A DNA stretch of 64,000 bases from a virus. Below are positions 1-64,000 of this stretch, piece by piece. The position numbers and the translations under genes were made by a program. Below the pieces are notes generated by a model. The model did no database searches, was not told the DNA's origin, and was given only the letters and a program-made list of their open reading frames with translations. The first letter of the stretch is position 1; every line of letters begins with the position of its first letter. The DNA lies in the IMG/VR virus record IMGVR_UViG_3300039106_000244, positions 53,016 through 117,015 of that record; one strand, given 5' to 3'.

Positions 1-230
1 GTATTAGTCGGCAGGTATGTAATAACTCCGGTAGGGTCAACTGTAGTACCACCATTGCCAAAATGCATTTCTGTAATAAAATTTACACCTTTATTACTTA
101 AACTTTGTGCAATTGCTTCGCTCATGTTTTCATAGTGAATAGCATTGTCTTTGTCAACAAACATTTCATGTGTAATAGGATCGTATATTTTTAAAAATCC
201 TCTAATACTAAAATTAGCCATTGATAACAT
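1..230 (-). CDS. Phage virion/baseplate-associated hypothetical protein, 3'-truncated by the window edge
   Basis: Not in the ORF track. Manual translation from ATG at 230: MLSMANFSIRGFLKIYDPITHEMFVDKDNAIHYENMSEAIAQSLSNKGVNFITEMHFGNGGTTVDPTGVITYLPTN..., open to position 1. Start overlaps the upstream stop (TAATG). Confidence 0.75.
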   Translation of the reverse strand, partial: MLSMANFSIRGFLKIYDPITHEMFVDKDNAIHYENMSEAIAQSLSNKGVNFITEMHFGNGGTTVDPTGVITYLPTN

Positions 231-382
231 TATGCTCTCTCCTGTACAAATATTTCTTTAGTTTCAGGATCAAATATTTTAATATGCCCTTGAATATGTA
301 TACCACCGCGCTCATCAGGTTGCTTAGACGGTGTTGCTGTTGGTTGTGTTTTTATTGTTGAATCTTGCATTTTTTTATCCAT
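230..382 (-). CDS. Small hypothetical protein (50 aa)
   Basis: Manual translation MDKKMQDSTIKTQPTATPSKQPDERGGIHIQGHIKIFDPETKEIFVQERA*. ATAAATA late motif 5 nt upstream; stop coupled to the next start. Confidence 0.65.
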   Translation of the reverse strand: MDKKMQDSTIKTQPTATPSKQPDERGGIHIQGHIKIFDPETKEIFVQERA

Positions 383-431
383 ATACTTATTTATTTCAAT
401 CCTACTAACAGTTATTGTATTTACCGTATAT

Positions 432-3400
432 CTATGGTGCGATTAATGTTGCTGTACTTGCTTTTAAGAATGTAACCGGTGCAGTTGTTGCTCCATTAAA
501 TCCTGTCCCATCTGTTGCTACTCCGCTACCTAAATTATACCATACGTTGGTTGTATGCAATGATATATTAGCTGCAATAGTTACGTTACCGTTGCTATCA
601 ACAAATGGGTTGCCAGCATCATTTCTACCAACTGGCACAATACTTAATGGATACACATTACCTGTGCTTGTTCCATTTATTATTATCGCTGAACTAAGTG
701 ATACATTGCTAGTTATTGTAGTTGGATAGATTGCAACATTAGATCCATTAATTGCAATATTACCACCAGCTTTACCAGTAGTTAATGTTGTAATTCCATA
801 GTAACTTAATGAAATGTTGCTAACATTAGCACCGCTTGTTAATACTGTTAAATTAGCACCAGTCGATGATTGTGTTATATAATCACCAGCAGTTACAGTA
901 ACATTTCCACTTAGAGCTACATCATTATTTTGATATGTTAGACTATTTGTATTATTGCGTATAACCAACAACACTCTTGCAACTGAATCAATACCAGCTA
1001 CTGTCATTGACGCACCAGATACAGATTGTGTTATTACATCACCAACATTGGCACTTACGTTACCAGTTAATGAAAGATAGTACGAACGAGTTGTTGTTAC
1101 CGTATATGGTGTAATTGTGCTAAGTGAAATATTAGAAACTACATTTGGCACAAGTTGATCAATGCTACCATCAGTTATAAGTGTTCCAGCAGTGTAAAGT
1201 GCTGGTGTACCTGTACCTTGTGTGCCTCGACGTATTTGCCCAAGTGTATTTGTTAATAGATTACGTGTGTAATAAGTTATACGTTCACCATTAATAAATA
1301 TCACGCCAGGGATAGCAATTTGTCCTAATCCTACTGTGTCGATAAATGGTGCAGTTAACTTACTTGCATCTGCCACAACAATTGTAGTGTCGGTTATTGC
1401 TAAATTAGAAGCAAGTGTAGTCGAATGTGCAGATGCTATACGTAAATAACTTTCTTCACGCATCATATTGCTAAACATTCTATAGCCAATTACATCGACA
1501 TTACCATTGATTTTAGTATACACTTGCATATCTAATGTATCAAATACAATACCCGGTACCAATTCTTCAGGAGCATGGCTCGAGTATGTATCGACATACG
1601 CACCGCCAGCCACATTAATATCTTCTGCTCGTGTGCCTAATGCTAAATCAGTGTAATCACTGCGTATAATCGAATCAATAGTATAATCATCGAGCATCGG
1701 TAATCCATCGGCATCGTATTGAATATTATCAAATACACCTTCGTCAAATGGTGTTGGCCCACTAAAGCCAGGTGCTTGGTCAAAACCAGCACCTTGTACT
1801 TTTACACCCGGATATCCAATACCTCGTAATAATTGGGTTAAATCACGAGCTGGCATTGATGCACCTGGCTCATAATATCCAGTAATACGATCATTTGCAG
1901 TAGTAAAATCAGATGCATTGTAAATAGTATAATCGGTTGTATGTATGAACGTAGATCCAGATACTATATTTGCAGTTACGATATATGCGTTACGAGTTGC
2001 TGTTTCTAGCGAGCCGGTATGTGTTACTATATCACCAATTGTATAGGCAGTATTTGCAGACCATTCCTGCACCGAACTTGTATAATTAACTCTATCAAAT
2101 TTTAATGTTGTATTAATACTGCGAACTTGATTATTAGCAAGCATAGCATACGCACGTGCAGGAGTTGTACAACTACCATTAATAAGCACAGTTGGAGTTA
2201 CATAATAACCACTACCACCAGCGATGATATCAATTCTAATTACAGTGCCCAGGTCAAAATCAATAATTGCACGTGCAGTTGCACCGGACGCAGCAAGTCC
2301 ACCATCGACTATAGTAACTATTGGTTCGGCAGTATAACCACTGCCGCTATACTCCACTACGATACTCTCAACTTTGTAATTTCTATTAGCATACCATTGA
2401 CTATATGTATCAGTTTGCCATAATGCCTCATCTTTAATTATATTTTCGCCACTCGGACTACGGAATATCTGTGTGTCAGTATCATAATATGCCGGTACAT
2501 CAAAATCAGATATGTTACCAGCATACTCATCGGTGCTATTGTAGTTAATTGAATATTCGCGTATTTTAGTCGAATATGGTTTAACTTCTGAGATATAATC
2601 TTGATAATAAGTTTGATTATCTTTAATATAATTAGGAGTTTGTGCAAGTGTTCGTAGGGTATGAGCTACACTAATAAAACTAGTTTTAAATATCCAATCA
2701 ACATATTTTTGTTCATTGAATATGTAATTAACTACAACAAAAAATAATTTATTAAATTCAGAATCTAATTCTCCAACAAAAATATCATCTCGTAATGCTG
2801 TAATTATATACCGAACTTCGATTGTTGGAGTTGTATTATTAATAAGAGTACCGTTTGATGTTTTTAATTGCACAGTTCCATTTTGAATGCCTACGACATC
2901 AAAGTGATTTTGACTATTAAGTACAAGAAGATTCCATCCGTGGTCCCCACCGCGGCTAACTCTAACTAATACATCGTCACCGACTTTAACCGGTAATTTC
3001 AATGCATCGGTTAATGTATCAACTACATATTCAAGTTGAGTTTCAACTCCGTACCCAGGTGCGTACCAATCAACATAATCCCAATATAAATCTGTTTTAT
3101 AACTTTGTATTTTAACTACTTCCCATGTATTGTTAATAGACAATTCATAAACTACCCAAAGATTATTACGTGTAGTATCTTGTTCTACTAATATTTTATA
3201 ACCAGGGTCTAGTGTAGTTATATCAATCAATTCTAATTCTAATTCTGTTGCAATTTTTAAATCATATTCACCTAATTTAATATTAGGTTGCGGTTCAGAC
3301 GCAGTAAGATTAGTTAAATCACAATTTCGTGCAATTGGTGTAGTTATTAATACACTATTAGCATAGTCTATTAGATTAGACCATGCTGTGAATCTATCAA

Positions 3401-6400
3401 TAAACATTGTTTGGCGCGGTCTTACTCCGAGTCCAAATTTATCTGCTGTGCTCAATGCCGGATCGGGTACAGTTGCACCTAATATATCAATACCCGCTAA
3501 ACTATCAATCAATTTATTAATAATTTTTGGAGATATTGCGCTATCTGCATTACCTTTTTGTATTAATTCATATTCACTATGTATAATATTAGTATTTTTA
3601 ATTGTATTATAATCAATATGTAATATAGTATTTTGTGATGATAGATAATCAACTATGTTGTATACAATAAGTGCATTATTTTGTATAATTGCCGCGTATG
3701 GAACTCCTTGATTTTTAGGATTTTCAATTATATCTTGTACCGCAAGAATTGGTATATGTCTAAATTCATTATTTGGGTCAACTGTTGTTTTATTTTTAAC
3801 CCAATAAAAATATTTAATACCAATAATATTAGTGATTGGATCAACGAAAATAAGTTCGACGTATGCAGAATCATCTTCGTATTTTGGTTGGCCTTCGCCG
3901 CCATTTGCAACATACATACTAGGTAGGTATGCACTTTCTACCCATTCAAGCACTTCGACAATTGAACCCGGAAATAATTTGCCCCAGTTGATACTACGAT
4001 ACGTTAAGGTATCTTGTTCGTAATCTATATAACTAAGTAAACTCAAATTCCACCATACTTGGCCAACTTGATTACTGTTCCAGAATATATTATCGTTTAA
4101 ATTAACTGCATTATTTGTTCCGCGGTTGTATACCGCCGGATCGTACCCAGTTTTATATGATATTTCTTGTTCTGCTAATCCAGATATCTTACCCTTTGCA
4201 GGGTCAATAAATTCCAGTGTTTTTAAAATAGTATTTGATAAATTACTATATAGATACAATCTGCTAATAGATTCAATGTCTACTGTAGGTTGTTGATAAC
4301 GTAATAAACTCCACCCACGTTTGCCAGTTGGATTACTAAACACGTATATGCTTCCGCCATCTGTGATTGTTGTATCATCGCTTGGTGCACTCACTACAAT
4401 GTGTCCGCCAATTACATCAATTGCAGCACCAAAGCCATCGCCGGTATTTAAGTCAGTCGGATCAAGTTGTTGACAAAATGCATAGCGGCCTGGATGTTCA
4501 ACTGCATTACGTGGATCATCGTATAATTCATAAGTGTATACGCTTCCACTAGCATTAACACTATCAAAGAATGCTGTAGAAATATTATCAAATGTTGTTG
4601 CTGTTCCATCATCAAATGTAGTATAATGATTTGTTGTTCCGCGATCACTACTAATCACCAACATATATGCATTACGGGCCAAGATAACTTTAGTACCAAA
4701 ATATTCATTGTTACTATGGTACGGGTTAACAATAATCTGCATGAATGCAAATATAGCCATGCCAGCGTCTTCGTACACGGTGCCACTTGCTGATAGGATA
4801 CGTAAACGATTTTTAGCTACAGTTTTATCACTATTCAATCTTAAATAACCTGCTTCATTAACTGCGGTGATACCTAATAGATTAGCGTCATTGATATCTT
4901 GTACTAAACTATCTAAACTTGTACCGGTTACAGTAATTTGGAAGTTATCTAACCGAATTGTATCGCCTGGAGTAAACGTTGGATTATGTATATAACCTGT
5001 ATTAGTACCGTAAAGTGTTCCTCTATTATGGAATTTCCAAACTGCACCGGTGTTGTAAATTGTACCTGCATTGTAATACGGAGCACCGATATAGAATGCG
5101 CAATTGTTTGAACATATTGTTAACGCCGAACCAAATCGTGCCCCTGCTTGAATTGCACTTAAACTACCATCTAGCGTATCAATGCCAATTAATCTTTCTA
5201 ATAGAGTAAATTTATTAGTTTCAATTTTTACAACTTTACCTACCCCAAGTGGCACAAATAAAGTTATTTCATTTGTTCCAGTTTTTGTATAATTAAATAT
5301 TTCAATATCATCAACTGTTACTTTATGTACATCGGCTATTATTTCTTGCGTAGTATATACTGTACCATTTGTGCTATTAAATGCTTCGATTACACGATCA
5401 TATACATATACTGCACCAGCCTGTGCAAGTGTCACTCCAGTTGACCCAATTACGCCATCTCCTGGTGCACCAACTCCGAGTTGTGCTCCGTTCAAACTTG
5501 CATCAATGCAATATCCAAACTCACTGCCTGCAGGTCCAGAAATAGTTTCAACTAATGTGTAATACGGACCTTGTGAAATTGTAAATGTGCCATTTACATT
5601 ACCCGATATAAATGTTATTGTTTGTCCACTTATAGTATAATCGATTCTTGGAATATATGTACGTGTTGCACTTGTTACTAATACCGAATTAGCATCAGTT
5701 GAGCTAACTATTGTATCACGAGTAAACGGTACTGTTATTGTAGATACGGAACCAGATGTAGTAACATTTCCGGTAGCTTCAGTTACAAAGCGTTGTAAGC
5801 CATATACATAAACTTTTGGAGTTGCTTCATATGGTGCACTAACGTATAACCAGTGTCCTAACTCATCAAATGCGAATCCTGTACCAAATTTGCCACCGGT
5901 TGCACTTACATTACCGGCAATAACCTGTCCACGAACCCAATTTTCAGTGCTAGCAGTTTCTTTATATATGTACATTAATCCGACATTAGCAGCACCGCCT
6001 AACCCAGAACTTGTTGGTGCGCTAATTGCTAGTGTTTCTCTTGTGTCGACTCCATCATTGATAAACGAATCAACTGCGGTATCAATATGTGAACCAAATG
6101 TAAATGTGTTTGCACCATCTGGTATTATCGAAGTTGTTTCAACATATACATTAGATGCATTTTTTTCAAATATATTTACTGCACCTGTATTAGTTGAGAC
6201 AGATAAATTTGCGTATAATGTAGTACCAGTAAAAATAGTTTGTTCAGCGTTATCAATCATTTTTAATGATCGGCCAAAACCTATGTTTGCAGAGTATTCG
6301 CTAGTATTTTTTACAAGGCGTTGGCCCATAGACCACGGATGTGTTTTTTCATACACTTTCCATGTACCACTTGGCTGTGTACCAAATGGTTGCCCTTGTA

Positions 6401-9400
6401 CTGCATTAGTTTCTGCATCATCATCAATCCAAATCTTTTCACCTATGTGCCAGCCGTGCGGTGGTACATATAGACGTGCAGTTTCCATGTAATCAAATCG
6501 TAAACTGTGTAAGTTAAATAACATACCATTACCATCAATAGTAGTTAATTGTGCTGTATCTCCAGAATATTTAACTAATATATTTGTAAGATCGAGTACT
6601 TCCTCAACTTGATAGAAGCCATCAAATGCTGTATTAAAATTGCGAGTCATGAACACATCGCCTACAAGTAATCCGTGTAGTTTATTTGTAGTAAATGTTA
6701 TATAACCATCAAGTGAATTAGATACTAAAATAATATTATTGTCAGTTTCTGTTATTCTATAAACATTCCAATTTTGAGTGAAATCTTTGGCGCACCAAAT
6801 AGTATAACCGGTGCCCATTGCATTTAATCTATCATCTAAATTTACAAAATTAGCAAGATCAAATATAGTAGTCGATACATCATTTATATTTACATAACCA
6901 GCAGTTAAAATATCATTACTATAATCACTATGTGCATCTCTGTTTAATGCAATCGTGCCATTATACTGTTCAGTTGATTTATATAATTGTGACTTATTAA
7001 ATATAGTCACACCATTTCCACTAGTATCGGTTACAAATGAAGCTGTTGCAGGATTAACACTAAATGCTTTTTCATCTAATGCAAGTTCTACATATGGATT
7101 TATATTTAATGCACCATACTCACCTGTCCGTATTGCCCACTCTTCGTAAAAATTAATTGAGTTACCGGTATTATTAAATTCTGCATTAATTAATTGATTA
7201 ACTGCATTAGCAGAACCTTTTTGTTTAATGAATCCTTTATATAATTCAATCTGAGTAGTATCACTTAATCCAAGGTCTGCTAAGTATTGACGTGGTTTAA
7301 ATCCAATTAAACCATGACTATATCTGATTTGATCCGAATCATTAAAGGTTGTGTGCGAATTATAATATAATTGAGATTTAGCCGCAATAGTAGCAAAATT
7401 TGGCATTAATCCTTTTTTAATCTCACTTGCTGCAATTTGTTTCCAGTATGCAAACGCAAACTCAATAGTTGCTGATATGTTTTGTAATGCAACATAAAAT
7501 TGATTTTTATATTGTACTAAATCACCTTTTAAATAATCCTTGCCACCTTGCCACACATCTATAGCACCAGAATTATACATAAAGCCCGGTGCATTTAAGC
7601 TGCCATCCCAGTCTGCAGTTTTTTGTCCAATTAATTTTAATCTAAATTGTCTATTGCCAAGTTCGGGTTTATATATTACATCGTTGAATACAGTAGTATT
7701 ATCAAATATCAACACATGTTCATATTGTACTAGATTTAATTCAATGTATCCTATAACCGCATCATTTGTTAATGTTATTTTAAATGAAGTAGGACTACGT
7801 AATACATTATAATTTGTAGTTTTAACTAAAGTAAAATTCTGATCTAACACTCTCGAACCATGTTGATTATCTGTAATTGCATCTGTAATTGCACCTACTG
7901 TAACTACATTCAATACATTAGCAACCGGTGATAATACCAAGATGCTGCCTGCAGCCCAACCTTGTTGTGCCCAAAATATGAATTCTTTAATTGACAATTT
8001 CCAGTTACGTGTTTCGCCTAGTTGTTCATCAGTGTCGTTAAATGTAAACCCTTGTGCCATTAAATGTCGTTCGTAACTAATTAAGAAATCGGCTATTTGT
8101 TGTTGACTATTAAACTCGTATCCATATGGAACTGTTAATTTTAAGTTCTGATAATCTTTAAACACAGTTACAGAATTATTTAATACATTAATTTTATATG
8201 CATTTGAGTTAATTACACTTGGAATAATAGTAAAGTACGGGTTAGATAAATTATATCCACGTACACTATATCCATTTGTAGTTTTTTCAATGATCACGCC
8301 ACTGTATGCTATTTTTTCCACAGGAGTTGATTTATATAAATGTACATTATAATTTTCGTTTGGAATAATAATACTATCATTTGTACTTGTTGGGGAACTT
8401 TGTTCTGCCAATACCTGTAGATATTTTTGATCACTAAATCCTGCCATTTTATATGCAAGATTAATTTCGTAATTTTTTAGTAATGGAGTAATAATAGTAG
8501 ATGGATCAATGCCTTGATTTACTAAGAAATCTGCAATCCAGTTTATATAACCTGCTGTTCTTACTACTGTGCCAGATGATGTATCACCATTAAATGTTAA
8601 TGATGTTTGTTTAATATGATCATTGGTATCAGTTAGATATTGTCCTATATTCTTATTCATTGAATAGCGTGAAACATCTATCAATAAGCCAAAGTATCTA
8701 GCAGGCTTTGCCAATGCAAGTGCTTGTTGCATAGCAAATGGGAAATCACTGCTATTACGCCATGCTGTTTCAACTGGACCTTCGTGTCCTACTGCCCATG
8801 ATGTTGCGGCTCTAATAGAATTAAATGATGCTGTCATAATCGATGCTGGATTCTTTAAGAATCCGTGATCGTCAACTGGGATAGCAGTTGACAGCCCGGG
8901 ACGAATAAAGTTAGGTGCTATACCAGCATTTTCGCCTCTTCTGATTAATCCTGCTTCTAAATCATCCCATAATAATTTATTACCGCCGGTGTATGGTGCA
9001 GGACCGTACTCTTCTTCCCACCAAGCTGGTTTTATCGCAAACCCTAACATTTCCCATGGTGTCTGATGTGGGCGAATTGTATCATAATAATATTGATAAC
9101 ATGCTCGCCAACTACCCGGCAATGCTTCTCCACTAATTCTATCAACAAAGCGACTATAGTTCCATGTAAATGGATCATTACTTTCAAAAGTATCATTTAC
9201 TGTGAAATCAATTTTGTTATTACCTATCCAATTTAAAAAACTCTTAGATAATAATTGATTAACTTCTGTTAATGAATAATCATCATTTCTAAATTTTCCA
9301 GATTTAACAGAATAAATGTCTTGGTAGCTACCATTATCAAGTAATTTAATATTATTGTATATACGTTTTTCTAATTCTAATACAAAATCATCTCTGTAAT

Positions 9401-12400
9401 CACCAAATGCCGGTGTGATACTACCATCGTGACCGCGTATAACATTAATAGTAGTGCGATAAGTATCATCTAAAAAGATTTCTGGTAGAAATTTAGGATA
9501 TAGACCTAATTTAGTAGGTGTCTCCGGAACATAACATCCATTGGTATCGGCATATTCTACTATTTTAATAATATCATCAACTTCTAATGTAACAGTGTTA
9601 GCAATTGTTATTGCCGGGCGGTCTGTATCAAAGGTGTAATCTCTACCTAGCATTAATTGTATATCATTTAAATATACAAGTATCGCCTTGTTACTTAATG
9701 CATACGCATCAAATACTGTAGTAATTTCATACGAACGTACCAATGGGTCAAATACAGTATACCCAGTACCATTAACAATATTTTTTAATGTACCATAGGG
9801 TATCATATCACTATAAAACCAAGGGAATGTTTTATTTTTAATCTTGTTAATTTCTGTTAATATTAAATCTACACTTGAAGCAGGATCAGTTGGCTGTATG
9901 CCAGATAACGTTGCACTTAGTTCTAAGAATTTATTTTTAAATCGTGCATATTCTTGTTGTGCATATCGTGTTGCATCAATGAAATTTGTAGTATCGTTTA
10001 ACAAGAATAATATCGCATTAGATACTGGGGCACTATGTTGTAATATATTACCACCCTGTGATTTAATCTCAATATCTCTGAGATTGCTACTTCCGAATAT
10101 ATCTCCTACTAATTCAGTACTACGTTGACTTAATTCAACTAAATGATTTCTAAGTTGACCAAGGGTCAACGATGTAAGATTAATATTTTGTGCATTTAAA
10201 TCTAAATTTTGAGGAACTTGATATTGTCCTATTTTACTTATTTCATCACTAAAAACTAAAATATCAATCTTATCGCCAATTACAGGAGCAACAGATAATG
10301 TTATTGCATTGTTTATAATCGACCAATTTGATTGTTGTACAAATATGTTATTTTTATAAACCCTAATATGCGGAACTATATCTGATGGTAATACCGTAAC
10401 ATCAATTTTAAATGGACTATTAGTTCCATCATAGTTATAGGTAATAAGTTGTTCCTGATGCAATGGTTCATTTACTGTTGCCCAGTTATTTTTTGGAATA
10501 ACTGTATTTCTATCTACTATTTGTTGTAAAAAACCAGTGGTAATATGTTTGTTATATTGAGTTTGCTCAACAATATAACTAAACATATCTGTATCAAAAT
10601 AATTAGTAAATTCAATATTACCTTGAGTTTGAAATGTTGTATATTTTAATGGAAATGCCAATACTGTATCAATTAACGTACTTGTGCTAGTTCTATTATA
10701 TCCAAATAATTTTGTACCCAAGAATGTACTAGATGAATATAGTGATAAACTTGTTCCATTTGCGTCGTATACATCAAATAACGGATCTTGTTGTAAACCG
10801 GTTTTCTGTTGGCTTTCAATCCATATATCACCATTATACCACCACTGAGTTCCTTTATGAATTCCTGAGGTTACTACTACAGTATCGTATATTTCGTTAG
10901 TGGCATCGTTAGCCGGATTTAAATTTATGTATATAGGACCGGTTAATAATCCATTGGTATCAATTTGAATTTGTACCAAATTAATTACATAGATTTTATT
11001 GCGGACAACAGGATCAATATCAGATGCAAATATAATTCGCATGCCGTCATATAATGTAACCCCAGCAATAACAGTTAATTCTTGACCGTGTAATTCATTA
11101 AATGCATCTCGTGTAGTTGTATCTAAAATACTAATCGCTTGTTTTCCAATTCTACCAAAATTGAATAATTGTAAATCTTCTTCAAATTGTATGATCGGAC
11201 GTTGCGCACGTAAAGTCTGATTATAAATTGGTTGAACACTATTGTATGTCGCAGTGAGACTAATTATCTCACTATGAAACCAACGATTACTACGTGACCA
11301 TGCATTTAAATCTTTGCTTGCTCGATTAATGGTAATATAATCTGCATTAGCAGCATTACCTGGTAGTCCGTTGGGGTAATTTAATGCTATTTCATCATTG
11401 TATAGTTCAGGAGTAACCAATGCTGTTACATCGATTAATCGAATGCCCGCTGATGTTCCTACTCCTTCTACATAATATTCTTTATTCCGATATGCAATAG
11501 GTGTAACATCAGTACTAAAATTTATTTTTAGCCCACTAGTAAACGATATACCGTTAGGACTAGTATACGTTGATTTTCTTAAAATGTCAACTTCTACGTC
11601 GATATCCCACCCGGTTATGTCAACTAGTTTAATTGCAGTATACATCGATGGGTCGGTTCCATCTTGAATATATAATGTATCCTGGATACTTGATATAACT
11701 GGCACAACATGCAAGAAAGTATCATAATCTTTAAAGAATTCTTTATTAGCATTTACAAGTCCTGATCTAATATATACTTTTTCGTCAAGTAATATATCTT
11801 GTATGTGGACTAAACGAATTAATGGGTTTGCCGCTGTAGCATCAACAAATTGTATGCGCCATACTCCAAATCGATCAGCATCTGGAATAATATCTCCGGC
11901 ATTATAGCCAGGAATAGTTAAGTTAGTTACAGGATCGATAACCGCTGGAATTGTCCATGCAGCTTCGCCATAATTAGTTAATAATTCTTGATTAACAAAA
12001 ATCATAGTTTGACCATCAAGTTGGCCAGTGAGTCCCGCATATTGTGGATATGTTTCAATAAATTGACTTAGATATTGATTTTGTATAGTGTCATAGGCTA
12101 TAGGAAGTGCATAATCAACTGACGCTACTACATTCATTGATACATATCTATTTTGTGCAGTTGTTTGCGGAACATTAAATGTAATTGTACCGACGTCTAA
12201 CCCATTATTAACAACACCGAGTACCTCTCGGGTACTAACTGTCGGAGTTGCATTTACTTTCCCATCAATGCCCAGTTCGGTTTGTATCCAAAATCCTATG
12301 CCAGGTTGATTAACTTCAAATGTATACTGGCCTCCACGTGCAAGTATAATTGTATCTTTTATTGTTCCGTTTGCGCTAATGTTGTAACGAACAATATTTG

Positions 12401-12881
12401 TATTACGAGTCACTGTAAATGCAGTTTCTAATTCAACTCCACTTGTATTAACATTAACTGGATCTGGCCCATTTTCTAACCAATAATACTGACTGAAATT
12501 AACAAATTTATCAAATGAAATTTGTGGATCGAAACTATAGTATTCCCCATCGAATAATTTTTTATGATTTGGAGTTAATCCACTATAATATTCAAGTTTA
12601 TTTAATAAATCAACATAACTAGCAAAGAATGTAATTTCCTTCTGATCATTACGAACTACAATGCTCGGCTCAAGTTGATACTTTTGTCTTTCGGCAGAGT
12701 TCTCAATTATATAACTATCTTTGCTTTTATAAGTTGGCGCAAATGTTCTTCCGATATATCCATATATGTTTCTTAAATTTGGCTCTGTTACCAATTGGTC
12801 CATTGTTGCCGATAAAAACTTATTGTTAGTATCAGTTTGGAATATGATAGGAAGTAAATTTGAAGTCTTTTTTGTCGCCAT
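432..12881 (-). CDS. Giant (4149 aa) baseplate wedge / virion structural protein with FG-GAP-like propeller repeats and carbohydrate-binding-like motifs
   Basis: Uninterrupted 12.4-kb ORF directly downstream of the gp6-like gene. Repeats FGxx[LIV]...G[AS]V[YW]x[FY]; WxxxxxYxxGDxV motifs; Thr/Asn/Ser/Val-rich C-terminus. Confidence 0.75.
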   Translation of the reverse strand: MATKKTSNLLPIIFQTDTNNKFLSATMDQLVTEPNLRNIYGYIGRTFAPTYKSKDSYIIENSAERQKYQLEPSIVVRNDQKEITFFASYVDLLNKLEYYSGLTPNHKKLFDGEYYSFDPQISFDKFVNFSQYYWLENGPDPVNVNTSGVELETAFTVTRNTNIVRYNISANGTIKDTIILARGGQYTFEVNQPGIGFWIQTELGIDGKVNATPTVSTREVLGVVNNGLDVGTITFNVPQTTAQNRYVSMNVVASVDYALPIAYDTIQNQYLSQFIETYPQYAGLTGQLDGQTMIFVNQELLTNYGEAAWTIPAVIDPVTNLTIPGYNAGDIIPDADRFGVWRIQFVDATAANPLIRLVHIQDILLDEKVYIRSGLVNANKEFFKDYDTFLHVVPVISSIQDTLYIQDGTDPSMYTAIKLVDITGWDIDVEVDILRKSTYTSPNGISFTSGLKINFSTDVTPIAYRNKEYYVEGVGTSAGIRLIDVTALVTPELYNDEIALNYPNGLPGNAANADYITINRASKDLNAWSRSNRWFHSEIISLTATYNSVQPIYNQTLRAQRPIIQFEEDLQLFNFGRIGKQAISILDTTTRDAFNELHGQELTVIAGVTLYDGMRIIFASDIDPVVRNKIYVINLVQIQIDTNGLLTGPIYINLNPANDATNEIYDTVVVTSGIHKGTQWWYNGDIWIESQQKTGLQQDPLFDVYDANGTSLSLYSSSTFLGTKLFGYNRTSTSTLIDTVLAFPLKYTTFQTQGNIEFTNYFDTDMFSYIVEQTQYNKHITTGFLQQIVDRNTVIPKNNWATVNEPLHQEQLITYNYDGTNSPFKIDVTVLPSDIVPHIRVYKNNIFVQQSNWSIINNAITLSVAPVIGDKIDILVFSDEISKIGQYQVPQNLDLNAQNINLTSLTLGQLRNHLVELSQRSTELVGDIFGSSNLRDIEIKSQGGNILQHSAPVSNAILFLLNDTTNFIDATRYAQQEYARFKNKFLELSATLSGIQPTDPASSVDLILTEINKIKNKTFPWFYSDMIPYGTLKNIVNGTGYTVFDPLVRSYEITTVFDAYALSNKAILVYLNDIQLMLGRDYTFDTDRPAITIANTVTLEVDDIIKIVEYADTNGCYVPETPTKLGLYPKFLPEIFLDDTYRTTINVIRGHDGSITPAFGDYRDDFVLELEKRIYNNIKLLDNGSYQDIYSVKSGKFRNDDYSLTEVNQLLSKSFLNWIGNNKIDFTVNDTFESNDPFTWNYSRFVDRISGEALPGSWRACYQYYYDTIRPHQTPWEMLGFAIKPAWWEEEYGPAPYTGGNKLLWDDLEAGLIRRGENAGIAPNFIRPGLSTAIPVDDHGFLKNPASIMTASFNSIRAATSWAVGHEGPVETAWRNSSDFPFAMQQALALAKPARYFGLLIDVSRYSMNKNIGQYLTDTNDHIKQTSLTFNGDTSSGTVVRTAGYINWIADFLVNQGIDPSTIITPLLKNYEINLAYKMAGFSDQKYLQVLAEQSSPTSTNDSIIIPNENYNVHLYKSTPVEKIAYSGVIIEKTTNGYSVRGYNLSNPYFTIIPSVINSNAYKINVLNNSVTVFKDYQNLKLTVPYGYEFNSQQQIADFLISYERHLMAQGFTFNDTDEQLGETRNWKLSIKEFIFWAQQGWAAGSILVLSPVANVLNVVTVGAITDAITDNQHGSRVLDQNFTLVKTTNYNVLRSPTSFKITLTNDAVIGYIELNLVQYEHVLIFDNTTVFNDVIYKPELGNRQFRLKLIGQKTADWDGSLNAPGFMYNSGAIDVWQGGKDYLKGDLVQYKNQFYVALQNISATIEFAFAYWKQIAASEIKKGLMPNFATIAAKSQLYYNSHTTFNDSDQIRYSHGLIGFKPRQYLADLGLSDTTQIELYKGFIKQKGSANAVNQLINAEFNNTGNSINFYEEWAIRTGEYGALNINPYVELALDEKAFSVNPATASFVTDTSGNGVTIFNKSQLYKSTEQYNGTIALNRDAHSDYSNDILTAGYVNINDVSTTIFDLANFVNLDDRLNAMGTGYTIWCAKDFTQNWNVYRITETDNNIILVSNSLDGYITFTTNKLHGLLVGDVFMTRNFNTAFDGFYQVEEVLDLTNILVKYSGDTAQLTTIDGNGMLFNLHSLRFDYMETARLYVPPHGWHIGEKIWIDDDAETNAVQGQPFGTQPSGTWKVYEKTHPWSMGQRLVKNTSEYSANIGFGRSLKMIDNAEQTIFTGTTLYANLSVSTNTGAVNIFEKNASNVYVETTSIIPDGANTFTFGSHIDTAVDSFINDGVDTRETLAISAPTSSGLGGAANVGLMYIYKETASTENWVRGQVIAGNVSATGGKFGTGFAFDELGHWLYVSAPYEATPKVYVYGLQRFVTEATGNVTTSGSVSTITVPFTRDTIVSSTDANSVLVTSATRTYIPRIDYTISGQTITFISGNVNGTFTISQGPYYTLVETISGPAGSEFGYCIDASLNGAQLGVGAPGDGVIGSTGVTLAQAGAVYVYDRVIEAFNSTNGTVYTTQEIIADVHKVTVDDIEIFNYTKTGTNEITLFVPLGVGKVVKIETNKFTLLERLIGIDTLDGSLSAIQAGARFGSALTICSNNCAFYIGAPYYNAGTIYNTGAVWKFHNRGTLYGTNTGYIHNPTFTPGDTIRLDNFQITVTGTSLDSLVQDINDANLLGITAVNEAGYLRLNSDKTVAKNRLRILSASGTVYEDAGMAIFAFMQIIVNPYHSNNEYFGTKVILARNAYMLVISSDRGTTNHYTTFDDGTATTFDNISTAFFDSVNASGSVYTYELYDDPRNAVEHPGRYAFCQQLDPTDLNTGDGFGAAIDVIGGHIVVSAPSDDTTITDGGSIYVFSNPTGKRGWSLLRYQQPTVDIESISRLYLYSNLSNTILKTLEFIDPAKGKISGLAEQEISYKTGYDPAVYNRGTNNAVNLNDNIFWNSNQVGQVWWNLSLLSYIDYEQDTLTYRSINWGKLFPGSIVEVLEWVESAYLPSMYVANGGEGQPKYEDDSAYVELIFVDPITNIIGIKYFYWVKNKTTVDPNNEFRHIPILAVQDIIENPKNQGVPYAAIIQNNALIVYNIVDYLSSQNTILHIDYNTIKNTNIIHSEYELIQKGNADSAISPKIINKLIDSLAGIDILGATVPDPALSTADKFGLGVRPRQTMFIDRFTAWSNLIDYANSVLITTPIARNCDLTNLTASEPQPNIKLGEYDLKIATELELELIDITTLDPGYKILVEQDTTRNNLWVVYELSINNTWEVVKIQSYKTDLYWDYVDWYAPGYGVETQLEYVVDTLTDALKLPVKVGDDVLVRVSRGGDHGWNLLVLNSQNHFDVVGIQNGTVQLKTSNGTLINNTTPTIEVRYIITALRDDIFVGELDSEFNKLFFVVVNYIFNEQKYVDWIFKTSFISVAHTLRTLAQTPNYIKDNQTYYQDYISEVKPYSTKIREYSINYNSTDEYAGNISDFDVPAYYDTDTQIFRSPSGENIIKDEALWQTDTYSQWYANRNYKVESIVVEYSGSGYTAEPIVTIVDGGLAASGATARAIIDFDLGTVIRIDIIAGGSGYYVTPTVLINGSCTTPARAYAMLANNQVRSINTTLKFDRVNYTSSVQEWSANTAYTIGDIVTHTGSLETATRNAYIVTANIVSGSTFIHTTDYTIYNASDFTTANDRITGYYEPGASMPARDLTQLLRGIGYPGVKVQGAGFDQAPGFSGPTPFDEGVFDNIQYDADGLPMLDDYTIDSIIRSDYTDLALGTRAEDINVAGGAYVDTYSSHAPEELVPGIVFDTLDMQVYTKINGNVDVIGYRMFSNMMREESYLRIASAHSTTLASNLAITDTTIVVADASKLTAPFIDTVGLGQIAIPGVIFINGERITYYTRNLLTNTLGQIRRGTQGTGTPALYTAGTLITDGSIDQLVPNVVSNISLSTITPYTVTTTRSYYLSLTGNVSANVGDVITQSVSGASMTVAGIDSVARVLLVIRNNTNSLTYQNNDVALSGNVTVTAGDYITQSSTGANLTVLTSGANVSNISLSYYGITTLTTGKAGGNIAINGSNVAIYPTTITSNVSLSSAIIINGTSTGNVYPLSIVPVGRNDAGNPFVDSNGNVTIAANISLHTTNVWYNLGSGVATDGTGFNGATTAPVTFLKASTATLIAP

Positions 12882-12910
12882 GTTATTATAATCTCAAGTG
12901 TTATATGTAT

Positions 12911-15900
12911 TTAAGCCAGTACAGTTTGGTTGATTTGCGCCGCAGTAATAGCAGTAATTATTTGCACATTATCTACCGTTGCAGCACTTACAATAATTTC
13001 ATTATAGCTTGCATTAATTTGTAGCAAGCTACCAAATATACTAGATTCGCTAGATGGTACAATTGTAATACTTGCAATATTTGGTGCAAGTACGCTATGC
13101 AAATATGCACTTAACTCACTAAAATAAAATGTTTCGCCAAAGTCCCAATTTGCAACATCAAAATAATTGTTAATTGCAGTAATTACTCCAGTTTTAATAT
13201 CATTATCACTAATAACAATACTGGAATTTTTTACAACTTTAAAGGTTGCTTGTAGTGATGTAGGTGCCTTTGCACCAAATATTGGTTTAAACTTAGCAGG
13301 ATTGTAAATAATAGTATCTGTCAGGTTTTTATAATTATCCAATGTACTAAATTCTGTACTTAGTGATTCTACACTAGGAGCAGTAGGCTCGGCTACTACA
13401 CCAGTAGTATCTCGAATCCATGCTGTATAATCAGTTGAATATTGTTTTGTTAACAAATATAAGTCAATGATATTATTTGGACTAGGGTCAATACGACGAT
13501 AGTTTGGACTATTATGTCTATATTGGAAATATAAATCTTGTCTACCAACTTTTGCAGTGTATCCAGATACTTCAGTTAGTGCATACGATGCACCAGTTAC
13601 TACTAATTGATAAAATTTATTCTCTGGTGCAATATAGAATAGTTGCCCGGATTCATACAAGGTTGAATCAACTTGTGCTTCGATTAATGTTGCATATAAC
13701 GAGTTCACTAGACTATTACTCACTAAAGTTTGTGTAACAAAATTATTATATCCATATGTAGCTTGGAAATATACATATTTGTCTTGACTGTTTATGTCCG
13801 GATTAACAATTAGTTCAAATAATTCCGGATTGTCTAAAATACTATTATTATCGATATCTGCAAATGTAACTAATATTTTACTAGGATTTTCATAGCCATC
13901 AACTTCAATAATGTTTTTATAGATATACCACGTATAATCTAGCGCCAATGGGGTTGAATTGTCTGGGTTGGAATTTACTTTTAATACTTTAATATTATCG
14001 TGTACTGTTAATCCAGTCACCGGGTTATATACCTTTACAGTATTATCAAAATAAAAATTAGTTTCGTTTGCGCTTTCAAATATATAATTCATTCCACAGT
14101 AAGAAACATTATATGTTTGTCCTATCGGTTCAAATCGAATTAACCAACTTGCATCTAACCCGGTACTGCTAGTATTACCAGTATAAGCAAGACTAAACTC
14201 ACCAATATTTAAATCCCCAGGCAATATTATTACCCATGTTGTAGTATTGATATCATATCGTAAACCAAAGTCTTCGTATGCCTGTATATAACCTACTATA
14301 GAATCTACTAGTGCAGGCGAAAACCCTGTGTTAAATACTGCATATACTGTAGTTGCTATTGCACCATTTGGTACTTGTTCACCTAAAACAACCGGACCGG
14401 CGCCTGTTGATAGATTACCAACTCCACCATTTGTACCATCACCAACAACTTGCTGAACTGATGCATATATGTAATATTTGTCGCCTGCTTTACTAGGGGT
14501 ACCTGTTTGGATACTATTTCGTGAATCAAAATAGTTTCCAGTACCTGCACTAAATTTAATTATAGAATTTTGTTTAATATATCTATTATTATTTGCAACT
14601 ACGTCGCCTATTTGTAGTATAGCATTATTTGAATCTACTAGATATCCAGTGGTTCCATTTGTTACTGTAGTTGAATGGTGCCAGTATGCATCACTAATAG
14701 TAATAGTAGGATATTTGCTGTAAAAAAATTGTAATGTTTCTTGTGATGAAACAATTGGGTTTACTTTATTATAAATTGCTTTGTAAATATCATTTTTTGT
14801 ATTATAATCAAACGAAAAGGTGTTAATAAATGGGTCACGATATAATACACCGTCTTCAGCAAAGATGTTTGTACTTGAATATTTTCCAGTTGTATCAACC
14901 ACATCTAAATAACGACTAATACCACTCGATGTACGGTTAACTGCCTTAACTTTAAGTATATTACTAAACAATGTATATGGAAGAATATTATAATCTTCGC
15001 CTGTTACCATACGATCTTGTGTATAATATTGTTGTGGTGCTTTTTGACGTATATCTTCAAGTGATTCACGTGAGCTAGCATTAGCAACTGTATAACGCAA
15101 ACTTGCACGTATAGTCATAGTTTCGACTCTACCAGTTCTACTTGTATAATTAACAGGCAGGACCATACCTTGCATTTCATCTGGTGTGATTTTATAATCG
15201 GCACCGTTGCTTACTCTGTAATATAATCTATAGTTACCTTGTGGAATATTTGCGAACGCACCATCGCCAAATACTAAGTCAATTTGATCGCTTGCACGAG
15301 TATTAACTTGATAGATAGATTTGCTAGAACTTTTGTTGTAGATAACATTAGTATTACCCACCGACGGTACTTGTGTCCATAATGCACTTGGTTGACTTTG
15401 TGAATCTAAACTATACAACCAAATATCGGTATTATTAATGTTATCTACATTAATACTATATACGCGATTTGGTGTGCTCTCTTGGAATGTGAAATCAATC
15501 GTTTTTAATTCGCCTTGTTTAAAATACGTAAAGAACCCAGTATTTGTACTTGTATTACCTAAATTATCATTTTTATACAATAGATTAAATGGCTGACCTG
15601 GCAACGGTGCGCTTTCGTATATATAAGTTTTTCCAACACTTGTTGGACTAACCATTTCAAATTTAGTAGTTGTGCCTTCAATTTTAGTTGTAAAACTATA
15701 CGTCGCAATAATGCCAGGTACTAAATTTATTTGATATTCATCATTAGTTATACCATTAATAAGTTGAGTGCTACCGGGTTTACCAATCGATTGTGTCGAC
15801 AATAGTCCGGCATTAATTATTGCTGTAAATTGTTCATACCAATTATCGTTTGCTGAATCTGACCAATCAATTACTAACCCTGCTAAATTAATACCATTGC

Positions 15901-16294
15901 TATCATAGACAGTTTCAGTTGTACTTACACTATCAACTTTCAAAAAACCACTTGATGGAATATTACGTTTAGGATTATAAGAAATTAGTTTAGCAAGTTT
16001 AAGAATACTATCACGGCGTTGTGCAGTATCCATGAAGTTTTCACGTGCGTTTAAGTCGCCACGGAATGCCAGTGATTGTCCTAGGAATGCAATTAAATCA
16101 ATAAGTGCAATAAATTCACTTGATTCGATAAAGTCATTAAAATCTTCTGGATAGTATAAACGTAAATAATCAATCATCGACTTACGAAGTGTTTCGTAGT
16201 CATAGCTTTGAAAGTCCGCATTACGGAAGGTTTGATATAGTTTAGTCCAGTCTTCTGCAACTAATAAACCCGATTGTCTTGTAGTAATAGCCAT
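12911..16294 (-). CDS. Baseplate wedge subunit, T4 gp6-like
   Basis: N-terminal DFQSYDYETLRKSMIDYL...FNDFIESSEFIALIDLIAF...ENFMDTAQRRDSILKLAKLISYNPKR and ESLEDIRQKAPQQYYTQDRMVTGEDY are gp6/baseplate-J-type motifs; follows gp25. Confidence 0.85.
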   Translation of the reverse strand: MAITTRQSGLLVAEDWTKLYQTFRNADFQSYDYETLRKSMIDYLRLYYPEDFNDFIESSEFIALIDLIAFLGQSLAFRGDLNARENFMDTAQRRDSILKLAKLISYNPKRNIPSSGFLKVDSVSTTETVYDSNGINLAGLVIDWSDSANDNWYEQFTAIINAGLLSTQSIGKPGSTQLINGITNDEYQINLVPGIIATYSFTTKIEGTTTKFEMVSPTSVGKTYIYESAPLPGQPFNLLYKNDNLGNTSTNTGFFTYFKQGELKTIDFTFQESTPNRVYSINVDNINNTDIWLYSLDSQSQPSALWTQVPSVGNTNVIYNKSSSKSIYQVNTRASDQIDLVFGDGAFANIPQGNYRLYYRVSNGADYKITPDEMQGMVLPVNYTSRTGRVETMTIRASLRYTVANASSRESLEDIRQKAPQQYYTQDRMVTGEDYNILPYTLFSNILKVKAVNRTSSGISRYLDVVDTTGKYSSTNIFAEDGVLYRDPFINTFSFDYNTKNDIYKAIYNKVNPIVSSQETLQFFYSKYPTITISDAYWHHSTTVTNGTTGYLVDSNNAILQIGDVVANNNRYIKQNSIIKFSAGTGNYFDSRNSIQTGTPSKAGDKYYIYASVQQVVGDGTNGGVGNLSTGAGPVVLGEQVPNGAIATTVYAVFNTGFSPALVDSIVGYIQAYEDFGLRYDINTTTWVIILPGDLNIGEFSLAYTGNTSSTGLDASWLIRFEPIGQTYNVSYCGMNYIFESANETNFYFDNTVKVYNPVTGLTVHDNIKVLKVNSNPDNSTPLALDYTWYIYKNIIEVDGYENPSKILVTFADIDNNSILDNPELFELIVNPDINSQDKYVYFQATYGYNNFVTQTLVSNSLVNSLYATLIEAQVDSTLYESGQLFYIAPENKFYQLVVTGASYALTEVSGYTAKVGRQDLYFQYRHNSPNYRRIDPSPNNIIDLYLLTKQYSTDYTAWIRDTTGVVAEPTAPSVESLSTEFSTLDNYKNLTDTIIYNPAKFKPIFGAKAPTSLQATFKVVKNSSIVISDNDIKTGVITAINNYFDVANWDFGETFYFSELSAYLHSVLAPNIASITIVPSSESSIFGSLLQINASYNEIIVSAATVDNVQIITAITAAQINQTVLA

Positions 16295-16344
16295 ACTATT
16301 TCCCTGTTATAATGTATTTATTTAAGGAAAAAGTACGTAGTTTA

Positions 16345-16722
16345 TTAGCGAGCAGTAAGTGTTCTGGTCTGATTATTGAATCTTAAATTCATTAGATTTG
16401 TTTGATTTGTTTGTAAATAACGTAGTTCGAGTTCAATTTGAATGCCTGTTTCGAATTCAGTAACAATGACATTATCAATTGATACTCGTGGATCATACGC
16501 AGCAATTGCTTTGATATCAGCTATAATTGCACCTTTGAGTTCGGCTGTAAATGGGTCATATAATACGTTCCAAATAATGGTGCCAAAGTTTGGATTCATC
16601 AATTTCTCACCTTTGCGAATGTGAAAGTGATTTACTAAATCTTGCTTAATCAACTCAAAGTCAGTTAACCGAAACTTTTTATTTCGCCCAACTGTTGAGA
16701 ATCCTTTATATAAAATAGCCAT
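16345..16722 (-). CDS. Baseplate wedge subunit / sheath initiator, T4 gp25-like
   Basis: IKQDLVNHFHIRKGEKLMNPNFGTIIWNVLYDP...YDPRV is the gp25/GPW signature; 125 aa. Confidence 0.9.
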   Translation of the reverse strand: MAILYKGFSTVGRNKKFRLTDFELIKQDLVNHFHIRKGEKLMNPNFGTIIWNVLYDPFTAELKGAIIADIKAIAAYDPRVSIDNVIVTEFETGIQIELELRYLQTNQTNLMNLRFNNQTRTLTAR

Positions 16723-16741
16723 AATAATATTTATCCTAGGG

Positions 16742-18838
16742 TTATGTGGATTTAATTGGTTGATCTAGCGTTGCCATTTTTGGTGCTAATACTGATATAG
16801 CATATTTGCCCTTGGCAAAATAATTATCACCGGTGGTACCGTATTGATCTGTTTTGCTACTACCACCGCGCCAGGCTTTTGCGCCGCCTGCGCCTAATAA
16901 ATGACTGACTGCTAATAATCCTGCAACATCTTCGGGTGGAGTATCTTTAGTTACAGTACCAATATTACATAATGTTTTGTAATTGCGTTTAGTATAAGCG
17001 CACATTGCGGCTTCTTGTACAGCAGGGCTTGCTAGGAATTTTTCTAAACTGTCGATACCATCTTTGCCAATCCAGTTATTTGGATTATTCATTTGACTAT
17101 TACTCTTACATGATCGTTTAACATAACCGCCGTCAATTAGTGCCGGATAACCAAATTGATATTTCCCCACAAACCCAATTGTGTTAACTACATCATATTT
17201 TCCGTTACTTTCGCTTTTACCTATCACTGCATAATATGCTGTCATTTGCGCAGAATTTAATTCACCCATTGCACAATCAGTAGTAGGTTGGTTACGTAGA
17301 TCAACTTCGGTTGCTGGATTTTTAATAGGTGATATTGTTGTTTTAGTTGCGTCGGTTGTACCTGTGTACTTAGCTGCAGGTTGTTGTCCTGGTGATTCGG
17401 GTTCAGCAAATGGTGCAGCTTCGCCACGTCTAAATGGCTCGTGAGTAGGAGCAACAACAACTATTGATGATAAGCTACCAGTGCTGGTATATAAGCCAAC
17501 CGATGTATTAAGTACAGTATCGGGTAAGCTATTAATTTTTATTTCTTTAGGCTTTTCAACAGTTTTTGCACCACCGCTGTTCTGTTTAATCAGTGATCCG
17601 GTATGTGCTATATCACCCGATGATTTCATTGATATACTAGCCGAATCAACATTAAACGGTGAATCACTTTGTAAGCCTATAGTGCCCGAGGCACCCACAG
17701 TAACTACACCAGTAGACAACATATTAAAACTACCGCAGTCAATTTGAAATTTACTGCCTGATTTCATGTTTATTTTATTAGCAGCATTAAGATTTATATT
17801 AGTATCTGAATGTAAATTAATAGATCCTTTACTTCTAACATTAAATCCATTATTAGTAAAGATATTAATTGCACCATCTGTAGTTAGTTCAACCCAACTT
17901 GTTCCGTCACCGTGGGCAATATATAATGTATTGTCCGTGTCGTTCATCATTATTTGATGTCCGGTTGCAGTGCGCAATCTAACTAATTGATTATTTCCAA
18001 TAGCATCACCGTCGTCCATCACAAATGTATGACCGCCTTTGCGAGTTGTGTATCGATAGTCGTCTTCGGTAAGTGTACCTGCTTTTACTTTAGCATTATA
18101 TATATCAGGGTTATCGGCTGGGTCGTCGGCGTAAGGACGACCGGGTGTACTAATACCAAAAACATTGCTCGGGCTTTCACGCTGGCTGCTACTAGTAATT
18201 GTACCGCGGGCAGTATCTCTGTCTAATCCTTGTGTTTTTAATATAGAATATTGTTGTTCGTGTATTGGTTTAGGATTGTCAATAAAATTCGGTTTTGCGC
18301 TTAAATCTTTATTAATTTCATTATATTCAACTACTGGAGCAACAGTTCCTGCTGCATACGAGGTTAATGTATCAGCCGATGCTCCTGATATATCAATCTT
18401 ATTACTACTTGCCAATCCTGGCATCATATGTCTGCTAACATGCGAATTAACACATGCAATAAAATATCCACGTAAAGGATCACCTGCAATGAATATTACA
18501 ATTACTTCTACTCCGACATCCGGTGGTACCATCCACATGCCATATGTATGTGGTACATTTCTAAATTTGTTATCTATATTAGGTTTATCTGCATACTTTG
18601 ATGCAATATCAGTGGTACCCATAAATGGGCTAGCATAACTAACTGTTCTCCAGTTTGCTGATTCATCTGGATCACCACCTAGGTCTGGTATCCATACTTG
18701 CAATCTCCCTGCACGTGTAGGGTCAAGATTGTTTTTAACAATACCAATGTATGGGTGTGGGTCAACTCTAGTTGCCGCGGCTTCTTCTCTGCGTAAACTT
18801 TTAATAACCTTATTACCGACTCTATGATCTATTGCCAT
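16742..18838 (-). CDS. Baseplate central spike, T4 gp5/VgrG-like, with C-terminal lysozyme/transglycosylase-like domain
   Basis: N-terminal OB-fold motif GIVKNNLDPTRAGRLQVWIP...GMWMVPPDVGVEVIVIF; beta-helix region (GHTFVMDDG, GHQIMMND); C-terminal KSESNGKY...GKYQFG...SHLLGAGG. Confidence 0.85.
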   Translation of the reverse strand: MAIDHRVGNKVIKSLRREEAAATRVDPHPYIGIVKNNLDPTRAGRLQVWIPDLGGDPDESANWRTVSYASPFMGTTDIASKYADKPNIDNKFRNVPHTYGMWMVPPDVGVEVIVIFIAGDPLRGYFIACVNSHVSRHMMPGLASSNKIDISGASADTLTSYAAGTVAPVVEYNEINKDLSAKPNFIDNPKPIHEQQYSILKTQGLDRDTARGTITSSSQRESPSNVFGISTPGRPYADDPADNPDIYNAKVKAGTLTEDDYRYTTRKGGHTFVMDDGDAIGNNQLVRLRTATGHQIMMNDTDNTLYIAHGDGTSWVELTTDGAINIFTNNGFNVRSKGSINLHSDTNINLNAANKINMKSGSKFQIDCGSFNMLSTGVVTVGASGTIGLQSDSPFNVDSASISMKSSGDIAHTGSLIKQNSGGAKTVEKPKEIKINSLPDTVLNTSVGLYTSTGSLSSIVVVAPTHEPFRRGEAAPFAEPESPGQQPAAKYTGTTDATKTTISPIKNPATEVDLRNQPTTDCAMGELNSAQMTAYYAVIGKSESNGKYDVVNTIGFVGKYQFGYPALIDGGYVKRSCKSNSQMNNPNNWIGKDGIDSLEKFLASPAVQEAAMCAYTKRNYKTLCNIGTVTKDTPPEDVAGLLAVSHLLGAGGAKAWRGGSSKTDQYGTTGDNYFAKGKYAISVLAPKMATLDQPIKST

Positions 18839-18860
18839 TTATTAATTTCCTTATTTTTGA

Positions 18861-21800
18861 TTAAACCGCTCTTGAATATGCATCTAATGCATTAACGTAT
18901 GCAGTTTGTGCGGCTTTATTGGCTGCGTCCAATGGCGCATATTTAGCTTGAGCAGTTGCTAACTGAGTTTCTGCTGCAGCCAAGGATTGTTGATTATTAG
19001 CAATTAATGGGTCAGCTTCAGCTTGTGTTAGTACTCCCCGTGCTACTCTGTCAGGGTATCTATCGAGGTTAGCACGTATGGTTTCAATTCTAGATTGAAT
19101 TTGCATAACTGCATCTAACGCAGTATTTGCTGCAGATTGTGCTTGATCTCTTGCAGCTCTAGCTTGATCAGCTGTAGCCTTTAATGCTAATTTAGCATCA
19201 CTCATTGGAGCTACACTCGGTGGTGGAACAGCAATCGGTTCTGTTTGTGTAGTTATTGCAGTTTCTGGTGCTGTTGCATCAACTTTAGCCAACTCTTTCT
19301 CTTCAGCAGTTTGTAGTGGAGCCACAGTGTCAGCAACTGGCGCACTACCGGGTGCCTTATCATCACCTGTTGTTTTTGTTGAGAAGTCTGGACTATCTTT
19401 TGCAACATCTGCATTAGTTAATAATGGAGTAGCAGCAGTCACTTCTCGATTAGTATCAACAATTGAGCTATCAGTTGGTTCAAGCGATGATTGACGAGGT
19501 AAACGAACCATATCTATAACTTGTTCAAATTTTCCGCCTGTAAAAGTACTCGATACTGTAAGCACACGATACATACCCGAAAACAAACTTGTTTTATATT
19601 TAGGATCAAAATTCATCATGCCTGTGGATTCATTGATATCGACTGGGCTCTTAACTGTTACTTGAACATATATTTCACCTTGGTCCATGTGTAAACTTCC
19701 GTTTGCAATTAGTCGCGGATCTATCCCTGTAGAATCAACCTGATCCGATACCTTAGTTAGTATCGGCGGATAAAATACATCGTCCTGTTTGATATATTGC
19801 GGATCACCAATTATTCTTAATTTTGCTTGTAGCATGTCACCACCGGCTGTTGTATATAACGATGATTCAACGTCAGCTAGTGATATTGCTTCTACTGTTA
19901 CAGCACCACCAGTGGCATGCCGTTGAGTGTCTGCTATTTTAGATTTTATTCCAGATGGTGCAATTGAATTTGCTTGCTGTGTTTCTTGTGAGAGCGGAGC
20001 ATTTTTGGTTTCATCTATATTTAAATTTTGTGTCTTAGACATATTTTCTCTATATGCCGTCATTGCAGTATAATATAATGCGTTAAACTCAACATTAAAA
20101 TCGAGTACATCATTATTTTTTCCGGTATACCAATAATTATGTACTTTACAAGGGTTAGTCCAAACCCCTTGAGGAGCATCGGGTATTTTTGTATTATATA
20201 CCGTGTATGGCAATATATGGTATGTAATTTCTCGTGACCACGTTTCTTGTTTTATATTATAGTCTAATAATTTTACAGTTGGAACAACTTTATACCATTT
20301 CAATGGTTCAGCACTTTTCTTATTAAGATATTCTTTATATGCCTTGCCGTCGCCACCAAACGCCGATGCTGGTTTTACTTGTCCTTGTAAATAATGAGTG
20401 TGACGCATTGCAAATGAAATAACCTGATCTATACTTGTACCGGTATTAATTGCAAATACGCGAACATTATGCTCAAGTAATGTACCTTCACTGCCGCGGA
20501 TCGATAGTCTGTTCTCTTCACTTGCCATTGGAGTTTGAGCTGAACTTAATGTTTCAGAATTAAGATTAAATCCGCCTTCTTTTTTAATATCATCGTGAAT
20601 TTTAAAATAATACTTGTCCATGATTGTAGTCGAATCTTTAGCAGCTAAATCTGCATAATATGCATTAATTGCGCCGCTGTATGATTTTACTTTATAAATT
20701 GCATCTTTGCCTAGTATAACGTCAGTCGTTTCTTTACTCACTAATAGTGACGGGGCATACGTTAATTGTCCATCTGGTCCTATTAGATTACCCGTGCGTC
20801 CAGCTATAGTGGCAATTCCTCGACCATTGGCGCCGGCTGTGGGCGCTGCACGTAAAATAGTCGATGCTTTTAATTCTCGATTTGCTTTTAACTGGGCGGC
20901 TAGATTTTCTTCCTCATTGCTTTTGAAAAAACTTTCAATATCGCCGGCTGTTATTTCAAAGTTAGCTGGTGTAGTAACTGTTGATAAATTCCATGCAGAA
21001 TGGCTATACGGGCATGCTTCCATTTGATATTCTGCACCTTTTGCAGATGCTTTTATATCCATTTTTAATATCTGAATTGGAATCCGTTTTGTATGATCTG
21101 GTATAATACCAACAATTTCACCAGCATCATTTGTACCAAAGAAATCAATCTGTAACATATAAGGTTGTGCGATATAATTCACCGATCCAATATCGTGTGC
21201 GAGATCAATTATACGATTAAGCAACGTAATACCATACGGTTCAATAATCGAAAATTTAAGATTTATTGCATTAGTAGCACGTGAATGGTCATTTAATCCA
21301 ATTACTGTAGTCATGTCGAGATGTTCGAAGTAAAAATCATCAGCAAAAAATGGTGCACGTTTAAACATTGACATACCATTATCATTATTATATCGGCCTG
21401 CACTTGCTATAATAACCCGATTTGATTGATAAGTTTTATTGTTTTCCATCATTTTATTATATTCATCAATAGTCATCATAGCTAAACTTAATCCATATGT
21501 ATACAATGGATAAGCAAGTAACGGATTAGGTAACGGTGGTCTTTTTTTATTAGTTTCTGTATTTGCTTTTATTGGTTCGCTATGTGCAACTTCGGATGCG
21601 GTTGATGTAGCTGTATCTACTACTGCTGGTGGGTTGTTTGCTATTCTTGCATCTTCGGTTTTTGAAACTTTAGGCACTCTCGACAGTGCTTCATTTTGCT
21701 GTGCTCTAAGTTTCTCAAATTCATTTTGAAATTGCGATTGGTTTATTTTTCCACTGTTTAAATCATTTGCTAGATTAACCTGATATTGTGTATATTGTTG

Positions 21801-21896
21801 ATTAATTCGGTCAGCTGATCCAGCTGCCGGCGGCGGAGTAGATGCCAATTTATTTGCGGCAGTATCTTGCGTTTGCGGTGGTTTTACTAAGGCCAT
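18861..21896 (-). CDS. Baseplate hub-type protein (gp27/late control D-like), putative
   Basis: Lies between gp53-like and gp5-like genes; LRIIGDP and FSGMYRVLTVSSTFTGGKFEQVIDMVR resemble hub C-terminal motifs; coiled-coil/low-complexity ends. Confidence 0.55.
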   Translation of the reverse strand: MALVKPPQTQDTAANKLASTPPPAAGSADRINQQYTQYQVNLANDLNSGKINQSQFQNEFEKLRAQQNEALSRVPKVSKTEDARIANNPPAVVDTATSTASEVAHSEPIKANTETNKKRPPLPNPLLAYPLYTYGLSLAMMTIDEYNKMMENNKTYQSNRVIIASAGRYNNDNGMSMFKRAPFFADDFYFEHLDMTTVIGLNDHSRATNAINLKFSIIEPYGITLLNRIIDLAHDIGSVNYIAQPYMLQIDFFGTNDAGEIVGIIPDHTKRIPIQILKMDIKASAKGAEYQMEACPYSHSAWNLSTVTTPANFEITAGDIESFFKSNEEENLAAQLKANRELKASTILRAAPTAGANGRGIATIAGRTGNLIGPDGQLTYAPSLLVSKETTDVILGKDAIYKVKSYSGAINAYYADLAAKDSTTIMDKYYFKIHDDIKKEGGFNLNSETLSSAQTPMASEENRLSIRGSEGTLLEHNVRVFAINTGTSIDQVISFAMRHTHYLQGQVKPASAFGGDGKAYKEYLNKKSAEPLKWYKVVPTVKLLDYNIKQETWSREITYHILPYTVYNTKIPDAPQGVWTNPCKVHNYWYTGKNNDVLDFNVEFNALYYTAMTAYRENMSKTQNLNIDETKNAPLSQETQQANSIAPSGIKSKIADTQRHATGGAVTVEAISLADVESSLYTTAGGDMLQAKLRIIGDPQYIKQDDVFYPPILTKVSDQVDSTGIDPRLIANGSLHMDQGEIYVQVTVKSPVDINESTGMMNFDPKYKTSLFSGMYRVLTVSSTFTGGKFEQVIDMVRLPRQSSLEPTDSSIVDTNREVTAATPLLTNADVAKDSPDFSTKTTGDDKAPGSAPVADTVAPLQTAEEKELAKVDATAPETAITTQTEPIAVPPPSVAPMSDAKLALKATADQARAARDQAQSAANTALDAVMQIQSRIETIRANLDRYPDRVARGVLTQAEADPLIANNQQSLAAAETQLATAQAKYAPLDAANKAAQTAYVNALDAYSRAV

Positions 21897-21899
21897 CTA

Positions 21900-22205
21900 C
21901 TATAACCCCAATGCTGCTATAATAGTTTCTTTTTTAGGAATGAATATTGTTGTGCCTGGTAAGAAATCGAACACCGGGTCTTGTATAGTGTTAGGATTGC
22001 GCATGGCAAATACCCACCATAACGCACTGTCACCGTATAGGTCATAGGCTAATAAGTCCGGGCGATGTTTATATGTTGCGGCAATTCTATATACTACATC
22101 AGCGGCCAATGCCGGTATATCTCTAAATGTTGTGACATCTAAAAAGAATCCATAAGTTTCTGTTTTACTATATGGGCTTGTTTGACTATATTTAACTGCT
22201 GACAT
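21900..22205 (-). CDS. Baseplate wedge protein, T4 gp53-like (LysM-like)
   Basis: YKHRPDLLAYDLYGDSALWWVFAMRNP...FLPGTTIFIP motif. Confidence 0.85.
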   Translation of the reverse strand: MSAVKYSQTSPYSKTETYGFFLDVTTFRDIPALAADVVYRIAATYKHRPDLLAYDLYGDSALWWVFAMRNPNTIQDPVFDFLPGTTIFIPKKETIIAALGL

Positions 22206-23353
22206 TATATGAATCCTCCTGTGGTAGCAGTTTGTATTAATTTACCTGCTGCAAATGAATCAAGATTGAAATTATCATGTACATTTTTACGACTGTAGAC
22301 CGGTTTTAATGTAACCATTATTGTACTCGATGCTGGCACTCGTGTCGATGATGTTACTGCTTTAGTAGGTGCAGTTGTTGGTTTACCGGGTACATTAAAA
22401 TTAGGCCCAATACGCGACCCATTACCTAAAGAATCATTGACTGCACTTATGTTTGGTGCAGTCAATGTTGTTGTTACAACTGGAATTTGTATATAATCAA
22501 CTTCATTTGACATAGTATGTGTAAAGTTAGTTATGACACAAGGCACATGAGGGAAATAATGACTGCCGTAACCATCTAAGAATACAATAGGCGGTGGATT
22601 TCCTGCATTTGCTCCTTGCCCAAAAAACATTTTTGTAGCTGCTCTAAAAAAGTATATTGCCGCAAGTAAATATTTTCCTTCATCGATACCTTGAACAGTA
22701 AAATCACCAGTTAATGTAATATCACTTACTTCACTATTGTTATAAAATTGCTGTGAATAGTTACTATGTGTTGGTGAAGTCGGAGTATAATTAGCAACAT
22801 GCGACATTTGTATACTTGGTGTATACGGAAAGATTACACCATTTGTATCTTTAAGAGGATCCATTAACGTATTTGCGCCGGCTCCGGTTGCTTTATAAAA
22901 TATATTAGCACCAGCGGCTAAACTTATGCGTATTCTCCAATCATCTTCTGATGGTGCTCCACTTCCAGAAGTGTTTGCATCTTGTATTGCAATTGATGGT
23001 ACGCTTTGTGTTCCGGATGTCGCTGCATTTGGGGGTAATAGAAGTCTTCTCGCATCTGCTGAATCATACGATGCACCACCTTGTCCATTATTTGGATCAT
23101 TGTCGTATGTTCCAGCAACATATCCGCCACGAGAATCATATGATCCGGCTAGCGCACTACCTTGGTCATAATTTTGTGATTTAAATGAGTCGCCACCAAT
23201 TGATGTTGCGCCAGTTAAATAGGCACTAGGACTACTAGGATTATATCCTCCGCCATTGCTTAATGCTTGGTCACCAGTTGGCTTTAGAGCAAAATTAGGA
23301 GCAGTTCCGCTAGTATTATCAAATATAGGTGCATCTGTAGGATTTAGAGCCAT
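22205..23353 (-). CDS. Baseplate/tail-tube initiator protein (gp48/gp54-like), putative
   Basis: GVIFPYTPSI...ITLTGDFTVQ...PPPIVFLDGYG...PCVITNF resembles tube-initiator proteins; first gene of the baseplate operon. Confidence 0.55.
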   Translation of the reverse strand: MALNPTDAPIFDNTSGTAPNFALKPTGDQALSNGGGYNPSSPSAYLTGATSIGGDSFKSQNYDQGSALAGSYDSRGGYVAGTYDNDPNNGQGGASYDSADARRLLLPPNAATSGTQSVPSIAIQDANTSGSGAPSEDDWRIRISLAAGANIFYKATGAGANTLMDPLKDTNGVIFPYTPSIQMSHVANYTPTSPTHSNYSQQFYNNSEVSDITLTGDFTVQGIDEGKYLLAAIYFFRAATKMFFGQGANAGNPPPIVFLDGYGSHYFPHVPCVITNFTHTMSNEVDYIQIPVVTTTLTAPNISAVNDSLGNGSRIGPNFNVPGKPTTAPTKAVTSSTRVPASSTIMVTLKPVYSRKNVHDNFNLDSFAAGKLIQTATTGGFI

Positions 23354-23425
23354 AGTAAAAACCTCTTTTATAGTGTATTTATTGCCGGAGAAATAGTAGC
23401 CGTTAAAGATTACCGCATAAATAGG

Positions 23426-23455
23426 TTGTATAGCGCAATGCTGTTATGTTATACT
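23426..23455 (+). promoter_or_regulatory. Sigma70-type promoter for the gp55-like gene (extended -10)
   Basis: TTGTAT-N18-TATACT with TG before the -10; ATAAATA late motif also at 23417-23423. Confidence 0.5.
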
Positions 23456-23475
23456 AATTAAAAGGAACCAATACT

Positions 23476-24369
23476 GTGGCTCGCAAACTTAATTACCTTA
23501 ATAATAAAGATATATTAAAAGAAATCGCAAAAAGTAAATTAGCATATTGTAGTTTTATCAATAAAGAAGTAACTAGTTATGATGCAATTATATCTAGTGT
23601 TAGTGCAATTACCAAAAAATCAATAGCAGAAGCAAGGGCAACACGTGCAACCAGGTTAGCAAAAGAAGCACAAGAAGCCGAACTGTTACTAGGCAACAAA
23701 CGCAAATTAGATGAATTTGCAATCCCTGTAGAAAATATCCCAGTTACTGACATTGTATTTCGTGTTATGACGTGGGAGCATATACCAATCGATGAAGTTA
23801 AACAGAAAAAATCCGATGCTAAAGCACAAGAAGCATACGACGAAGACTTATTTGAAACTGAATATGATGAACCCGCTGTTAAAGTTAAAGGTGCTACTAA
23901 GTACGTTAAACTAAATTTTCCTCCATTCTTTCATTATTCAGTAACTGAAGACTTAACTCCAGTTATTGTTGGCAAAAGTCATTGGAAGGGTGATTTAGAA
24001 ACTGGTAAGTTCAGTAGAGATCACGGACAGATGACTGCTAAGTTAGCTCATATGTTTGTTAAACTATGTGAACGCTATGCTACACGTAGTAACTGGCGTG
24101 GTTATACATACAATGACGAAATGCGTTCACAAGCATTACTTCAATTAAGTCAGATCGGGCTACAGTTCGATGAAAGTAAATCAGACAATCCATTTGCTTA
24201 TTACACAGCCGCAATTACAAATAGCTTTACTCGTGTATTAAACATCGAAAAGCGTAATCAAAACATCCGTGATGATATCTTAGAGATGAATAACTATGCA
24301 CCTAGCTACACACGTCAGAATCAAGGTGGTGGCAGTTGGGGTGGTGGTGGACACGGAGCAGACGAGTAA
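23476..24369 (+). CDS. Late-transcription sigma factor, T4 gp55-like, with long insertion
   Basis: NYLNNKDIL at the N-terminus and NWRGYTYNDEM...FDESKSDNPFAYYT...F core; GTG start after AAGGA; adjacent to gp47/gp46 as in T4-like phages. Confidence 0.85.
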   Translation: MARKLNYLNNKDILKEIAKSKLAYCSFINKEVTSYDAIISSVSAITKKSIAEARATRATRLAKEAQEAELLLGNKRKLDEFAIPVENIPVTDIVFRVMTWEHIPIDEVKQKKSDAKAQEAYDEDLFETEYDEPAVKVKGATKYVKLNFPPFFHYSVTEDLTPVIVGKSHWKGDLETGKFSRDHGQMTAKLAHMFVKLCERYATRSNWRGYTYNDEMRSQALLQLSQIGLQFDESKSDNPFAYYTAAITNSFTRVLNIEKRNQNIRDDILEMNNYAPSYTRQNQGGGSWGGGGHGADE

Positions 24370-24386
24370 TTTGGCAATATTTTCTT

Positions 24387-24416
24387 TTGACTTCACTGGG
24401 TTAAGTATTATACACT
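24387..24416 (+). promoter_or_regulatory. Sigma70-type promoter, probably giving a leaderless gp47 mRNA
   Basis: TTGACT-N18-TACACT; ATG 6 nt after the -10; no SD. Confidence 0.5.
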
Positions 24417-24422
24417 AATTAT

Positions 24423-25439
24423 ATGGCAAATTTATTTAAAAAAGCAGCGATTCTGACTGACGTGCATTTTGGCTTAAAGTCAAATAGTCAAACACATAAT
24501 GATGATTGTTTAAACTTTGTTAAGTGGTTTATTAGCAAAGCTAAAGAAGAAGGTTGTGATGTTTGCTTTATGTTAGGTGACTGGCATAATAATCGAGCGG
24601 CAATTAATATCATCACGTTAAACTACAGTCTAACAGCGTTAGAGTTGTTGGGCAAAGCGTTTGAACGTGTTATATTCATTCCGGGCAATCACGACCTATA
24701 CTATAGAGATAAGCGTGATATACAGTCAGCTGAGTGGGCGCGACATATTCCTAACATCGAAATTATCAATGACTTCTATCAAGAGGGTGATGTAAGCATA
24801 GTCCCTTGGCTAGTAGGTGACGATCATAAGAAGATACAAAAGATTAATGCAAAATATATGTTTGGGCACTTTGAGTTACCGGGCTACTATATGAACGCCA
24901 TGGTGCAGATGCCAGAACACGGTGAAATCAGACGTGAAGACTTTGGACACATTGATCATGTCTATAGCGGACACTTCCATAAACGTCAAACTGGTAAGAA
25001 CATTACCTACGTTGGTAATGCATTCCCACACAACTATGCAGACGCAGGTGATGACGAACGTGGCATGATGATATTAGAGTGGGGCAATGAGCCAACGTTT
25101 CATGCCTGGCCTGACCAACCAAAGTATCGTGTGTATACATTAAGTGGTATACTGCAAAACCCGGATACTTTATTGCAAAAGGGCATGCACTGTCGAGTAA
25201 ACATTGATGTGGATATTTCATACGAAGAAGCAACCTTTATTAAAGAAACATTTGTAGGTACATACAATTTGCGTGAGCTTACACTAATACCAGTTAAGCA
25301 TACCGATGTTGGTACAGATATTATGCTAGGTAATATTCAATTCGAAAGTATCGATACTATCGTAACAAGTCAACTAACAGCTATTAATAGTGATCATTAT
25401 AATCCAGTATTGTTATTAGATATCTATAGGAATCTATGA
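24423..25439 (+). CDS. Recombination endonuclease subunit, T4 gp47 (Mre11/SbcD-like)
   Basis: Metallophosphoesterase motifs DVHFG, GDWH, GNHD, GHFE, SGHFH. Confidence 0.92.
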   Translation: MANLFKKAAILTDVHFGLKSNSQTHNDDCLNFVKWFISKAKEEGCDVCFMLGDWHNNRAAINIITLNYSLTALELLGKAFERVIFIPGNHDLYYRDKRDIQSAEWARHIPNIEIINDFYQEGDVSIVPWLVGDDHKKIQKINAKYMFGHFELPGYYMNAMVQMPEHGEIRREDFGHIDHVYSGHFHKRQTGKNITYVGNAFPHNYADAGDDERGMMILEWGNEPTFHAWPDQPKYRVYTLSGILQNPDTLLQKGMHCRVNIDVDISYEEATFIKETFVGTYNLRELTLIPVKHTDVGTDIMLGNIQFESIDTIVTSQLTAINSDHYNPVLLLDIYRNL

Positions 25440-26146
25440 AGATATATGCAAATGGTTGTAGTTTTACCTACGGAGATGATTTAATCTCACCATTGCAATC
25501 TGCATGGCCATCTTTATTAGCCGATAAATTAAGTGGAATAATTACAAACGATGCAGTTAGCGGTGGTACAAATAGTAGAACTATGTATCGTACAATTAAA
25601 AATATCCAATATGATTACGATTTATACTTAATTGCATGGACTACATATTCAAGATTTACATTTTATAAAAGCGATAATAATTTTGAAACAAATTTTAATC
25701 CACAGTTAATACATCGTTTATATTCAAATAAACATTTTTACACAACATGGGGTAATACATTATATAAACATTGGTATAATGAATTATACGCCTTTAAATT
25801 ATGGTTGCAACAAATTATACAGCTACAATCATTATTAAGTAATAAAAATTATATCATGATTAATACTATGAATAATAATATCGCGAGATGGACTGTTGAT
25901 AAAGAATTATTCAATGAATCAGTTAAGTCATTGATTAATTTTGATATTATGAAAGATGAACAAATACTTGCTGAATTTGAAGAAATACAATATTATATAA
26001 GTATCATAGATTTTTCTAAGTTTTACAAATGGAACGGATTCTATATAACCCAATTATGTTCACAATTTAAGTGCGGTCCCACTGGACACATATTAGAAGA
26101 TGGACATGCTCATTTAGCGGAATTAATATACAAACATGTCATTTAA
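25436..26146 (+). CDS. Hypothetical protein, SGNH/GDSL-hydrolase-like
   Basis: IYANGCSFTYG (block I-like), NDAVSGGTN, C-terminal GHILEDGH; very AT-rich; overlaps both neighbours. Confidence 0.55.
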   Translation: MKIYANGCSFTYGDDLISPLQSAWPSLLADKLSGIITNDAVSGGTNSRTMYRTIKNIQYDYDLYLIAWTTYSRFTFYKSDNNFETNFNPQLIHRLYSNKHFYTTWGNTLYKHWYNELYAFKLWLQQIIQLQSLLSNKNYIMINTMNNNIARWTVDKELFNESVKSLINFDIMKDEQILAEFEEIQYYISIIDFSKFYKWNGFYITQLCSQFKCGPTGHILEDGHAHLAELIYKHVI

Positions 26147-27908
26147 AATAAAAAATCTCACGGTGAAAAATTTCATGAGCGTTGGTAATGCCACGCAGGC
26201 AGTGGACTTTGATCGCAACGATCTCACGTTAGTGTTAGGCGTTAACGTTGACTTAGGCGGAGATGATAGTGGTGCACGTAACGGTACTGGTAAAACAACT
26301 ATCATTAATGCACTAAGCTATAGTTTGTTTGGGCAGGCGTTAACTAATATTAAACGTGATAACTTAATTAATAAAACCAATGGTAAAAACATGTTAGTTA
26401 CTGTTGAGTTCGAGCATAACGGGCAAGACTATAAGATTGAACGTGGGCGTAAGCCAAACGTAATGAAGTTTTACGTAGGTGACGAAGAAAAAGAAATTAC
26501 AGATGAGAGTCAAGGCGATAGTAGAGAAACACAAGCTGAGATTGAACGCTTGTTAAGCATGTCGCACAATATGTTCAAACACATTGTTGCGCTTAATACA
26601 TATACCGAGCCATTCTTAAGTCTTAAATCTAATGATCAGCGTGAGATTATCGAGCAGTTACTTGGTATTACTGTGTTAAGCGAAAAAGCAGAAAAACTTA
26701 AAGAGCTAGGTCGTGCTACTAAAGAAGCAATTCAGCAAGAAGAATACAAAATTAAGGCGATTGCAGACGCAAATGAGCGTATTAAAGAGCAAATTGAGAG
26801 CTTAAAACGTCGACAAACTATGTGGACTACTAAGCACACAGATGACACAGTAAAACTACAAAATGCATTAACAGAGTTGCTTAAAATTGATATCGAACAA
26901 GAGCTCGTGGCACACAAAGGGCTTACTGCATACAATCAAAAGCGTAAAGATATTGCCGATTTAACTACAGCATTAACTCGCGCACGTGCAGATCAAGAAC
27001 GTGAACGCAAACGTGCAGACAAGTTAACCGCAGAAATAGCTACGCTAGAAAGCCATCAATGTCATACGTGCGGACAAGCATTCCACGATGATAAGCACGA
27101 AGCTGTCTTAACTGCTAAGAAAGTTGAACTCAGCGATGCTACTATATCATTCGAAGCACACGGTGCTACTATTGCAGATTTAGAGTTTGCACTCACTGAG
27201 TTAGGTGTATTAGGTGCGCAACCAAAAGTCTTTTACGATAAAGAAGCAGATGCGTTTCATCATAAGGGTTCTATTACAAGTTTAGAAACACAGTTAGCAA
27301 CTAAAACCGCAGAAGTCGACCCGTATGCCGAACAGATTGAAGAGATGACGCATACTGCTATGGCGGACACTGATTATACTACAATGAATGAGCTTGTTAA
27401 GTTAAAGGAACATCAAGACTTCTTGTTAAAACTATTAACTAACAAAGATAGCTTTATCCGTAAACGTATTATTGATCAAAACTTGTCGCATTTGAATGCA
27501 CGATTAAGTCAATACTTAGATCGTATCGGCTTACCGCACACAGTAACGTTCTTAAATGATTTAAGCGTTGAAATTACAGAACTAGGGCGTGAGTTAGACT
27601 TTGATAACTTGTCACGTGGAGAACGTAATCGCTTGATACTAAGTTTAAGTTGGGCGTTCCGTGATGTATGGGAGAGTTTATACAATCCAATCAACTTATT
27701 GTTTATCGACGAACTTATCGACAGTGGTATGGACAGTAGCGGAGTTGAAAGTTCATTGGGCATACTTAAAAAGATGTCACGTGAGCATGAAAAAAGTATT
27801 TGGCTTGTATCGCACAAAGACGAACTTGCAGGGCGAGTTAACAATATTATGACAGTAACAAAAGAGAACGGGTTTACCTCATATAGTACAGACGTAGAAG
27901 TAATTTAA
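26136..27908 (+). CDS. Recombination ATPase subunit, T4 gp46 (Rad50/SbcC-like)
   Basis: Walker A NGTGKTT, coiled coil with CHTC zinc hook, signature LSRGE, Walker B LLFIDE, VSH. Confidence 0.93.
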   Translation: MSFKIKNLTVKNFMSVGNATQAVDFDRNDLTLVLGVNVDLGGDDSGARNGTGKTTIINALSYSLFGQALTNIKRDNLINKTNGKNMLVTVEFEHNGQDYKIERGRKPNVMKFYVGDEEKEITDESQGDSRETQAEIERLLSMSHNMFKHIVALNTYTEPFLSLKSNDQREIIEQLLGITVLSEKAEKLKELGRATKEAIQQEEYKIKAIADANERIKEQIESLKRRQTMWTTKHTDDTVKLQNALTELLKIDIEQELVAHKGLTAYNQKRKDIADLTTALTRARADQERERKRADKLTAEIATLESHQCHTCGQAFHDDKHEAVLTAKKVELSDATISFEAHGATIADLEFALTELGVLGAQPKVFYDKEADAFHHKGSITSLETQLATKTAEVDPYAEQIEEMTHTAMADTDYTTMNELVKLKEHQDFLLKLLTNKDSFIRKRIIDQNLSHLNARLSQYLDRIGLPHTVTFLNDLSVEITELGRELDFDNLSRGERNRLILSLSWAFRDVWESLYNPINLLFIDELIDSGMDSSGVESSLGILKKMSREHEKSIWLVSHKDELAGRVNNIMTVTKENGFTSYSTDVEVI

Positions 27909-27963
27909 TTTACCACCCACCGTACGGTGGTTAAATACACATAACAACAAGGAGAAGTAAAAC

Positions 27964-28149
27964 ATGTCAATTCATGAAGAAATTTTGGCGGCAGTAGAAT
28001 TATACGTTTCAGAATCAGAAAAATTTGAAGTTAAGGGTGTTAAGGCTGCAGCGGCACGTGCTCGTGGTGCATTAGGCGATTTAGGTAAGTTAACTAAAGC
28101 TCGTCGTGCAGAAATTCAAGACAAGAAAAATAGTTTAGCTGCAAAATAA
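27964..28149 (+). CDS. Small basic histone H1-like (Hc1-type) DNA-binding protein, putative
   Basis: 61 aa, EKFEVKGVKAAAARARGALGDLGKLTKARRAEIQ; strong SD AAGGAG; TTAAATA late motif upstream. Confidence 0.6.
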   Translation: MSIHEEILAAVELYVSESEKFEVKGVKAAAARARGALGDLGKLTKARRAEIQDKKNSLAAK

Positions 28150-28156
28150 ATAACGT

Positions 28157-28597
28157 ATGACATACGAATTTCCCTGGATCTATAATGGTACACTTTTTGA
28201 TTCAGGGGATATCGGTGAATATTACGGCTTCATTTATAGAATAACAAATCTCACAAACGGACACGATTACGTGGGCCGCAAATATTTTAAAACTATTAAA
28301 AAAAGACCACCATTAAAAGGCAAGAAGAACAAACGTCTAGAAACAATCGAAACTGATTGGAAAGATTATTGGGGTTCATCAAGTCGGTTAGTAGCAGATA
28401 TATTAGAACTAGGCAAGGAACAGTTTAAACGCGAAATTATACATCTATGTAGCAGTCGCGGAGAAACTAATTATATGGAAGCGCATTATCAATTTAAGGA
28501 AGAAGTACTGTTAAGAGAAGATAACTATAATGGTATTATACAACTTAAACTAGGTAAAAACTCCGTTAAAGATGTAAAGATTAATAAAACTAGTTGA
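28157..28597 (+). CDS. GIY-YIG family nuclease (T4 endonuclease II/DenA-like)
   Basis: GFIYRITNLTNGHDYVGRK (GIY-YIG variant), DWKDYWGSS, E...YNGII. Confidence 0.75.
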   Translation: MTYEFPWIYNGTLFDSGDIGEYYGFIYRITNLTNGHDYVGRKYFKTIKKRPPLKGKKNKRLETIETDWKDYWGSSSRLVADILELGKEQFKREIIHLCSSRGETNYMEAHYQFKEEVLLREDNYNGIIQLKLGKNSVKDVKINKTS

Positions 28598-28622
28598 CCA
28601 ATAACATTAAACGTATTACAAT
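28594..28622 (+). promoter_or_regulatory. Sigma70-type promoter firing into the non-coding region
   Basis: TTGACC-N17-TACAAT, overlapping the stop of the nuclease gene. Confidence 0.65.
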
Positions 28623-28628
28623 AAACAC

Positions 28629-29192
28629 ATATCTCTCAGACACCAAGTCATTCTCATAGAAACAAATTCCAACTCCGTAGTAAAGTAGTAAATGTTTTAA
28701 CAGCCCTATTGCAGATTAAGTTCTGTATTCAGAGGAGATCTCGGTCGCATAATGGCCCCGAGTGGAACGTGTAGACTAGACTACACACTGAATGGCGAAT
28801 TGGTATTGTGCTATAAAAAGCGAATCAACAATATAAAAATTAGGTGTAAAAACCAAATGATTTGGGCACTGTGAAAAAGATACAACCCATATGATGACAT
28901 AGTTTGGCTAACTACGGATTATGCATCAACCGTCGTAATAAAGCAAGAGTAGGGAGTACAGGGCGACCGCTTCCGTGTAAATGAATATAATCTCTTTTAG
29001 TTAGTGTGATGAAGCACTCGGATGAAGTGATCTGTTACATTTTACCTCGGATAGGTAAAGTGTGACTATAATCTGGATGAAGCAGTTCTAAAGTCAAAAG
29101 CGAAACAGTAATATTAAAGTAATTTAAATTAATTAGATTAGAAAAAAAAGCATTGAGCGACAGCGAAATGCAGATGTCGTTAGACATCTTTT
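28629..29192 (+). ncRNA. Candidate large structured non-coding RNA of unknown class
   Basis: About 620 nt with no ORF of 60 aa or more in a gene-dense genome; own promoter; many stems with G-U pairs, a long-range closing helix and a possible pseudoknot; terminal hairpin AGATGTC-GTTA-GACATCT followed by Ts. Confidence 0.55.
29142..29192. terminator. Tandem hairpins, possible bidirectional terminator
   Basis: A8 tract, then GCATT..AATGC hairpin (29150-29171) and perfect AGATGTC/GACATCT hairpin (29172-29189) followed by T run; lies between convergent transcription units. Confidence 0.45.
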
Positions 29193-29222
29193 AAGGATAA
29201 GATACAATATAGTCTTTTGCTC

Positions 29223-30023
29223 TTATAATGACTTTGATAACTTAGCTAATTTCTTACGTAATTTAGATTCTTGTATAGCTTTTATATGTGCTGCTGACTT
29301 TGGTTTACGCATCTTTTGTTTTGTTTCTTCTGACTTTGGTTTACGCATCTTTTGTTTTGTTTCTTCTGACATAGCACCTTTACTAACTCCTTTATTTGCT
29401 AAACTTAATTTAGCCTTATGTTCAGTAGATTTTGCAGTTGTTCCTTTACCACTACGATTAGCTGATATTTTAGTTGCAATAACTAATTTTTCTTCTAAAG
29501 TTTTTTCCTTCCTATTAAGTTGTGCAATACTCATACGTTCTTTCTGTTCCGCTGTTCTTTTTTTGCCTATACAAGATGTACTACGTTTATCTATAGTTTC
29601 TTGCGAATGTACTCTTCCTTTTCCTGCTGTAGATATTTTAGCTTTCTGTTCCGCTGACATAGTGCGACCTGTAAGTCTAGCAGAATGTATTTTACTAAAT
29701 TCTTCTTTAAGATTGGCAAATACACGACTGGTAATTTTAGTAATATATCGTTCTTGTTGATGAGTGCGTGATACACGTCGCATACCATTTAATGCATATA
29801 TCATTTTTTCACGATTGCTACCTGTTGTTATTTTAATCAACAACCAGTGACATATAAAATGCTCGCGCCCTGACAAATGAACAAGATTATTCTTGCTATC
29901 TTGTCCTCCGATTGATTTTGGTATGATGTGATGTTTTTCACTGTAAGAAAGCGGGGTTGATCTCAATTGCGCATTACTGACAATTGCATCATACCACCGC
30001 TTGTATTTGTTTTCGATAAACAT
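29223..30023 (-). CDS. Free-standing HNH homing endonuclease with NUMOD3 DNA-binding repeats
   Basis: EKHHIIPKSIGGQDSKNNLVHLSGREHFICHWLL (HNH); repeated (H)S-x-E-x-K-x-K-[IM]-S NUMOD3-like motifs. Confidence 0.85.
   Translation of the reverse strand: MFIENKYKRWYDAIVSNAQLRSTPLSYSEKHHIIPKSIGGQDSKNNLVHLSGREHFICHWLLIKITTGSNREKMIYALNGMRRVSRTHQQERYITKITSRVFANLKEEFSKIHSARLTGRTMSAEQKAKISTAGKGRVHSQETIDKRSTSCIGKKRTAEQKERMSIAQLNRKEKTLEEKLVIATKISANRSGKGTTAKSTEHKAKLSLANKGVSKGAMSEETKQKMRKPKSEETKQKMRKPKSAAHIKAIQESKLRKKLAKLSKSL
29294..29370. repeat. Perfect 36-bp tandem duplication (2.1 copies) in the HNH gene
   Basis: ctgactttggtttacgcatcttttgttttgtttctt x2, encoding SEETKQKMRKPK twice. Confidence 0.9.
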
Positions 30024-30081
30024 ATAAATCTCCTATATGTTTATTTATCTGCTTTACTTAAAAATGTGGATTACTTATGTT

Positions 30082-30318
30082 TTAGAAAAACGGGAGGCCA
30101 CTTTTTTTGGTCGTTTCCATGTTCTCTTTAATTATTTTTGATACTAATTCTCGTTCTTGCTGACTTAACATCATTGCATCTTCGTAACTTATTCCTCCTC
30201 GCATATACCAGGAAATTCGCAACGCATCATCTTTATAGGCCCTTATCTCTTTTTCGTAGCCTGCTAATAGCTCTACGATTGCATCGTTATCTAGTGCTAA
30301 GAGCCTACTGCGAAAAAA
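30082..30318 (-). CDS. gp51-like baseplate/tail assembly ORF, probably the -1 frameshift extension of the gp26-like gene
   Basis: Not in the ORF track. FFRSRLLALDNDAIVELLAGYEKEIRAYKDDALRISWYMRGGISYEDAMMLSQQERELVSKIIKENMETTKKSGLPFF*; frame opens just before the T TTT TTC heptamer and has no start codon in its 5' part. Confidence 0.65.
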   Translation of the reverse strand, partial: FFRSRLLALDNDAIVELLAGYEKEIRAYKDDALRISWYMRGGISYEDAMMLSQQERELVSKIIKENMETTKKSGLPFF

Positions 30319-31160
30319 CTTGCAAAATCAAATTCAACAGCTACGCTAAATTCTGCTTCACAACTATGACAACTAACTTCGATTGGTTTAATACCGCCTT
30401 GCTTGCCTAATTCTGTTAATTTAGCTTTAACTTTTTTAATTACTTTAGAATCACAATTACTATAAAATTCATTAATAAAAGCATCATCGGATACAATAGT
30501 ACCATCGGGTAATTCTATATAATCAGTGCTACCGGTTAACAATGCTACATTTAAATCAATGATTTTAGTTAATTGTTGATCAAATATTTTTTTAGCTTCG
30601 TCTGGATTATCATTTAACTGACTTAATGTTTTCATTATTTGCTGTTCTTCAAAAGCAATCATATTTGATTTATTAACATTGAAATATGCTTGTGGTTTAA
30701 GTTTGATATTTAAATTATCAACTGAGACTTTTTGTGTATAAACAGGAGATTCGATATTGCTTAATACAACTCCTAAGTCGATTGCATAATCACTTGTTTC
30801 ACTGCACTTTGGACAAGTTGCACCAAAGTCCATTTGATTGCCATAACTTGCGATACGTATTGCAATAATTGCAGAATCAACATCAATACTAGGCATCATC
30901 CATGCATTCTTAATACTTGGGCAACAACTTTCAATTACATTAACAACACCTTGCCCGTTGAGCAGTGCATCGGGAGTTTTAAGAGTAATTTCATCTTTAG
31001 TACTCATTGGCAACACAGCAATTTCATTGTTTAACGGTAAGTCAATTGAACCTTCAGGCCAATGCGTACCACCACTTGGCAGTTTTAAATATAACGCTGG
31101 TTGACGAAAGTGCTTTGCTAACGGATTGTGCGGTGTAATTGGTTGAGTTTGATTCACCAT
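30297..31160 (-). CDS. Baseplate hub / tail assembly chaperone, T4 gp26-like
   Basis: LYLKLPSGG, MSTKDEITLKTP, DVDSAIIAIRIASYG, two CxxC pairs, C-terminal FF; divergent from the tape-measure-like gene. Confidence 0.75.
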   Translation of the reverse strand: MVNQTQPITPHNPLAKHFRQPALYLKLPSGGTHWPEGSIDLPLNNEIAVLPMSTKDEITLKTPDALLNGQGVVNVIESCCPSIKNAWMMPSIDVDSAIIAIRIASYGNQMDFGATCPKCSETSDYAIDLGVVLSNIESPVYTQKVSVDNLNIKLKPQAYFNVNKSNMIAFEEQQIMKTLSQLNDNPDEAKKIFDQQLTKIIDLNVALLTGSTDYIELPDGTIVSDDAFINEFYSNCDSKVIKKVKAKLTELGKQGGIKPIEVSCHSCEAEFSVAVEFDFASFFAVGS

Positions 31161-31171
31161 GATTTATTTCC

Positions 31172-31206
31172 TATAAATAATTGATATACTATATTGTATA
31201 TTTATA
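31172..31206. promoter_or_regulatory. Two opposing T4-type late promoters
   Basis: TATAAATA on + at 31172-31179 and on - at 31199-31206, between divergent genes. Confidence 0.7.
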
Positions 31207-31215
31207 GCGTTAAAA

Positions 31216-33753
31216 GTGGGAGTAAAAAAAGTTATGGCTGATGTTGATGCAGATAAGTTAAACGAAGCATATGAACATATGAGAAAATTCGCCGATATGT
31301 TTGGTGCGACTACCCCTGAGCTAGATAAATTTATTAAAGTTACAAGTAAAGGGCATAAAGAATTTAAAAAGGAAATTGATGCTCTTAATAAAGAAATTAA
31401 GAAAGGCAAAGCTGGCTACGAACAGCAGAAACAAAAATTAGATGAATTAAACGATGCTCTCGAAGAGTTAGGTGATACTACCAATAACGCTGCAAAAACA
31501 ACTGAAAAACACCGATTATTAGCTGAACGTGATGCACTTGCACATTCTGCATTAATGCGTGGTGTAATGGAAGATACAGCCGAAGGAGTGAGCAACTCAG
31601 CAGTATCGATGACACAAGGTGCCGGTGCATTTGTTAAAGGTCTGCAGGCAAATCAATCAGCGGCACAATTGTCTGGCGATTTATTTAAAGTAGGTATCGA
31701 CGTTGCGGCTGCAGGTATGAAAACTGCTGGCGGTATGGCTGAAAAATTCGGCGACAAAATGATGAATTCTGCTAACCCGTTTGTTGCTGCTATAGGTATG
31801 GTTACAAGTGGTGTAGGCATGCTTGCTCAAGCATCTGCAGAAACTGCCGCCAAGATAGCTAAATTTGGGGTTGATGTACTACAAGCAGAAGTAGAAAAAA
31901 CATACAAAGCATTTAATTCAATGAGTGCTAGTGGTGCTATGTTTGCAGATGGCATGACTGGCATGCGTAATGCCGCAGGCAAAGCAGGGCTAACAGTTGA
32001 TTTATTTGCTGGTGTATTAAAAAATCAAAGTGCAAACATAGCTGCAAGTGGTTTAGGCATGAATGAAGGTGCTAAACGTATCGGCGGAGCATTAACAGCT
32101 GGTGGCGACAAAATGAAAAAGAGTTTGTTGTCACTTGGATTTAGTTTTGAGGAACAGGCAGAATTAGTAGCCGAAACAATGAAAGACATGCGTGGGGTTT
32201 CAACTGGCCCGCTAAAAGCAAGTAATCAACAAGTAGCAGAACAAACTCAAAAATATGCAGAAAATCTTCGTGTTATTACCGCTATAACCGGTGAAGATGC
32301 TAAGAAGAAAATGGAAGAAACCCGTAATCAAGCTAATCAGTTAATGTTCCAGCAAAAATTAGCAGGCATGGATGAAACTCAACGTAAAAATATTATCAAT
32401 GCTATGGGTAATATGAGTAAACAACAGCAGACAGATTACATGGATATGATAAATTTTGGTTCGATTATCAATACCACTGGTGCTGTATTATCATCAACTA
32501 TACCCGAGTATGGAAAATCTATTAGAGATTCGGTTGAGGCCACTAAAAATAATACACTCGATGATGTAAAACAACGCCAAATAAATGCAGCACATCATGA
32601 TGCAATGAATAGACAATTAATTGCAAATACAGGCACCGCTGCTGCAGGTGCTGCAGGGTTAAGCGGTGTAGCCAGTGAAAACGCAACTGCAAGCATGGAT
32701 CTTTTAAATTTTAATAAAACCCAAACTGCCGAAGCTATAAAACAAGCCGAAGCCGATAGAGCAGCACAAGAAAAAACAGCAGATGGATTAACTCAAGGTG
32801 TAGTAGATGCAGAAACTGCAGCTATGGAATTAAAAAAATCTCTTCAGACAATATTAACTCCGGCAATTATGGATTTTGCTAATGTTTCTAAAAAAATGTT
32901 ACAAACTGTTAAGGATACCTTGCACGAACTAGGGTATGATAAAACTAAAGAGCAAAAAGCTAAAGATGCCGACAATACCAAAGCAATGAAAGCGCAATAC
33001 GATAAAACTAATCCGTTAAATTCTAGTGCTCAATATGATGCTGACGTAAAAGCCTGGAATGACAAACAAAAAGATATTAACAATCTAAATGAGTTACGAA
33101 AGACTGGGACTAAAGAAGAAGTAGATGCAGAAATAAAACGCCAAGCAGATGCGAAAAAAGGCCAACAAATGTTATACGATGCCGGCCTGAGTCAAATTGA
33201 CCCAAGCAAACCAAGTATAGTAGAAAACTATATGAACGGTATAACTGCCCACGATAAGGGTGGTTCTATCGATTCTGGTAAATTAGGGTTAGTAGGCGAA
33301 AAAGGTCCAGAACTTATCAGTGGGCCTGCAAATGTATTAAGTACAACATCATCTGAAAAACTACTTAATGTACTTAATGCTATGAAACTGCAATCTGGTA
33401 CGTTAACCGGTGATGATGGCATGGACAAATCTGTTACATCATCAGAAGCCCTGCGTGGAATAATAGCAAATGAATTAAAAGGATTTGAATCATTCTCACA
33501 AAAACAAATACAAGATGCAATAGGTATTACTAAAGTAGGTAATATGTCAAGTTCATTAGGCGGTTACCAATCAGATTTACATAATACTCCAGCAACTGAA
33601 CAGTCACGTGATACTACAGCACTTCCTAGTAAATCAGATAATAGTGCAATAGCTGCTACGTTACATGAGCAAAATGGATTATTGTCGAGCATACTTGCAT
33701 CACTGAATAAAGGCAATAGTTTGTCGTCAGGAATTTTGCAGAACAGCTACTAA
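31216..33753 (+). CDS. Tape-measure-like protein (start may be ATG at 31234)
   Basis: 845 aa Ala/Gly/Lys/Met-rich helical protein; GKLGLVGEKGPELI motif typical of tape-measure C-termini; beside the tail chaperone. Confidence 0.65.
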   Translation: MGVKKVMADVDADKLNEAYEHMRKFADMFGATTPELDKFIKVTSKGHKEFKKEIDALNKEIKKGKAGYEQQKQKLDELNDALEELGDTTNNAAKTTEKHRLLAERDALAHSALMRGVMEDTAEGVSNSAVSMTQGAGAFVKGLQANQSAAQLSGDLFKVGIDVAAAGMKTAGGMAEKFGDKMMNSANPFVAAIGMVTSGVGMLAQASAETAAKIAKFGVDVLQAEVEKTYKAFNSMSASGAMFADGMTGMRNAAGKAGLTVDLFAGVLKNQSANIAASGLGMNEGAKRIGGALTAGGDKMKKSLLSLGFSFEEQAELVAETMKDMRGVSTGPLKASNQQVAEQTQKYAENLRVITAITGEDAKKKMEETRNQANQLMFQQKLAGMDETQRKNIINAMGNMSKQQQTDYMDMINFGSIINTTGAVLSSTIPEYGKSIRDSVEATKNNTLDDVKQRQINAAHHDAMNRQLIANTGTAAAGAAGLSGVASENATASMDLLNFNKTQTAEAIKQAEADRAAQEKTADGLTQGVVDAETAAMELKKSLQTILTPAIMDFANVSKKMLQTVKDTLHELGYDKTKEQKAKDADNTKAMKAQYDKTNPLNSSAQYDADVKAWNDKQKDINNLNELRKTGTKEEVDAEIKRQADAKKGQQMLYDAGLSQIDPSKPSIVENYMNGITAHDKGGSIDSGKLGLVGEKGPELISGPANVLSTTSSEKLLNVLNAMKLQSGTLTGDDGMDKSVTSSEALRGIIANELKGFESFSQKQIQDAIGITKVGNMSSSLGGYQSDLHNTPATEQSRDTTALPSKSDNSAIAATLHEQNGLLSSILASLNKGNSLSSGILQNSY

Positions 33754-33755
33754 GC

Positions 33756-33763
33756 TATAAATA
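33756..33763 (+). promoter_or_regulatory. T4-type late promoter for portal/head operon
   Basis: Exact TATAAATA upstream of the portal gene. Confidence 0.7.
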
Positions 33764-33787
33764 CACTATCGTAAAGAGAATATAAAC

Positions 33788-35497
33788 ATGGCATGGAAAA
33801 AATACTTCAGAACCGCAAATACTGGTGGACAACTAAGTCCAATTAGTGGAATTAACAATGCATCTGACCCGAGTTATCGTAACTATCAAAGCCAATTACC
33901 TGAGGTATACATCGGCCATCCAAATCGCACAGAACGTTATAATCAATATGAATCCATGGATATGGACAGTGAAGTTAATGCCGCCCTTGATATTATTGCA
34001 GAATTTTGCACACAACCAAACACAGAAAATGGTACAGGCTTTGACTTATATTTTAAAGAAGACCCAACAGATAACGAAATTAAACTACTTAAAGATCAAT
34101 TGCTACAATGGGTTAATTTAAATCAATTAAACAAACGTCTATTCAAACTTGTTCGTAATACATTAAAGTATGGCGACCAAGTATTTCTACGTGACCCGGA
34201 AACATTTAAATTATACTGGACAGAAATGGGCAGTGTAATCAAAGTTATTGTTAATGAAGCAGAAGGCAAAGAGCCAGAACAATATGTAATTAAAAATCTT
34301 AATCTTAACTTTCAAAACTTAACTGCAACAGCATTAAGCTCAAGCGACACTTATACAAACCATCCACAACAAGGTGGGTCAGGCGGGTCGGGTTCGTATG
34401 TACAACCTAATGTACCATACAGTGGTGGTTCACGTTTTAGCCATGCACAAAACGAAGCAGTACTTGATGCAGAACATGTAGTGCATATTAGTTTAACTGA
34501 AGGCTTAGATGTTAACTGGCCATTTGGTACAAGTATCCTTGAAAGTATCTTTAAGATCTTTAAACAAAAAGAATTATTAGAAGATGCTATTATTATCTAT
34601 CGTGTACAACGTGCTCCTGAACGTCGTATATTTAAAATCGATGTAGGTAATATGCCAACACATATGGCAATGGCCTTTGTGGATAGAATTAAAAATGAAG
34701 TACATCAACGTCGCATACCAACACAAACTGGTGGTGGACAAAATATGATGGATGCAACGTATAATCCACTATCAACAAACGAAGACTTTTTCTTCCCAGT
34801 GGGTGCCGAAGGGCGTGGCTCAACAGTTGAAGCATTACCAGGCGGCAGCAACTTAGGTGAGATTACCGACTTACGTTTCTTTACTAACAAAATGTTTAGA
34901 GGTTTGCGTATTCCTAGTAGTTATTTGCCAACAGGCGCAGATGATAGCTCATCTACATTCAATGATGGACGTAGTACAACTGCGTTAATTCAAGAATGGC
35001 GCTTTAATCAATATTGTATGCGTTTACAAACTATGATAGTTGAAAAACTAGATACAGAGTTTAAAATGTTTATGCGATGGAGAGGCATTAACATCGATGG
35101 ACAGTTATTTGAATTAAGACTAAACGAACCGCAAAACTTTGCAAAATATCGTCAAGCAGAAGTTGATGCGCAACGTATACAAGCATTTACTCAACTTGAG
35201 CAAATTCCATATTTAAGTAAACGTTTCTTACTCACTCGTTACTTAGATTTAAGTGAAGAAGAAATGCAAGAAAATGATCAATTGTGGGCAGAAGAGCACA
35301 ACGACACACCAGATACTACAGATACAGATGCAAGTCTACGTGCAGTTGGTGTAACGCCAGCTGGTATTGAAACAGACATAGGTAATTTAGAAATGCCCGA
35401 ATTAGGTGCAGAAACAGCCCCGGGCGTAGAACCAGGCGGATTACCTGCAACAGGAGCCGCACCAGCAGCACCAGCTGGCGCACCTCCAGGTTTATAA
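33788..35497 (+). CDS. Portal vertex protein, T4 gp20-like
   Basis: LLEDAIIIYRVQRAPERRIFKIDVGNMP, EDFFFP...GRGSTVEALPGGSNLGEITDLRFF...LRIPSS. Confidence 0.95.
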   Translation: MAWKKYFRTANTGGQLSPISGINNASDPSYRNYQSQLPEVYIGHPNRTERYNQYESMDMDSEVNAALDIIAEFCTQPNTENGTGFDLYFKEDPTDNEIKLLKDQLLQWVNLNQLNKRLFKLVRNTLKYGDQVFLRDPETFKLYWTEMGSVIKVIVNEAEGKEPEQYVIKNLNLNFQNLTATALSSSDTYTNHPQQGGSGGSGSYVQPNVPYSGGSRFSHAQNEAVLDAEHVVHISLTEGLDVNWPFGTSILESIFKIFKQKELLEDAIIIYRVQRAPERRIFKIDVGNMPTHMAMAFVDRIKNEVHQRRIPTQTGGGQNMMDATYNPLSTNEDFFFPVGAEGRGSTVEALPGGSNLGEITDLRFFTNKMFRGLRIPSSYLPTGADDSSSTFNDGRSTTALIQEWRFNQYCMRLQTMIVEKLDTEFKMFMRWRGINIDGQLFELRLNEPQNFAKYRQAEVDAQRIQAFTQLEQIPYLSKRFLLTRYLDLSEEEMQENDQLWAEEHNDTPDTTDTDASLRAVGVTPAGIETDIGNLEMPELGAETAPGVEPGGLPATGAAPAAPAGAPPGL

Positions 35498-35517
35498 CAT
35501 AGTAGATAAATAATATT

Positions 35518-35742
35518 ATGTATATAACCGAAATATTTAATGCCGAATTAGTGCAACAGCACCAAACTGAAGAGGAAGATAATACTCCTCTAAAGTTGTC
35601 TGACCTGCGCAAAACTAAATTAACATTAACACAATTACATCGTTTACGTATTATGAATGATGTGCGTAGATTAGAGAAAGAGCAAGACTTAGAAAAAGTA
35701 AGATCGCAATACAAACCGGCAGAAGTTGCGCCACCAATGTAA
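35518..35742 (+). CDS. Small head-module hypothetical protein
   Basis: 74-aa ORF between portal and core genes; ATAAATA 5 nt upstream of ATG. Confidence 0.65.
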   Translation: MYITEIFNAELVQQHQTEEEDNTPLKLSDLRKTKLTLTQLHRLRIMNDVRRLEKEQDLEKVRSQYKPAEVAPPM

Positions 35743-35868
35743 TTATCAATCAAATTCAATCAAAAAACACGCATTTAACTTCAATTTTTCAATAAAACAG
35801 TAAATAATATTACAGAGATATTACGAATTGTTATATCTCACCTAGACATACCATTTAAGGAGTTCTTT

Positions 35869-36714
35869 ATGAACAAGTATGAACAATTAATTGAACACAT
35901 CATTAATGATGATACAGCTAAGGCTCGCGCATTATTCCACAACATTGTTGTTGAAAAATCACGTGACATCTACGAAAGCCTAATCGACGAATCGGACTTT
36001 GAAGAAGAAGTTGGCGGAAATAAAGTTAAAGGTTTTATGGACGAAGTACAAGTTGATGAGCAAGGTATTAGCGAAGAAGACGAAGAAGCTGGCGAATTTG
36101 AAATTGGCGATGACGATGAAGAAGGCGATAGCGACTTTGACGGCGGCGAAGAATTTGGCGGTGAAGAAGAATTTGGCGGCGAAGAACAAGGCGAAGCAGA
36201 AATTGAAGATCGCGTAGTTGATCTTGAAACTGCACTTGATGAATTAAAAGCAGAATTCGATGCATTAATGGCAGGCGAAGAAGGCGAAGAAGAACATGCA
36301 GATATGTTCGGTGGCGATGATGATTTTGGTGGCGAAGAAGAAACTAGTGAATTCAGTGATGATGGCGCTAGCGAATTTGACGAAACTATTGTACGTGAAT
36401 ACGTAGAAAAAGTTGCAGCACCAAGCAAAACTGAAGGCGGCGAAGTTGCTCGTGGCGGTTCTGTTAGTGTAAACAAACAATCTATCGTTGCTAAGAAAAA
36501 TGATATGGGCGGTTCATCAGCTAATATCGTACGTGGCGGAACAGAAAACGGTGGCAATGTTAAAAAACCAACAGTAAATAACTTAGGTAACATTAATGTT
36601 CCAGGCGGTAAAGCAGGTTCAGCATTTAAAGGTAAAGCATCACCAAAAGCTGGCGAAGGCCAAACAACTGATGGTAAAGTACCAACAAATACTAAAAGCC
36701 CGTTAGCAAAATAA
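35869..36714 (+). CDS. Acidic prohead core protein (gp67-like), putative
   Basis: Very Glu/Asp-rich centre with EEFGG repeats, basic C-terminus, SD AAGGAG, position before the protease. Confidence 0.6.
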   Translation: MNKYEQLIEHIINDDTAKARALFHNIVVEKSRDIYESLIDESDFEEEVGGNKVKGFMDEVQVDEQGISEEDEEAGEFEIGDDDEEGDSDFDGGEEFGGEEEFGGEEQGEAEIEDRVVDLETALDELKAEFDALMAGEEGEEEHADMFGGDDDFGGEEETSEFSDDGASEFDETIVREYVEKVAAPSKTEGGEVARGGSVSVNKQSIVAKKNDMGGSSANIVRGGTENGGNVKKPTVNNLGNINVPGGKAGSAFKGKASPKAGEGQTTDGKVPTNTKSPLAK

Positions 36715-36728
36715 TTTAGGATAAGAAA

Positions 36729-37370
36729 ATGGCTTCATACTTAAAAGAAAACTTAACCTTTGACAATGCTAGAATGGAAATTCTAACAGAAGAAAGTCAT
36801 GACGGTAAAGGTAAGAATCTTTATATGAAAGGCATATTCATTCAAGGTGGCGTTAAAAACCACAACGAACGAGTGTATCCAGTAAATGAAATTGAAAAAG
36901 CTGTATCAAATGTTAATGAACAAATCAAGGGTGGCTATAGCGTCTTAGGCGAAGTAGATCACCCAGATGATTTGAAAATTAACTTAGACCGTGTAAGTCA
37001 TATGATTACAGATATGTGGATGGACGGTCCAAACGGCTTCGGTAAATTAAAGGTTCTCCCAACTCCAATGGGTAAGTTAGTAGAAACAATGTTGGAAAGT
37101 GGAGTTAAACTTGGTGTTAGTTCTAGAGGTAGCGGCAACGTTAGCGAAAGTAACGGTCAAGTAAGTGACTTTGAAATAGTCACAGTAGATGTAGTTGCGC
37201 AACCTAGTGCTCCTAATGCATACCCAACAGCGATTTACGAAGGACTGATGAATATGCGTGGTGGTGCTAAGGCATTCGAAATTGCTCGTGAAGCAAGCGC
37301 AGATCAAAAGGTACAAAAGTATTTAAAAGAGCAAGTCACTCGCTTAATTAAAGATTTAAAATTAAAATAG
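36729..37370 (+). CDS. Prohead protease, T4 gp21-like
   Basis: GIFIQGGVKNHNERVYP, LGEVDHP, LDRVSH, LGVSSRGSG, DVVAQPSAPNAY. Confidence 0.95.
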   Translation: MASYLKENLTFDNARMEILTEESHDGKGKNLYMKGIFIQGGVKNHNERVYPVNEIEKAVSNVNEQIKGGYSVLGEVDHPDDLKINLDRVSHMITDMWMDGPNGFGKLKVLPTPMGKLVETMLESGVKLGVSSRGSGNVSESNGQVSDFEIVTVDVVAQPSAPNAYPTAIYEGLMNMRGGAKAFEIAREASADQKVQKYLKEQVTRLIKDLKLK

Positions 37371-37379
37371 GAGATCAGT

Positions 37380-38480
37380 ATGTTAACAGCTATCAAGCCA
37401 TTGTTAGATAGTGGCATCATTAACGAAGATACTCAAGCAGCTATTACTGAAGCTTGGGAATCACAAATTAATGAAGCTCGTGAAACTGTTCGTGCAGAAT
37501 TGCGCGAAGAATTCGCTAGCCGCTATGAACATGACAAAAATGTTATGGTTGAAGCTCTAGACAAAATGGTTACTGAAAGTCTTACTGCCGAACTTAATGA
37601 GTTCGCTAGTGAGAAACAAGCTCTTGCAGAAGACCGCGTGAAATTTAAACGTCATATGGTCGAAAGCGCAAGCAAATTTAATAACTTTTTAGTTAGTAAA
37701 TTAGCAGAAGAAATCAAAGAATTACGTTCAGATCGCAAAGTTCAAACTGAAGCAACTGCTAAGTTAGAAAAATTTGTTATCAAAGCGTTAGCTGAAGAAA
37801 TCAAAGAGTTCGATGCTGACAAGAAAGCAGTAGTTGAAACTAAAGTTAAACTAGTAGCAGAAGCTAAACAAAAATTAGCTAAACTACAAGAAGCTTTTGT
37901 TACACGTTCAGCTAAACTTGTTAAAGAATCAGTAGCACAAAATCTAGGCACAGAACTGACACAATTAAAAGAAGATATCCAATCTGCTCGTGAGAACATG
38001 TTTGGTCGTCGCTTATTCGAAGCATTTGCTAGCGAATTCTCAGTAACTCATTTAAATGAGAACAAAGAAATTGCTAAATTGCATCAAACTATTGCAGCTG
38101 TTAAAGCTGATTTAGCTGAAAGCAAAAAAGTAATTGCACAAAAACAAGCATTAGTTGAGTCAAAAGACCGTGAAGTAAAAGTAATTGTTGAAAGTGCTAC
38201 CCGTAAGGAAACACTTAATGGATTACTAAAAACGTTAAACACAGAGAAAGCAAGCGTAATGGCTAGTTTACTCGAAGGTGTGCAAACAGCAAAATTGCAA
38301 TCTGCATACGACAAGTATCTACCAGCAGTTTTAAACAACTCACAAGCACCAGTAAAGGCTGAAAAGTCTGTACTAGCTGAGAGTCGTGTAGAAGTAACTG
38401 GTGATAAATCTGCTAAAACAACTATTTCAGAATCCAACAACAACGTTGTTGAACTAAAACGTTTAGCAGGGCTAAAGTAA
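37380..38480 (+). CDS. Prohead scaffold protein, T4 gp22-like
   Basis: Coiled-coil Glu/Lys/Ala-rich protein between protease and capsid; GRRLFEAFASEF. Confidence 0.85.
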   Translation: MLTAIKPLLDSGIINEDTQAAITEAWESQINEARETVRAELREEFASRYEHDKNVMVEALDKMVTESLTAELNEFASEKQALAEDRVKFKRHMVESASKFNNFLVSKLAEEIKELRSDRKVQTEATAKLEKFVIKALAEEIKEFDADKKAVVETKVKLVAEAKQKLAKLQEAFVTRSAKLVKESVAQNLGTELTQLKEDIQSARENMFGRRLFEAFASEFSVTHLNENKEIAKLHQTIAAVKADLAESKKVIAQKQALVESKDREVKVIVESATRKETLNGLLKTLNTEKASVMASLLEGVQTAKLQSAYDKYLPAVLNNSQAPVKAEKSVLAESRVEVTGDKSAKTTISESNNNVVELKRLAGLK

Positions 38481-38510
38481 TACAAAACTTATAAAAGGAA
38501 AATAAAGAAA

Positions 38511-39686
38511 ATGACAACCCAACTATTAGAAGGCCGTTGGAACGAAACTAAGGATGCCCTGTTAGAAGGTCTACAAGGTTCAAAACGTTCTACTATGGCT
38601 GTAATTTTAGAAAACACACGTAAGCATTTGACAGAAAACGCAACAGCTGGTGCTACAGCAGTAGGTAACGTAGCAACATTAAATCGCGTAATTCTTCCAG
38701 TGATTCGTCGTGTAATGCCAACAGTTATTGCAAATGAAATCGTTGGTGTACAACCAATGACAGGTCCAGTTGCACAAATCCATACATTACGTGTACGTTA
38801 CGCTGATAGCGTTTCTGCAGGTACTTCTGGTGCTGATGCAGCAGTTGCTGGCGGTGAAGCTCTATCACCATTCAACATTGCAACAACATACTCAGGTGCA
38901 TCAACTGGTAAAGCTACTTCAACAGCTTCATTAGAAGGTGTTGCTGGTAACCGTATCAATGTACAAATCTTGAAACAAGTTGTTGAAGCTAAAACACGTA
39001 AACTAAGCGCACGTTGGACTTTTGAGGCAGCTCAAGATGCACAATCAATGCACGGTTTAGATGTTGAAGCAGAAATCATGGCAGCTTTAGCACAAGAAAT
39101 TACTGTTGAAATCGATCAAGAAGTTTTAGCTTCATTAACATCATTAGCTTCAACAGCTTCTGACAACTACAACCAAGCTACTGTTTCTGGTACTGCTACA
39201 TTCGTTGGTGACGAACACGCTGCTTTAGCTGTTTTAATCAACCGTTCTGCTAACAAAATTGCACAACGTACACGTCGTGGCGCTGGTAACTGGGCAGTTG
39301 TAAGTCCATCAGCTTTAACAGTGTTACAATCTGCAACTACTTCAGCTTTTGCTCGTAGTACAGAAGGTACATTTGAAGCTCCTACAAACACTAAATTCGT
39401 TGGTACTTTAAACAGTGCTATGAAAGTTTATGTTAACACATACGCTTCAAACGACACAGTGTTAGTTGGTTACAAAGGTTCTTCAGAATCAGACGCAGCA
39501 GCGTTTTACTGCCCATACGTTCCATTAATGAGTTCTGGTGTTGTGTTAGATCCATCAACATTCGAACCAGTAGTGGGCTTTATGACACGTTATGGTTATG
39601 TTGAATTAAGTAACACTGCATCATCTCTTGGTAATGCAGCTGATTACTTAGAAAAAATCACAGTAGCAAATCTATCATTCCAATAA
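38511..39686 (+). CDS. Major capsid protein, T4 gp23-like
   Basis: RRVMPTVIANEIVGVQPMTGP, EAKTRKLSARWTFEAAQD, FYCPYVPL, PVVGFMTRYG; strongly biased codon usage. Confidence 0.97.
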   Translation: MTTQLLEGRWNETKDALLEGLQGSKRSTMAVILENTRKHLTENATAGATAVGNVATLNRVILPVIRRVMPTVIANEIVGVQPMTGPVAQIHTLRVRYADSVSAGTSGADAAVAGGEALSPFNIATTYSGASTGKATSTASLEGVAGNRINVQILKQVVEAKTRKLSARWTFEAAQDAQSMHGLDVEAEIMAALAQEITVEIDQEVLASLTSLASTASDNYNQATVSGTATFVGDEHAALAVLINRSANKIAQRTRRGAGNWAVVSPSALTVLQSATTSAFARSTEGTFEAPTNTKFVGTLNSAMKVYVNTYASNDTVLVGYKGSSESDAAAFYCPYVPLMSSGVVLDPSTFEPVVGFMTRYGYVELSNTASSLGNAADYLEKITVANLSFQ

Positions 39687-39712
39687 GATTTATTTCTTAA
39701 AGGTATTATAAT

Positions 39713-39738
39713 AAAAAAGCCCCGCAAGGGGCTTTTTT
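39713..39738. terminator. Bidirectional rho-independent terminator
   Basis: AAAAAAGCCCC-GCAA-GGGGCTTTTTT between convergent genes. Confidence 0.9.
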
Positions 39739-39746
39739 GTTGACTG

Positions 39747-40322
39747 TCAATCTTCCTCATACCAATCATCATCGTCTTCGTCGTAATAACGTTCATCTAT
39801 GTAACTTCCTTTCTTATCATAGTCTTGATAGTATGCTTCGTTTGGTGTCATGATACGGAACTTACCCGCATACTTCATAGCCGCTATAGTTACTTCGTAT
39901 TTGTCTAATAAGTCGCATACAATAAAGCTACTGCCACATCCACCTACTATACGCTTAATAGGACTGTACTTAAATTCATCTGCTTGTAAAGCTCGATGAA
40001 ATTCACCTCCGCCGTTGGCAATGATACGAGCATGTACTATTTTAGGGTGTGGTAAGTTACGGTCTAAAAATTTAAGTTTAGAGATAGTAGCATTGTTATC
40101 CGAGTCAATAACAAGTTTACACTTTTTAAATTTTAGGGAACCTTTTGTGTGCGGATTGTCACTTGTCTCCTTTGTGCTCCAAGGAATATTAGCATCCACG
40201 TGGTTGACATATAGAGTTACCCCATGTGCTTTGAGAACCCACATAGGAATTGTTGGGTCTTCGAGGTGCTTTTTGTTGAAATGAAAAACTAGGTCTTTTA
40301 CTTGATATTCAATCTATAACAT
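39747..40322 (-). CDS. Hypothetical protein with in-frame TAG at codon 3 (191 aa if read through; ORF track shows only the 165-aa part)
   Basis: AAGGAAATTAAA-ATG TTA TAG ATT GAA TAT CAA GTA... continues in frame (ML*IEYQVKDLVFHFNKKHLEDPTIP-MWVLKAHG...). The internal Met at 40244 has no SD. Confidence 0.7.
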
Positions 40323-40353
40323 TTTAATTTCCTTATAAAAAAGTATTTAGTTA

Positions 40354-40427
40354 TGGTGCGTTAGGTGGGATTCAAACCCACTATCTTCGGCTTTAGAGAC
40401 CGTTGCTAGTCGTATAGCTTCTAACGC
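40354..40427 (-). tRNA. Atypical tRNA with CUA anticodon (amber suppressor)
   Basis: GCGTTAG-AA-GCTA TACGAC TAGC-A-ACGGT CTCTAAA GCCGA-AGATA-GTGGG TTTGAAT CCCAC-CTAACGC-A-CCA. Perfect 7-bp acceptor, 4-bp D and 5-bp T stems; encoded CCA; anticodon at 40394-40396. Confidence 0.85.
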
Positions 40428-40431
40428 AATA

Positions 40432-40439
40432 TATTTATA
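40432..40439 (-). promoter_or_regulatory. T4-type late promoter for the tRNA
   Basis: Exact TATAAATA ending 4 nt before tRNA position 1; a second motif CTAAATA at 40344-40350 lies between the tRNA and the amber-containing gene. Confidence 0.65.
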
Positions 40440-40483
40440 TTAACATTAATAATACACAAAGTCAACCAATACTAAATATTTTA

Positions 40484-41584
40484 ATGAAATTATACGATTG
40501 GAAGTTAGATGAAATATCAATAGATTGTGATACGTCGGCTAGATTAGTATCATATCAAGGTCAGATATTTCGAGATCTATTTTATAAAATTAATTTAGAT
40601 TGTGATATATGTTTCTTAGACCCTGGGTTAAAAGATGTTTGTTTTAATGATAATGATATTATAACTACTGCAACTAATATTAATAATTCAAATATTAATA
40701 TGATTGTCTATTTAATGTGTGATCATAACTGGATGAGTCCGACCCATTGTAATTTAGATGCTAGTACGCACAAATTATTATCATTAATAACTAAACCAAC
40801 AATTCACATAGTATGGGATTATTTTTCGGAATTAACAAGTCAGCAGATAAGATATCCAATTTGGACTACAATGTGTGCCAAGCGGCAAATACACCAAACT
40901 AATTTATCCTTGCCGAGAAAATATTTATATTCGTGTTTATCAAATATAGTTAAACCATTTCGTATTATTAATTTATTGGAATTTCAAAAATCTGCGTATT
41001 ATAATAAATCATTAATAACATTTAATGCACCAACGGGTGCGCTATATAATGAGTTATCGAGTTACGGAATGCAATATGTTACTCAATTTGAAGATATTAT
41101 ACCATTATTGCCAATTAATACCGCAAGCTCAATAACTGACATTGCATTAGTTAGCGTAGTTAACAATGAGGTTATATATGATTATAGCGGAAGTGCCTAT
41201 CAAAATACTTATGTAAACATAATATTAGAAACTGGATATACAGATAAATTTTTTAGCGAAAAAACATTTAAACCTATACTTGCTAATCAATTTTTTGTGA
41301 TTATTGCAGGGAAAGGTGCGGTAGCTGTACTTAGAGAATTAGGATTTGATACATATGATGATATAATTGATCATCGTAGATATGATAACTCACCTGACAA
41401 TACACGAATACAAGATGTACATACATTATTGCATGATATGCAACATTATAATTGGGAACAAATATATAAAGATACCGTAGAACGACGTGAGAAAAATAGA
41501 CAACTTCTATTAAACTTAACATTTGAAAAAAACTTTATAACAGAATTAACACATATAATAGAGACAATTGTTAAACCTACATAA
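40484..41584 (+). CDS. Hypothetical protein, possibly glycosyltransferase-like
   Basis: Very AT-rich 366-aa ORF; C-terminal VNIILET...FFSEKTFKPILANQFFVIIAG...LRELGFDTY resembles GT-B nucleotide-sugar-binding segments. Confidence 0.5.
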   Translation: MKLYDWKLDEISIDCDTSARLVSYQGQIFRDLFYKINLDCDICFLDPGLKDVCFNDNDIITTATNINNSNINMIVYLMCDHNWMSPTHCNLDASTHKLLSLITKPTIHIVWDYFSELTSQQIRYPIWTTMCAKRQIHQTNLSLPRKYLYSCLSNIVKPFRIINLLEFQKSAYYNKSLITFNAPTGALYNELSSYGMQYVTQFEDIIPLLPINTASSITDIALVSVVNNEVIYDYSGSAYQNTYVNIILETGYTDKFFSEKTFKPILANQFFVIIAGKGAVAVLRELGFDTYDDIIDHRRYDNSPDNTRIQDVHTLLHDMQHYNWEQIYKDTVERREKNRQLLLNLTFEKNFITELTHIIETIVKPT

Positions 41585-41650
41585 ATACTATAGTTCGCTC
41601 TTGAATGAGAGTTTATGCAGTACCCCACTGCGTAGGCGTTAGAACGCTAA
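41581..41650 (+). promoter_or_regulatory. Late promoter plus structured 5' leader (three hairpins)
   Basis: ATAAATA at 41581; CTCT/AGAG, TATGCAGT-ACCCC-ACTGCGTA and GCGTT/AACGC stems before SD AAGGAG. Confidence 0.5.
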
Positions 41651-41669
41651 ATTAAACAAGGAGAAACAA

Positions 41670-42611
41670 ATGGGACGTCCTATTAAGAAAAAGTTTTTTG
41701 GTACAGATATTGTTAATGATGGGTTAACATACAGTGCCGCAGGTGGTGAAGGTATTGCAAGTATTACGTACACAGCTCGTGGTACAAACTACTCACAAGG
41801 GCTAACAGCTACAGTAGCAGTTAGTCCAATTGGTGGTACACGTGCAGTTCTTACACCAATTGCAGTATTTACAGCAAACGGTGCAATCAATAGTGCAACT
41901 ATTGCTACAGCAGGTACAGGCTATACTGCAGCACCAGTAATTACTTTAGTTAAACCAGCAAACGTAGTAGTTACAGGTAGTACATTCGCAGCAGGTAATG
42001 TTTTAACAGTTTCAAGCACAACAGGTTTATATGTTGGTATGGCGGCAAACACAGGTTTTGCAGCTACAACTAAAATCTCGTCAATTGGAACAGGTAATGT
42101 TACAATGAGTGCTGCTAACACTGGTTCAACTTCAACAACTATCAGCTTTGGTGATATTGGTACAACAGGTTCATTAACAGCAGTTCTTGCAGCAGTTAAC
42201 GTTACAGCAAACACAATCCAAGCCAACGCATGGATTAACGGTGGTACAATTGGTTCGCAAGCTGATATTGTTTCACAACGTTCATCACGTCGTTATAGAG
42301 TTACAAATGCAGATGGTACTGGTGTAGCTCGATTAGTTCCAACTGGTGTTAACGGTGTTAATAGCCCAACAGTAGCGCAAGTTGTTGCCGCAGGCGGTCC
42401 AACTGCTACAGGTGAAATGACACTTCTTGCAACTGATAGTGCTGGTGGTGTATATCTAGTTGGTAAACTTGAATCACGTACATGTTTAGTATATCCAGCT
42501 GCAATTGGCGGAAGTGCTGGTACACAATTTGCTGCGAACTCGCATGTAACTTGGACTTCAACTGGAACAGCAACAGTAAACGTAAGCGTTAAACTTAAAA
42601 CAAACGACTAA
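41670..42611 (+). CDS. Virion structural protein (Thr/Ala/Gly-rich, likely abundant)
   Basis: MGRPIKKKFFG start, strong SD, capsid-like codon bias, own terminator. Confidence 0.6.
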   Translation: MGRPIKKKFFGTDIVNDGLTYSAAGGEGIASITYTARGTNYSQGLTATVAVSPIGGTRAVLTPIAVFTANGAINSATIATAGTGYTAAPVITLVKPANVVVTGSTFAAGNVLTVSSTTGLYVGMAANTGFAATTKISSIGTGNVTMSAANTGSTSTTISFGDIGTTGSLTAVLAAVNVTANTIQANAWINGGTIGSQADIVSQRSSRRYRVTNADGTGVARLVPTGVNGVNSPTVAQVVAAGGPTATGEMTLLATDSAGGVYLVGKLESRTCLVYPAAIGGSAGTQFAANSHVTWTSTGTATVNVSVKLKTND

Positions 42612-42624
42612 TTATCTTAGTTTT

Positions 42625-42653
42625 AAAATAGCATCTTCGGATGCTATTTTTTT
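42625..42653 (+). terminator. Rho-independent terminator
   Basis: AAAATAGCATC-TTCG-GATGCTATTTTTTT (UUCG tetraloop). Confidence 0.9.
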
Positions 42654-42703
42654 GACTATACTATCTACAATGTAGCATAAATAATAGAAACTAGGATATT
42701 TAA

Positions 42704-43288
42704 ATGGCCGCTGTTAAAAGACTTAATACCTCGTATACGATTGATACCACCGATGTTTACATCACTGGTAACTTAACGGTACAAGGAGCACAAACTACAA
42801 TTTCAACCACTAACATGGCAATCAAGGATAATATTGTTGTCCTGAATGAAGGTGAAGCAGGCGCCGGAGTAACATTAGGTACTGCTGGTATGCTAATTAA
42901 TCGTGGGTCAGCAACTAACGTTGCTATACGATGGACTGAAACAAATGGTGGATCGTGGCAAATTTCAAATGCGGCAGGCACATTTGCTAATTTATCATCA
43001 TCGACTACAGGGTTAACTCGTCTAGTAGATGACACTACACCAACATTAGGTGCAAATTTAAATACAAATACGTGGACAATATCATCGAACGTTGGCAATG
43101 TAAAATTTGGCGGCAACATACAAATTAATAATACTGCGGTGGTACCAAGTGCAGTTACTAATGCAACTGTATTATATGCCACAACTGCAGGTGCAGGTAC
43201 CACTGGACTTTATGTTGTTAATAGCGGAGCTGTTAACGAAGAACTAATTACGAAAAAAAGAGCATTTGCTTTTTCGATACTATTATAG
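42704..43288 (+). CDS. Virion structural / fibre-associated protein
   Basis: ITGNLTVQG...IKDNIVVLN...INRGS...IRWTE module, shared with the 1084-aa protein. Confidence 0.6.
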   Translation: MAAVKRLNTSYTIDTTDVYITGNLTVQGAQTTISTTNMAIKDNIVVLNEGEAGAGVTLGTAGMLINRGSATNVAIRWTETNGGSWQISNAAGTFANLSSSTTGLTRLVDDTTPTLGANLNTNTWTISSNVGNVKFGGNIQINNTAVVPSAVTNATVLYATTAGAGTTGLYVVNSGAVNEELITKKRAFAFSILL

Positions 43289-43297
43289 GATAATACA

Positions 43298-43609
43298 ATG
43301 GCACTTTCTAATACCTTATTAACAACAATAACATCAAACGTATATGTCAGCTCGGGCAATACTGTAGTATCTGTTATGTATTTCTGTAATACAAACGGAA
43401 CAGCACAAACATTTGATTTATATGCGGTACCAAGCGGAACAGCAACAATTAATAGCAATGTACAAATTTACAAATCTGTGCAAATACAAAGCAATGATAC
43501 ATTTGTTGTTGATATGGAAAAACTTGTACTAGCAAACGGCGATACATTACGAGCTAATGCATCTGCAAATTCAGCAATAACAACAACAGTTAGTTACGTA
43601 GGAATGTAA
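43298..43609 (+). CDS. Small virion structural protein
   Basis: 103-aa beta-rich ORF with SD, within the late structural operon. Confidence 0.6.
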   Translation: MALSNTLLTTITSNVYVSSGNTVVSVMYFCNTNGTAQTFDLYAVPSGTATINSNVQIYKSVQIQSNDTFVVDMEKLVLANGDTLRANASANSAITTTVSYVGM

Positions 43610-44029
43610 ATGGGACGCTTACTTAAAAATACAGTTTTCAAATCCGGAAGTTATGCACTTGGTGTCCCAGTGGGTTCGAGTACAATATCTCCGGATGTTC
43701 CAGTAGTTGGGCAGACACGATATAGTACAACAACAAACAAATTAGAATTTTATAATAATTCTGTGTGGAATGCTGTTGCTAAAGAAGGTAATGTTACTAT
43801 TACTAAAGATTCATTTACTGGAAACAATGTTGCTACTGATTTTACAATGTCATCAACTTACACATCCGGTCAAGAAGCACAGGTGCTGGTATTTTTAAAT
43901 ACAGTTCATCAAAATCCCGGTGTTAATTACACATTTAATGGAACAACATCTATACATTTTACTAGTACTCCGCCGGCCGCAGCTACTATATTAGTATTAC
44001 ACGGCCTTGGTAGTACAACCGCAGCCTAA
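43610..44029 (+). CDS. Virion structural protein
   Basis: 139 aa; GQTRYS...LEFYNNSVW motif plus VLVFLNTVHQNP..NYT...F...P module shared with neighbours. Confidence 0.6.
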   Translation: MGRLLKNTVFKSGSYALGVPVGSSTISPDVPVVGQTRYSTTTNKLEFYNNSVWNAVAKEGNVTITKDSFTGNNVATDFTMSSTYTSGQEAQVLVFLNTVHQNPGVNYTFNGTTSIHFTSTPPAAATILVLHGLGSTTAA

Positions 44030-44063
44030 CTCCTGCGATAAATATTAAAATAGGAGTCAGTGA

Positions 44064-45770
44064 ATGGCAATAGGTCGCGTACCCGGCGCTGCACTGTTAG
44101 GAAATTTAGATAGACAAGGTCTCGATCTAGGATTTACTACAAACAGTACAACGCTACTACAGTTAGATTTTACTAACTTTCGTCTCGGTATCAACTCCGC
44201 CATACCTCAACAGGCGTTAGATGTTACAGGAAACATCCTTGTAACAACAGGAAACATATATTCATCAGCAAATATATTATATGACATAGGTACAGCAAGT
44301 AACCGATGGAATAATGTATTTGCCAATACTATCAATAGTGTCAGTATTAGTGGATTATTAACTACACCAGCACAAACTAATATTACTTCTCTCGGCACAT
44401 TATCTGCATTAACTGTAAGTGGCAATATTATTGCACAAAGTTCTGTAGTACCGGCAAGTAATATTGCTGGTAATATTGGGTATGCGGACAGATGGTGGAG
44501 TGCAATGTATGCCAATACAATTAATGCCACTAATATAAACGGAACACTTCTTACTGCAAATCAACCCAATATTACCACATTAGCTAATATCACAACAGGT
44601 AATATTACAGCTAATGTCATTCGTGGTAATGCATTATATGACAATTCCAATAGAGTGATAACTAATATATCAACTATATCAATAACAGGTGATGTAACCG
44701 GGTCGGGTAATGTTTCAAATATTGCATTAACCTTAGCAAATACCGGTGTAACTGCTGGTATATATGGGTCTGCCGATGACGAAGTAGCAGATCGGGTACC
44801 AAAAATAACAGTTGATAGTAAAGGACGTATTACTAATATTGCAAACGTGACATTAACTCAGGTAGGAAATGTTACATTTACAGATACTACAATATCAACT
44901 ACAAGTAGCATTACATTAAATTCAGCAAACAATGGAAACATTATATTAAATGCAAACGGAACCGGAACTGTTCAAATTATTGGTAATGATGCTGTAGGAT
45001 TACCATATGGAAATACCGCTACCCGTCCAACAACTGTATCTGCAGGTTACCTAAGATATAATACCGATCTTGTAACTATTGAATATTTCAATGGCACTGC
45101 ATGGGAAAACAATTTAAATCTTGCAGGTATTCTAACATCGGAAACAATTACACCAACTGGCTTAACTAACAATTATACGTTATTAAATCCAGCAACAACT
45201 GATGGGGTATTAGTCAGTATAAATGGTACATTACAACAACCATCTACATCATACACTGTTTCGGGCAATGTTATTACATTTACAGAAACCCCACTGTCAT
45301 CAGATATAATCGAAGTAAGAGCAATTACAATGAATCTTATTTCTATACCGGCAATATCCGATGGTAACACCAGAGTAGAAACTGATGCAGTTATAGGCGA
45401 AGTACGTTTTTATAATTACGGTGTGGAATATCTAAAAATAAACCAAGCAGGTGCTACAGTTGGGCTAATACCAAATACTTCAGTAGCATCTAGCGCAGTT
45501 GCTACAACAATTGATATCTATGATAAAACTATATATAGAACAGCAAAATATATTGTACAGGCAACCCGTACAACTAATTTAGAGAGTTACGAAGTATTAG
45601 TAACACATAACGGAACAACTGCGTATGCAAATACTAGTTGTATCATTAATAGCGGAACATCACTTGGGACTCTGAGTTCTACAATTTCTGGGTCAAATGT
45701 GCTATTACAGTATACAGCAACTGGTACAAATACCAATATTCGACTGTCAAAAACTTACCTTATTATTTAA
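44064..45770 (+). CDS. Tail-fibre-like structural protein
   Basis: 568 aa Thr/Asn-rich; TGVTAGIYG...ITVDSKGRIT fibre motif; PYGNTATRP...LRYN; C-terminal YRTAKY domain. Confidence 0.6.
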   Translation: MAIGRVPGAALLGNLDRQGLDLGFTTNSTTLLQLDFTNFRLGINSAIPQQALDVTGNILVTTGNIYSSANILYDIGTASNRWNNVFANTINSVSISGLLTTPAQTNITSLGTLSALTVSGNIIAQSSVVPASNIAGNIGYADRWWSAMYANTINATNINGTLLTANQPNITTLANITTGNITANVIRGNALYDNSNRVITNISTISITGDVTGSGNVSNIALTLANTGVTAGIYGSADDEVADRVPKITVDSKGRITNIANVTLTQVGNVTFTDTTISTTSSITLNSANNGNIILNANGTGTVQIIGNDAVGLPYGNTATRPTTVSAGYLRYNTDLVTIEYFNGTAWENNLNLAGILTSETITPTGLTNNYTLLNPATTDGVLVSINGTLQQPSTSYTVSGNVITFTETPLSSDIIEVRAITMNLISIPAISDGNTRVETDAVIGEVRFYNYGVEYLKINQAGATVGLIPNTSVASSAVATTIDIYDKTIYRTAKYIVQATRTTNLESYEVLVTHNGTTAYANTSCIINSGTSLGTLSSTISGSNVLLQYTATGTNTNIRLSKTYLII

Positions 45771-45844
45771 TTACCGTTTAGCTCTTTAATCTAACTAAAT
45801 ACTAGTTAACATAGTGTCATTCGTAGTGGCATTAATAATTATAA

Positions 45845-48800
45845 GTGGAGTCTTACTATAGTATGGCATTTTTAACCAGAATTAAAAATAATCAAATTAC
45901 GGACTCTACAATCCTTGCAAATACTAAGATTCTTCCCGGGTCAATTGTAGGTTCATTATTTAATGCTGACCTAACCTTAAGTAGTAATGTCACTATTACT
46001 GGTAATTTAACTGTTCAGGGAACAAGCACTTACCTTACAGTAGCCTCTACTAACACCTATGTAAACGATCCATTAATTGTATTAAATAATGCCTTTAGTG
46101 GTACAAATACGTACGATATTGGTTTATTATTTAATCGAGGCAATCAAACTAGCACAGCATTAATTTGGAATGAAACAAATAAACAATTTCAATTAATTTA
46201 TACAACTGAAACTGGTACTAGTTATGGGGCAATTAATAATAGCGGGTTTGCTAATATAAAAATTGGCAATCTTACTGTTGCTGGGTCTACAACTACAAAT
46301 GATGTTAGCTCGGGTAATTTAGCAGTCAATGGTGGTAATTTAACTACTACATCAACTACATTTAATTTATTAAATACCACAGCAACTACACTAAACTTTG
46401 CTGGTGCAGCCACTACAGCTAATATTGGTGCTGGTACCGGTACATTTACAATTAACAACCCAACACTAGTTGGACAACAACCAACACAAAATTTATATAA
46501 TACACTTGCAACTACTATGAACTTTGCTGGTGCCGCAACTACAACTAATATTGGTGCAACTACTGGCGTAATAAGTCTAAATAATGCAAATATATGGCTA
46601 CCTAATGCAACTACTATCAATGGAGCTCAAACTACTGCATCGCTATTAAATGTAAATGCAACTACAGTGAATGCATTTGGTGCAGCCACTACAGTTATAG
46701 TTGGTGCAACTACAGGTATAGCAAATATACGTAATGCCACTACAAATATCATCGGTAATGCAACCGTTGGCGGCAATCTTAGTGTAAATGCAAACATAAT
46801 AACTACTTCTAGTTCGTTTAATTTGGCCACTGTAACCGCAACAACTGTAAATGCATTCATCGCAGCATCGGCAGTTGTAATTGGTGGTAGTGCAGGTACG
46901 ATGACACTTGGTAATCCTACAATTGTAGGTACTCAACCGACCCAAAATTTATATAATACCGTTGCAACTGCATTGAACTTTGCTGGTGCTGCAACAACAC
47001 TTAACTTAGGAGCATCAACAGGAAATACTACTGTACAAAATAATTTAATAACAACCGGCAATTTAAATATTAGTGCTACAACAGAAAGCACTAGTATTGC
47101 ATCCGGAGCATTGGTATTATTAGGCGGAGTTGGTATAGCTAAAAATTTAAATGTCGGTGGTAATGTTATTGTTACAGGTAATTTAACAGTAAATGGTGCA
47201 GTAACAACGGTTAATACTGCAACATTAGATGTAACTGATTTAAATATCACAGTAGCAAAAGGTTCTGGAAGTTCTGCGGCAGCAAATGGAGCAGGATTAA
47301 CTGTTGATGGTGCCGGTGCAACTATATTATATACTCATGCTACAACAAGTTGGAATTTAAATAAAGATTTAATAGGCACATCGGCAACATTTAGTAGTAA
47401 TTTAACTGTTACAAATCATGGTACATTTGGGTCAATTGGGTCTGATAGTATTCAGACAGGTAATTTAACAGTAGTAAATGATGCGGCCGTTAACGGTAAT
47501 TTAACTGTCACCGATACTACTTCTACGAATAAATTAACAGTAGTGGGTAATATAATATCTACAAATTCAGCCGCATTTAATTTATTAAATACCACAGCAA
47601 CTACACTAAACTTTGCTGGTGCAGCCACTACAGCTAATATAGGGGCCGGAACAGGTACTATAACTATTAACAATCCGACATTAGTTGGATTGCAAGCAAC
47701 ACAAAATTTATATAATACGCTTGCAACTACAATGAATTTTGCTGGTGCCGCAACTACACTTGTAATTGGTGCGACTACCGGAACAGCGACACTACGTAAT
47801 GCAAACATTTATCTACCTAATGCAACTACTATTTATAGCGGACAGACAACACTTGATATTGCAAACGTAAATGTAACAACATTAAATGTAGGCGGATCTG
47901 CAACTACATTAAATTTAGGTGCAACCACTGGAACAGCAACACTACGTAATGCTACAACCACAATAACAGGTAATGCAATTGTATCAGCGACTACAGCGTC
48001 GACTTCAAATACAACAGGTGCATTGACTGTGCTAGGCGGAGTAGGGTTTTCTAAAAATGTGTACGTAGGTACTGGTGCAACAATAAACAGTACACAAAGC
48101 CCAGAAAATTTTATAGTTAAAGGTGCTGCTACAACAAGTTTGATTATAGCCGATAGTAATAGCAGTACTGTGATAATCGGAGGAAGTAATGCGACTCCGG
48201 TATCCGGTGCAACATTAAAAATTAATAGCACAAGCGCAATGATGCTTCCTATTGGTACTACTGCTCAACGCCCAAGCAACAGCGGTAATGTTGATGTAGC
48301 TGGTATGACACGATTTAATAGTTCTATTAATAATTTGGAATTCTTTGATGGTGCTGGATGGGTACCTGCAGGTACCGCATTTACTATAATTAGTGATAGA
48401 CAATTCTCAGCGGCAACTGGAAATCCATTTGGTAATGTCAATGGAGTGAATTCTACATTTACAATACAATCAAGTTCGACAACCTCGTCAACTATTGTTA
48501 GCATAAACGGTGTAGTACAAATACCGGCACTTGCATATAATATTAGTACAACAACATTGACATTTACAGAAGCACCTGCAGTAGGTGATATAATTGATGT
48601 ACGCTGTTTAGCAACAACGACCGTGGTATCGGCACTTACCAGTGGCAACGGCATGTCGCAATTTATAGCAGAAAATACAGAAGCACAAATTTGGACAGGT
48701 ACAAGTGCACCAGTTAAACAATTTAGTATAGATACAGCCGGAACGGCTACATTTGAATCAAATGTATTAATTAAAGGTAAATCGGTATATGACCAAACAG

Positions 48801-49099
48801 CAATTACAGTAAACACAAGTATAGTGGTTATTGACAGTTTTGCTAAGGCAACATACAGAACAGCAAGATATTTATTATCAATATCTAATAGCGGCACCGG
48901 AGAATACGAATCAACTGAAATATTAGTGATACATAATAATACAACGGCACTTTTATCTCAAATTGCAACAAGATTTACAGGAGTAGCAACGTTAGGAACT
49001 GTCACAGTTGCCGTAAATGGTGCAAATGTTGAATTAAGATATACCGGAGTTGCAAGTGGCAATGCAGTAAAAATTAGTGCAACATATATTAAAGTGTGA
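45845..49099 (+). CDS. Long tail-fibre-like structural protein with internal repeats (start likely ATG at 45863)
   Basis: About 1080 aa; repeated NFAGAATTxNIGAxTG units; GALxxxGGVGxxKN motifs; C-terminal YRTARY domain. Confidence 0.65.
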   Translation: MESYYSMAFLTRIKNNQITDSTILANTKILPGSIVGSLFNADLTLSSNVTITGNLTVQGTSTYLTVASTNTYVNDPLIVLNNAFSGTNTYDIGLLFNRGNQTSTALIWNETNKQFQLIYTTETGTSYGAINNSGFANIKIGNLTVAGSTTTNDVSSGNLAVNGGNLTTTSTTFNLLNTTATTLNFAGAATTANIGAGTGTFTINNPTLVGQQPTQNLYNTLATTMNFAGAATTTNIGATTGVISLNNANIWLPNATTINGAQTTASLLNVNATTVNAFGAATTVIVGATTGIANIRNATTNIIGNATVGGNLSVNANIITTSSSFNLATVTATTVNAFIAASAVVIGGSAGTMTLGNPTIVGTQPTQNLYNTVATALNFAGAATTLNLGASTGNTTVQNNLITTGNLNISATTESTSIASGALVLLGGVGIAKNLNVGGNVIVTGNLTVNGAVTTVNTATLDVTDLNITVAKGSGSSAAANGAGLTVDGAGATILYTHATTSWNLNKDLIGTSATFSSNLTVTNHGTFGSIGSDSIQTGNLTVVNDAAVNGNLTVTDTTSTNKLTVVGNIISTNSAAFNLLNTTATTLNFAGAATTANIGAGTGTITINNPTLVGLQATQNLYNTLATTMNFAGAATTLVIGATTGTATLRNANIYLPNATTIYSGQTTLDIANVNVTTLNVGGSATTLNLGATTGTATLRNATTTITGNAIVSATTASTSNTTGALTVLGGVGFSKNVYVGTGATINSTQSPENFIVKGAATTSLIIADSNSSTVIIGGSNATPVSGATLKINSTSAMMLPIGTTAQRPSNSGNVDVAGMTRFNSSINNLEFFDGAGWVPAGTAFTIISDRQFSAATGNPFGNVNGVNSTFTIQSSSTTSSTIVSINGVVQIPALAYNISTTTLTFTEAPAVGDIIDVRCLATTTVVSALTSGNGMSQFIAENTEAQIWTGTSAPVKQFSIDTAGTATFESNVLIKGKSVYDQTAITVNTSIVVIDSFAKATYRTARYLLSISNSGTGEYESTEILVIHNNTTALLSQIATRFTGVATLGTVTVAVNGANVELRYTGVASGNAVKISATYIKV
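46359..47760 (+). repeat. Intragenic direct repeat (~190 bp, first 67 bp identical)
   Basis: 46359-46425 equals 47574-47640; similarity continues to about 46545/47760. Confidence 0.85.
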
Positions 49100-49108
49100 T
49101 TATAGTTA

Positions 49109-49846
49109 ATGTTAAAAATCAATAAAGCATATAGAACAAATTACACAGGCGAAAATATTGTAATTGACCGTAAGTATGTAGATGGTAGTTGGCACGATAT
49201 AACTGAGTTCCTAACTCCTGCGATTACTAATGCACAAATATCTAATCGGGCAGTTATAATTGGAAATGGCGTTACTAGATTAGATTTTGATATGCGGGCA
49301 ATTTTTGAGCATAGAGGCGGATTATTAGGAGTAGATACAGTACAAACATATGGTTGTAATGCATTATATAGAGATTACTCGCCGGATTTTCTAATAGCAC
49401 GTGGTGATAATATCATTACAGAATTAGCTAACAGTGATTATACTATAGATAATGTGGTTTATACAAGTTCGTTGCATCTATTCAAAAACCCAAATAAATT
49501 CTATTTGATACCGTACGATCCATATTGTGACGCCGGGACAACTGCGGCTTATATTGCGGCATTTGATGGCCATAAAAAAATATTCTTATTAGGGTTTGAT
49601 AACCAAGATACACCAGGACATAATTATAATGTTTATGCAGATACATCCGGATATGATATAATTAATAGTAACATATCGGATCAAAAATGGATCGTTGATA
49701 GAGCATCATTGATTAATGCATATGAAGATGTTGATTTTATATGGGTAACTAATAAAGGAAGAACATTAATGCCCAATGAATGGAAAGCATGTGTAAATTT
49801 ACGACAAATATCATTTAGAGATTTTGTATTAGAAGCAAATCTATAA
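49109..49846 (+). CDS. Hypothetical protein, Rossmann-like (Maf/sialyltransferase-like fold), putative
   Basis: AVIIGNGVTR, TYGCNALYRDYSPDFL, AGTTAAYIA...IFLLGFD motifs. Confidence 0.5.
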   Translation: MLKINKAYRTNYTGENIVIDRKYVDGSWHDITEFLTPAITNAQISNRAVIIGNGVTRLDFDMRAIFEHRGGLLGVDTVQTYGCNALYRDYSPDFLIARGDNIITELANSDYTIDNVVYTSSLHLFKNPNKFYLIPYDPYCDAGTTAAYIAAFDGHKKIFLLGFDNQDTPGHNYNVYADTSGYDIINSNISDQKWIVDRASLINAYEDVDFIWVTNKGRTLMPNEWKACVNLRQISFRDFVLEANL

Positions 49847-50278
49847 TATAGATTCTAACGTTTTAATCTTAGCAATAACTTCTTTAAAATTAACAGTACG
49901 CCAAACCCCAGGATGCAACGGTTTTGGATAATCACTTAATTCAACCCAACAATAACCTCTATGCTCGTGATTTAAGTCGGGCACAAATTCTTCTTTAACT
50001 GGTAATAAAAATGTGTGGTATGAGAAATTGTTTTTGTCACTAGTAAACTTTTCAATGGGTATTACTTTAGCAGTTGAAAAATCTACACCTAATTCTTCTG
50101 TAAGTTCACGATGTAATGTTCCAAGTAACTGTTCACCGGCATCAATCTTGCCACCTGCTAGACCCCATGTACCCGAATACTTGCTTGAATTACGTAATAG
50201 AAAAAGATATCGATGCGTAGTTACACAGTAAATGAACGTGCCTACACCTTCAATTGATTCTTTTATTTTAGTTGACAT
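49841..50278 (-). CDS. Nudix hydrolase
   Basis: Nudix box GGKIDAGEQLLGTLHRELTEELGV; LNHEH...W. Confidence 0.9.
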   Translation of the reverse strand: MSTKIKESIEGVGTFIYCVTTHRYLFLLRNSSKYSGTWGLAGGKIDAGEQLLGTLHRELTEELGVDFSTAKVIPIEKFTSDKNNFSYHTFLLPVKEEFVPDLNHEHRGYCWVELSDYPKPLHPGVWRTVNFKEVIAKIKTLESIL

Positions 50279-50284
50279 ACTATT

Positions 50285-50313
50285 ATTATACTATATCAAC
50301 TAATAAGTGTCAA
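50285..50313 (-). promoter_or_regulatory. Consensus sigma70 promoter, leaderless Nudix mRNA
   Basis: TTGACA-N17-TATAAT, ATG 6 nt downstream. Confidence 0.85.
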
Positions 50314-51711
50314 CTAAAGGACTAAGGACCATAGTCCATTTTTGTATTCTCCCTCAAAAGATTTAACCCATTGATTGAGATTCCATTTATATTGTGTTCC
50401 GGTATTCAAATTTGACACATATTGTACAGTTGCAGCTGAACTGTCAAATACAACAGTCCAGTGAGTGCCATTATATTGAATAATATCATTTGCACCTGCT
50501 ATTAGATCTGCATTATCTGTACCACGCCATGCACTTGCACCTTCGAGCGCACTATTTGCATTGCTACCAATTGCATTTAGTATTAGATAACGTGTACCAT
50601 TAACAGCACTACTAGCTAATGCTACCGCAGTATTCTTACGTGGGTCTATAATAGCATCAATTGCGGTTAATGTATTTGCAGGATAGGTATCAATGTCGGC
50701 ATTAAAAATTAATAAACTATCATCAGTTGGATGATAGCTAACTGTACCGACAATTTCTGATTCACCGTCATCTGCTAATAATCTAATTTGACTAATACCA
50801 TCAACTAATGAACCATATACACTAACTAAATTATGCCAGTTATCGCGAGTACCAATTTTAGTTGGAGTAGTTAACGTAGGTTCTCTTAATGCTTCTATGT
50901 CTTGTATTTTAAGTAAGGTAAGATTATTACCAATTAACAAAACACCATAATCCATTGGGGTATAATACATACGTGCGCCCATTAAATTAGCTTCGGTATA
51001 TGCCGCAGAATTTAAATCGCCTTGTGCATCGTGAATATTTGCAATAATTTTTTGAATAACGCCAAGTTTCTTAACTTTAGCCGGTGGGCTAATCCAAATT
51101 GGTAATTTAAATGTAAGTGTTGCAATGTCGATTGGATTTTCAGTACCAACTGGAATTGAACGGCTAGACCAATTTGGGCTATCTAAATATATAATACTTA
51201 AACTTGTCCAGTCTATATAATTATCTGTGCTTTGTACCTCTAGCCCGGGATTAAATAATGGTAATATCTGTTCAATTAATTGCAATTTTTGTTTAGTATT
51301 ACTAGTCCATATATCTAACTTTAATTCTAAAGTATACGGAACAGGCATTATACGTTCAATAGTAAATGCATTGCCTTGTGTTTGTTCGTAAGTATCGGTA
51401 TCAAAATCATATTTACGTTGACGTATACTCATGTTATTAACATACGTTGGACTTTGTACACGGTCTCTATCATATGTTAATCCACTGATATAAACAGCCA
51501 TTGCTGGTACAGTTTGCATAGTGTTCTCACTATTATTTGCTAAAATAGTTGCAACTTGTTTGCTACCATCTGCATAATAAACTGGTACACGTTGTAGAGT
51601 TTTATTGCCTGTTCGATCTTGTCCGAACTCAACTTCGTACCCACTCATTATTCTAATGAATTGTACTACAAAGCGTTCGATTTGACCGTCATAAAAATAT
51701 TGACTGCTCAT
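50314..51711 (-). CDS. Tail sheath stabilizer / terminator, T4 gp15-like, with C-terminal extension
   Basis: YFYDGQIERF, VPVYY, MPVPYTLELKLDIWT...QLIEQILPLFNP. Confidence 0.85.
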   Translation of the reverse strand: MSSQYFYDGQIERFVVQFIRIMSGYEVEFGQDRTGNKTLQRVPVYYADGSKQVATILANNSENTMQTVPAMAVYISGLTYDRDRVQSPTYVNNMSIRQRKYDFDTDTYEQTQGNAFTIERIMPVPYTLELKLDIWTSNTKQKLQLIEQILPLFNPGLEVQSTDNYIDWTSLSIIYLDSPNWSSRSIPVGTENPIDIATLTFKLPIWISPPAKVKKLGVIQKIIANIHDAQGDLNSAAYTEANLMGARMYYTPMDYGVLLIGNNLTLLKIQDIEALREPTLTTPTKIGTRDNWHNLVSVYGSLVDGISQIRLLADDGESEIVGTVSYHPTDDSLLIFNADIDTYPANTLTAIDAIIDPRKNTAVALASSAVNGTRYLILNAIGSNANSALEGASAWRGTDNADLIAGANDIIQYNGTHWTVVFDSSAATVQYVSNLNTGTQYKWNLNQWVKSFEGEYKNGLWSLVL

Positions 51712-53252
51712 TAGTTATCCGCCAAAGGTGAAAGTATGTCAGATAAACCCTGACGTTCCGGTGTTACTTTACTGTAAACAGTGTATTCTAGCATGTCGTT
51801 ACTAGACAGTGTATTTGTGACTGTAAATGACACATTTCCAACAGTATTTGCTACAGTATTGGTGATATGTGTGCCATTTAATGTAGTTTTTACGGCATGT
51901 GTGCTAACATACGCAATTTTCGTAACAACTGTTTTAGTTGACATATTAAACGATATTGTAGTTACATTAGCTACTGGTGTATAAGGAGTTGCAACATTGA
52001 TCGCGTCCCAACCTAGTGCGCCACTGTATGTAGCATTTATGTTATTAACAAAACCACTTGCTAATGAAGTATTATCTAATCCTGGTGTTAAGTTTGTACG
52101 CACGGCATCCTCAATTTTAATCCAACGTTTAGAATCAAAGCGGAATAGTCTATTTGGAATATAGTCTAAACGTAAATAGTAATCGCCAGTTACTGGCGAA
52201 GGTGGAAACGCAATACCAGCACTAACTGGTAATCCGTTAGGTGGTAATCCAGTACTTGTTAAATATCCTTGTACTTTCGCAGTAGATGTAATAGCCACAT
52301 TTGGTAAATTGTTAGTATCTACTGGTAATGTATAAATGGTACTGGTATCGTACCCACTCATTGGTACTTCGATTTCGGCACGTGCAATAATAGCATCGTT
52401 GACCGCAGTGTATTTGTCGTACGTACTTAGTAAATCACCAATTGGCGTATTATTAGCATCACCACTACTAATAGTTTGTGTAATGTCTTTGTATTCTTGG
52501 CTATCTACCAATGGTGCAACTTTAACTCGCCATAAATGGGGATACCATGTGGCACTAAATCCTTCTGCGGCACGTGTAGCATCTTGCACAACGTAATAAC
52601 GTTTTAATGCACTTGGCAAATCTTCGTCTAACGGATAAAAGTCTTTAAGGTGTGGTAGTTCCATTACATCACCTACTATAATCTTACGACCTAAGTTCTC
52701 GACCATGTCATTTAAATGGAATACCATAAACATAGTATCACCAGTTAAGAATAATCCAAACTGACTTAGGTCAAAATCATTGTCATTCATACGATAAACA
52801 CTGCGCATAGTATAAATGCTAGTGTCATACTTACGATCTCTATTCTCTAGGAATAATAGGTCTTGTATATTTTTCACACTTTCACTAGCATAACTTGGTT
52901 GTGTTGCATCGGTATAGATAGAAACAGTAGCGCCAGAGCCAACAATAGCTGTGGTGCTTGCCGATAATGTAACAGTTGTGCTTGTTTTTGCAATAACAGT
53001 AGTATTAGCTGGAATATTGGTACCGGCAACAAACATACCTCTTGTTATTGCTGATGTGTTTGCAAATACTAATTCAGTCCCTGGCGCAACTTGTGCAGCA
53101 GAAGTAGCAATACTCGTACCTTGCTCCAGTGGGCCAAGATACTTATGAATGTTGATATCAACTCCGCCAACAGTGAACATTTCCGAGATGCGACGATCCA
53201 TGAATTTGTAATCATTGCCCTTCTGTGGGCGGTACATCGAGAGTCTTGGCAT
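51711..53252 (-). CDS. Neck / head-closure protein, T4 gp14-like, putative
   Basis: QDLLFLENRDRKYD, FDLSQFGLFL, GDVMELPHL; translationally coupled to the gp15-like gene. Confidence 0.65.
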   Translation of the reverse strand: MPRLSMYRPQKGNDYKFMDRRISEMFTVGGVDINIHKYLGPLEQGTSIATSAAQVAPGTELVFANTSAITRGMFVAGTNIPANTTVIAKTSTTVTLSASTTAIVGSGATVSIYTDATQPSYASESVKNIQDLLFLENRDRKYDTSIYTMRSVYRMNDNDFDLSQFGLFLTGDTMFMVFHLNDMVENLGRKIIVGDVMELPHLKDFYPLDEDLPSALKRYYVVQDATRAAEGFSATWYPHLWRVKVAPLVDSQEYKDITQTISSGDANNTPIGDLLSTYDKYTAVNDAIIARAEIEVPMSGYDTSTIYTLPVDTNNLPNVAITSTAKVQGYLTSTGLPPNGLPVSAGIAFPPSPVTGDYYLRLDYIPNRLFRFDSKRWIKIEDAVRTNLTPGLDNTSLASGFVNNINATYSGALGWDAINVATPYTPVANVTTISFNMSTKTVVTKIAYVSTHAVKTTLNGTHITNTVANTVGNVSFTVTNTLSSNDMLEYTVYSKVTPERQGLSDILSPLADN

Positions 53253-53286
53253 TGCGTAGTCCTGTATATCTAATATTTAGCTTAGA

Positions 53287-53315
53287 TTGACATAGCAACA
53301 AATAGATGTTATACT
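53287..53315 (+). promoter_or_regulatory. Sigma70 promoter, leaderless mRNA
   Basis: TTGACA-N17-TATACT with extended TG; ATG 6 nt downstream. Confidence 0.8.
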
Positions 53316-53321
53316 AGCCTT

Positions 53322-53588
53322 ATGAGTGAATTACAAACAAGTTTGGATTGGCCCGCTATGCAGACTGCTATGGAAGCACCTGCGTATAAAATTAATAAGT
53401 TTAGCGGTGAACTACGACAGATGAGTGATAATATTGGGTACATGATTAAAGTACTAAGTATTGAAGAGATAGAGTGCAGACGTCAGCAAAAGCAAACAAG
53501 AAAACATAAAGAACTTTTAGATAAGATAAATGAATACATTGCCGATTACGAACGCAACTTAACTTTTGCGGTTCTGTTGGCAGGTTGA
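53322..53588 (+). CDS. Hypothetical protein (88 aa, early)
   Basis: ORF directly behind a consensus promoter. Confidence 0.65.
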   Translation: MSELQTSLDWPAMQTAMEAPAYKINKFSGELRQMSDNIGYMIKVLSIEEIECRRQQKQTRKHKELLDKINEYIADYERNLTFAVLLAG

Positions 53589-53590
53589 GC

Positions 53591-53619
53591 TTGACAAATG
53601 AAGAAAATGGCTGTATAAT
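53591..53619 (+). promoter_or_regulatory. Consensus sigma70 promoter
   Basis: TTGACA-N17-TATAAT. Confidence 0.85.
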
Positions 53620-53651
53620 GCTATATATAAACTGTTAACAAGGAAGAACAA

Positions 53652-54833
53652 ATGGCAAAGATTAAAATAGAAGGTGCAACTAAAAAAGCTAAAGTAACAC
53701 GTGATCCAATCTTTGCAGATGAGAAGAGTGTTGGAACAGAGCCAGTATGGGATTCAGTACGTGCATTAGAGTTTACAGATGAAGAATTTGACCATCACAT
53801 GCGTATTAGCTTACGTTATTACAATTACTTCTACACAACCAAAGACCTTAAAAAATATCTAGTAGAATGGGCACGTCAGCAAGCTGGTGTAGCACATAAA
53901 TTTGATAAAGCTACCATTGATAAATTTGCGAAAGCATCTGATAGCTTACTACCACTTACACCGTGCGCATTAGCTAAAGCACACAAACAAGGTATGCCAC
54001 TACACGAAAAACATGTTGCTTACTTAGTCAGCTCAATTAAGAAAGTAGTTGATAGCTTAGTTGACGAAGTAGAAGTTGTTGACCCAACTACACCAGTTGT
54101 AGTTAAAGTAACTATCCAAGATCGACTTAACGATTTACTTAAAACACACATCTTACACTTTGAAGAACTCGAGGATGCGTTGATCGAGGGTAAAATAGTT
54201 GATGCTAAAGCATACGATTACTTAACAGGTAAAAATGTACCACAAGGTATGTTAAGTAGAATTGCGGCAGTATTTGAAAAACGTCAAGATGAAATGAACG
54301 AAGCACGGGCTGGCAAAGATGAGCAACTGAATGAAGGTTACGCTCACTACAAAGCGGCAGATTACAAACGCTTTGATGCATTTTACACAAAACTAATTGC
54401 AGATTTAACTAGCTACGGACAAGTTAAGAAAGCAACTAAGAAAGTAACAGTACGTAAACCACCTGCTAAAGAGAAGTTAGTTGCAAAACTAAAATATCTT
54501 AAAGAAGAAAAGACGTTACGCTTAGTATCGGTTAATCCAGTTGACATAGTCGGGTGTGACGAATTGTGGGTTTACAACGTTAAGACACGTAAACTTGGCA
54601 AGTATGTTGCAGAAGCAATGGGTGGTGCGCTTACTGTTAAAGGTACTGCTATTGTAGGCTTTAGTGAAACTGCAAGTGTACAAAAGACATTGCGTAAACC
54701 CGATGTGCAACTTAAAGAATTCTTAAGTGCAGGTAAGATACAATTGCGCAAGTTCTTAGAAGACATCAAGGCAACGGAAATTAAACTAACAGGTCGTATC
54801 AACCCAGATACTATCCTACTTAAAGTACAATAA
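53652..54833 (+). CDS. Hypothetical early protein (393 aa, Lys-rich)
   Basis: Long ORF with SD AAGGA; C-terminal LWVYNVKTRKLGKY...KTLRKP...GRIN. Confidence 0.7.
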   Translation: MAKIKIEGATKKAKVTRDPIFADEKSVGTEPVWDSVRALEFTDEEFDHHMRISLRYYNYFYTTKDLKKYLVEWARQQAGVAHKFDKATIDKFAKASDSLLPLTPCALAKAHKQGMPLHEKHVAYLVSSIKKVVDSLVDEVEVVDPTTPVVVKVTIQDRLNDLLKTHILHFEELEDALIEGKIVDAKAYDYLTGKNVPQGMLSRIAAVFEKRQDEMNEARAGKDEQLNEGYAHYKAADYKRFDAFYTKLIADLTSYGQVKKATKKVTVRKPPAKEKLVAKLKYLKEEKTLRLVSVNPVDIVGCDELWVYNVKTRKLGKYVAEAMGGALTVKGTAIVGFSETASVQKTLRKPDVQLKEFLSAGKIQLRKFLEDIKATEIKLTGRINPDTILLKVQ

Positions 54834-54841
54834 TCAAACCA

Positions 54842-54883
54842 AAGTCGTCCTGTAAGTGCTAAATATACGAAACAGGACGATTT
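54842..54883 (+). promoter_or_regulatory. RBS-occluding hairpin with late promoter in its loop
   Basis: AAGTCGTCCTGT / ACAGGACGATTT 12-bp stem; CTAAATA at 54859-54865 in the loop; AGGA in the 3' arm. Confidence 0.75.
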
Positions 54884-54886
54884 CAT

Positions 54887-55771
54887 ATGGCAACGGCAAC
54901 AGGCAATCTAACCGCAAATCTTAGTCTAACTACAGATAGTTTATACAATCCAGCTACAGGTACAGGCGCTGGACATATTGCATTTGATGCATCACTATTA
55001 CTTCCAGAAAATCAACAACGCAATGATATTATAGATTATATTCGTTTACGTTTAGGTGATGGTATTGTTGATGTTGAAGCAGACAAAGAACATTATGATA
55101 TGGGCATTAAACAAGCCTTTATTCGTTATCGACAACGCAGTTCAAACTCAGTAGAAGAAAGCTATGCGTTCTTAGACCTACACCCAGAAACACAAGAGTA
55201 CATACTACCACGTGAGATTATGGATGTTAGACAAATATTTAGACGTGGTATCGGTAGCGTAACGGGTACAACAGCAAGTCAGTTCGAACCATTCGCATCG
55301 GGTTACTTAAACACTTATATGCTAGTAGCTGGTCGAGTCGGTGGACTTGCTAACTACGAACTATTTGTAGATTATCAAAAGTTAGCAATGACTATGTTTG
55401 GAGGCTACATGAACTTTACGTTTAACAAAGCAACTAAGAAGCTAACAGTAATACGTAAACAACCATGGCAAGGTACTAACTCTACTGCGGTAGAAAGTGT
55501 TGCGCTATGGGTATACAACGTTAAACCTGATGCTATGTTATTAAACGACCCACAAGTATTTCCGTGGATACAAGATTATGCTTATGCATTAGTAATGATG
55601 AGCATTGGTCAAGCACGTGAAAAGTTTGCTACAATTGCTGGCCCACAAGGTGGCGGTAGTTTAAACGGAGCGGCACTTAAATCAGAAGGGCAAGCACTGT
55701 TAGATAAACTTGATGCTGAAATTTCAAGTTACGCAGATGGCGGGTCTCCGCTTACGTGGGTGACGGGTTAA
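54887..55771 (+). CDS. Neck protein, T4 gp13-like
   Basis: DYIRLRLGDGIVDVE, WIQDYAYAL...GQAREKF...GPQGGGSLNG. Confidence 0.85.
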   Translation: MATATGNLTANLSLTTDSLYNPATGTGAGHIAFDASLLLPENQQRNDIIDYIRLRLGDGIVDVEADKEHYDMGIKQAFIRYRQRSSNSVEESYAFLDLHPETQEYILPREIMDVRQIFRRGIGSVTGTTASQFEPFASGYLNTYMLVAGRVGGLANYELFVDYQKLAMTMFGGYMNFTFNKATKKLTVIRKQPWQGTNSTAVESVALWVYNVKPDAMLLNDPQVFPWIQDYAYALVMMSIGQAREKFATIAGPQGGGSLNGAALKSEGQALLDKLDAEISSYADGGSPLTWVTG

Positions 55772-55779
55772 ATCAATAA

Positions 55780-55808
55780 TTGACACCTGTCTGAAATAAA
55801 AGTATAAT
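55780..55808 (+). promoter_or_regulatory. Consensus sigma70 promoter
   Basis: TTGACA-N17-TATAAT upstream of the kinase gene. Confidence 0.85.
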
Positions 55809-55831
55809 ATACTATATACGAAAGGAATAGT

Positions 55832-56497
55832 ATGATTATATCAGTGACAGGCTTCATCGGTTCGGGTAAAGACACAATCGCAGATTACTTAGTAGCAGAG
55901 CATGGCTTTAAACGAGAGAGCTTTGCTGGTACACTTAAAGATGCAGTTGCAACAGTCTTCGGGTGGGATAGAGAACTACTCGAAGGGCGAAGCGCAGAAG
56001 GCAGAGCTTGGCGCGAAAAAGTAGATCCATGGTGGGCTAAACGCTTAAAGATGCCTAAACTAACTCCACGTTGGGTATTGCAAAACTGGGGTACAGAAGT
56101 GTGTCGACACGGATTCCATACTGATATATGGATAGCAAGCCTAGAAAACAAACTACGTAAAACAAACGAAGACATTGTAATCTCAGATTGCCGCTTTCCA
56201 AACGAACTTAAAATGATTAAGAATATGGGTGGTAAAACAGTGCGTGTTAAACGCGGCACCGAACCTGTATGGTATAATTCTGCTAAAGATGTTAATGCAG
56301 GCATGAAACGTATTGGCTGGGCATTAGGTAAAAGCGAGTTAGAAAAGTTAGGCATACATCCGAGTGAGTATGCGTGGATTGGTACTAAGTTTGATGTTAC
56401 TGTTACTAATGATGGTACTATAGATGACTTATATGCTAACACCGAAGCGTTAATTATATCAGAAATCCGGAACGAGATCGCCTTGAGTCCAGCCTAG
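55832..56497 (+). CDS. Deoxynucleoside monophosphate kinase, T4 gp1-like
   Basis: GFIGSGKDT P-loop, SFAGTLKD, TPRWVLQNWGTE, ISDCRFPNE, HPSE. Confidence 0.92.
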   Translation: MIISVTGFIGSGKDTIADYLVAEHGFKRESFAGTLKDAVATVFGWDRELLEGRSAEGRAWREKVDPWWAKRLKMPKLTPRWVLQNWGTEVCRHGFHTDIWIASLENKLRKTNEDIVISDCRFPNELKMIKNMGGKTVRVKRGTEPVWYNSAKDVNAGMKRIGWALGKSELEKLGIHPSEYAWIGTKFDVTVTNDGTIDDLYANTEALIISEIRNEIALSPA

Positions 56498-56809
56498 CCC
56501 TTCTTTAACGATGGCAATTTGACAATTAGCACACACTGTTCTTAAATTAAGCGGTGCATTGTTCTTTAAGTTACCATCAACATAGTACACGCTGAGTTGT
56601 TCTTTATACTTTGCCTTAAAGCCACATTTCTCACAGTGTGGCTTTTTCTTATATCCAGCAAGCATCCACGCCGGCTTTTGTGGCGCAAGTTTTCTATTCT
56701 TTCTAATACAACTACTGCAACGAGTACGATAATGAGTGACTCCTTCTCGCTTATAATTGACAGCAGATAAGTTTCTAGTACAGCTTTGACATAAAGGACG
56801 GTGTTCCAT
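56459..56809 (-). CDS. Zinc-finger / degenerate HNH protein (start reassigned to ATG at 56809)
   Basis: MEHRPLCQSC...RCSSC...CEKCGF...VDGNLKNN...NLRTVCANC; CTAAATA 4 nt upstream of this ATG. Confidence 0.65.
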   Translation of the reverse strand: MEHRPLCQSCTRNLSAVNYKREGVTHYRTRCSSCIRKNRKLAPQKPAWMLAGYKKKPHCEKCGFKAKYKEQLSVYYVDGNLKNNAPLNLRTVCANCQIAIVKEGLGWTQGDLVPDF

Positions 56810-56922
56810 ACTGTATTTAGCATACCGCAGCACACAAACCTTTGCCAAAGGCTCCTTAAAAGCCTATATTTTGCTAATACTGATAAATATTTTAAAGTAT
56901 TATAATAAAAGGATACTATACT

Positions 56923-59900
56923 ATGGCCGCATTACTATCACCAGGCGTATCAGTTAGCGTAATAGACGAAAGTCAATACACTCCGACTGCCGCTGGAACT
57001 ATACCTTACATTCTTCTTGCAACAGCACAAGATAAATTAACTCCAAGTAGCACTACTGCACTTGGAACAACAGCTGCAAATGCTGATAAATTACTTACTA
57101 TTACTAGCCAACGTGAATTAATTAGCACATTTGGTTATCCAGTATTCCAACAAGATGCACAAGGCAATCCAATCCATGCACATGAATTAAATGAATATGG
57201 TTTACTTGCTGCGTATAGTGCATTAGGAGTAGCTAATAGAGTGTATGTTCAACGTGCCGATGTTGATCTGAATCAACTTATAGGTACAAGCATTCGCCCA
57301 ACAGGCACACCATCGGATGGTATTTACTGGCTTGATCAAACATATACTAACTTAGGATTACACGAGTTTGTGAACGGTGCTAGTTTTACTAGACAAAGCA
57401 CATTAACAATATCTAGCACATCATACTTAGTTGGCGGTGTAGCTACAGGCGCACCATTACCATCATTTGGTGCAATTGGACAATATGCAGTTAACTCAAC
57501 AAGTCCTTCTAGTCCTGTATACTTTAAACGTTACGATAACGTGTGGACATTAGTTGGTAGTGATGAATGGATGCTTGCTCATCCTGCAATTGTTGGTAGC
57601 GAAGCGAATCCATCTGTAACAGCTGGACAACAATTAACTATCAATTCGATAACAGTAACACTAGGCGGTTCGGGTCTTCTTATTGACGATGTTGCAACTC
57701 AGATTAATGCCGCTGTAATTCCTGGTGTAGTAGCAACAGTTAATGTTGCTGGCCACATTGAATTACGTGTTAACGGATTAGCAAAAAGTAATGGTTCTGT
57801 GGTAGACGGTAAACTTAAAATTGATGCAGGATCGCCTGATCTTGCTGCAATACTAGGATTATGGGCAGGAGTAGAAATAACACGTACTCTATTAGCTCCA
57901 ACAGTACAATTTAGTGATTATCGTAACGTTCCGGCATGGAGAGTAAGTGATGCTCCAAATACACGTCCAAGTGGCAGTGTATGGTTTAAAACAACAGCAA
58001 CTGGCAATGGCGCATCATGGGCATTTAAACGCTACAGTGCTATAGCCGCTGGCTTTAGTCAAGTAGCTGCACCATTATATAATAATGATTTCTCTGCAAT
58101 CTATGGGTTAGATTCAACAGGTGGCGGTGCAGGCATTGCTGCAGGAACATTGTACGTTAAATATGACACAGCAGGAAATAATACAGCTACATTTACAGCA
58201 TACGAAAAACAAGTTGCTGGTTTAGTAAAAATAACGGGTATATCAAATCCTCCTGCATTGACTGCACATAATACATTTAGCCTAGCAGTATCAATTCCAG
58301 GATCAGATGTTAAAACTCCAGTAACAGTTGAATTATCAGGAACAACAGCACAATCATTTGTGGCAGATATTTTATCTAAAAATATACCAAACATTGTAGC
58401 TACTGTTGAATCCGGCGGCGCTGTAAGCATTAGTCATTTAGCTGGTGGTGTAATTGAATTTACAGCATTAACTGGTAGTCCACTAACTACATTGGGTCTA
58501 GTTGGCTCAAGCCAAGCAACTTGCCCAACAAATGTATACTATGTTTCATCTACTAAATGGTTAGCTAGTCCATGGGCTCCGTTAGTGTTTACTTTCTCAG
58601 CAACTGCACCATATAGTAATCCAGCTGATGGTACACTATGGTATTATAATAATCCACTTGACGTTGATATTATGATTAATGATGGTACTAATTGGAAAGG
58701 TTATAGAACTGTTAGCAATGATGCACGTGGTTACAATTTAGTAGCAACTGATGTTAATGGACCGATATTATCTGCCAGTCAACCAACTACACAAAGCAAT
58801 GGTACAACTGCGGTAGTAGCAGGTGATTTGTGGATTGATACAAGTGATTTAGAAAATTATCCATTGATTCGTCGTTACACAGGTGCTACATGGGAAACGA
58901 TAGATAATACAGATCAAGTTAGTACTGATGGTGTGGTATTTGCTGATGCACGATGGGCTAATGCTGTATTTGATCCGATTGTTGACTCATTACCGAGTAT
59001 TGCCGATATGGCACTTGTTAGCTTCTTAGACTCAGACGCACCAGATTACAGATTATATGCACGTGGCACAATATTGTTTAACACACGTCGTAGTGGATAC
59101 AATGTAAAACGTTTTGAATCTAACTATTTAACTGATGTAAATCTAATTGGTGCATCCTTTATTTCGTCTGCATGGGTAAGCCATAGCGGAATTAATGCCG
59201 GAACTGGTGTACCATATTTTGGACACAAAGCACAACGTAATACTGTAGTTGAGGCACTTAAATCTGCAATTGAAACTAGCGTAAACTTACGTGAAGAACA
59301 AGTTGAGTTTAACTTAATCGTTTGTCCTGGTTATCCAGAATTAATTCAAAACATGATTACTTTAAACAACGATCGCAAATCAACTGCATTTATTATTGGA
59401 GATAGTCCATTAACATTAAATTCAAGTTCAACTGCAATTACAACATGGGCAAGTAATGCTAATTTTGCAATTGATAATGGAGTTGATGGTCTTGTAAGTA
59501 CAAGTGAATATTTGGGTGTTTACTACCCAAGTGGTTATGCTACAAACTTAGATGGTAATAGCGTAGTTGTTCCAGCTTCACATGCAATGTTACGTACATA
59601 TATACGTAGCGACAATCAAAGTTATCCATGGTTTGCACCAGCTGGTGTACGTCGTGGTGTACTTGACAACGTAAGTTCAATTGGTTATGTTGATTTAGCT
59701 GATGGTAGTACATTTAAGAGTATTGGTGTTACGGTAGGTTTACGTGATGTATTATATACAAATCGTGTTAACCCATTAACAGTATTGCCAGGAGTTGGTT
59801 TAGTTGCATATGGCCAAAAAACTCGTGCTTCGATGACTAGTGCAATGGACCGAGTTAATGTTTCGCGCCTAGTATGTTACTTACGATTAGTACTTGATAA

Positions 59901-60168
59901 AGTTGCTCGTCCGTTCATATTTGAACCAAATGACACAATTACACGTAATCAAGTTAAAGGTGCATTTGAAGCGGTATTGAATGATATTGTTGCTAAACGC
60001 GGCATCTACGATTACTTGGTAGTGTGTGATACTTCAAACAACACACCAGATCGCATTGATCGTAACGAATTGTACATTGATATTGCAATTGAGCCAGTTA
60101 AAGCAATTGAATTTATTTACATTCCAGTAAGATTAAAAGGTACAGGCGGAATCGCAGCAGGACTTTAA
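56923..60168 (+). CDS. Contractile tail sheath protein, T4 gp18-like, with large insertion domains
   Basis: LLSPGVSVSVIDES; YPWFAPAGVRRG; YGQKT...DRVNVSRL...FIFEPND...CDTSNNTPDRIDRNEL...IEPVKAIEFIYI. Confidence 0.95.
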   Translation: MAALLSPGVSVSVIDESQYTPTAAGTIPYILLATAQDKLTPSSTTALGTTAANADKLLTITSQRELISTFGYPVFQQDAQGNPIHAHELNEYGLLAAYSALGVANRVYVQRADVDLNQLIGTSIRPTGTPSDGIYWLDQTYTNLGLHEFVNGASFTRQSTLTISSTSYLVGGVATGAPLPSFGAIGQYAVNSTSPSSPVYFKRYDNVWTLVGSDEWMLAHPAIVGSEANPSVTAGQQLTINSITVTLGGSGLLIDDVATQINAAVIPGVVATVNVAGHIELRVNGLAKSNGSVVDGKLKIDAGSPDLAAILGLWAGVEITRTLLAPTVQFSDYRNVPAWRVSDAPNTRPSGSVWFKTTATGNGASWAFKRYSAIAAGFSQVAAPLYNNDFSAIYGLDSTGGGAGIAAGTLYVKYDTAGNNTATFTAYEKQVAGLVKITGISNPPALTAHNTFSLAVSIPGSDVKTPVTVELSGTTAQSFVADILSKNIPNIVATVESGGAVSISHLAGGVIEFTALTGSPLTTLGLVGSSQATCPTNVYYVSSTKWLASPWAPLVFTFSATAPYSNPADGTLWYYNNPLDVDIMINDGTNWKGYRTVSNDARGYNLVATDVNGPILSASQPTTQSNGTTAVVAGDLWIDTSDLENYPLIRRYTGATWETIDNTDQVSTDGVVFADARWANAVFDPIVDSLPSIADMALVSFLDSDAPDYRLYARGTILFNTRRSGYNVKRFESNYLTDVNLIGASFISSAWVSHSGINAGTGVPYFGHKAQRNTVVEALKSAIETSVNLREEQVEFNLIVCPGYPELIQNMITLNNDRKSTAFIIGDSPLTLNSSSTAITTWASNANFAIDNGVDGLVSTSEYLGVYYPSGYATNLDGNSVVVPASHAMLRTYIRSDNQSYPWFAPAGVRRGVLDNVSSIGYVDLADGSTFKSIGVTVGLRDVLYTNRVNPLTVLPGVGLVAYGQKTRASMTSAMDRVNVSRLVCYLRLVLDKVARPFIFEPNDTITRNQVKGAFEAVLNDIVAKRGIYDYLVVCDTSNNTPDRIDRNELYIDIAIEPVKAIEFIYIPVRLKGTGGIAAGL

Positions 60169-60176
60169 TATACTCT

Positions 60177-60205
60177 GTTAATGGTGGTTAACCCCCACCA
60201 TTAAC
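60177..60205. other. Perfect 11-bp hairpin between sheath and tube genes
   Basis: GTTAATGGTGG-TTAACCC-CCACCATTAAC; no U tract. Confidence 0.6.
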
Positions 60206-60244
60206 TCGTGTATAAAAAGATAAATATATAAAAGGAATAATAAG

Positions 60245-60880
60245 ATGGCAACATCATCATTAAATAAATTTACAGTACCATTATCAACAAACCAAAGTGC
60301 ATCTGCACAAGGTCTATTGATGCCGAAATTAAAGTTCCGCTTCCGTGTAACTTTTGAAAATTTTGGTGTTAGCCAACCATCAACTGAGTTAACTAAACAA
60401 GTTATGGATTTTAAACGTCCGACTTTAACATTTGACCCGATTGAAATACCAATTTACAACAGTCGTGTATACTATGCAGGTAAACCAACGTGGGAAACAG
60501 TTACTTGTCAACTACGTGATGATGCAGGCGGAGAGACTAGTAAACGTGTTGGTGAGCAATTACAAAAACAATTTGACTTTATGGAACAATCTAGTGCAGC
60601 TACTGGTATTGATTATAAATTCCTTACACGCTTCGAAGTATTAGATGGCGGAAATGGTGCAAGTGAGCCAACTACATTAGAAACATGGGAAATGTATGGT
60701 TGCTTCTTAACATCAGTTGACTATGGTAACGCAGAGTATTCATCAAATGATCCGATGACTATTAGCTTAACTATCCGTTATGATAATGCATTACAAACTC
60801 CGACTGGTACAGGTGTTGGCACAGCAGTAGGCCAAGCATTTGTTAAATCAACAGGTGGCGTAGGTGCAATTACTGGTTAA
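60245..60880 (+). CDS. Tail tube protein, T4 gp19-like
   Basis: Follows sheath; PKLKFRFRV, YAGKPTWE...RDD, WEMYGCF...LTIRYD. Confidence 0.88.
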   Translation: MATSSLNKFTVPLSTNQSASAQGLLMPKLKFRFRVTFENFGVSQPSTELTKQVMDFKRPTLTFDPIEIPIYNSRVYYAGKPTWETVTCQLRDDAGGETSKRVGEQLQKQFDFMEQSSAATGIDYKFLTRFEVLDGGNGASEPTTLETWEMYGCFLTSVDYGNAEYSSNDPMTISLTIRYDNALQTPTGTGVGTAVGQAFVKSTGGVGAITG

Positions 60881-60902
60881 TAGCTAGTAAATGAAACAAC
60901 TT

Positions 60903-60932
60903 AAAAGCTCGGTAATTTCCGGGCTTTTTTTT
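60903..60932 (+). terminator. Rho-independent terminator
   Basis: AAAAGCTCGG-TAATTT-CCGGGCTTTTTTTT. Confidence 0.85.
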
Positions 60933-60962
60933 GGCGATAAATAATATAAATGGATAGCATAT

Positions 60963-62060
60963 ATGGCTGGCTTTATTAACCAATTCTTTACAGATCTAGC
61001 AACAGGACCTGATTTACGTGATCAGCAACATGCCGCACGAACCTTTGTTGATAGTTTATATAGACTCGGACCGAAGTCCGGTGCACTATTTCATGTATTC
61101 ATTGATGTTAATTCAACTGTAGCACAAGGCGACCCAACTGAAATTGGGCTAATGGCAAAAACTGCTTCGCTACCTAAGTTTACAATTCAAAACAAAATTT
61201 TAAATGCATATAATAGAAAAAACATAGTTCAAGAACGTATTAACTATGATCCGTTGACATTAACATTTCATGATGATAGTGCCGATGTTGTTCGCGGCTT
61301 CTGGCAGAATTATTACAAATATTATTTTAGAGATGCAGATCAAACAGAACAACAATTTAATATGATGCACAAATATCAAAAACGAGCATCTGAATCTTGG
61401 GGTTACAGTCCAAAAAACTCAACCGAAGCTGGTAACACTCCGAATTATATTAATGCAATTCGAATTTATAGTCTACATCAGAAACGCTTTAGTAGTTATA
61501 CGTTGATACGCCCAACTATCATTAACTTTGCACACGGACAGCACACCCAAGGGGAATACAATACTCTTGAACATTCGATGACTATAAATTACGAAGCAGT
61601 ACAATATGATAGTGGGTCAGTTAACCAAGGTAAGGTAATGGGCTTTCAACGTACTCATTATGATAATGTACCAAGTCCATTAACTGCCGCAGGTGGTGGT
61701 ACTCAGAGTATAATGGGACCGGGTGGGCTAATAGAAGGCGCAGGCGATGTCCTAACTAATTTACAAAGCGGTAACTTTGGTGCCGCAGCATTAACAGCAT
61801 TACGAGTTGGTAATAATGCTAAAAACATGAATTTAAAATCAGCCGCATCAGCTGAACTTAAACAAACTGCAATGAATATACTTAGAGGACAAAATACACA
61901 AAGTACAGTTTTTGTTCCTACACAAGGTGCTATTGCTGATGGGTTATCAAAAGCTGCAAATTCAATACCGGGCCTTATTAAACCAGCAACAGGGATATTC
62001 AATAATATGAATTCACAAAGCAATCAAATACCGAGTACTAACTCTCGTACAATCATATAA
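60963..62060 (+). CDS. Tail-tube-fold protein (gp19/gp54-like paralogue)
   Basis: KTASLPKF...YNRK...INYDPLTLTFHDD...MTINYE resembles a tube fold. Confidence 0.6.
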   Translation: MAGFINQFFTDLATGPDLRDQQHAARTFVDSLYRLGPKSGALFHVFIDVNSTVAQGDPTEIGLMAKTASLPKFTIQNKILNAYNRKNIVQERINYDPLTLTFHDDSADVVRGFWQNYYKYYFRDADQTEQQFNMMHKYQKRASESWGYSPKNSTEAGNTPNYINAIRIYSLHQKRFSSYTLIRPTIINFAHGQHTQGEYNTLEHSMTINYEAVQYDSGSVNQGKVMGFQRTHYDNVPSPLTAAGGGTQSIMGPGGLIEGAGDVLTNLQSGNFGAAALTALRVGNNAKNMNLKSAASAELKQTAMNILRGQNTQSTVFVPTQGAIADGLSKAANSIPGLIKPATGIFNNMNSQSNQIPSTNSRTII

Positions 62061-62069
62061 AGGACCTAT

Positions 62070-62708
62070 ATGACAATAAATGGAAATTTACCTCCTAGTA
62101 TCAACGTAAATGATAACACCACACAATATTTTAATAATTTTTTTAATCCTGGTATAAATGTTAATCAGAATATTGATGATTCGTTGATTGGATTTTTTCA
62201 ATCTATCACCGGGAATAAGGATAGTGGGAGAACTTTAGCGGCATCGGTTTTGTATACTGCAACAAGTCAAGGAATCGACATAATGTCATTCATTGATGAA
62301 TTACGTACTCTTAAAAAAGGCGGCATAATTGAACATAAAGAACCAATAGATAGTATATTAATTAATTCTACATATACTACATATCAGGAATTAATTCTTA
62401 ATAAGAATGATTATAATTTTGGACAATTATTTTACCTTCCGATACAAAATATATTTTATCAACTACAACCAACAGTTGGCGGCAATTCTGAATTAGTGGC
62501 AGTAGTTAACTATAAAGCAGATCGAGTAGTATTAAATAAAGATACAGTATTATATAATTATTTTGTAGTATCGTACACACAAGAACAAAACGAACTCAAT
62601 GCATATTTAACATTATTATTAAATTTAAATAGAGTAAACACTAGTTTACTTGGGCTTAGTAATAGTCCGCAACTAAACAAATATATAGCACGTGCTATAC
62701 TTCCATAA
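62070..62708 (+). CDS. Hypothetical protein
   Basis: 212-aa ORF with SD, coupled to the next gene (TAATG). Confidence 0.6.
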   Translation: MTINGNLPPSINVNDNTTQYFNNFFNPGINVNQNIDDSLIGFFQSITGNKDSGRTLAASVLYTATSQGIDIMSFIDELRTLKKGGIIEHKEPIDSILINSTYTTYQELILNKNDYNFGQLFYLPIQNIFYQLQPTVGGNSELVAVVNYKADRVVLNKDTVLYNYFVVSYTQEQNELNAYLTLLLNLNRVNTSLLGLSNSPQLNKYIARAILP

Positions 62709-63139
62709 TGGCAAAATACGCAAACGGCAAATATCAAATAACTAATCCTGAGAAATATATTGGTAAACGTTTACCAACATACAGATCAAGTTGGGAGTTT
62801 ACCTTTATGTCATTTTGCGATAACAACCCATCTATAATCAACTGGGCAAGCGAAGCAATTACTATTCCGTACCGTAACCCAGTGACTGGCAAGAACACGG
62901 TATATATTCCGGACTTTCTTGTAGTCTATTTAGATGCAAATCAACAACGTCATACTGAACTTATCGAAATCAAACCTAGTAAAGAAACAACAATGGAAGC
63001 GGCTAAAAGCTATCGCGACAAACTATCTGTAGCAATCAACATGGCTAAATGGGCAATGGCAGATCAATGGGCTAAAGCACACGGCATGCGTTTTAGAGTA
63101 GTATCGGAATTTGATATTTTTAAAAACGTTAAACGTTAA
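62708..63139 (+). CDS. Head completion nuclease, T4 gp4-like (TnsA-like)
   Basis: NPEKYIG...YRSSWE...CDNNP...WASE...IPY...YIPDF...IEIKP...NMAKW. Confidence 0.9.
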   Translation: MAKYANGKYQITNPEKYIGKRLPTYRSSWEFTFMSFCDNNPSIINWASEAITIPYRNPVTGKNTVYIPDFLVVYLDANQQRHTELIEIKPSKETTMEAAKSYRDKLSVAINMAKWAMADQWAKAHGMRFRVVSEFDIFKNVKR

Positions 63140-63157
63140 ACTACTAAATAGTTTACT

Positions 63158-63664
63158 ATGACACAAAAACTACAAGAATTATTTAACCTTGCTCCTACCG
63201 AAGAACCCTCAGTAGATGAAGCAAAGCATGTAATTGAAGAAAACACTGCAATATTAGCAGAGGTTGACCTTGCAATTGACAAAATTGATGCGGCACTACC
63301 GTATGTCAATGATATAGACACAACTGATAAAGAATTAGATGAGCTTGCCGACCTAGCAACTGATAAGTTCAAAGACTTAATGGATTTGGGTATGAACGTA
63401 GAAGCACGTTTTAGCGGAACCATACTGCAAACAGCGGGTACACTACTAGGTCATGCAATTACAGCAAGACAAGCTAAAATGGATAGAAAGATGCGTACCA
63501 TTGATCTGCAACTTAAAAAGATGCGTTTAGATCAACAAGCCGCAAAAGATGCACAGAAAACAGATGGTGATAAGTTACTTGATGCAGTAGATGGCGGCAC
63601 TGGCGTGGTACTTGATAGGAATGCACTACTAGCACAGATACTAGGCAAAAGCAAGCCAGATTAA
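63158..63664 (+). CDS. Hypothetical helical protein, possibly terminase small subunit-like
   Basis: 168-aa helical ORF after gp4; late motif CTAAATA upstream; function inferred from size and position only. Confidence 0.4.
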   Translation: MTQKLQELFNLAPTEEPSVDEAKHVIEENTAILAEVDLAIDKIDAALPYVNDIDTTDKELDELADLATDKFKDLMDLGMNVEARFSGTILQTAGTLLGHAITARQAKMDRKMRTIDLQLKKMRLDQQAAKDAQKTDGDKLLDAVDGGTGVVLDRNALLAQILGKSKPD

Positions 63665-63706
63665 AACAGCAATTTTGAATAAATAACTGTAAGGATATAT
63701 AAAACT

Positions 63707-64000
63707 ATGAAGAATTTTTTGCAACATTTAACTGAAAGCCAAAAAACATACGAGTTTGTAATTAAGATTGCTAACATCGATCCAGCGGAATCATTGGATA
63801 GATTAAAATCAGCACTTGATGCTTACGGCTTAGAAAGTTTAAGTAAACCAAAACGTTTACCAATTAAAGCCAATGATATTGATTTTCCGGCTTTGGTTAA
63901 CTGCCAGTTATACTTAATGGATGCAGTGCTTAAATATCCAGTAAACGATGCGCAATTACGTGCTATTGTATCAGAACGTGGAGCAATTCCGCCTAGCAAT
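63707..64000 (+). CDS. Hypothetical protein, truncated by window edge; possible internal head protein
   Basis: Not in ORF track. MKNFLQHLTESQKTYEFVIKIAN... open to the end; SD AAGGA; N-terminal MKxF...LxE resembles T4 capsid-targeting/gp21 cleavage sequences. Confidence 0.65.
   Translation, partial: MKNFLQHLTESQKTYEFVIKIANIDPAESLDRLKSALDAYGLESLSKPKRLPIKANDIDFPALVNCQLYLMDAVLKYPVNDAQLRAIVSERGAIPPSN

Follow-up and report, generated by a model that had tools for sequence, protein, structure and literature searches.

A new family of large non-coding RNAs with two predicted pseudoknots and twin loops in uncultured freshwater T4-like phages

The locus and its conserved element

The region considered here lies within a 64-kb stretch (hereinafter the window) of a 117-kb viral genome record, at the end of a rightward block of genes for gp47, gp46 and a small nuclease, which faces convergent genes (Table 1). 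A greedy cover of the window by open reading frames leaves 28598-29222 as the largest uncovered stretch, at 625 nt against 273 nt for the next. This gap shows no coding signature. No ORF of 40 aa or more is conserved, and the longest stop-free stretch in any frame has a median of 60 aa in 43 relatives. Gap runs number 740, 278 and 167 for length mod 3 = 1, 2 and 0, respectively, while the variable columns are spread as 108, 111 and 106 of 166 per phase. Reading TAG as sense, a possibility prompted by a tRNA with a CUA anticodon, does not open a frame either.

Instead, the gap holds a conserved element of about 490 nt, which nhmmer profile searches recovered in 316 of 318 fetched loci (196 of 198 viral and 120 of 120 metagenomic). 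As far as searched, the family is confined to contigs of uncultured freshwater T4-like phages, and it marks a lineage of these phages with no cultured representative in the GenBank phage set searched, where three divergent members retrieved nothing. The single hit of a loosened pattern in cellular genomes, in an Acidobacteriaceae MAG, is a GGGAGTA tandem repeat with no profile match and is due to chance.

The element shows a near-obligate linkage to a nuclease gene. In 175 of 180 distinct copies, fetched independently by the DNA pattern of the RNA itself, a small gene for a GIY-YIG or PDDEXK nuclease lies upstream on the same strand; in 145 of these it is directly adjacent, whereas in 30 a whole extra gene intervenes. 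The linkage survives changes of genomic neighborhood and the replacement of one nuclease fold by the other. In most relatives the RNA starts within ~10 nt of the stop codon of the nuclease gene, making co-transcription more likely than the dedicated sigma-70 promoter of the original prediction. The latter site, TTGACC-N17-TACAAT, is present with 10 of 12 matches, but 10 such sites occur in 28000-29400 against 5.2 +/- 2.3 in shuffled sequences, a count not clearly above expectation. Moreover, it lies in a spacer (28598-28697) that aligns only in close relatives and that, in some relatives, is separated from the RNA by an inserted homing-endonuclease gene. Likewise, the 3' hairpin plus T run that had been proposed as a terminator is a conserved and covarying hairpin, but a terminator scan called nothing, and a run of four or more T follows it in only 4 of 77 representatives.

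Contigs from four RNA libraries of four studies cover the element, and one of 1550 nt (depth 159.5) spans the Hc1-like gene, the GIY-YIG gene and the RNA up to 29232. However, this is only weak evidence of expression, as such contigs show presence but do not prove transcription, and give neither strand nor ends.

Table 1. Features of the RNA locus and its flanks, in window coordinates, with the support for each
Feature	Coordinates	Strand	Description	Support
Upstream nuclease gene	28157..28597	+	146 aa, GIY-YIG catalytic domain only; SegE_GIY-YIG PF19835, phrog_447	Pfam E=3.9e-36; PHROGs
Sigma-70-like hexamers	28594..28622	+	Possible promoter	Not conserved across the family
Structured RNA	28700..29190	+	Whole conserved element	414-566 nt in 43 main-group relatives
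5' domain	28703..28796	+	Multibranch junction: P1 28703-05/28794-96; P1a hairpin 28712-15/28722-25; P2 28727-32/28788-93; P3 28740-44/28758-62; conserved UGGAAC linker; P4 28769-74/28781-86	96.5-100% paired, with 1, 2, 5, 5 and 5 pairs changed on both sides; differs in distant subgroups
P5	28803..28836	+	Optional hairpin insertion, only in close relatives of the window	Columns gapped in most sequences
P6	28843..28854	+	Hairpin GGU GUAAAA ACC	98.4% paired, 2 of 3 pairs compensatory
P7, P7a	28862..28890	+	P7 28862-66/28886-90 with inner 2-bp P7a 28870-71/28883-84	4 of 5 and 1 of 2 pairs compensatory
P8	28892..28928	+	Hairpin; loop (28905-28916) forms PK1	9 of 11 pairs compensatory; 79.7% paired, with the alignment shifted in the middle
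PK1 5' strand	28908..28914	+	CUAACUA, pairs with 28998-29004	See text
PK2 (P9) 5' strand	28932..28936	+	GUCGU, pairs with 28963-67 inside the P10 loop	See text
Px, P10, P11	28945..28996	+	Px AAGAG 28945-49/CUCUU 28992-96, enclosing P10 (28952-56/28970-74, loop holding PK2 3' strand 28963-67) and P11 (28976-79/28986-89, variable-length hairpin)	Px invariant; P10 GGGAG/CUUCC versus GGGGG/CCUCC in 18 versus 25 of 43, 1 of 5 pairs compensatory and the rest invariant; P11 3 of 4 compensatory, 60-nt insertion in one relative (L010)
PK1 3' strand	28998..29004	+	UAGUUAG	99.7% paired
P12, R1	29013..29033	+	Hairpin whose loop is R1 (29016-29027, ACUCGGAUGAAG)	Stem varies in register but is present in every sequence inspected
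P13	29034..29066	+	14-bp hairpin	97.8% paired, 2 pairs compensatory, 7 changed on one side through G-U
R2	29071..29082	+	AUCUGGAUGAAG, twin of R1; first 8 nt form a wobble palindrome	See text
AU-rich segment	29083..29149	+	Variable in length and sequence, ending in a purine tract (AGAAAAAAAA)	Nearly absent in the distant GIY-YIG subgroup
P14	29150..29171	+	Hairpin GCAUU-GA-GC-GNNA-GC-GA-AAUGC	4 of 5 and 1 of 2 pairs compensatory
P15	29172..29189	+	3'-terminal hairpin AGAUGUC GUUA GACAUCU, followed here by UUUU	100% paired, 3 of 7 pairs compensatory; 3 G-C pairs
Convergent HNH/NUMOD3 homing-endonuclease gene	29223..30023	-	An insertion relative to at least one relative	Pfam and PHROGs; a contig in an RNA library joins 29232 to 30082, skipping 849 nt

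Covariation and the predicted fold

Single-sequence folding is only mildly better than that of shuffles (z = -1.86 on the + strand and +0.24 on the - strand), and RNAalifold run on the raw MAFFT alignment gave a partly wrong fold that missed one of the pseudoknots (PK2). Hence, we constructed a model of 102 pairs manually and checked it by counting across 43 sequences. In this model 94.8% of cells are paired, against 31-43% when partners are slid; 56 pairs show compensatory changes on both sides, against 12-18; and the score is 0.337, against 0.058 or less, with 0 of 500 shuffles as high. G-U pairs, such as U-G in 40/43 and G-U in 43/43, fix the strand as +. The resulting architecture comprises a 5' multibranch domain, a compact core locked by two pseudoknots and a 3' part that presents two loops, R1 and R2, on either side of a 14-bp hairpin, followed by two terminal hairpins.

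Both pseudoknots covary. For PK1 (GCTAACTA/TAGTTAGT), 76 of 77 representatives have a Watson-Crick run of 5 or more in 30 distinct duplexes, with a mean of 7.4 for own partners against 4.8 for swapped ones. For PK2, a run of 5 or more is seen in 40 of 77 own pairs against 4% of swapped pairs, with the duplex variants GUCGU/GCGAC, GUCAG/CUGAC, GUUGAC/GUCAAC, GUUGUU/GACAAC, GUUGG/CCAAC and GUCAU/AUGAC.

The core of the original prediction, that of a large structured non-coding RNA on the + strand which is not RNase P, tmRNA or a group I/II intron, is supported, although the conserved RNA is about 490 nt rather than about 560 nt. Of the pairings it proposed, TATTCAG/CTGAATG (5 of 6 pairs compensatory), CTCGG/CCGAG (5 of 5), GTGTAG/CTACAC (5 of 6), the P8, P10 and P13 hairpins and PK1 are borne out, whereas AAGAG/CTCTT is invariant and so cannot be tested by covariation. 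The long-range CAGATTA/TAATCTG pairing is not supported: CAGA pairs locally with TCTG, and that hairpin covaries while the 3' partner is invariant. Of the three GATGAAG copies it noted, those at 29021 and 29076 are the conserved twin motif, but the one at 29008 is seen only in close relatives.

Twin loops and known RNA families

A feature of the family is that R1, the loop of a hairpin whose stem covaries, and R2, which sits in a loop or junction, carry identical 7-mers in at least 170 of 180 unique sequences, across 13 or more variants. Their positions are among the top mutual-information pairs of the whole alignment, agreeing in 57/57, 57/57 and 55/57 sequences at the three variable positions in the main group, and the tree requires at least 12 independent joint changes per variable site. 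We know of no described RNA family with this pattern. No complementary partner was found in cis or in the genome record: no complement of the loop 7-9-mers recurs at any place in the loci (113 extra hits against about 87 expected for 7-mers in 710 kb), no Watson-Crick plus G-U complement of the 6-mer reaches 15% of 153 sequences at any position within +-330 nt, and the 117-kb record holds one chance-level complement. Pairing of R1 or R2 with each other, with the invariant AAUCUCUU linker or with AGAG can also be rejected, as deep variants (GUCG, GACG, AUGG) do not keep these pairings while the supposed partners stay invariant. Readings of the motif as a K-turn or C/D-box, hammerhead, CsrA site or promoter were likewise rejected, since the G/A variation affects positions that are probably essential to those motifs.

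Searches with the 4227 models of Rfam 15 yielded only a tRNA at 40357-40427 in the whole window, and, at E<=10, only two snoRNA-like chance hits (E = 2 and 6.5) in 28400-29400, where ARAGORN also found 0 genes. The one connection to a known family is with the 141-nt Polynucleobacter-1 motif (RF01718), a candidate cis-regulatory RNA from Burkholderiales of fresh water or estuaries (Weinberg et al., 2010; PMC2864571), which slightly reduces the novelty of the family. It matches the 5' domain, directly 5' of the conserved core, of two distant members, L174 (38.5 bits) and L090 (39.2 bits), against a gathering score of 37. These are 2 of the 32 relatives' loci scanned, or 2 of 33 sources with the window; the other 30 members examined and the window itself score no hit, the latter even at E<=10. 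The 5' domain of the window does share with the motif a UGGAA linker between two hairpins, but RF01718 covers at most a quarter of the RNA and none of the double-pseudoknot core or the twin loops.

In its ornate fold and phage origin the RNA recalls ROOL (RF03087) and GOLLD (RF01998), but it matches neither model, and is tied to a nuclease gene rather than to tRNA genes, as those RNAs appear to be. The omega-RNAs/HEARO of IscB and TnpB are also structured RNAs encoded next to a nuclease gene, with short segments that vary between elements; here, however, there is no IscB, TnpB or Cas-type protein, the nucleases being GIY-YIG or PDDEXK_15, there is no match to HEARO, and the variable parts are two identical internal loops as opposed to one terminal guide. 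The phi29 pRNA, to which no homology was found, likely uses loops that covary between phages for intermolecular contacts, but those would be complementary to each other rather than identical. Large, intricately folded non-coding RNAs without a known function are rare, and each found so far (OLE, GOLLD, ROOL, raiA) has opened a line of structural and functional work.

Possible functions

While we are nearly certain that this is a real structured RNA gene of a new family, its function is not shown, and the mechanism we favor remains tentative. We infer that the RNA is made as the 3' part of the nuclease-gene transcript, or from a promoter just upstream, and persists as a stable RNA protected by its 3' hairpins. 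The pseudoknotted core would act as a rigid scaffold displaying R1 and R2, which have the same sequence in each phage but differ between phages. Accordingly, we posit that the RNA binds two copies of one partner, or one two-fold symmetric partner, through these loops, with base pairing to a nucleic acid that varies between hosts or phages seeming most likely. On this reading it would be a bivalent trans-acting decoy, sponge or scaffold used during infection. The lack of a complement in cis or in the genome record points to a partner outside the RNA, though none has been identified. However, identity at G/A positions is stricter than Watson-Crick or G-U pairing to a common partner would demand, so another constraint, such as symmetric tertiary or quaternary contacts, may be at work, and the linkage to the nuclease gene could instead mean a cis role or a protein partner.

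Several alternatives, each of which we consider unlikely, bear on the latter points. A cis-acting 3'-UTR element that stabilizes, terminates or processes the nuclease mRNA, or controls how much nuclease is made, would be in keeping with the closeness of the RNA to the nuclease stop codon, its place at the end of the transcription unit and the RNA-library contig spanning both. Yet, about 490 nt with two pseudoknots is far more than such stabilizers or terminators need, the core is better conserved than the upstream protein, which is even replaced by an unrelated fold, an extra gene intervenes in the 30 copies noted above, and the identity of R1 and R2 is left unexplained. Further, homologous GIY-YIG genes in Melnitz and cyanophages lack any such element, the Melnitz and P-HM2 loci having neither a comparable gap nor a profile hit. 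The RNA might alternatively be a cofactor that recruits the adjacent nuclease, with R1 and R2 as two identical guide-like specificity loops for a dimeric or two-site cut. The tightness of the linkage, the catalytic domain at residues 7-123 of the 146-aa protein with no recognizable DNA-binding domain, and loops that vary between phages while staying identical within each are compatible with this. On the other hand, close homologs of the nuclease exist without the RNA, two unrelated folds sharing one RNA partner would be unusual, the variable part of the loops is only about 4-7 nt, no complementary target was found in 117 kb of the phage, and a limited literature search found no report of such a system. 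A still more speculative and improbable extension, not excluded by the evidence, is a two-part system in which the scaffold directs or tethers a minimal GIY-YIG or PD-(D/E)XK nuclease, or another dimeric effector, to a two-fold symmetric or duplicated nucleic-acid target, as a bivalent, loop-programmed RNA-guided nuclease of lytic phages unrelated to CRISPR, OMEGA or TIGR systems.

It is similarly doubtful that the RNA self-assembles in the manner of ROOL or GOLLD, which form RNA-only complexes (bioRxiv 10.1101/2024.12.08.627333). Its size, fold, phage origin and lack of a protein-like partner motif resemble those of ROOL and GOLLD, and the 8-nt wobble palindrome of R2 (AUCURGAU) might mediate symmetric contacts between copies, which the identity of R1 and R2 would then reflect; but R1 is not palindromic, the palindrome is lost in the deep variants, and pairing of R1 against R2 would favor G at R2 position 5, where A is as common. 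A degenerate or unusual ribozyme or intron, whether group I-like or self-processing with R1 and R2 as equivalent cleavage or ligation sites releasing the 55-nt R1-P13 segment (29016-29070), is very unlikely. Although the size, the double pseudoknot and the neighboring homing-endonuclease genes are reminiscent of phage group I introns, and the twin sites flank a discrete hairpin, no intron or ribozyme model matches even at E<=10, the flanks are complete genes on opposite strands rather than an interrupted host gene, and no relative lacks the element in a way that would mark exon junctions. Equally improbable is a mainly DNA-level element, such as a replication origin, iteron-like protein-binding repeats or a conserved target beside which homing endonucleases park. 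Direct repeats that evolve in concert, here 55 bp apart from start to start, are typical of iterons, but there are only two of them, and the compensatory changes and strand-specific G-U pairs show selection on an RNA fold. Homing-endonuclease genes do cluster here, with the HNH gene downstream in the window and a NUMOD3 protein inserted upstream of the RNA in two of the relatives (L010 and L031), but such clustering is expected beside any highly conserved gene and needs no DNA function for the element.

Genomic setting, conservation and comparison with known families

The window is part of a 117-kb virus record that is 33% complete by the source's estimate. Its genes are T4-like and include those for SbcD/gp47-like and SbcC/gp46-like proteins, a T4 baseplate-hub protein and a gp20 portal, the last of which is at most 49% identical to any GenBank phage, the best being that of Agrobacterium phage Atu_ph07. 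A greedy ORF cover leaves a single stretch of 625 nt as the largest uncovered part, the next being 273 nt. It is bounded on the left by a gene for a 146-aa GIY-YIG nuclease (SegE_GIY-YIG, E = 3.9e-36) and on the right by a convergent HNH/NUMOD3 homing-endonuclease gene. Using the GIY-YIG protein as bait, we fetched 80 viral loci, in which blastn showed the intergenic DNA to be conserved at 69-95% identity. In the more distant loci only query positions ~105-605 align, starting right after the nuclease stop codon. Degenerate patterns of 31 nt or 30 nt from the best-conserved stretch were also used to search for the element, and an nhmmer profile of it hits 196 of 198 viral loci, 120 of 120 metagenome loci and 316 of 318 overall.

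The 43 main-group representatives, which are under 95% identical to each other, are 414-566 nt long and show no coding signature. The longest stop-free stretch in any frame has a median of 60 aa, gap runs are mostly not multiples of three (740, 278 and 167 for length mod 3 = 1, 2 and 0), and variable columns are evenly spread over the three phases (108, 111 and 106 of 166). A tRNA gene lying elsewhere in the window (Rfam 49.7 bits, not reported by ARAGORN) has an anticodon loop reading CUCUAAA, such that the anticodon is CUA, an amber-suppressor type. Hence, we also read TAG as sense, but no frame opens, and the genes that we looked at are open under the standard code.

Coordinates of the features discussed
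Feature	Source	Position	Strand
ORF with weak DUF6071 match (236 aa)	window	25436-26146	+
Hc1 histone H1-like ORF (61 aa)	window	27964-28149	+
GIY-YIG nuclease gene	window	28157-28597	+
Largest uncovered stretch	window	28598-29222	
Part aligning in the more distant loci	window	~28700-29200	
5' multibranch domain (P1, P1a, P2, P3, P4)	window	28703-28796	+
Pseudoknot PK1, partner of the P8 loop	window	28998-29004	+
Pseudoknot PK2, 5' strand	window	28932-36	+
Pseudoknot PK2, 3' strand inside the P10 loop	window	28963-67	+
Loop R1, in P12	window	29016-27	+
Loop R2	window	29071-82	+
HNH/NUMOD3 homing-endonuclease gene	window	29223-30023	-
36-nt tandem duplication within the HNH/NUMOD3 gene	window	about 29290-29361	
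tRNA gene, anticodon CUA	window	40357-40427	-
NUMOD3 protein gene inserted upstream of the RNA	relative's locus L010	4552-5250	
NUMOD3 protein gene inserted upstream of the RNA	relative's locus L031	4442-5155	
RF01718 hit	relative's locus L174	1955-2086	
RF01718 hit	relative's locus L090	9817-9956	
Insertion within P11	L010/L011	alignment columns 314-376	

Rfam 15 gives no match to the element in the window, either at gathering scores or at E<=10, and ARAGORN finds nothing. Scanning 12 and then 20 relatives' loci at gathering scores gave two hits overlapping the RNA, both to RF01718 (Polynucleobacter-1, 141 nt). These lie on the 5' domain of the RNA in the relatives L174 (38.5 bits) and L090 (39.2 bits), just above the gathering score of 37, and each is directly upstream of the conserved core. 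Thus, a fragment of one distant subgroup has been in Rfam since 2010, listed as a candidate cis-regulatory RNA of Burkholderiales and fresh water or estuary (Weinberg et al., 2010; PMC2864571). The two hits suggest that the Rfam family is a fragment of a longer RNA. Three divergent members (the window and the relatives L195 and L174) find nothing in 50,697 GenBank phage records by blastn. Likewise, the 30-nt core pattern finds nothing in one genome each of 185,579 prokaryote species, and the one stretch found by a loosened pattern is a GGGAGTA repeat with no profile match, hence chance. Literature searches for structured RNAs with GIY-YIG, for GOLLD/ROOL-like classes, for Polynucleobacter-1 and for RNA-guided GIY-YIG, judged from listings and selected passages (PMC9602691; PMC2864571), returned nothing describing this RNA.

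A covarying fold with two pseudoknots

We built a model of the fold by eye from compensatory changes, a pair-scan and mutual information, and then counted its support on an alignment of 43 sequences. Of 4354 cells, 94.8% form standard pairs, against 31-43% when the 3' partners are slid by 1-3 columns. Of 102 pairs, 56 are changed on both sides, against 12-18 when slid, and the covariation score is 0.337, against 0.058 or less when slid. None of 500 shuffles reached the observed paired percentage, double-change counts or covariation score, although one further measure, further standard pair types, was reached by 18 of 500. While the derivation of the model from these same sequences favours it in terms of cells paired, the compensatory counts do not depend on that. 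Many positions alternate through G-U, which is incompatible with the opposite strand, so the RNA is read from the + strand.

The 5' multibranch domain is followed by an optional hairpin, P5, and then by P6, P7 and P8, the loop of which forms the pseudoknot PK1. The second pseudoknot, PK2, is formed with the loop of P10, and is followed by P11; an invariant AAGAG/CUCUU closing helix (Px), which covariation cannot test, encloses P10 and P11. Beyond these are P12 with its loop R1, the 14-bp P13, R2, a variable AU-rich stretch, P14 with a GNNA loop flanked by tandem G-A, and the terminal hairpin P15. P11 tolerates insertions of about 60 nt in the relatives L010 and L011, and also in L174 and L182, and is accordingly a variable-length arm of the RNA. 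In 77 representatives that include the distant subgroups, PK1 has a Watson-Crick run of 5 or more in 76, as 30 different duplexes, with a mean run of 7.4 against 4.8 when partners are swapped between sequences. PK2 shows the duplexes GUCGU/GCGAC, GUCAG/CUGAC, GUUGAC/GUCAAC, GUUGUU/GACAAC, GUUGG/CCAAC and GUCAU/AUGAC, with runs of 5 or more in 40 of 77 own pairs against 4% of swapped pairs, though one large subgroup has a C-A mismatch (31 of 43 at one pair).

Most of the pairings in the original prediction are right. However, the long-range CAGATTA/TAATCTG pairing that it proposed is not supported, as CAGA pairs locally with UCUG and that hairpin covaries. The promoter that it proposed exists as a pattern (10 of 12 matches), but such patterns are not clearly enriched here (10 found against 5.2 +/- 2.3 expected). 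Moreover, it lies in a ~100-nt spacer that only close relatives have, and in five relatives (L010, L011, L012, L027 and L028) an inserted gene of about 0.8 kb separates that spacer from the RNA. As for the hairpin plus T run that it took as the end of the region, the 3' hairpin is conserved, but a T run of 4 or more follows it in only 4 of 77 representatives, and a terminator scan calls nothing.

Twin loops and their possible role

R1 and R2 share the sequence N-A-YYY-R-G-A-U-R-A-W-G, the only fixed difference being CUC in R1 against UCU in R2. Their three common variable positions are among the highest mutual-information pairs of the alignment, and they covary as identities (GG/AA 75 of 77, GG/AA 75 of 77 and UU/AA 73 of 77) rather than as complements. 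In 57 unique main-group sequences the agreement is 57/57, 57/57 and 55/57. On a tree built without these columns, each site changed at least 12 times and the joint state changed 12-14 times, and all eight combinations of the three sites occur, each with R1 = R2. Over all loci, 170 of 180 unique 3' halves have identical 7-mers under a strict automatic rule, and at least five of the ten misses are identical by eye. There are 13 or more different 7-mers, including the deep variants GUCGAAA, AUGGGAA and ACAGAAU. Swapping of the block between phages by recombination cannot by itself make the two copies equal within each haplotype. We found no complementary segment in cis or in the 117-kb record.

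Together, these observations define a new, abundant family of large double-pseudoknotted RNAs of uncultured freshwater T4-like phages, linked to a minimal nuclease gene. We tentatively infer that this is a stable RNA that uses two equal loops to hold two copies of one partner, a possibility that we favor without regarding it as more likely than not. The identity of the loops remains unexplained and is stricter than pairing to a common partner would require at G/A sites. Of the alternatives, which are not all mutually exclusive, a cis-acting 3'-UTR element, a self-assembling multimer and an RNA cofactor or guide of the nuclease each appear unlikely, to a roughly similar degree, the first being the least so, whereas a DNA-level element and a ribozyme or intron remnant appear more improbable still.

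Linked genes and presence in RNA libraries

To avoid bias in assessing the genomic context, we counted only copies fetched by the RNA's own DNA pattern, that is, 220 distinct copies, of which 180 have 700 nt or more upstream. Of those 180, 157 have a same-strand GIY-YIG gene upstream, 18 have a PDDEXK_15 gene upstream (PF24608, E about 1e-22) and 5 have neither. In 145 of the 175 the nuclease gene is directly adjacent, while in 30 another gene lies between. The GIY-YIG proteins range from 97% down to 33% identity to that of the window, and the pair recurs in different neighborhoods: after gp46, after radical-SAM-like genes and elsewhere. However, the dependence runs one way: homologs of the nuclease at 43-49% identity in Methylophilales phage Melnitz, Prochlorococcus and Synechococcus phages and others are not followed by a comparable gap in the two records that we examined. 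The genes inserted between the small GIY-YIG gene and the RNA include one for a protein of about 232-237 aa with NUMOD3 motifs, a likely GIY-YIG-type homing endonuclease, in L010 and L031, while other relatives carry an SGNH-like ORF (L046, L049 and L073) or a radical-SAM/SPASM protein (L106) at the same place. N-termini similar to those of the ORFs in L046, L049 and L073 (xxxxGCSxxxG) occur in the ORF with a weak DUF6071 match, which sits between the gp47-like and gp46-like genes of the window and overlaps both ends by a few bases.

An index search found 15 runs holding part of the stretch, 13 of them on record as RNA, from 8 studies, mostly freshwater. Four runs from four studies were compared with the window as contigs, and all have contigs on the element at 85-99% likeness. 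While contigs show presence in an RNA library rather than transcription, strand or ends, one 1550-nt contig (depth 159.5) runs from the end of gp46 through the Hc1-like gene (PF07432, E = 4.9e-09), which lies just upstream of the GIY-YIG gene, and on through the GIY-YIG gene and the RNA to 29232, offering weak support for co-transcription.

Finally, homing-endonuclease genes gather around the RNA gene, as expected beside a very conserved sequence. In addition to the NUMOD3 genes of L010 and L031, these include the HNH gene of the window, which an RNA-library contig of a relative skips by joining 29232 to 30082, so it is a mobile insertion. This gene also holds an exact 36-nt tandem duplication, which gives the repeated peptide EETKQKMRKPKS.
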